Source: an uncultured virus (IMG/VR IMGVR_UViG_3300020576_000847)
Lineage: Duplodnaviria > Heunggongvirae > Uroviricota > Caudoviricetes
IMG/VR virus record: IMGVR_UViG_3300020576_000847
Location: 48,094-68,093 of that record
Length of the DNA stretch: 20,000 bases
Reading direction: 5' to 3' (one strand)
The notes beneath the pieces are model-generated. The model worked only from the letters and a program-made list of their open reading frames with translations. It made no database searches and was not told where the DNA came from. Made by a program: the position numbers and the translations under genes. Below, piece by piece: positions 1 through 20,000 of this stretch (its first letter is position 1; every line of letters starts with the position of its first letter).

Positions 1-763
1 CTGGAACAGCTTTCTTGATATTATTAAATCCAAAGAGATACATTTCATCTCTGAATGGTTTTATCTGTTGGACTTCAAAAGAAGTGCTCATTTGACCACC
101 ACCTAAAGCAGCAGTCCAAGTTAAATAACCACCATTATTTTCAGGATTACTAAATGCTACAACAGAAGGAAAACTAGGATCACCAGCAAAAAATACATGT
201 CCTTTAAATATACCCACAAGAGCAGGTGCATCAAGAACTTGATCCCCACCGGGAGAGCCAGAACCACCTGAATTAGAACTTTTAAGTTCATACCAAGTAG
301 TTCCATTAAATGCTAGTGCATGATTAACACCATCAACAAAGATAATAACACTTTCTGTTTGAGTATTAAATGTTTCTGCTCTAACTCTAACAACACCAGT
401 AGAACTTTGAGTAGTCCCTGTAGTTACAGCATCCCATCCTGCGCCAGTATATTCATATATTTTGTATTCAGGACTTCCAACAATTTTTCTACAAGCAAAT
501 ACAGTAAAAGTTCCATTTTCTTTATAACCGAATACACCTAATACTGGACCTTCAGCAGGGTCGTCATCTGAGGTTACTTCAGGAAAATCTGCACCATATG
601 GAGCAAATCCATTTATTCTACGATAACCACCAGTAAGAGAACTTTCATAATTAACTAACATAGTAGCATAACCGGGAGCTAGTGTAGAAAGTTCAAGATA
701 GTTTTGATTAGTATTTAATCCACCTTGACAGATAACTCTTTGAGAAACAATTTTATCCGTCAT
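1..763 (-). CDS. Putative tail nozzle / tail tubular protein B-like protein, 5' part (runs off the window edge)
   Basis: Not in the ORF track because it is truncated. ATG at 763 overlaps the end of the upstream gene, with AGGAG upstream. I read the frame at both ends: MTDKIVSQRVICQGGLNTNQ...NYESSLTGGYRRING and ...PFRDEMYIFGFNNIKKAVP. The GGLN, GGYRRI and FRD-x-x-IF motifs and the position after the adaptor gene fit podoviral nozzle proteins. Confidence 0.7.
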   Translation of the reverse strand, partial: MTDKIVSQRVICQGGLNTNQNYLELSTLAPGYATMLVNYESSLTGGYRRINGFAPYGADFPEVTSDDDPAEGPVLGVFGYKENGTFTVFACRKIVGSPEYKIYEYTGAGWDAVTTGTTQSSTGVVRVRAETFNTQTESVIIFVDGVNHALAFNGTTWYELKSSNSGGSGSPGGDQVLDAPALVGIFKGHVFFAGDPSFPSVVAFSNPENNGGYLTWTAALGGGQMSTSFEVQQIKPFRDEMYLFGFNNIKKAVP

Positions 764-1457
764 AAGACCATGTACTCCTAAATCTTGTATCTATAGCTTC
801 AACAGGCCAAGATACTGCCTTTCTAACCATATCAGTCAGCCCTTCATTAAAATGTTGTTTAGAAATTTGAGTACTTTCAGCATTATCTTTAAATAAGTTA
901 AGATGATATAATCCACCAGCAATAATTACATAATCAAATCTATCAGGAATTGTTACAAGATCAGTAGCTTCAACAACATCTTCTGGGCTTTTAAAATATC
1001 TGTATTTAACTGTATAAGCTTTATCAGGAGAGGGGGTTAATCCCCAACCTTGACCATGAGTAGGAAATACATTAATAGGAATGCTTCTTCCTTCTACTCC
1101 TACATCATAATCATAATCTCTGTATCTTCTATACCACTCTTCTCTTGTAATAGGGATAAGATGTTTATCTAAAATACCTAAAGTATCGTCTTTTTGTATT
1201 TGATATGAAGTCCAATCAACATTAGTAAATCTCAAAGGCCAAGGATATTCTTCCTGCCCCTGAGTTAATACTTGAGTGTGTTCTACTGCATTAAAAATCC
1301 AATTATTTTTCTTATTATTTATTTGTCTAATAGTATCTAGGATAGCATCTTTAGCAGCAGCTTGAAGCCCTCTTACAGAAGTAAATTGATCTTCAGGAAT
1401 TTCTACTTCATTAATCCTACGAAGAAGTCTATTAGTTAAGTTAATATAACTTGTCAT
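753..1457 (-). CDS. Putative head-tail adaptor / tail tubular protein A-like protein
   Basis: 234 aa. The N-terminal YINLTNRLLRRINEV and C-terminal LTPSPDKAYTVKYRY...IPDRFDYVII patterns are typical of podoviral adaptors. It lies immediately before the nozzle gene. Confidence 0.7.
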   Translation of the reverse strand: MTSYINLTNRLLRRINEVEIPEDQFTSVRGLQAAAKDAILDTIRQINNKKNNWIFNAVEHTQVLTQGQEEYPWPLRFTNVDWTSYQIQKDDTLGILDKHLIPITREEWYRRYRDYDYDVGVEGRSIPINVFPTHGQGWGLTPSPDKAYTVKYRYFKSPEDVVEATDLVTIPDRFDYVIIAGGLYHLNLFKDNAESTQISKQHFNEGLTDMVRKAVSWPVEAIDTRFRSTWSYDG

Positions 1458-2854
1458 TAATTATCCTCATCAGTAACTTCATCGGTTTCTTCATAGATTA
1501 TAAGATAACCTGAATTAGTTGTATCGTAAATAGATAGATAGTTATTATTAGTTTCAGAATATATAATCTCATATCCTGAATTTGTATTATCATAGATATT
1601 TAAATAATCACTATCAGTTTCTTCATAAGTATTAACATATCCGGGGTCTTCTTCTGTATAGATTGCATTAAAATATTCAAGACGTAAAACAGGAGAAAAG
1701 ATTAAAGAAGTACTTCCTGATATATAATTATAGGCTGATGCGTTTGCATTTAAAATAAATTCTAAAGTAGTATTACCAGAAAGTAAACCTAGTCCTTCAA
1801 GAACACCATCAGTAGTAAAATTAAAACTAGTTGAACCAGAAAGAAAATATTGACCAATCAGATGAACATTATTAGTAAATACTAAAGAGGTATTACTAGA
1901 AAGTAAAGCACTGCCTTTAAGAAGACTTACAGGAGTAAACACTAAATTAGTAGAACCTGATAAAATTCCAGTAGCTTTTATAATAGAATTAGTACTAAAA
2001 GTTAAAGTAGAAGTACCAGATGTACGAAGTTGACCAGTAAGTATAGAAGTAGTAGTAAAACTTATACTACTTTCACCAGAGATAAAATCCCCAGTATTTG
2101 TAGAAGGATATGCTCTTCCAGTACCCCAAATAATACGAATACCGCCGGGTCCGCCTGCACCACCTGAGTTACTACCCCTACAGCCACCACCACCAGCACC
2201 ATGTGATCCACCTGCTCCACCATTATCATTAGTAGAAGTCCCACCACTAGTTCCGCCAGAACCTCCAGTCGCAGCACTACCACGATTAGCAGAACCAGTT
2301 CCATTAGAACCTTGTCCTTTTAATCCGACACCGCCTCCACCAGAGCCTCCACCTAGACCACTATTACCAGAGCCTCCACCTCCTGAACCTCCAGAGCCAT
2401 TAGCACCAGCACCACCTGAAGTTCCATTACCGCCTGCTCCAGCGTAACCGCCAGCACCACCTCCACCTCCGCCATTAACACCAGAAGCACTTCCACTACC
2501 ACCATTGAATGCAGCAGTACCACCAATACAGTTGGCAGCTAAGCCACCACTAGCAGAAGATGTAGAAGTACCATTTCTACCATAATCAGCACTAAGAATA
2601 GGGGTCCCACTGCGTCTAATTTCAGTAGCAGTTTGACTACCCCCAGCAGTTATCACTATAGTTAATGTTTCACTAGGTGTAACAGAGATACTGTTCGCAT
2701 AGACTAATGCACCTCCACCACCACCAGCACCAGTAGCACTTGATCTTCCATTACCTCCGGGACCAATAGCAACAGCACAGATACTTGTAACTCCAGTGGG
2801 GACTACAAAACTATAAGAACCTGCTGAAGTCCATTCTTGTTGTCCTGTAGGCAT
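1457..2854 (-). CDS. Glycine-rich virion fibre-like protein with C-terminal tandem repeats
   Basis: 465 aa. The N-terminal glycine-rich domain (GSYSFVVPTGVTSICAVAIGPGG...GGPGGIRIIWG) is of the type found in phage fibres. It is followed by seven 20-aa repeats and about six 11-aa acidic Tyr repeats. Confidence 0.7.
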   Translation of the reverse strand: MPTGQQEWTSAGSYSFVVPTGVTSICAVAIGPGGNGRSSATGAGGGGGALVYANSISVTPSETLTIVITAGGSQTATEIRRSGTPILSADYGRNGTSTSSASGGLAANCIGGTAAFNGGSGSASGVNGGGGGGAGGYAGAGGNGTSGGAGANGSGGSGGGGSGNSGLGGGSGGGGVGLKGQGSNGTGSANRGSAATGGSGGTSGGTSTNDNGGAGGSHGAGGGGCRGSNSGGAGGPGGIRIIWGTGRAYPSTNTGDFISGESSISFTTTSILTGQLRTSGTSTLTFSTNSIIKATGILSGSTNLVFTPVSLLKGSALLSSNTSLVFTNNVHLIGQYFLSGSTSFNFTTDGVLEGLGLLSGNTTLEFILNANASAYNYISGSTSLIFSPVLRLEYFNAIYTEEDPGYVNTYEETDSDYLNIYDNTNSGYEIIYSETNNNYLSIYDTTNSGYLIIYEETDEVTDEDN

Positions 2855-2864
2855 TTAATTATCC

Positions 2865-3296
2865 TTAATCTACATCTATATCAAGATCGCCAGCAGCAAT
2901 TGCCGGAGTAATATTATTGGAAACAGCAAGAGAACTGCTTAATGCACCTTTAAATAAAAGAGTTCCTGTAGATGAAGATGCTAAGCCAATTCCAAAATGA
3001 GTAAGAGTAGCAGAGCCTCCTGTACAAGTAGGAAAAGTAATTGTAGAAGTATTAGTTGCATTATTACCACTGACAGTCCAACCACCTGAAGTTCTTGCTA
3101 CAGCTACACGGGCATAAGAGGTATACGTCGTTTCATTTGTGTTCTGACTTCCACCTTCTCCTGGATCAGACGTATGAAGTGAGACGTATAAATTAGCAGC
3201 AGGGCTGGATGCTGCATTATCAGCAATATTAGTAATAGTAGTTCCATTGAAGATCAACTCCAAAAGATCGGTTTCAAAAGCATTTGTTGCAGACAT
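2865..3296 (-). CDS. Conserved phage virion structural protein (fibre-associated)
   Basis: 143 aa with LYVSLHTSDPGE, YARVAV, ITFP and THFGI motifs, characteristic of a widespread small phage structural protein that often precedes fibre genes. Confidence 0.7.
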   Translation of the reverse strand: MSATNAFETDLLELIFNGTTITNIADNAASSPAANLYVSLHTSDPGEGGSQNTNETTYTSYARVAVARTSGGWTVSGNNATNTSTITFPTCTGGSATLTHFGIGLASSSTGTLLFKGALSSSLAVSNNITPAIAAGDLDIDVD

Positions 3297-3520
3297 TATT
3301 CTACCTCACCAGCACTAATAGTAACAACTCCTAAATTATTCCAAAGTTGTCCTATTACTTCAGGGTCTTCAATAGGAAGATCAGCAAAAGAATTAGTAAC
3401 AAGTGCAATTAAATCTTCAGGAGAAAAATTATAAGTAATATCATTATAAATAAATCGAGCAGGAGAACCTGTCTTCCAAGCTTCGTTTATAAGTTCAGTA
3501 AGAGGTTGATCTGGTCTCAT
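3296..3520 (-). CDS. Hypothetical protein
   Basis: 74 aa. SD AAGGAG upstream; the stop codon overlaps the next start codon. Confidence 0.65.
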   Translation of the reverse strand: MRPDQPLTELINEAWKTGSPARFIYNDITYNFSPEDLIALVTNSFADLPIEDPEVIGQLWNNLGVVTISAGEVE

Positions 3521-3543
3521 TGTTTACTCCTTATTAACTAAAT

Positions 3544-3942
3544 TTAAAGAGGTTCGTCCGGCACGAATTGAAGATCGACCGATGCCAGCACGTCCGCGCA
3601 CCATTCCCATGGCAGTTTGAAGTCCTGTGCTGCGGAGTAGAGGTTCATCCCGGCACAGGCGGCGACAGCATCCTGTTCGGATATGATGCCTTCTTCTCCC
3701 CACGCGACTGTATCGGGCAATATGCCCGCCTTCATGCCGGTCCACAGCAGCACATCAGCGTCGGTCGCGCTCATGTCCTGCATCATGTAGTGCGTGGCAG
3801 GCGTCTCATAGGTCGCCTCCGGATCGACGGCGCAGAGCTTGCGGGAGATGTTGTTCGGGCCACGGCCAAGAGCCTCAAGCACGGCATTTATGCCGTCTTT
3901 TGCGGAGACCGGGCAGATAAGAATAGTAGGAAGGTTTGTCAT
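3544..3942 (-). CDS. Hypothetical protein, partner of the upstream lectin-like protein (GC-rich cassette)
   Basis: Start reassigned from 3954 to ATG 3942 (MTNLPTILIC...). That ATG overlaps the upstream TAA (TAATG) and has GGAG just upstream. Confidence 0.7.
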   Translation of the reverse strand: MTNLPTILICPVSAKDGINAVLEALGRGPNNISRKLCAVDPEATYETPATHYMMQDMSATDADVLLWTGMKAGILPDTVAWGEEGIISEQDAVAACAGMNLYSAAQDFKLPWEWCADVLASVDLQFVPDEPL

Positions 3943-5111
3943 TAGTAGCTCCATGCATTAGTGAGTTTGACGATTTCGGCAGGGGTTAGGGCGCGGTTGA
4001 TCGCGAGGGCTTGGTAGATGTCCACCGAAGCGAAGAGCGACGCCACCGAGCTAGCAGCCAGCGCCACGGCATTTGCGATGGTGACGGAGCCTGACTGCGA
4101 TTGGGATGCAAGCAAACCCTCATCGCTGTAGAGATTTACGGTGGTTCCATCCCACGTGAGAACGGCTATCGCTGTCTGGCCGGCGCGGTTCGATCCGCCT
4201 GTGAGATTGGCCCCCGTCCCAACGTTCGCGAGAATTCTGCCATCCGCCGCCAATACCAAGATAACATCATCGGTCGATGCATTGCGCGCGCCCATAAGTA
4301 TCTGGCTGCTGTTGCCAACGGCCTTGTTGAATTTGAGCGCCAGCGAGCCCTTGCCGCCGGCGTCGAATTTGAATGTCGTCAGAAGATTGTCATCCGACCC
4401 GTCATAGCGCGTCAGCCCGCCCGCCTTGAGAACTGGCCGTGCACCAGACGTGGCCTGAGAGGCGCGGTTGCCGGGGATTTCTTTAATGGAGACGTTATCG
4501 AGATACAGCGTCCCCGCCGCGCCGGCGCGAAGGTAGATGTTTATTGTTATCCCGGATGCCCCGGTTCGACAGATGCAGTCGATTGCCTGATCGGATGATG
4601 ACAGCGTAATCGGATTTCCGGAGGGCTGAATGGCCCAACCGCCGGCTATTGTGTCTATCCTAAGAGCCCCGGATGAGGCCGTCCCCAACCGCGCCTTCCC
4701 GACGAGCAAACGGAAGGACGTGTTTGCCGCCAGAACTATCTGTTGCACCACACCCTTGGCAGCGCCATCAGTTGTTAATTGCAGTTCACCGGCGACAACG
4801 GCTATTGTCGCCCCGACATCGTTGGTCGACCATCCGGTTGTGCCGTTGTCGAAGCCACCGTTGACGACAAGCTCCGCCTGCGCCGCCAGCACCTGCGCCA
4901 GCGTCTTGCCACCCCATTTCGATATATCCAGCGCCAACCCGACATTCTGGTCTACGCCAGCCGGGGTAATGCCTGTCGCTTCCTGAAACAGAGTATCGGC
5001 ACGGCTGAAATCATAGAGGAAGCCGTTCTCGCCATTGGCAAAAAGGAAGTAATCGTGCCAACGATAGCCTCTCTTATTATAAAGACCAAAACCAATTCCT
5101 AAATTAAGCAT
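3942..5111 (-). CDS. Putative carbohydrate-binding virion protein (CBM-like insert plus C-terminal ConA/LamG-like domain)
   Basis: 389 aa. N-terminal LFANGENGFLYDFS..TLFQ...VGLALD motif. The segment ELVVNGGFD..GW...LYLDNVSIKE resembles a CBM4/9 beta-sandwich. The C-terminus AVLTWDGTTVNLY...NRALTPAEI resembles LamG. GC content is much higher than in the flanks. Confidence 0.6.
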   Translation of the reverse strand: MLNLGIGFGLYNKRGYRWHDYFLFANGENGFLYDFSRADTLFQEATGITPAGVDQNVGLALDISKWGGKTLAQVLAAQAELVVNGGFDNGTTGWSTNDVGATIAVVAGELQLTTDGAAKGVVQQIVLAANTSFRLLVGKARLGTASSGALRIDTIAGGWAIQPSGNPITLSSSDQAIDCICRTGASGITINIYLRAGAAGTLYLDNVSIKEIPGNRASQATSGARPVLKAGGLTRYDGSDDNLLTTFKFDAGGKGSLALKFNKAVGNSSQILMGARNASTDDVILVLAADGRILANVGTGANLTGGSNRAGQTAIAVLTWDGTTVNLYSDEGLLASQSQSGSVTIANAVALAASSVASLFASVDIYQALAINRALTPAEIVKLTNAWSY

Positions 5112-5403
5112 CTTTTACAGCAATCTTAAATCCTACAGGGAGGACAAAATACTCAGCTGATCCAGCAGTTAAAAGAAAATCTTGGCCCGCATCTGCTGTA
5201 GGATTTGTAGCAAATTGAACCCAGATATCTCCAGTTGTAGAAATTCTACAAACATTTAATCTATCTGTAGACGAAATCGTTGTTGCTGTAGAACTAGAGG
5301 ATGAAGTTAAATCTTCCGCAGCAATGACAGAACCATCTGCAACAGCAGTAACCCCATCTCGAATAACAGAAGGTCTAAAAAATGAAACACTAACTGTAGC
5401 CAT
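5104..5403 (-). CDS. Hypothetical small virion protein
   Basis: 99 aa, beta-rich, SD AAGGA, located within the structural operon. Confidence 0.65.
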   Translation of the reverse strand: MATVSVSFFRPSVIRDGVTAVADGSVIAAEDLTSSSSSTATTISSTDRLNVCRISTTGDIWVQFATNPTADAGQDFLLTAGSAEYFVLPVGFKIAVKDA

Positions 5404-5421
5404 GAAATTTCCTTAAACATG

Positions 5422-5454
5422 AAAAGAACTCCCCTCAGTTTTACCCAAGGGGAG
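5422..5454 (-). terminator. Intrinsic terminator after the capsid and decoration genes
   Basis: Minus strand reads CTCCCCT-tgggtaaaactg-AGGGGAG followed by TTCTTTT. The position after the capsid genes is analogous to T7 T-phi. Confidence 0.7.
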
Positions 5455-5468
5455 ATCGATTTAATTAA

Positions 5469-5966
5469 TTACGAACCGAGCTGGACAATACCAGGCTTCT
5501 TCTGCTTATTAGAGCAATCAGCAAGCCAAGCAAAGACACGAACCTTACCACCCGTAACAGTACCCGTCTGCGTAGCAAACAGGATATCAAGAGTGTCAGC
5601 AGTCGTGACAAAAGTAGCCGGAGTAATAGCGGCAGAAGCAACGGTAGCATAAGCATTTACAGATGCAGCATCAAAATCCCAACCATCGACAAATGCATCA
5701 ACATCACCACCAGTGATACCAAAATCAAAAGTAAGATCAGTCGAAGTGCCCGTCATAGCGGAAATCTTCTGAAGACCAGCAAACGTTACCTGAGTACCAG
5801 CAGGAACCGAAATAGTCTCGATGACGTCACCCTGAGCAAGAGCAGAACCCTTAGCAGTAACAGCATCAGCGAGATCAACAATCAGTTCTACGTAGTGAAC
5901 AGCACGCTCACCACCACGGGTCATATCAAGCGTACCGTCTTTATTAAGCGTAGAAATAGTAGCCAT
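5469..5966 (-). CDS. Putative capsid decoration / minor capsid protein
   Basis: 165 aa, Ala/Thr/Gly-rich and beta-rich. It lies directly after the capsid gene, has a strong SD (AAGGAG), shares the capsid gene's raised GC, and precedes the terminator. Confidence 0.65.
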   Translation of the reverse strand: MATISTLNKDGTLDMTRGGERAVHYVELIVDLADAVTAKGSALAQGDVIETISVPAGTQVTFAGLQKISAMTGTSTDLTFDFGITGGDVDAFVDGWDFDAASVNAYATVASAAITPATFVTTADTLDILFATQTGTVTGGKVRVFAWLADCSNKQKKPGIVQLGS

Positions 5967-5984
5967 AAAAAATTCTCCTTATAA

Positions 5985-6857
5985 TTAGAAGTTCACGTTA
6001 TAAATAGCGCGAATGAGACCTTCAGGACGGAGAATCTTACGACCATAGACCTGAAGACCACGAGTGATATCAGCAAAGCTGTTAGTATCACGATAGGTTT
6101 CAGTCTTAGTAAGCATCTGAGCCGTAGCACAAGCACTCTTCACACCAGCGACGATAACACCGTAGTTCGTAGCGGAACCATCAGTATCAATCGTACCCGG
6201 ACCAGTACCGAGATACGGGAGCGAGTTGCTCTTATAGACAGAAAAACCACGAAGAGTACCAGCAATAAGCTTGCCATTCGTAAGCTGATCCGCACCCGGA
6301 TTATAATCATTATTGATTAGCTTGGAATTTTCATCCGTAAGCTTCTCAGTAAACACCGGGTCAATCACAATGAAACGACCCTCTTCAGGAACATTCAGTT
6401 CATCAAGCTTACGGGCGAAACGGTTAATAAGCTCAAGCGGGGTAACATCGTAAGTACCCTTAGTACCCACAACGACAGAATCAGACGAAGAACCACCACT
6501 AACAAACGAAGCACGAGTCAGCTTGTTAGCAGCCAGAAGCTCGTCATTATCCGCAGTCGTCCAAGACTTCGAACCGACCGGGGCCGTACGAGCAGCCCAA
6601 GAGATCGAAGACGGGGTATCAGTACGCTCAAAGCCAGACATATAGCCAAGGATATCCGCATCATAGCGTTCCTTAAGTCTATAACCAGCACGGTCAGCAG
6701 CCATATCCATCCAATCAACATGCGACTGCATCTTTTCGATGTCATCGATCTTGAAATTGAACGAATTAGCACGATCAACCGTCAGAATAAAGTCTTCATC
6801 CTGAAGGTCTTGAGCCACAAGCTGCGAACCACGAGCATACGGAGTAACCACAATTTC
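5985..6857 (-). CDS. Major capsid protein, exon 2 (spliced product 354 aa; HK97-fold coat protein)
   Basis: Reads EIVVTPYARG...QDLQDEDFILTVDRANSFNFKIDDIE...ARKLDELNVPEEGRFIVIDP...YRDTNSFADITRGLQVYGRKILRPE. It joins exon 1 in frame (IIKEP|EIVVTPY). Confidence 0.9.
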   Translation of the reverse strand, partial: EIVVTPYARGSQLVAQDLQDEDFILTVDRANSFNFKIDDIEKMQSHVDWMDMAADRAGYRLKERYDADILGYMSGFERTDTPSSISWAARTAPVGSKSWTTADNDELLAANKLTRASFVSGGSSSDSVVVGTKGTYDVTPLELINRFARKLDELNVPEEGRFIVIDPVFTEKLTDENSKLINNDYNPGADQLTNGKLIAGTLRGFSVYKSNSLPYLGTGPGTIDTDGSATNYGVIVAGVKSACATAQMLTKTETYRDTNSFADITRGLQVYGRKILRPEGLIRAIYNVNF

Positions 6858-7749
6858 CAAATATGTTATTATACAGTTGTTTATACTGTATTTCAATAAG
6901 TTTCCTTATTGTTCAGACTATATCTTCATCCTTTATTTCTAAAGGAGCCAAGCACTCTTGGGTTATATTTATTTTGTATTCCATACTTTTATGTATATAT
7001 GGTTTAACAATTGAAATGAATTTATGAGAATCTTTAGTATTTAATCTTACAGAAAAACGATTTGATCTTTTATCACAATCAAATTTAATATCAATATCAT
7101 ATTTTTCTTTAAACCAATCTTTAATAATATTAATTTCATCTAAAGAACAATATGTTGCTATACGAATCATACAACCACAAATTTTATTTTGTTTATTTCG
7201 ACAAATAGTTCCAGAACCATCATCCATAAACCAAAGAGCAAGTCCTTGATCAGTCAAATAATCTAAACATTGTTTAGTAAATACTTTTTCTCCAAATGGG
7301 TATAAAACTCTGTGCATTTGCTTAAAGTATTTATTTGTTTTAGTTGTTTGAAAATTTGTATATTCTTTTTGTGATTGTTTATTAAATGATTTATACTCAT
7401 ATAACTTAGGCCTTTTCCCACCTAAAACAGAATGAAGTAAATCAATTTTATGATTTAAATACTCTTGTTGTTTAGGAGAATGCCCTATAGTTAATTTGCA
7501 ATATTGTGTATTAAAATTATTTTTAGCTAAGTGAAGATTCCCATCACCTAAAACTAGTCCATATAGTATACCACGTTTTTCTTTATTCATTTCATCCTTC
7601 GTTAGTTACTAGAACCACTACTACAAATAAATATAACCTAGTCGTTGAACCTTCCCTTTTCAGGGCTTGGCTGCTGATTACCATTTCAGGCTTCCAGCAA
7701 TTCACTTGGTTTCAAAATTACATTACTGTAAAATGGCCCAAAATTGTTT
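6858..7749 (-). mobile_element. Group I self-splicing intron (probably subgroup IA) in the major capsid gene
   Basis: The 5' exon ends in U and the intron ends in G. P1 is GCCU|AAA-CAAU-UUUGGGC with a U.G pair at the splice site. P10 is CAAUUUU paired with exon GAAAUUG. Core elements: P AAUUGCUGGAAG (7691-7702), Q AAUCAGCAGCC (7669-7679), R GUUCAACGACUAG (7638-7650), S AAGAUAUAGUCU (6915-6926). P3 is CCAAGU/GCUUGG. P2, P6, P8 and P9 hairpins carry GNRA-type loops. Confidence 0.93.
6913..7590 (-). CDS. Intron-encoded LAGLIDADG homing endonuclease (two-motif type)
   Basis: 225 aa, Lys-rich. Motif 1 is GILYGLVLGDGNL and motif 2 is GLALWFMDDGSG. It has its own SD (GAAGGA) and is very AT-rich relative to the flanking exons. 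Confidence 0.9.
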   Translation of the reverse strand: MNKEKRGILYGLVLGDGNLHLAKNNFNTQYCKLTIGHSPKQQEYLNHKIDLLHSVLGGKRPKLYEYKSFNKQSQKEYTNFQTTKTNKYFKQMHRVLYPFGEKVFTKQCLDYLTDQGLALWFMDDGSGTICRNKQNKICGCMIRIATYCSLDEINIIKDWFKEKYDIDIKFDCDKRSNRFSVRLNTKDSHKFISIVKPYIHKSMEYKINITQECLAPLEIKDEDIV

Positions 7750-7941
7750 AGGCTCTTTAATGATCCTGACGCTATCTCCCTGGTTCTTAATCTCACCAAA
7801 ATATTCGGAGTTAGTAATCTGATCAACAACGGTCTTCTTACGGAAAGCCTTCTGGACTTTCTTCGAGTAAATTTGCGGCGACCAAGCTACACCGGGAAGA
7901 TTCCCATAGTTAGCCGCCGTCTGAAAAGCATAACTAGACAT
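7750..7941 (-). CDS. Major capsid protein, exon 1 (64 codons)
   Basis: MSSYAFQTAANYGNLPGVAWSPQIYSKKVQKAFRKKTVVDQITNSEYFGEIKNQGDSVRIIKEP is a typical coat-protein N-terminus. SD GAAGGA; it follows the scaffold gene. Confidence 0.9.
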
Positions 7942-8137
7942 ATATTATATCCTTCTAAAATTGTTTTAAGTTGATAGTTTAACGAAAACCAATCTATAGA
8001 AAGAGGCTATACTCAAGAGTATTCCTTTTGGGAGCTAACCATTAGGAGGTCTATTATATAGGTAGTCTTATTTAGAATTATTTTCCTTATGAAAGTAAAT
8101 TTCAGTAATCTAAGAGGTAGCTTTAATCCAGCTAAGA

Positions 8138-8968
8138 TTAGAAAGCGGCTCCAAGATCATCTAGAATTTTACCTTCACGTCGAGCCTGATCAATTTCAGC
8201 CTCAAGTTTTTCATACTCACGAATACTCATCTTCTCAATTTGAGACAGAGAAAATTTGTAAGTTTTATTAGTATCTTCTGCATTAGGTCTCGTCTGAGAA
8301 CTACGTCCCTGAGGGACAAATGCAGCATCTTCTAATTTATCTTTGGTCTTCTTGATCAGACCTTTAGCATTTTTATATTCAGTAATAGCTCTTGCAGCTT
8401 CAAGACCATCTGTATCTTGTTCATAAACAGCAGAGTAAATCTGTTGATCAATCTTGGAACGGGATAGTCTTTTCTCTTCAAACCAATTCTTAAAATCTTC
8501 TGTTTCTCTGATATCAAAGAAATCACTATGAATTTTAAGAAGGTCATCAAGAGCGCGTTCTCTTGCAAGAGCATAACGATCTTCCTTAAGAGTTTCAATT
8601 TCTCGAACAATCTCTTGAGGAACACCGGGTGACTTCTTCACAATAAGTGTCTCAATCATTCTAGCTACATCAGGGAATTTCTGAAGCCATGCTTCGAACT
8701 CTTCTTCAGTTGCAGGAAGTTCAGTTTTCTTATTTTCAGCAATTGCCTTATCTTTTTCAGCTAGCTGTTTCTTTAAGTCATTAATCTGTTTATCTGCATA
8801 ACTACGAAGATCAGAATACCTTTTACTCCAATTCGTATTATCACCAGATGGTTTTTCAGTTACTTCTTCATCTGTATTGGTATCCGGCCTCTTTTCAAGT
8901 TCAGCAAGTTCAGCATCAAGTTGTGCATCACGATTTTTAACAGTACTTACGAGTGAATAATCAGTCAT
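8138..8968 (-). CDS. Putative capsid scaffolding protein
   Basis: 276 aa, acidic and helical, with WSKRYSDLR and C-terminal IEKMSIREYEKLEAEIDQARREGKI motifs. It lies immediately upstream of the capsid gene. Confidence 0.8.
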   Translation of the reverse strand: MTDYSLVSTVKNRDAQLDAELAELEKRPDTNTDEEVTEKPSGDNTNWSKRYSDLRSYADKQINDLKKQLAEKDKAIAENKKTELPATEEEFEAWLQKFPDVARMIETLIVKKSPGVPQEIVREIETLKEDRYALARERALDDLLKIHSDFFDIRETEDFKNWFEEKRLSRSKIDQQIYSAVYEQDTDGLEAARAITEYKNAKGLIKKTKDKLEDAAFVPQGRSSQTRPNAEDTNKTYKFSLSQIEKMSIREYEKLEAEIDQARREGKILDDLGAAF

Positions 8969-9020
8969 TATTTTTCCTTTTCATGGGGCCTCCTACTTGA
9001 GGGTAGCCATTAATTATTAA

Positions 9021-9329
9021 TTACTTTAAAAAGAACTTAGCGTCTTTTATTTTATTATTTTTTGATAAAGTTCCCGGTTTGTTACTTTCTCTGAGTGTAC
9101 GATTATTAATCTTATAATCACCAGTATATTGAGCTAAACCGGGGTTTATATTATTCATTTGTTCATTAATATTTGGTTTTACTTTAGAAATAGGAGTTTT
9201 ATCTTTAAGTCTTTCATTAGTATTACCAATTAAATCTCTAATAAACTTTTGATCATCTAAAACATGTTTATATTCAGAAGGTGTTTGTTTCTGAACATTC
9301 TTAGACTGTCTGCGACCTTCTAATTTCAT
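9021..9329 (-). CDS. Hypothetical basic protein
   Basis: 102 aa, Lys/Asn-rich, abutting the upstream gene. Confidence 0.55.
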   Translation of the reverse strand: MKLEGRRQSKNVQKQTPSEYKHVLDDQKFIRDLIGNTNERLKDKTPISKVKPNINEQMNNINPGLAQYTGDYKINNRTLRESNKPGTLSKNNKIKDAKFFLK

Positions 9330-10295
9330 TTAGTATAAACCTCCTGTACCTCTATCTACTGCATCTCTAGCAGCATCAGAAAGCCCACCTCTACCACCAT
9401 TTAGAGAAGTATCACGTTCTCTTTCTTCAGTATGAGCAGACTCCTTAACGTTACTAAATCCTCTGTTGGAAGTTGAAGCAGAAGGGGCATCAGGAAACTG
9501 ATCATATTTACCACCTGATTTAGGTGAAGCTACAGTCATGTTACCAATTTTAGTAGTTTCTACATCATCATCAAATAAACTAGAGAAAATGTTACTAGCC
9601 ATTGATCTAATACCACTAAATAATCCCTTTTTAGACTCATCTTGATTCTTAGAAAGTTCAATATTTTCAGGGTTGGCAAATGATCTTTTTCTAGCTTCAT
9701 CAGGAGTTAATGCAGTTTTACCACTAGGGGTCATAGCCTCTAAAGAAACAGAATAAGGATTAGTTTTTCCTGCTTGATTAGTGATATCAACATTAGCTAC
9801 AAAACCTTGTCTGTCTTTAGCAATACCACTAAGAACATCCTTATTAGATAACCCTTCAATACCCATCATACCCCTAGCAGCAGAAACAGCGCCTACGTTA
9901 TTTGCATTTATTGTAGCATTGATACCTTTGCCTGCTAAACCTAAAGCACCGGGTAAATTAGATAACATGCCCATACCTGTAGGTTTGTCAAAATATCCAA
10001 AGTTATTAGAGGGGTCTCTGTGGTAATTATCTCCAGTAAAACCAGTACCTTGGCCTTCTAGTCTTCTCCATTCTTGCTGCTGTTCTTGTTCTCTACTATC
10101 TTTAACAGTTTCTGTAGGGGTTTTAGGGGTAATAGGAGAGTCTTGTGGTTGTTGATTTAACCCAAGACCATAATCTTCTAAATTAATTTGTTGCCAAGCA
10201 GGGATAATATTCTGTCCTGATATAGGTTGGCCTGTAACTGAATCAATCATCTCGATCTGACCAGTTTGTGGATTAACCCTTGGGAATGTGACCAT
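9330..10295 (-). CDS. Putative internal virion (ejection) protein
   Basis: 321 aa, low complexity, with a Gly/Ala-rich amphipathic segment. It lies between portal and scaffold. Confidence 0.55.
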   Translation of the reverse strand: MVTFPRVNPQTGQIEMIDSVTGQPISGQNIIPAWQQINLEDYGLGLNQQPQDSPITPKTPTETVKDSREQEQQQEWRRLEGQGTGFTGDNYHRDPSNNFGYFDKPTGMGMLSNLPGALGLAGKGINATINANNVGAVSAARGMMGIEGLSNKDVLSGIAKDRQGFVANVDITNQAGKTNPYSVSLEAMTPSGKTALTPDEARKRSFANPENIELSKNQDESKKGLFSGIRSMASNIFSSLFDDDVETTKIGNMTVASPKSGGKYDQFPDAPSASTSNRGFSNVKESAHTEERERDTSLNGGRGGLSDAARDAVDRGTGGLY

Positions 10296-10312
10296 TAGTT
10301 ACCCCTTTGATT

Positions 10313-12265
10313 TTAATTTTCATCTGTTTTCCCACTAGTTCTCCCACCGGATTTATCAGTAGAGCTAAAACCACCACCAACACCAGCAGTACCTACACCC
10401 CCAGCTCGGCCTCCACTAGAACCACTTGATTTGTTACCACCAGTAGAACCAGATTTACCAGAAGATTGGGCATCACCTGAAGATTTAGCCCCACCATAAG
10501 ATGAAGTACCTTTATCAGATGCTCCAGTGTTAGAGCTTGCAGCAAACCCGCCTCTGCCTCTACCACCTTGACTTTCACCATTAGCAGCAGAAACAGCAGA
10601 AGTCATATCTGCACCACTTCCAAATCTACCAAGATCGGGTCCGAAACCAGAACTATAAGACTGTCCAAAAGAACCGCCTTTAGAAGTAATACCTCCACCA
10701 CCAGGATCAGACGAGAAATTACCACCTCTCCTACTCTCTGAAGGGGCATCCATGTTACCTGTATTAGGTGCACCTGAATAAGTATGCATACTACTTGTTT
10801 CAGAATACCCCTTTTTACCTTCAGTTGATATCATAGCACCAATCATAGTTTCTCTTTGAGCCATTGAAAGATCAGAGAGTCTAGTATCAGCAGGAAGTCC
10901 TAAAGCTTTTGTTACATTAGAGATATAACTTTTTGTATTATTCTCTTCCGGAGGGGCATAGGAAGTGATAGCTTGTTCGATAGTCTTATTGATACTAGCA
11001 CTAAAGAGGAGGTCTTGCATTGCTGCTATACCTTGTTTAGGATCAGTAAACACAGCAAATCTACCATCATCACCTATTGCACCAAATCTTTCAGCTCTAG
11101 GACCCATCTCCAGATTTCCCGGATTATTATTTCTAGAACTACGATCTCCAGAACGAGTGGTAGTAGTGTAACCATTATCAATAGTAGTAAAACCTTTACC
11201 ACCTGAAACAGTAACCCCCGGATCAATCCCACTCTTTTGGGCTTCCATCGCAGCAATACTTCCAGCAGATAAACCAGCAACAGTATTTGGACCATAAGGT
11301 GCTCCTGTAGCTGTAGCAGGGGATTGAGGATCATTAGGGCCAAATGGAGTAGGAGCACCAAAAGTAGGTGTAGGTCCTATTCCAGTTGATCTAGCAAAAT
11401 CTAAATTATTAGCAAAGTTAGGGTCAATACCTCTACGAGAATTTCCTGCACCCCAAGAAGCAGGATCATTAGCCATATCAAGGTGCATAGTATTAGGTCC
11501 CATATACCCTTTATTATAACCAATACCTGCTGTAGGATTTCTAGCAGCAAAATCCATGGCAATATCTTCCATGGCAACTCTATTATTAACAGTTTTTCCT
11601 GATTGATCTTTTACTTGGAAATCAAGTGCATCACCTGCCCTGTGTCTATGAGAACCATAATTACCTTTACCTGAAGTCCCTACAACAGAAGAATTAGGTC
11701 CCATAACATTGCCAACTGAAGTTTGAATATTACTAATGATATCTGCATTAGGTCTATTAGGTCTATTAGGGCCATAAGACTCAATAAAGCCTACTCTAGC
11801 ATTCTTTCCATCTTCAGGAGTACTAGTTAAGTTAGCTAGTCCAGCACCTTTAGTAACCTCTCTGCCTGAACTTGATCTAGCAACTTCTGAAGTAGTTCTT
11901 GTTGGAGATACAGTTTGTGATTGAGAGTTGACAGAGGAAAGATTCGTAGAGCCTCCCCCTGCAACTGTAGCCCGAGAGCTTCCAGAACTAACGGGACTAA
12001 TACTATCAGAATTACTTACATTAGATAAACTCTGAGTCTGAGCATCTAGTCCTCTATCTGCAAGAGATGTTGGATTTAAAGGTTCTGGATCAGGGTCACT
12101 AATATTTTGAACCTGTTCGATATTCTGTTGATTAGCATTAATAACTTTATAATTACTAAGATCATCTATGGGTTGTAGAGTCTCAAGATCAATATAAATT
12201 AACCTGATATTACCAGAATCATCTGTAACTATTCTTTGTATTGCTCTCTTAGGCTGTTGTGCCAT
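10313..12265 (-). CDS. Putative internal virion protein with M15-like peptidase and lysozyme-like domains
   Basis: 650 aa. SHRHRAGDALDF...GIG...MHLD matches the M15 / Hedgehog-DD-peptidase zinc motifs. RNNNPGNL...GRFAVF...YAPPEENNT is a lysozyme-like motif set seen in phage virion proteins. Linkers are Ser/Gly-rich. Confidence 0.65.
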   Translation of the reverse strand: MAQQPKRAIQRIVTDDSGNIRLIYIDLETLQPIDDLSNYKVINANQQNIEQVQNISDPDPEPLNPTSLADRGLDAQTQSLSNVSNSDSISPVSSGSSRATVAGGGSTNLSSVNSQSQTVSPTRTTSEVARSSSGREVTKGAGLANLTSTPEDGKNARVGFIESYGPNRPNRPNADIISNIQTSVGNVMGPNSSVVGTSGKGNYGSHRHRAGDALDFQVKDQSGKTVNNRVAMEDIAMDFAARNPTAGIGYNKGYMGPNTMHLDMANDPASWGAGNSRRGIDPNFANNLDFARSTGIGPTPTFGAPTPFGPNDPQSPATATGAPYGPNTVAGLSAGSIAAMEAQKSGIDPGVTVSGGKGFTTIDNGYTTTTRSGDRSSRNNNPGNLEMGPRAERFGAIGDDGRFAVFTDPKQGIAAMQDLLFSASINKTIEQAITSYAPPEENNTKSYISNVTKALGLPADTRLSDLSMAQRETMIGAMISTEGKKGYSETSSMHTYSGAPNTGNMDAPSESRRGGNFSSDPGGGGITSKGGSFGQSYSSGFGPDLGRFGSGADMTSAVSAANGESQGGRGRGGFAASSNTGASDKGTSSYGGAKSSGDAQSSGKSGSTGGNKSSGSSGGRAGGVGTAGVGGGFSSTDKSGGRTSGKTDEN

Positions 12266-12485
12266 GTTTTCTTTCCTCTTGTTTCCATATATTCATGGCT
12301 ACATCAGCAGCACCAGTTAAACGACGAAGTTCAGCAATTCTACCTTGAAGTTCCTTAATAACATAGATATCAGATTCTTTTTCAAGAAGTAATCTAAGTT
12401 CTTCTATTCTTTCTTCAGAATAAGCAATTGCTGCACCTTTGAAATTACCAGAACCTAAGATAATACTAGCTACAGGTTTCTTCAC
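12249..12485 (-). CDS. Small conserved protein downstream of portal
   Basis: 78 aa helical protein with an IKELQGRIAELRRL motif. It overlaps both neighbouring genes. Confidence 0.7.
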   Translation of the reverse strand: MKKPVASIILGSGNFKGAAIAYSEERIEELRLLLEKESDIYVIKELQGRIAELRRLTGAADVAMNIWKQEERKHGTTA

Positions 12486-14602
12486 TGCATTCTACTCCCC
12501 GGAGGTTGATTATTAGGTGGAGTACCACCAGTTCCACCATTAGAACTAAATCCTTGTGAACCCGGATTAGGAGTAGTTGTAGGTGTATTAGGCCCTTGTG
12601 GGCCAGCAGGAGGAGGACTACCTTGAGCCATTTTATTAGGATCAATACCCATAGCTTCATTTAACTTTTTCATAGCTTCTGCCTGAAGAACAGCTTCTCT
12701 AGGATCATTAACTGCTTTATCAGGATCAATATCATTACTCTGGAAAAGTTCTCTCAAGATATAATCTCTACGAACAAAAGGAGCATCCATTGGATTAGCA
12801 GTAGTCTGAAGAGCCTGTTGAAGTCTTTGTGCTCTGATTTCATTTCTCATGAGACTTTCAGTTGCACGAGGAACAATATCAAGATCGCCTACAATTTCTT
12901 CATCAAAAAAGAATTGCATATTAAAAGCAAATAGAGAACGACCAAGAGGCATTAATAAATAATCATCAATGTTCTTGACAACTGTTTTGATGTTCTGAGC
13001 ACTTGCTCCCATAAGCATAGACATACCTGAAGCAGTTCTGCCAATACTCTGGATATTACTCTGGCCATGTGAATAACTAGGAATACCTGTAGCTTCATCT
13101 GCAAGCTGCCTTGCTTTATCAAATAGCATAAGACATTCAGTAGTCACATTATCCCATTTAAGAGAATGGATAGCCTGACCAGCATTTCCTTCTGTATAAT
13201 AAACTTTACCTGGTCGCATAGTCATATCCTGACCATCTTCAAGATAAGTTTTATTAACTTCAAAAGAGATATTTGAAGAAAGAATACCGTTATCAACAGC
13301 TAATCTCATAAAACCATTCATGAGAGTTTGAGTGTCTTCCATATTCTCTGCAACACCTACTCCAAATATAGAATAGGGGTTTAGTTCATAAGGACAGAGG
13401 AAATAAGGTATTCTAGCAGGAGTAAAAGGATTATAAGCCAGACGGATGATTCTATTGTTACAGATGAAGACATTAACCTGAACCTGATCTTTATCCTTAT
13501 AAACATTAGGAATTTTAATATCAGTCAGTTCTTCAAAATCCTTATCGGCAATACCCCAAAATTCTAGAACTTCATAAGATTCAGACTGATCTCTTGATTT
13601 ATAATCTTCAAGAGTGCTTTCCCAATATTCTGGTTCATAATTAGGGCCATCTTTGATAACTTCTTCGATGACATCTTCTCTAAAGTGAGGGCGATTCTTT
13701 AATGCTCTCAATTGGGTTTTATTCATCTTATGACGCTCAATTAAATATTCAGCATCTTCGATTTTAGTTACTTCTGGATCAGGGTAAAGATTCCAGATAG
13801 AAACATGATGAAAATCTGCTATTGTTTTCTCAATTGGAGAATAAGAGCCTTGATTATCCCACTTAGGGTATTCTTTCTTTTTAGCTACAGGGCCTTTATA
13901 AGCACCTGAACCAAGCAAAGCCATCTCAAAAACAGTCAACCTAAGCGTTTTATTAGCATCTGCTTCTGCAAGTTGATCAAAGAACTTCTTTTCCATCTTC
14001 TTAGCTGCCTCTTTGGCAGGTTCAAATGTAACAGAAGTAGGAGAAGTACCGGGGCCGTTCTTGAGTTTATCTTCAACACCTGAAAGTTTCTCTTTATAAG
14101 GTCCAAGTTCCTCTAAAATATCAGGGCGAACTATAGTATTAGTACTACCGCCTTGAGATTGAGGCTCTTGAGGGTCAAAATGAACACTCTCTGCAATTCC
14201 AAGAGGGACAGGAGAGGGTTCAATACCAAGAGGGAATTTATTATTACTGAATAAGATATCAATAATTTGAGAATAAGCGGCTAAGACTTTAGTTTTAGTA
14301 ATTTTCATAAAGATTTGAGATTTTTCAAACTCAGTAAAAGGGGCATACTGGCCTCTGTAGTTACTATAAGCTCTTAACCATCTCATTTCATCATTTCTAC
14401 GTCGATCTTTAGACCTTTCGAATCGTTCTTTGATATAAGAAACCAAAGGAGAGTGTTTTACTTCATCTTGAGGGTCTTTTGTATCCTTTAAGGTTTCAAC
14501 ATCATCAATAGCATGATCGATAGTAGCACCTGCGGTCATGAAACCTTCAAAAGATGACCCAAGTTTTCCGAAAGAGTTCGGAGTTTTATTTTCTATATCC
14601 AT
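12482..14602 (-). CDS. Portal protein
   Basis: 706 aa with KITKTKVLAAYSQI, SIWNLYPDP, PYELNPYSIFGVGVAENM and RTASGMSMLM motifs and a Pro/Gly-rich tail. It follows terL. Confidence 0.9.
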   Translation of the reverse strand: MDIENKTPNSFGKLGSSFEGFMTAGATIDHAIDDVETLKDTKDPQDEVKHSPLVSYIKERFERSKDRRRNDEMRWLRAYSNYRGQYAPFTEFEKSQIFMKITKTKVLAAYSQIIDILFSNNKFPLGIEPSPVPLGIAESVHFDPQEPQSQGGSTNTIVRPDILEELGPYKEKLSGVEDKLKNGPGTSPTSVTFEPAKEAAKKMEKKFFDQLAEADANKTLRLTVFEMALLGSGAYKGPVAKKKEYPKWDNQGSYSPIEKTIADFHHVSIWNLYPDPEVTKIEDAEYLIERHKMNKTQLRALKNRPHFREDVIEEVIKDGPNYEPEYWESTLEDYKSRDQSESYEVLEFWGIADKDFEELTDIKIPNVYKDKDQVQVNVFICNNRIIRLAYNPFTPARIPYFLCPYELNPYSIFGVGVAENMEDTQTLMNGFMRLAVDNGILSSNISFEVNKTYLEDGQDMTMRPGKVYYTEGNAGQAIHSLKWDNVTTECLMLFDKARQLADEATGIPSYSHGQSNIQSIGRTASGMSMLMGASAQNIKTVVKNIDDYLLMPLGRSLFAFNMQFFFDEEIVGDLDIVPRATESLMRNEIRAQRLQQALQTTANPMDAPFVRRDYILRELFQSNDIDPDKAVNDPREAVLQAEAMKKLNEAMGIDPNKMAQGSPPPAGPQGPNTPTTTPNPGSQGFSSNGGTGGTPPNNQPPGSRMQ

Positions 14603-14615
14603 TCATCTTTCCTAT

Positions 14616-16604
14616 TTAATACCCAAATATAGGGTCTAAGACCGTTTGACTATGATAATTATGATGATATTTCCTTGTAGGAGCAGGTTCCCAACCACTT
14701 GGGGCTTTAGGACGAGATAAAATACCATATCTGATACTATCATAAGCATGATCACTAGTGAATTTAGGATCAATATCGTCTGTCCCATCGGGATCGGTAG
14801 GAATAACAGGAAGATCGGCTAATATTTGTCTACAAGTATCAAAGAAAATAATACCCGGACGTTTAGTAACTGGATCAACTCTAAGTAATTCATGTAATCT
14901 CATACGTCCATGGACTCTACTTGTAGGGAATTTATTATCAGCAGGTCTCCATTTACATCCAGCTTTGATCATTTCCTCTGCTGGTGACATGCCTGTTGCA
15001 CCTCTTCTAGCCCAAGTACTGAAATCAAGAACACCATAAGATATTCTCTCACCTTTTTCTAATTCAAGAACTCTTTTGGCAACTTCAGTAGCAGTCATTT
15101 TAGTCACATATAATTCTCTGTAGACTACTAATTGACCATCTATAGGGTCGATTGCATACCAATGAACAGCAGTACCTGATCTATCAGAATAACCCCAATC
15201 ACATGATCTGAATCTTCTCCAATCACTAGGGATGACTCTAGGTCTACAAACATGTAAGTCTGTTCTGAATTCAGAGAAGGCAGCGCCATCAGCTATATTC
15301 CAATCACCTTCAAGTAACTGTCTACGCTGTTGTTCTGGAAGAGACAGAAGACCAGCTTCATAATTACCATCTTCATACAGATAAGGATTATCAGATAACT
15401 TACTTGGAATAAACCTGCGTCTGAAGATTGGTTTCCCTGCTTTACTTTCATCTGAATGATTATCAGGAAAACGAATTATTTCACCTTCTGAGTTTCTAGC
15501 CCAAAAAGAATAATTAAATGGGGCTGGATCAATAAACATTTGTTTAACCCAACCATGTCCTGGACCACCGGGGTTAGTAGTTGCTCTCATAAACAGAGAG
15601 TTCTCTAGTCCTGAACCTTTCTTCGCACGTAGACGAGATTTAAGTTTTACCCAAGGTTCTGGTGTAGGCCACTGAGTCAACTCATCAAATGCTATATATG
15701 TATATTCCTGACCAATAAACCTTTTGAAATCTCTATCATCATCAAAATAGGTCATCCAGAGTTTAGCACCTGAAGGAAAAGTCCATGTAGATTTCTGAAC
15801 ATGGAATTGAACATCTTTACCAAATAAAGCAGGGTAAAGCTCTTCTGATTTCTTTATCAAATCTCTAAGTTCATCATTAGTTCTACGGAGGATTAATCCA
15901 TTGAAGTGTTTATTATGAACAAATCTGAGAACATCAGCAAGTAAAGCCATCGATTTCCCGCCGCCTGCTGCTCCTCCGAAGAGGACCTCTTGTTCTTCAG
16001 CAGCAAGGAATTCTGTCTGTGGTCCGGGGTTAGGCTCAAAAGCAATTGGTACATCTTCGGTAAATGTGCTCTTATCAAGTTCCATGGGAGGAAGATCGAT
16101 AACAGGAGAAAATGATTCAATATGCTCTTGTTCTTTTACTTTTAATGTACCCTCAAGTTTAGCTATTTGTTTTTCAATTGCTTTCTTTGATTTCTTGATA
16201 TTAGCAATTTTCTGTTTGATAAGCCTTTGAGTTTTCTTTGTTCTAGTTACAGGTTTATTATAAGAAGGATTGATCTTTCTGATGTAGTCAGGACGGTATT
16301 GAGTTCTCAGTTTCTTAAGCCCAGCGTGAGACAGAGAAAGATCAATCCCATGTTTTTGTAAGTTATAGTTAAAACTATCGGCTGCCTCTCTTAAGGAGAT
16401 ACCGTTGTCTAACTGATCTAAGGCTACTGAGAGACAGGAGAAGATTACCGGATCAGCGACAAGGAGACTGGGATCACCTCCCTTCTTTGAATACCCAAAT
16501 GGGGGTCTTACACCTAAGTTTGGAATTTCTTTGGGATACCATTCTGTATCCTCCTTACTTACATTTACCTGTATGTTTTCTTCCACACTTCTTGCACTTA
16601 CCAT
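14616..16604 (-). CDS. terL: Terminase large subunit with N-terminal extension
   Basis: Walker A GGAAGGGKS, Walker B YIAFDE, coupling motif RATTNPGG, nuclease motifs SCDWGY and DHAYDSIRY. About 185 extra N-terminal residues; the start codon is uncertain. Confidence 0.93.
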   Translation of the reverse strand: MVSARSVEENIQVNVSKEDTEWYPKEIPNLGVRPPFGYSKKGGDPSLLVADPVIFSCLSVALDQLDNGISLREAADSFNYNLQKHGIDLSLSHAGLKKLRTQYRPDYIRKINPSYNKPVTRTKKTQRLIKQKIANIKKSKKAIEKQIAKLEGTLKVKEQEHIESFSPVIDLPPMELDKSTFTEDVPIAFEPNPGPQTEFLAAEEQEVLFGGAAGGGKSMALLADVLRFVHNKHFNGLILRRTNDELRDLIKKSEELYPALFGKDVQFHVQKSTWTFPSGAKLWMTYFDDDRDFKRFIGQEYTYIAFDELTQWPTPEPWVKLKSRLRAKKGSGLENSLFMRATTNPGGPGHGWVKQMFIDPAPFNYSFWARNSEGEIIRFPDNHSDESKAGKPIFRRRFIPSKLSDNPYLYEDGNYEAGLLSLPEQQRRQLLEGDWNIADGAAFSEFRTDLHVCRPRVIPSDWRRFRSCDWGYSDRSGTAVHWYAIDPIDGQLVVYRELYVTKMTATEVAKRVLELEKGERISYGVLDFSTWARRGATGMSPAEEMIKAGCKWRPADNKFPTSRVHGRMRLHELLRVDPVTKRPGIIFFDTCRQILADLPVIPTDPDGTDDIDPKFTSDHAYDSIRYGILSRPKAPSGWEPAPTRKYHHNYHSQTVLDPIFGY

Positions 16605-16623
16605 CAGTCTTCTTGTCTTTCAT
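16555..16623 (-). CDS. Putative 22-aa basic CCHC peptide MKDKKTDGKCKKCGRKHTGKCK
   Basis: SD AAGGAG overlaps the terS stop, 6 nt before ATG 16623. Pattern C-x2-C-x3-H-x3-C. Below the ORF-track length cutoff. Confidence 0.5.
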   Translation of the reverse strand: MKDKKTDGKCKKCGRKHTGKCK

Positions 16624-16633
16624 TTTAGTCTCC

Positions 16634-17050
16634 TTATTCCGATTCGTTATATACCTTTACCTCAACAGAACCTTTGGGAGGCAGAAGAATAACACCTCCG
16701 GGGGCTTTAAGATCAGATATACTAGCTTCACTCTTCTTAGTCACACCTGCTCTATCAAGAACATCCTGAGCAACTTTGAGAAGAGTACTGCCAGCATTAA
16801 CTCCGGGATTCTCTAAAAGTTCTCCCATCTTGACAGCAGCTTTAGGGGCATTCATCAGAATTATCTTATTTGCTCTGTCCTTGATTTCTTCAGATAAAGA
16901 GGTAATGATTTCAGCTACTGAAGTGTATTCACTATACCCTGCCTTCCTCATAGCTTTTCTATAATCACCACCTACTTCTGGGGAGAAAAGAGCATCCAAG
17001 AAAGCCTTCTGACCTTCTGTATATTCTCTCTCTTTCTTTTCATTACTCAT
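16634..17050 (-). CDS. terS: Terminase small subunit
   Basis: 138 aa with an N-terminal HTH-like segment (YTEGQKAFLDAL...AMRKAGYS), then DVLDRAG and C-terminal ILLPPK. Upstream of terL; SD AAGGA. Confidence 0.8.
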   Translation of the reverse strand: MSNEKKEREYTEGQKAFLDALFSPEVGGDYRKAMRKAGYSEYTSVAEIITSLSEEIKDRANKIILMNAPKAAVKMGELLENPGVNAGSTLLKVAQDVLDRAGVTKKSEASISDLKAPGGVILLPPKGSVEVKVYNESE

Positions 17051-17334
17051 TTGTTAAATCCTTTATTGTGTATGTAACTTTTAAGTATAATTTTACAGGC
17101 TAAAAATCTAGAAAATTTGTCCAGTGGCTTAGATAAAAATGTTAAGCCCCCTTGGTTCCTCTCCCTATAGTATACCCCTAGTATATCTCCCTCAAAGCCT
17201 TATATTACCTGGATTTCAGAAGTAATAGAAGAATAAAACAGAAAGAAAAATAGAATAGATTTTAGACCTAAGGTATTTCCATCGGAGAAATATTTAAGAG
17301 TTATTCATCTGGTAATATCATCAAGTATTGTAGT

Positions 17335-17705
17335 TGAGGGATTTACCTTGTGAGCGCCTATTCCACTTGGTAAATTATTCCCTAAATAAACCCTATACTC
17401 TTAGTAATTAACCCATTGATTAGCTATACTTTTGTAAAGTATAACCTTTGTCTATCCTTTAGGTTATTCCTTTAAGTATAATTCCCTTAGGTATTAACCT
17501 CTTATTTTCTAAGAGGAATATCCTTTAGGGATTAACCTTGTGTCTTACTTAGTTAATTCAACTTAGTTGCAATCTCCTATGTTTGCTTAGGACAACTTGT
17601 CTAACTATTCAATTTATCTCAAACCAACTAAGTATAAACCAGAACATTGTATATCGTTCTAAGGTTAGCATCGTTATACGCTAAGCCACTTTAGGTTAAC
17701 CAGAA
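17335..17705. repeat. Cluster of short degenerate repeats (minus-strand CCTAAAG and variants; plus-strand TTAACC/TATAACC)
   Basis: Plus-strand CTTTAGG at 17457-17463, 17523-17529 and 17689-17695, with variants CTTTAAG and CCTTAGG at about 17470-17491. TTAACC occurs at about 17408, 17494, 17533 and 17696. No ORF. Confidence 0.5.
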
Positions 17706-17742
17706 CGTTAGTAACTACGTTGTCTCTTTTCCTTCTAACTTA

Positions 17743-17771
17743 ATTATACTAAAATCATTTCAAATTGTCAA
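17743..17771 (-). promoter_or_regulatory. Consensus sigma70 promoter, leftward
   Basis: Minus strand TTGACA (17771-17766), 17-nt spacer, TATAAT (17748-17743); AT-rich upstream sequence. Confidence 0.85.
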
Positions 17772-18089
17772 GTAAAAAGTGAAGTAAATTGAATAACTTA
17801 GCTAAAATTCTTATACATATGTGACATTTATATCACAATATCCCCTAACAACTGCCATTTATCCAAGTATTACCTTAGTTGTTTCCCCTGTTTTACTTAT
17901 TATTACTTTGTTTATTACTCTTTATCTGTAACTCTTTTGGCCTATTCCACGCGATGCTTTATCATCCATACGGATGGAATGATCCGCGTGATAAGCCCTA
18001 GTTTCATAAATCAAGGCATAATCATCTAATTCCAGGGCTTAGATTAGAAATCTTTTCCCTGTTTTCCCTGTTAATTAGCATAAACCCTA

Positions 18090-18117
18090 TTGCAATCTCA
18101 TAGGCTTTTGTCATACT
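18090..18117 (+). promoter_or_regulatory. Putative sigma70 early promoter 1
   Basis: TTGCAA, 16-nt spacer, CATACT with an extended -10 TG. A structured leader and boxA-like element follow. Confidence 0.5.
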
Positions 18118-18179
18118 GGGGTTCCTAGTGCATAGATGAGATACAGGGAAAGGGCGAGACGCCAACTCCCCAGGTCTCA

Positions 18180-18199
18180 TGATCTTTGACAATTGAATA
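18180..18199 (+). promoter_or_regulatory. boxA-like antitermination element 1
   Basis: TGATCTTTGACAATTGAATA resembles rrn/lambda boxA (TGCTCTTTAACA) and is 18/20 identical to 19506-19525. Confidence 0.6.
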
Positions 18200-18362
18200 A
18201 AGCTATTAGCAGGCTCTTTAAGCCTTGGTTTGTCTTTTCAGATGGATCAAGATAAACCAAGGGCATTCCAAGGCTTTGAAAGCTTGCTAATAGACGAGAT
18301 CAACCATCATGTAGCTAGTTAAGCCGCTTGTGTTCTTATCTCTCAAAGAAAGGAACATGAGA

Positions 18363-18674
18363 ATGGCACGTAAATACTATTACAAAGAGAAATCCAGTCC
18401 TTTGGTTTGGGACGAAAACAGTCTTAATCCTCTCAACCATTGGATTGAACAGGTAATGACTCCTGTTTATTTCAATAAAGAAGATTATTTCCTGGTGTTA
18501 GATATTTATCTGGTGACACCTAATCGAAGGTTTTTATTGGACAGGTGCCCGGCAGATAGTTATGCTTATGTTGAAGCATTAGAGAACGAATTCCCTGATA
18601 GTATTCCTGTTGTCTTTATCCATGGAAACCATGTCCATGGTCTAAAAGGCGATGGCAAACAAATAGACCATTAA
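18363..18674 (+). CDS. Hypothetical early protein
   Basis: SD GAAAGGA at about 18348-18354 favours ATG 18363 (MARKYYYKEK...) or 18357 over the GTG at 18330. Confidence 0.65.
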   Translation: MARKYYYKEKSSPLVWDENSLNPLNHWIEQVMTPVYFNKEDYFLVLDIYLVTPNRRFLLDRCPADSYAYVEALENEFPDSIPVVFIHGNHVHGLKGDGKQIDH

Positions 18675-18734
18675 ACTAAACTCTAAGAACATAAGCGGTT
18701 TTATTAGCTACATGATCCAACAAAAGGAAGTGAA

Positions 18735-18959
18735 ATGACTTACTGCAAACCTAGATATGAACAACCTTTCATGGGGAATACCTATGAGATTGAAGCAAAT
18801 CTGGCGGAGAACGAAGAGTCCTATCAGGAAGCTTCAAAGCTTTATTTCATGGCAGCTAAGGAATGCTGGCTTTCAGGAGATAGAGCAGGTGGAAATGCTT
18901 TGGAAAAGAAATCCAAGGAAATGTTCTATAAGCACTCAATCACGAAAGGATTGATCTAA
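18735..18959 (+). CDS. Hypothetical early protein (small, helical)
   Basis: 74 aa, SD AAGGA, followed directly by a terminator. Confidence 0.65.
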   Translation: MTYCKPRYEQPFMGNTYEIEANLAENEESYQEASKLYFMAAKECWLSGDRAGGNALEKKSKEMFYKHSITKGLI

Positions 18960-18966
18960 TACTTCA

Positions 18967-19000
18967 AACCCCTGAGTTTTTACTTAGGGGTTATTTTTTT
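18967..19000 (+). terminator. Intrinsic terminator
   Basis: AACCCCTGAGT-tttt-ACTTAGGGGTT followed by ATTTTTTT. Confidence 0.85.
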
Positions 19001-19261
19001 GCTCTTTAATAGGAATATTTACCTATATAGGATTATATACCTAAATCCATTCTAAGGCACCTAGCAAGCCCATACAGCGCATTCAGATCATTTCTAGTGT
19101 CTTATACCGGCCAGGCGTCCAATCGCTTCCTACGGCCATTTATGGGCGCTCTAGGGCATATCTAACCCATGCTCTCCCATACATGCGCGTATACGTGCAC
19201 TCGTGCCATTTCCCGCGTGTAAATGGATCACGGAATGTTACAATCTGTAATACTATGTGAT

Positions 19262-19289
19262 TTGTATGTACTGCCGGAAGCATTATCTT
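19262..19289 (+). promoter_or_regulatory. Putative sigma70 early promoter 2
   Basis: TTGTAT, 16-nt spacer, TATCTT, immediately before the structured region. Confidence 0.45.
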
Positions 19290-19295
19290 AGCCTC

Positions 19296-19490
19296 AGATC
19301 GGGTGATTTGCCTTTTGGGCGGATCGCCAGGTTTTGAGGGGAAGCCCCTTGTGCGGCGAGTTAGGCCAGTAAGCCCTTGTGGTTGAAAACCGAAGCTTGC
19401 CAAGCCGAAAGGCCCAAGGCTCGTGCGTTTCCCTGCCGTGCGGCGGCAACCTAATTGGTACATGGCACAAATGTGTCTGTTACCAGGACA
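19296..19490 (+). ncRNA. Candidate structured RNA / leader of unknown family
   Basis: Dense set of nested stems with many G.U pairs on the + strand (detailed in findings). No credible ORF. Confidence 0.5.
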
Positions 19491-19505
19491 GGAAACCATT
19501 GCGCG

Positions 19506-19525
19506 TGTTCTGTGACAATTGAATA
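19506..19525 (+). promoter_or_regulatory. boxA-like antitermination element 2
   Basis: TGTTCTGTGACAATTGAATA, a near copy of 18180-18199, in the equivalent leader position. Confidence 0.55.
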
Positions 19526-19647
19526 TGGCAAACTGTTAGAAGCCGATCGGCCTTCTAATGCGGCCAGCGCTCCGATAGCTTTTCCCATAACGGGATTAGT
19601 CACGAAAACAGGAGAAGACCGCATTAATTAGCCGAAAGGTGAATAAC

Positions 19648-20000
19648 ATGACTAAGCGCATTTACGAAAACCTGGCCGCTCTCAATTCTGCAATTGAGAC
19701 TTTCGCCAAGGCAGACCAGTCACACTATTCTAAGATGAAAGAAATCATCGCCGGATGTGTGCTCCATGCGGTTGACCATGGCGATTGCGGGCCGATGACT
19801 AAGTTTTACAATTCAGTCTCGGCTGCTACCCAAGGCGTTATGAAGCGGGCAATCCGCAAGATTAACGCTGAATATGGGAAGAACCATGTCATCGGCGGCG
19901 CGGCCTTCCAAGTTTTCTCCGGTGAAAACAAGAACAAGCAGATCACGTTCTTTTTCACCAAGGAACACAAGGTTGAAGGAAAGGTTATCATTCCAGAAAC
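19648..20000 (+). CDS. Hypothetical early phage protein, 5' part (runs off the window edge)
   Basis: SD AAAGGTGA. The frame MTKRIYENLAALNSAIETFAKAD...AGCVLHAVDHGDCGPMTKFYNSV... stays open to the window end. The H-x3-HGD motif recalls small early proteins of podoviruses. Confidence 0.75.
   Translation, partial: MTKRIYENLAALNSAIETFAKADQSHYSKMKEIIAGCVLHAVDHGDCGPMTKFYNSVSAATQGVMKRAIRKINAEYGKNHVIGGAAFQVFSGENKNKQITFFFTKEHKVEGKVIIPE

Follow-up and report, generated by a model that had tools for sequence, protein, structure and literature searches.

Capsid-gene introns in described phages

A spliced capsid-gene intron is documented in mycobacteriophage LittleE, where it was shown by N-terminal sequencing and RT-PCR (Pope et al., 2013; PMC3706429), and a capsid-gene intron of Tuc2009 is cited in the same paper. 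Introns in the gene for the major capsid protein (MCP) are called typical for the Delta-group crAss-like phages (Yutin et al., 2021; PMC7886860); in the Delta and Zeta groups they are group I introns, several per gene and with LAGLIDADG open reading frames (ORFs), and one crAss-like MCP gene is found in five fragments. The Bastillevirinae introns are mostly of subgroup IA with HNH ORFs, a phrog_11023 endonuclease being reported once, in a DNA polymerase intron (PMC11878797), and the five examples in Table 1 of PMC3073962 have their ORFs in P1, P6a or P8, none in P7.1. The preference of such introns for nucleotide-metabolism genes was still termed mysterious in 2025 (PMC12350094), and the discussion of polymerase introns in related marine phages is speculation only (PMC10580990).

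The window analyzed here, 20,000 nucleotides long, is the final 20 kb of a phage genome that is complete at 68,093 nt and has terminal repeats. Our main reading, to which we give a probability of about 0.9, is that a group I intron interrupts the sole MCP gene of this phage, houses an intact LAGLIDADG gene, is predicted to be self-splicing and is likely to home into intron-less capsid genes; splicing and homing are what we infer, from anatomy, conservation, covariation and selection that are observed in the sequence. A capsid-gene group I intron is a known kind of element, and the copy in the window is a further member, its own family being widespread and associated with capsid genes. The preliminary description of this DNA is upheld in placing a group I intron in the MCP gene but not in its implication that capsid-gene introns are rare, since they are published for LittleE, Tuc2009 and the Delta-group crAss-like phages.

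The intron resembles that of LittleE in its length (about 0.8-0.9 kb), its position in the major capsid gene, the exon U, the terminal G and a LAGLIDADG-like ORF. However, the LittleE ORF is on the opposite strand and the class of its intron is only tentatively group I, whereas the ORF in the window is co-oriented, lies in P7.1 and overlaps the core; the host phage sets the two apart as well, the window coming from a phiM6/HMO-2011-like phage. LittleE is not among the matches listed for the endonuclease and the intron, and is likened by description. The best named-phage matches of the endonuclease are crAss-like (30-33%), but those phages belong to another order with another capsid family and have intron-rich genomes, whereas the capsid intron is the only one found in the window's genome. 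The group IA introns of T4, SPO1, Twort and the Bastillevirinae share the core elements, the loop endonuclease and the creep of the ORF into the core (PMC11878797; PMC3073962), and differ in lying mostly in DNA-metabolism genes and in carrying HNH or GIY-YIG ORFs. I-SceI offers a likeness for the protein, as a two-motif monomeric LAGLIDADG enzyme (Pfam LAGLIDADG_2; PDB 1r7m, 6x1j) with both motif aspartates, although its family, which is fungal mitochondrial and has other targets, is distant from the enzyme described here. A literature search, mostly of open-access papers without supplements, returned nothing on introns in capsid genes of the phiM6/HMO-2011 type.

The capsid locus

The window holds a minus-strand virion module consisting of terminase, portal, scaffold-like protein, MCP and adaptor genes. 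The nearest named capsids are those of the Rhizobium phages RHph_N3_13, N3_19 and I3_11 and of Sinorhizobium phage phiM6 (58-60% over exon 2), whose genomes are also 68 kb, followed by the HMO-2011-type marine phages; phiM6 has itself been likened to HMO-2011 (PMC6256558). The capsid locus has three parts:

7750..7941, minus strand: MCP exon 1, codons 1-64, ending in the splice-site U (phrog_267 profile positions 20-78; tblastn 54-70% to phiM6/HMO-2011-type capsids)
6858..7749, minus strand: group I intron of 892 nt with a GC content of 27%, the exons having 44-47% (Rfam RF00028, GC, covariation)
5985..6857, minus strand: MCP exon 2, codons 65-354 and stop (phrog_267, E 9e-49; 58-60% to the phiM6 and RHph_N3_13 capsids)

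Exon 1 (192 nt, 7941-7750) and exon 2 (873 nt, 6857-5985) fuse in frame between codons P64 and E65 once the 892 nt are removed, as had been proposed with exact coordinates, and encode 354 aa with a single terminal stop; the frame read into the unspliced intron stops at 7725-7723, which bears out the predicted 72-aa stub. The expectation that automated annotation would call two unrelated ORFs needs amending, as three ORFs would be called and both capsid pieces match phrog_267; the third, a 225-aa LAGLIDADG ORF filling most of the intron, was not named in the text of the preliminary description.

Colinearity with intron-less capsids, proposed earlier as a check, is found across the junction. Exon-2 queries fetched 94 capsid loci (85 continuous, 5 split, 4 truncated), and none of the 85 continuous loci has a gap over residues 56-73. 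Exon 1 matched 31 phage records, 27 of them also among the matches listed for exon 2, and in all 27 the two matches abut. Contigs from 4 of the 21 public runs listed contained no 6857-to-7750 joint; two of these runs are probably DNA, and cover is sparse in the true RNA runs.

No second capsid gene was found in the genome by tblastn, which leaves the MCP gene as the sole one. The other 48.5 kb gave no further group I intron (Rfam, E 0.1; motif scan), in a search of limited sensitivity, given that the family search missed even the capsid intron; the genes for polymerase, reductase and thymidylate synthase each form one ORF and gave no Rfam intron match. With no match in those three genes and the only intron found lying in the capsid gene, this genome favors an essential, conserved target over the regulation of nucleotide metabolism as the explanation of intron placement, and it adds to the case that phage group I introns regularly reside in capsid genes as well as in DNA-metabolism genes. 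Surveys of phiM6/HMO-2011-like phages that use the capsid as marker will miss or truncate genes split in this way.

A reading without splicing, in which exon 2 is translated alone or the gene has been killed (an assembly artefact or a defective phage), could draw on a 303-aa ORF that starts in frame at TTG 6896 and on a sigma-70-like site (11 of 12 positions) at 6896-6868 on the minus strand, at the intron's 3′ end. This candidate internal promoter was rejected, as its -10 box is altered in the sister contig L003 and the site is not conserved; moreover, exon 1 is conserved (54-70%), and the same intron recurs with intact structure in many independent contigs. Three other runs contain all sampled words of the stretch, although they are possibly its source. 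We consider such a reading extremely improbable.

Structure and covariation of the ribozyme

The group I model RF00028 matches both intron halves on the minus strand, in agreement with the earlier identification: the 5′ piece covers 7755-7570 (46.3 bits, E 4e-9) and the 3′ piece 6928-6896 (25.6 bits, E 0.0065). Neither reaches the gathering score of 50 bits alone, the former falling short because the ORF splits the match. The elements of the ribozyme are as follows:

7736..7753, minus strand: P1 helix with the U7750.G7739 wobble; its internal guide also pairs with 6857-6850 as P10 (P1 paired in 95 of 95 cells)
7718..7731, minus strand: P2 hairpin, within which the 72-aa stub terminates at the in-frame stop 7725-7723
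7639..7709, minus strand: core 5′ half with P3 (7709-7704), P4, P5, P6, P6a and the P7 5′ strand (7643-7639) (Rfam, covariation)
7627..7638, minus strand: P7.1 5′ strand, 12 bp with 6972-6961, closing off the ORF (covariation)
7595..7617, minus strand: small hairpin 7617-7603 and Shine-Dalgarno-like purine run 7600-7595, upstream of the endonuclease start
6858..6972, minus strand: core 3′ half with P7.1′, P3′ (6953-6948), P8, P7′ (6920-6916), P9, P9.1 and G6858 (Rfam, covariation)

The splice sites agree with those described from the first inspection of this DNA, with the exon U at 7750, the terminal G at 6858, a 7-bp P1 (7753-7747 with 7742-7736) containing the U.G wobble, and a P10 of 7-8 bp (6857-6850 with 7740-7747), given there as 7 bp. 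The features that define group I introns are present, namely the P3-P7 pseudoknot, P4-P6, P8, P9 and the G-C pair of the guanosine site. The 3′ half folds more stably than shuffled sequences (z -4.0; none of 200 shuffles as stable), and the 5′ half alone folds no better than they do (z -1.3).

Covariation was assessed on an alignment of 22 orthologous introns from one insertion site, reduced to 19 copies after the near-duplicates L003, L111 and L113 had been dropped. All 22 copies together pair in 99.1% of 989 cells, against 31-50% in slid controls, and 21 of the 45 pairs show two-sided changes; these amount to 116 cells compared with 29.7 in shuffles, none of 500 shuffles being as high, figures that are favored by the structure having been taken from the window's copy and by kinship among the sequences. 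Within the 19 copies, P3 is paired in 114/114 cells across the 750-nt ORF with 28 two-sided changes, P9 likewise in 114/114 cells with 28, and P7.1 in 145/151 cells with 37, while P4 and P7 are invariant. P2 and P9.1 align too loosely and were left out of the counts, as was the hairpin preceding the ribosome site (7617-7603), which is predicted in most orthologues and lies in a region of equally loose alignment. The U.G pair at the 5′ splice site and a P10 of 4-8 bp occur in 22/22 copies, and the guide tracks changes in the exons, preserving P1 pairs in L045 and L104 and P10 pairs in L037 and L045. The introns of the window and L003 differ at 31 of 892 nt, including two compensatory pairs (7630/6969 and 6890/6872).

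P7.1 begins straight after P7 and ends 60 nt ahead of the ORF stop. One or more extra helices between P7 and P3 mark subgroup IA, and P7.1 together with P7.2 marks IA2. On the former criterion, the extra P7-P3 helix suggests that the intron belongs to subgroup IA; the alignment of 22 copies shows no separate P7.2 after P7.1. The alignment is a natural covariation set for an ORF residing in P7.1.

From this architecture, a course of splicing can be proposed. The exon-1 frame terminates 8 codons into the intron, within P2. An in-frame stop within 12 codons of the intron start is found in 19/19 orthologues, compared with 12/19 and 6/19 in the other two frames, and would keep ribosomes away from the ribozyme core. 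P7.1, judged from its covariation, would hold the 678-nt ORF away from the core, allowing P3, with strands 750 nt apart, and P7 to form. By the known chemistry of group I introns, a guanosine held at the G-C pair of P7 would attack after U7750, P10 would align the 3′ exon, and ligation at G6858 would restore the 354-aa frame.

It could be argued that splicing occurs only with help, either from a maturase function of the protein that the intron encodes or from a ribosome halting in P2 during translation. Maturases are known among LAGLIDADG proteins (PMC3073962), excision of the T4 reductase intron is translation-dependent (PMC11878797), a stop in or before P2 is kept in 19/19 copies despite length changes, and a hairpin at 6962-6948 is present that competes with the core. 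Against the need for a maturase, one contig (L049) has a frameshifted endonuclease yet an intact core, and ORF-less introns occur in the same gene family (sites 58, 99 and 337); the stop, for its part, may be merely P2 loop sequence. We think help of this kind possible but unlikely, and retain self-splicing as the preferred reading. The competing hairpin is a local one of 5 bp on the minus strand, opposed to P3 in the window's copy and L003 and not kept in other orthologues.

The LAGLIDADG endonuclease gene

The gene inside the intron is intact:

6913..7590, minus strand: LAGLIDADG_2 (I-SceI-like, two-motif) homing endonuclease gene, 225 aa (Pfam PF03161, E 3e-29)

The PF03161 match scores 102 bits against a cut-off of 25, the protein also matches phrog_11023, and its family profile matches PDB 6x1j and 1r7m (I-SceI) with profile E values of 1e-14 to 1e-11. 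The gene sits in the P7.1 loop, and its last 19 codons overlap P7.1′, P3′, P8, J8/7 and P7′, an overlap of ORF and core sequence known as "core creep" (PMC3073962). For its translation, the endonuclease would rely on a separate ribosome site (7600-7595), on RNA that is unspliced or already excised; with P3′, P8 and P7′ lying within the stretch read as its final codons, translation should compete with splicing on any one molecule.

Among 191 candidates we found 110 homologues, 83 of them at 50% identity or more. D16, D123 and D124 are invariant in all 39 aligned endonucleases, most of which end in the peptide encoded by the J8/7-P7 element; the family is therefore intron-embedded. Compared with L003, the gene has 20 silent and 6 replacement changes (dN/dS 0.06), and the median for orthologues is 0.24, taken from the 41 of 210 pairs that are unsaturated; judged by these ratios, the endonuclease is under purifying selection. 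A frameshift was found in 1 of 22 copies (that of L049).

The association with capsid genes follows the identity of the endonuclease. A capsid piece lies beside the gene in 41/41 loci at 50% identity or more, in 33/43 at 35-50% and in 11/77 below, these 161 endonuclease-match loci including some duplicated across collections and the capsid being detected with the window's capsid only. In a phylogenetic tree of the endonucleases (58 rows, 2 of 60 having been dropped as short), all 18 sequences from site 64 group together with support 99, joined by single sequences from codon 61 and from codon 47. The presence of this clade at the latter codons indicates that the endonuclease gene moved between neighboring introns; the two introns concerned are at L026:2839-3748 and L114:111-1011, respectively.

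Distribution and probable mobility

Orthologous introns occupy the identical nucleotide in capsids that are about 45-55% identical to that of the window. Codon 64 is CCT in 19/19 carriers compared with 20/61 distinct intron-less alleles, as the splice site needs the U, and codon 63 is GAG in 18/19 carriers compared with 24/61. On a 63-row tree of exon-2 capsid sequences, in which occupancy is inflated because the carriers were found via the endonuclease, the distribution of the intron requires 6 changes, 5 of them forced by starred branches; such counts do not distinguish gain from loss. The capsid of the window groups with the intron-less L006 and L007 (100/100) inside a mostly intron-less clade, the nearest being 88% identical.

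Homing would account for a distribution of this kind: in a mixed infection, the endonuclease would cut the intron-less allele near codons 55-70, and repair of the cut allele would copy in the intron together with flanking exon bases. Alternatively, the intron may splice but be immobile by now, an old resident that is often lost, its endonuclease retained for some other role or having fallen idle only recently. The absence of the intron from all 76 top-ranked capsid loci covering the site in a broader capsid scan is consistent with this, as are the saturation of synonymous sites in most orthologue pairs (169 of 210 unusable) and the lack of direction in the tree counts. The dN/dS of 0.06 between two close copies, however, points to strong purifying selection, the catalytic aspartates are invariant, and the presence of the same endonuclease clade in introns at codons 47 and 61 needs movement; we consider immobility decidedly improbable.

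The element might also be kept for the benefit of the phage, the endonuclease cutting the capsid gene of co-infecting competitors. There is a precedent for such interference competition in PhiPA3 gp210 (bioRxiv 10.1101/2023.09.30.560319), and capsids of 45-60% identity have the target peptide conserved, so that many competitors would carry the site. Homing alone, however, accounts for every observation made here, which makes this a rather unlikely addition.

Codons 55-64 (7779-7750, minus strand) are the least typical 10-codon segment of the capsid gene (0.28 against a median of 0.77) and contain the rare codons GGA, AGG and AAA. Of the 21 bases surrounding the empty codon-56 site, 8 are not those of L003. 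Atypical codons at this position would be as expected of imported flanks. A co-conversion gradient relative to L003 was considered and rejected, since the middle of the gene is a divergent patch on a background of 97-98% identity and mosaicism is too general. Recoding of the codon-56 site as resistance to an endonuclease was likewise set aside as not special by itself, AGC or AGT at codon 57 being found in 20/62 intron-less alleles.

No named phage matches more than about 10% of the intron, and the three such matches that were checked fall within or next to genes for terminase and RNA polymerase and genes without a name. In the cultured phages DES1 (OK624832.1; our L290) and Moonfish (PQ613263.1; L292), genes for terminase and RNA polymerase are split by group I introns that seem not to be annotated. 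A tandem pair of group I-like cores, not in a capsid gene, lies on a 95-kb gut phage contig (L265:1260-1700, reverse strand).

Other introns of the capsid family

The capsid family has about ten intron sites, after codons 44, 46, 47 (in two phases), 56, 64 and 337 and within codons 58, 61 and 99; eight of them fall within codons 44-64, and sites 44, 56, 61 and 99 each rest on one contig. The sites come from a filtered junction mapper, which miscalled several loci (L037, L043, L044, L104, L112 and others), for which separate mapping was used. The introns at sites 58, 99 and 337 include ORF-less ones. L003 holds three capsid introns, the first two separated by a 24-nt exon; its group I intron after codon 56 (L003:1195-2084) has a different LAGLIDADG gene, 33% identical to that of the window. 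L045 contains three endonuclease-bearing inserts and L116 two.

The ORF-less intron after codon 337 occurs in three contigs and is absent from the window altogether:

L003:3820-4141: codon-337 intron, 322 nt, with spare exon
L004:1317-1638: codon-337 intron, 322 nt, with spare exon
L005:1383-1649: codon-337 intron, 267 nt, without spare exon

The L003 and L004 copies are identical across this intron and perhaps not independent. Their 55 extra nucleotides fall in the P1 loop, where they extend the capsid frame by 17 codons and a stop, matching the true last exon. The spare and true exons differ at 15 of 54 bases and in 10 of 18 codons, yet in only one residue; when 15 changes were drawn at random 200,000 times, no set preserved the protein to this degree. 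The guide of this intron retains only about 4 pairs, and unspliced RNA of L003 or L004 would, from its sequence, still yield a full-length capsid. The spare-exon intron of these sister contigs is an example, open to testing, of an intron rendered harmless while being kept. A pattern scan for further site-337 introns returned five stretches, the three known ones and two outside capsid genes, and the literature searched, mostly open-access papers without supplements, held nothing on spare-exon introns.

Tentatively, and with more doubt than confidence, codons 44-64 may be seen as a contested homing arena, in which a capsid-specialized I-SceI-like clade hops between neighboring introns and may cut the capsid genes of competitors, while the spare exon of L003 and L004 would be a response to the burden of splicing that leaves capsid synthesis no longer dependent on it. 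What merits bench work here is the capsid-specialist clade of endonucleases together with the spare-exon intron.

A tail or decoration module of GC-rich appearance (3945-5111 and 3544-3954, minus strand) is absent or replaced in L003 and L004, where the blastn match jumps from 5429 to 3306, and represents a swapped cassette. Elsewhere in the genome (L287:5382-6897 and 7881-16559) there are six tRNA genes, together with an operon whose genes are of the amidotransferase, amidoligase, COOH-NH2 ligase and RimK-like types.

Follow-up and report, generated by a model that had tools for sequence, protein, structure and literature searches.

Reviews of intron-encoded endonucleases assign HNH, GIY-YIG, PD-(D/E)xK and EDxHD enzymes to phage introns, and place LAGLIDADG enzymes mainly in organelles, bacteria and archaea (PMC3984707, available sections). 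By sequence, the solved relatives of the endonuclease described here are I-SceI and I-WcaI (PDB 1r7m, 6x1j), monomeric proteins of ~230 aa with two motifs that are encoded by fungal mitochondrial group I introns and belong to the same Pfam family. I-SceI-type enzymes cut a long DNA site and leave 4-nt 3' overhangs (PMC2425494, in excerpt). Among phages, a LAGLIDADG_2 ORF of this Pfam family and of the same PHROG, 11023, lies in a group I intron of the DNA polymerase gene of Nitunavirus (Bastillevirinae) (PMC11878797, in part). The major capsid gene of mycobacteriophage LittleE carries a group I-like intron of 819 bp whose splicing was shown, and its putative homing endonuclease is likened in the text to a LAGLIDADG protein (PMC3706429, in part); the same source cites a capsid intron in lactococcal phage Tuc2009. 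Several group I introns per capsid gene are described for crAss-like phages, the genomes of which hold LAGLIDADG ORFs (PMC7886860, in part), and the Jug phages have 17 LAGLIDADG genes among many introns (PMC12880540, in part). Finally, phiPA3 gp210 is an intron-encoded nuclease directed against an essential gene of a relative (PMC11620839, in part). LAGLIDADG genes in phage introns, and introns in capsid genes, are already in print. A literature search of main texts returned no paper on the present endonuclease family in phages of the HMO-2011/phiM6 type, and the available text of PMC10580990, PMC11835236 and PMC13619312 makes no mention of it. Likewise, a search conducted mostly outside subscription journals returned no biochemically characterised LAGLIDADG enzyme from a phage intron.

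Here we describe a 20,000-nt stretch of viral DNA (hereafter the window; positions 48,094 to 68,093 of IMG/VR record IMGVR_UViG_3300020576_000847) in which an intron with a LAGLIDADG_2 gene interrupts the major capsid gene. We consider it likely that this is a mobile, self-splicing group I intron whose I-SceI-type endonuclease homes into intron-less capsid alleles, and that it is an old resident.

Results

The phage record is complete, with 68,093 nt and terminal repeats in direct orientation, and the window spans its packaging and head module, with terminase, portal, capsid and tail genes. Runs containing the stretch were mostly wastewater metagenomes. A block of ~59% GC within the window (3544-5111), in a genome of 36% GC, holds a 389-aa lectin-like tail gene (weak match to Laminin_G_3) and a 136-aa ORF, and resembles a tail module that was swapped in not long ago. 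In sequence, the capsid protein shares 58-60% identity with its counterparts in Sinorhizobium phage phiM6 (genome of 68,176 bp; PMC6256558) and three Rhizobium phages, including RHph_N3_13, the next relatives being HMO-2011-type phages at 42-52%. The phage is phiM6/HMO-2011-like.

The capsid genes of phiM6 and RHph_N3_13 are uninterrupted. That of the window lies on the minus strand in two exons. Exon 1 (7750-7941) comprises codons 1-64, its last base being the U of the 5' splice site, as judged from junction mapping and a phrog_267 match over profile positions 20-78; exon 2 (5985-6857; phrog_267 E 8.5e-49) comprises codons 65-354 and the stop. Between them, after codon 64, lies an intron of 892 nt (6858-7749, minus strand). 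The splice junction given in the original prediction is right, as excision of 6858-7749 yields a 354-aa capsid ORF with no internal stop.

Rfam model RF00028, for which the gathering threshold is 50 bits, matched the intron in two halves split by the ORF, at 7570-7755 (46.3 bits, E 4e-9) and 6896-6928 (25.6 bits). The whole-genome Rfam search returned no other group I intron and also missed this one. At locus L046, the intron at the same site scored 64.7 bits in one piece. We examined the structure by covariation in an alignment of 19 introns at codon 64, taken from 21 distinct carriers. With the structure drawn on the window's own sequence, a choice that favours the structure, 90.5% of 1066 cells were paired and 33/57 pairs displayed two-sided changes. 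None of 500 shuffles scored this high, and sliding the structure left only 30-53% of cells paired.

All intron elements lie on the minus strand. P1 (7736-7753) contains a U.G pair at the 5' splice site in 19/19 introns. Its guide also forms P10 with the first 5 nt of exon 2 (5/5 pairs in 19/19) and alters where exon 2 alters, which fixes the 3' splice site, and the terminal G is present at 6858. The 5' part of the core (7631-7731) comprises P2, P4-P6a and the 5' strands of P3 (7704-7709), P7 (7639-7643) and P7.1 (7631-7638). The 3' part (6858-6968), assigned from Rfam and covariation, comprises P7.1' (6961-6968), P3' (6948-6953), P8, P7' (6916-6920), P9 (6894-6911), P9.1 (6871-6891) and the terminal G. 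P3 was 100% paired over the ~750 nt that it bridges across the ORF, with 4/6 pairs changed on both sides; P6 and P7 were likewise 100% paired, and P4/P5 99.4%. Since P4 and P7 are invariant, they supply no covariation. Pairing of P8 was just 74.6% because of alignment slips, and that of the poorly aligned P9.1 was 42.6%. The P7.1 stem, which encloses the ORF, also covaries, with 146/151 cells paired versus 28-69 of ~134 when slid. Extra paired elements between P7 and P3' (P7.1/P7.2) are a feature of subgroup IA, and it is by this feature, a covarying stem that surrounds the ORF, that we call the intron IA-like. Folding of the 5' part alone gave a z of -1.19; as the core is pseudoknotted, the folding score is uninformative. 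Taken together, compensatory changes in 19 relatives support the core as well as both splice sites.

The search for splicing covered the contigs of 4 of the 24 runs listed for the stretch and gave no joint that skips the intron, in RNA or DNA, a result that bears neither way on splicing. The 2 RNA runs yielded only short contigs, none spanning a splice junction. An 11/12 match to a sigma-70-like promoter lies in the P9/P9.1 end (6868-6896, minus strand) and faces exon 2; in L001, an IMG/VR relative, the -10 box differs, so the match is possibly due to chance.

The ORF within the intron (6913-7590, minus strand) has a predicted product of 225 aa. In a search against LAGLIDADG families, it matched Pfam LAGLIDADG_2 (PF03161) over the full profile (1-168 of 168) at 102.4 bits (E 3.3e-29), above the curated cut-off of 25. 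It also matched PHROG 11023 (phrog_11023), and a whole-genome profile search found it to be the single PF03161 gene in the genome. An AlphaFold model built with a 40-row alignment had a pLDDT of 92.7, with residues 215-225 below 50. Foldseek returned I-WcaI as the best match to this model (E 1.5e-14, TM 0.72) and I-WcaI and I-SceI as the top five (TM 0.71-0.72), which suggests the two-domain beta-saddle fold of LAGLIDADG enzymes. Both motifs of the original prediction, LGDG (D16) and MDDG (D123/D124), were invariant in 40/40 aligned homologues. Alignment to I-SceI places D124 at D145, K102 at K122, K206 at K223, and D16 at D44, which we take to have an active-site role. Across the 40 rows D16, D124 and K206 were invariant and K102 was conserved in at least 90%. 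The roles of I-SceI D145, K122 and K223 are stated in the available text of PMC3928301 and PMC2425494. Thus the description of an intact two-motif LAGLIDADG enzyme was borne out by family, predicted fold and aligned active-site residues, and the endonuclease gene is real and intact, its product probably active.

The same residues bear on whether the ORF is kept chiefly as a maturase, which would bind the RNA of its own intron so that capsid mRNA, required by the phage in bulk, is spliced faster, with DNA cleavage weak or secondary. We regard this as improbable. A pure maturase would not need the aligned acids and lysines that are invariant or nearly so in 40 homologues, and ORF-less group I introns exist in the same gene family (the third intron of L001, and L104, L110 and L214), including that of L110 at codon 64, although in some cases the same genome also has a related ORF.

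As originally proposed, the ORF has a putative ribosome-binding site of its own. The segment 7595-7617 contains a small hairpin (7603-7617; only 74% paired across the 19 introns) followed by an SD-like GAAGGA (7595-7600) located 4 nt upstream of the ATG, and an AAGG(A) element precedes the start in 19/19 aligned introns. At the other end of the gene, the final ~18 codons overlap P7.1', P3', P8 and P7', and 66/84 of the best protein clusters terminate in E/D-D-I-V. That these codons are read through the ribozyme core explains both this ending and the disordered tail.

A protein search returned 110 clusters, of which 83 had at least 51% identity. The best match in bacterial genomes (53%) was on one 44-kb MAG contig, the others reaching at most 33%. 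The best GenBank matches were crAss-like records at 30-33%, and the GenBank phage collection held 23 records with related LAGLIDADG_2 genes at 24-33%. These matches qualify the statement that phage intron endonucleases are classically GIY-YIG or HNH, with LAGLIDADG enzymes known from elsewhere: the classical part agrees with the available sections of PMC3984707 (HNH/GIY-YIG/EDxHD), but the rarity was overstated, since related LAGLIDADG_2 genes are known in phages.

We mapped insertion sites by placing 80/210 viral and 80/504 metagenomic loci on capsid codons, with 13 site labels set by hand after 8 loci had been re-read. Removal of truncated, unmapped and identical rows left 54 distinct endonucleases. 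Of these, 21 lie at codon 64; codon 46 accounts for 15 in phase 1 and 13 in phase 0, and codons 47, 53, 56, 60 and ~247 have one each. Seven of the mapped capsid sites fall within ~55 nt (codons 46-64). Among distinct homologues at 51% identity or more, 19/21 share codon 64. Sites also clustered on a quick endonuclease tree (15 changes versus a shuffled mean of 36.8), although among the rows labelled 'nonMCP' there is at least one from a different capsid family (L081, SU10_MCP). The site-64 ORF of L049 is split in two frames; as loci were sought by their endonuclease, broken and ORF-less copies are under-counted.

Three placements count against strict site fidelity. L027 (61% identity), second only to L001 in closeness among homologues of known context, has its insertion 10 nt upstream (L027:2338-3248). 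In L110 (56%), a codon-64-type enzyme sits in a codon-46 intron (L110:110-1340), and an ORF-less intron is retained at codon 64. Conversely, a codon-46-type enzyme sits at codon 64 in L058 (39%; L058:2326-3230). These mismatches between clade and site suggest exchange of endonucleases between adjacent introns. The position of L027 and the swaps in L110 and L058 would also suit an enzyme whose actual target lies away from the insertion point (perhaps upstream, between codons 60 and 64) or that has drifted to a neighbouring site. We think this unlikely given that 19/21 close homologues hold codon 64, and the ORF-less codon-64 intron of L110 is consistent with its enzyme still aiming there. Cleavage at or near the junction remains our preferred reading.

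Several loci displayed further arrangements. The capsid gene of L001 (L001:1030-4198; 93-98% DNA identity) has three group I introns. Its extra intron after codon 56 (890 nt) encodes a second LAGLIDADG_2 protein (33% identical) and is separated by a 24-nt exon from the codon-64 intron; its third is ORF-less and near the 3' end of the gene. The window's phage is without both extra introns. The third intron (322 nt; L001:3823-4144, L002:1317-1638) opens with the last 17 capsid codons repeated in frame, recoded and with one residue changed, and then a stop, so unspliced RNA would also yield full-length capsid protein. The third intron of L003 (267 nt) is without this copy. Tandem capsid introns with short exons between them were also found in L046 (three endonuclease-bearing) and in L044 and L045 (two each), and in L104 an ORF-less codon-56 intron precedes the codon-64 intron. 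In L032 (L032:1200-1270), excluded because its enzyme duplicates that of L028, the 5' splice region reads as exon 2 sequence passing into intron and is probably a chimeric assembly or a recombinant. Outside the capsid gene, a distant homologue (36%; L088:2501-3905) lies just upstream of a photosynthetic reaction-centre (psbA/psbD-type) frame, and could mark an intron, or an endonuclease gene standing on its own, in a cyanophage. The terminase gene of Xanthomonas phage DES1 (L408; OK624832.1, ~31,360-32,140) is split by a region that is 80% like the 5' core of the window intron over 92 nt and has a 165-aa ORF; this cultured phage likely holds an unannotated group I intron.

The original prediction named the intron-less capsid allele as the target. 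We anchored capsid loci on exon 2 and inspected codons 40-100 in the best 80 of 589 confirmed loci. Presence of the intron proved patchy, with 78 of these 80 uninterrupted, the other 2 being the truncated close relative and a locus whose ORF-less intron lies at a different site. L004 (89%) and L005 (78%), which are the next lineages in order of similarity, are without the intron. On a capsid tree of 84 rows, which kept 50/81 intron-less rows, 19 carriers required 15 changes versus a shuffled mean of 17.3. Shared sites (19/21), scattered carriers and uninterrupted relatives make the intron-less allele at the junction the most likely target, and the distribution fits a pattern of homing and loss. 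Against the homing account, the scatter on the tree could also stem from repeated loss.

Sequences at the junction were compared over 18 bases. L004 differs from the window's phage at 6/18. Among 78 distinct intron-less alleles, 1 was within 2 mismatches, 9 were within 3, and 60 mismatched at 4-6. All three near-identical IMG/VR contigs (L001-L003) carry the intron, and among them there was no intron-less allele of the same phage species. With mostly mismatched junctions and only carriers among these contigs, the present prey of the enzyme was not found. The best matches to the junction elsewhere in the phage's own genome had 4 mismatches. The letters GAGCCT/GAA were present at the junction in 17/17 scored carriers versus 8/78 intron-less alleles; 4/21 carriers were unscored, and one of these, L046, differs. 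P1/P10 pairing could account for these fixed letters just as nuclease preference could.

Junction mismatches also bear on the idea that the main benefit is interference, in which the enzyme would cut the capsid gene of distant co-infecting relatives with no homing repair, in the manner of phiPA3 gp210 (PMC11620839, in part). In favour of such a role are this precedent, the essential nature of the capsid gene, and strong conservation of the target codons (IIKEP/E) across intron-less relatives. We nevertheless give it very little probability, since 60/78 intron-less alleles carry the 4-6 mismatches noted above and ordinary homing already accounts for the distribution.

The preferred reading, homing by an old resident, departs from the original prediction in the age of the element. 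The GC counts given there, of 8/60 at 7081-7140 and 28/60 at 6001-6060, are exact, and the ORF is lowest in GC of 44 long ORFs (25.7%; next 30.2%), versus 44-47% for the capsid exons and 36.3% for the genome. As a comparator, the exons are unusually rich in GC, since the capsid gene ranks in the top three of these 44 ORFs by that measure. Third-position GC of the ORF (0.128) is within the range of native late genes (0.118-0.18), and at 18 site-64 loci the endonuclease GC3 tracks flanking GC (rho 0.50, p 0.035, from rounded values). Endonuclease and capsid identities were correlated across 16 carriers, with L001, L042 and L058 excluded (Mantel rho 0.53, 0.003 of 2000 permutations). Codons with a synonymous difference from L001 numbered 19/226 in the ORF, 11/277 in the upstream gene and 17/166 in the downstream gene, and thus give no sign of a fresh sweep. 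There was no close donor among the protein clusters, the next being at 73%. We therefore reject recent acquisition as unsupported; the data are better matched by an element long resident in the group that spreads from relative to relative. A co-conversion tract is not claimed: the first 227 nt of exon 2 differ from L001 at 1 base and from L003 at 5, and the upstream flank is equally alike.

The ORF differs from that of L001 by 20 synonymous and 6 non-synonymous changes (Fisher p 3e-10; dN 0.011, dS 0.163, dN/dS ~0.07), and dN was below dS in all 62 deeper pairs below saturation. These comparisons indicate that the ORF is under purifying selection.

Discussion

We envisage that the intron RNA would fold as an IA-like ribozyme, a structure supported by covariation, and splice itself out, restoring the 354-aa capsid protein. 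The P7.1 loop would supply a separate ribosome-binding site, from which unspliced RNA is translated into a monomeric LAGLIDADG endonuclease of the I-SceI type. In a mixed infection, the enzyme would cut a relative's uninterrupted capsid gene at the codon 64/65 junction or a few bases away from it, and double-strand-break repair from the intron-bearing genome would copy the intron in, a step suggested by knowledge of the family and by the distribution. Continued homing would keep the element intact as an old resident of the phage group. This scheme follows the general homing mechanism as given in the available parts of PMC12350094 and PMC3943268.

A possible wider reading, to which we give slightly less than even credence, is that the gene belongs, as one branch, to an undescribed radiation of I-SceI-type endonucleases in phiM6/HMO-2011-like phages, with seven capsid sites, exons of 24-53 nt, overlapping targets and swapped endonucleases. 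If so, an enzyme may carry two introns at once (L110), or may end up aimed at a site that its genome leaves open (L058). Such a radiation would offer meganuclease specificities in a graded series made by nature, each with its target known, and would permit a direct test of how neighbouring homing elements compete and cooperate inside a gene that the phage cannot do without.

Compared with known systems, the phage ORF has in common with I-SceI and I-WcaI the fold (TM 0.72) and the aligned active-site residues, but it is only 20-23% identical to them, resides in a phage rather than an organelle, and has a protein-coding capsid gene as its likely target, with an activity that is predicted. The Nitunavirus case involves a single ORF in the polymerase gene of a Bacillus phage (PMC11878797, in part), whereas the family described here is dozens strong and in a capsid gene. 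In LittleE, which belongs to an unrelated host group, the ORF is on the opposite strand and is labelled 'HNH' in a figure legend (PMC3706429, in part). The crAss-like phages are another phage group with another capsid family (PMC7886860, in part). The action proposed here, an intron-encoded nuclease against a relative's essential gene, is that of phiPA3 gp210; the latter, for which interference was shown, is a nicking enzyme residing in an RNA polymerase gene of nucleus-forming jumbo phages (PMC11620839, in part). With uncultured phages in the sample, LAGLIDADG enzymes look common rather than exceptional among phage introns, and capsid genes stand out as a main target; our findings add weight to both points. 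Taken alone, the window intron is one more mobile intron; what it adds to the systems above is the crowded multi-site family and the apparent exchange of endonucleases within it, in which dozens of homologues with mapped neighbouring sites make up a ready set of small single-chain meganucleases (~210-aa core) with predictable targets.
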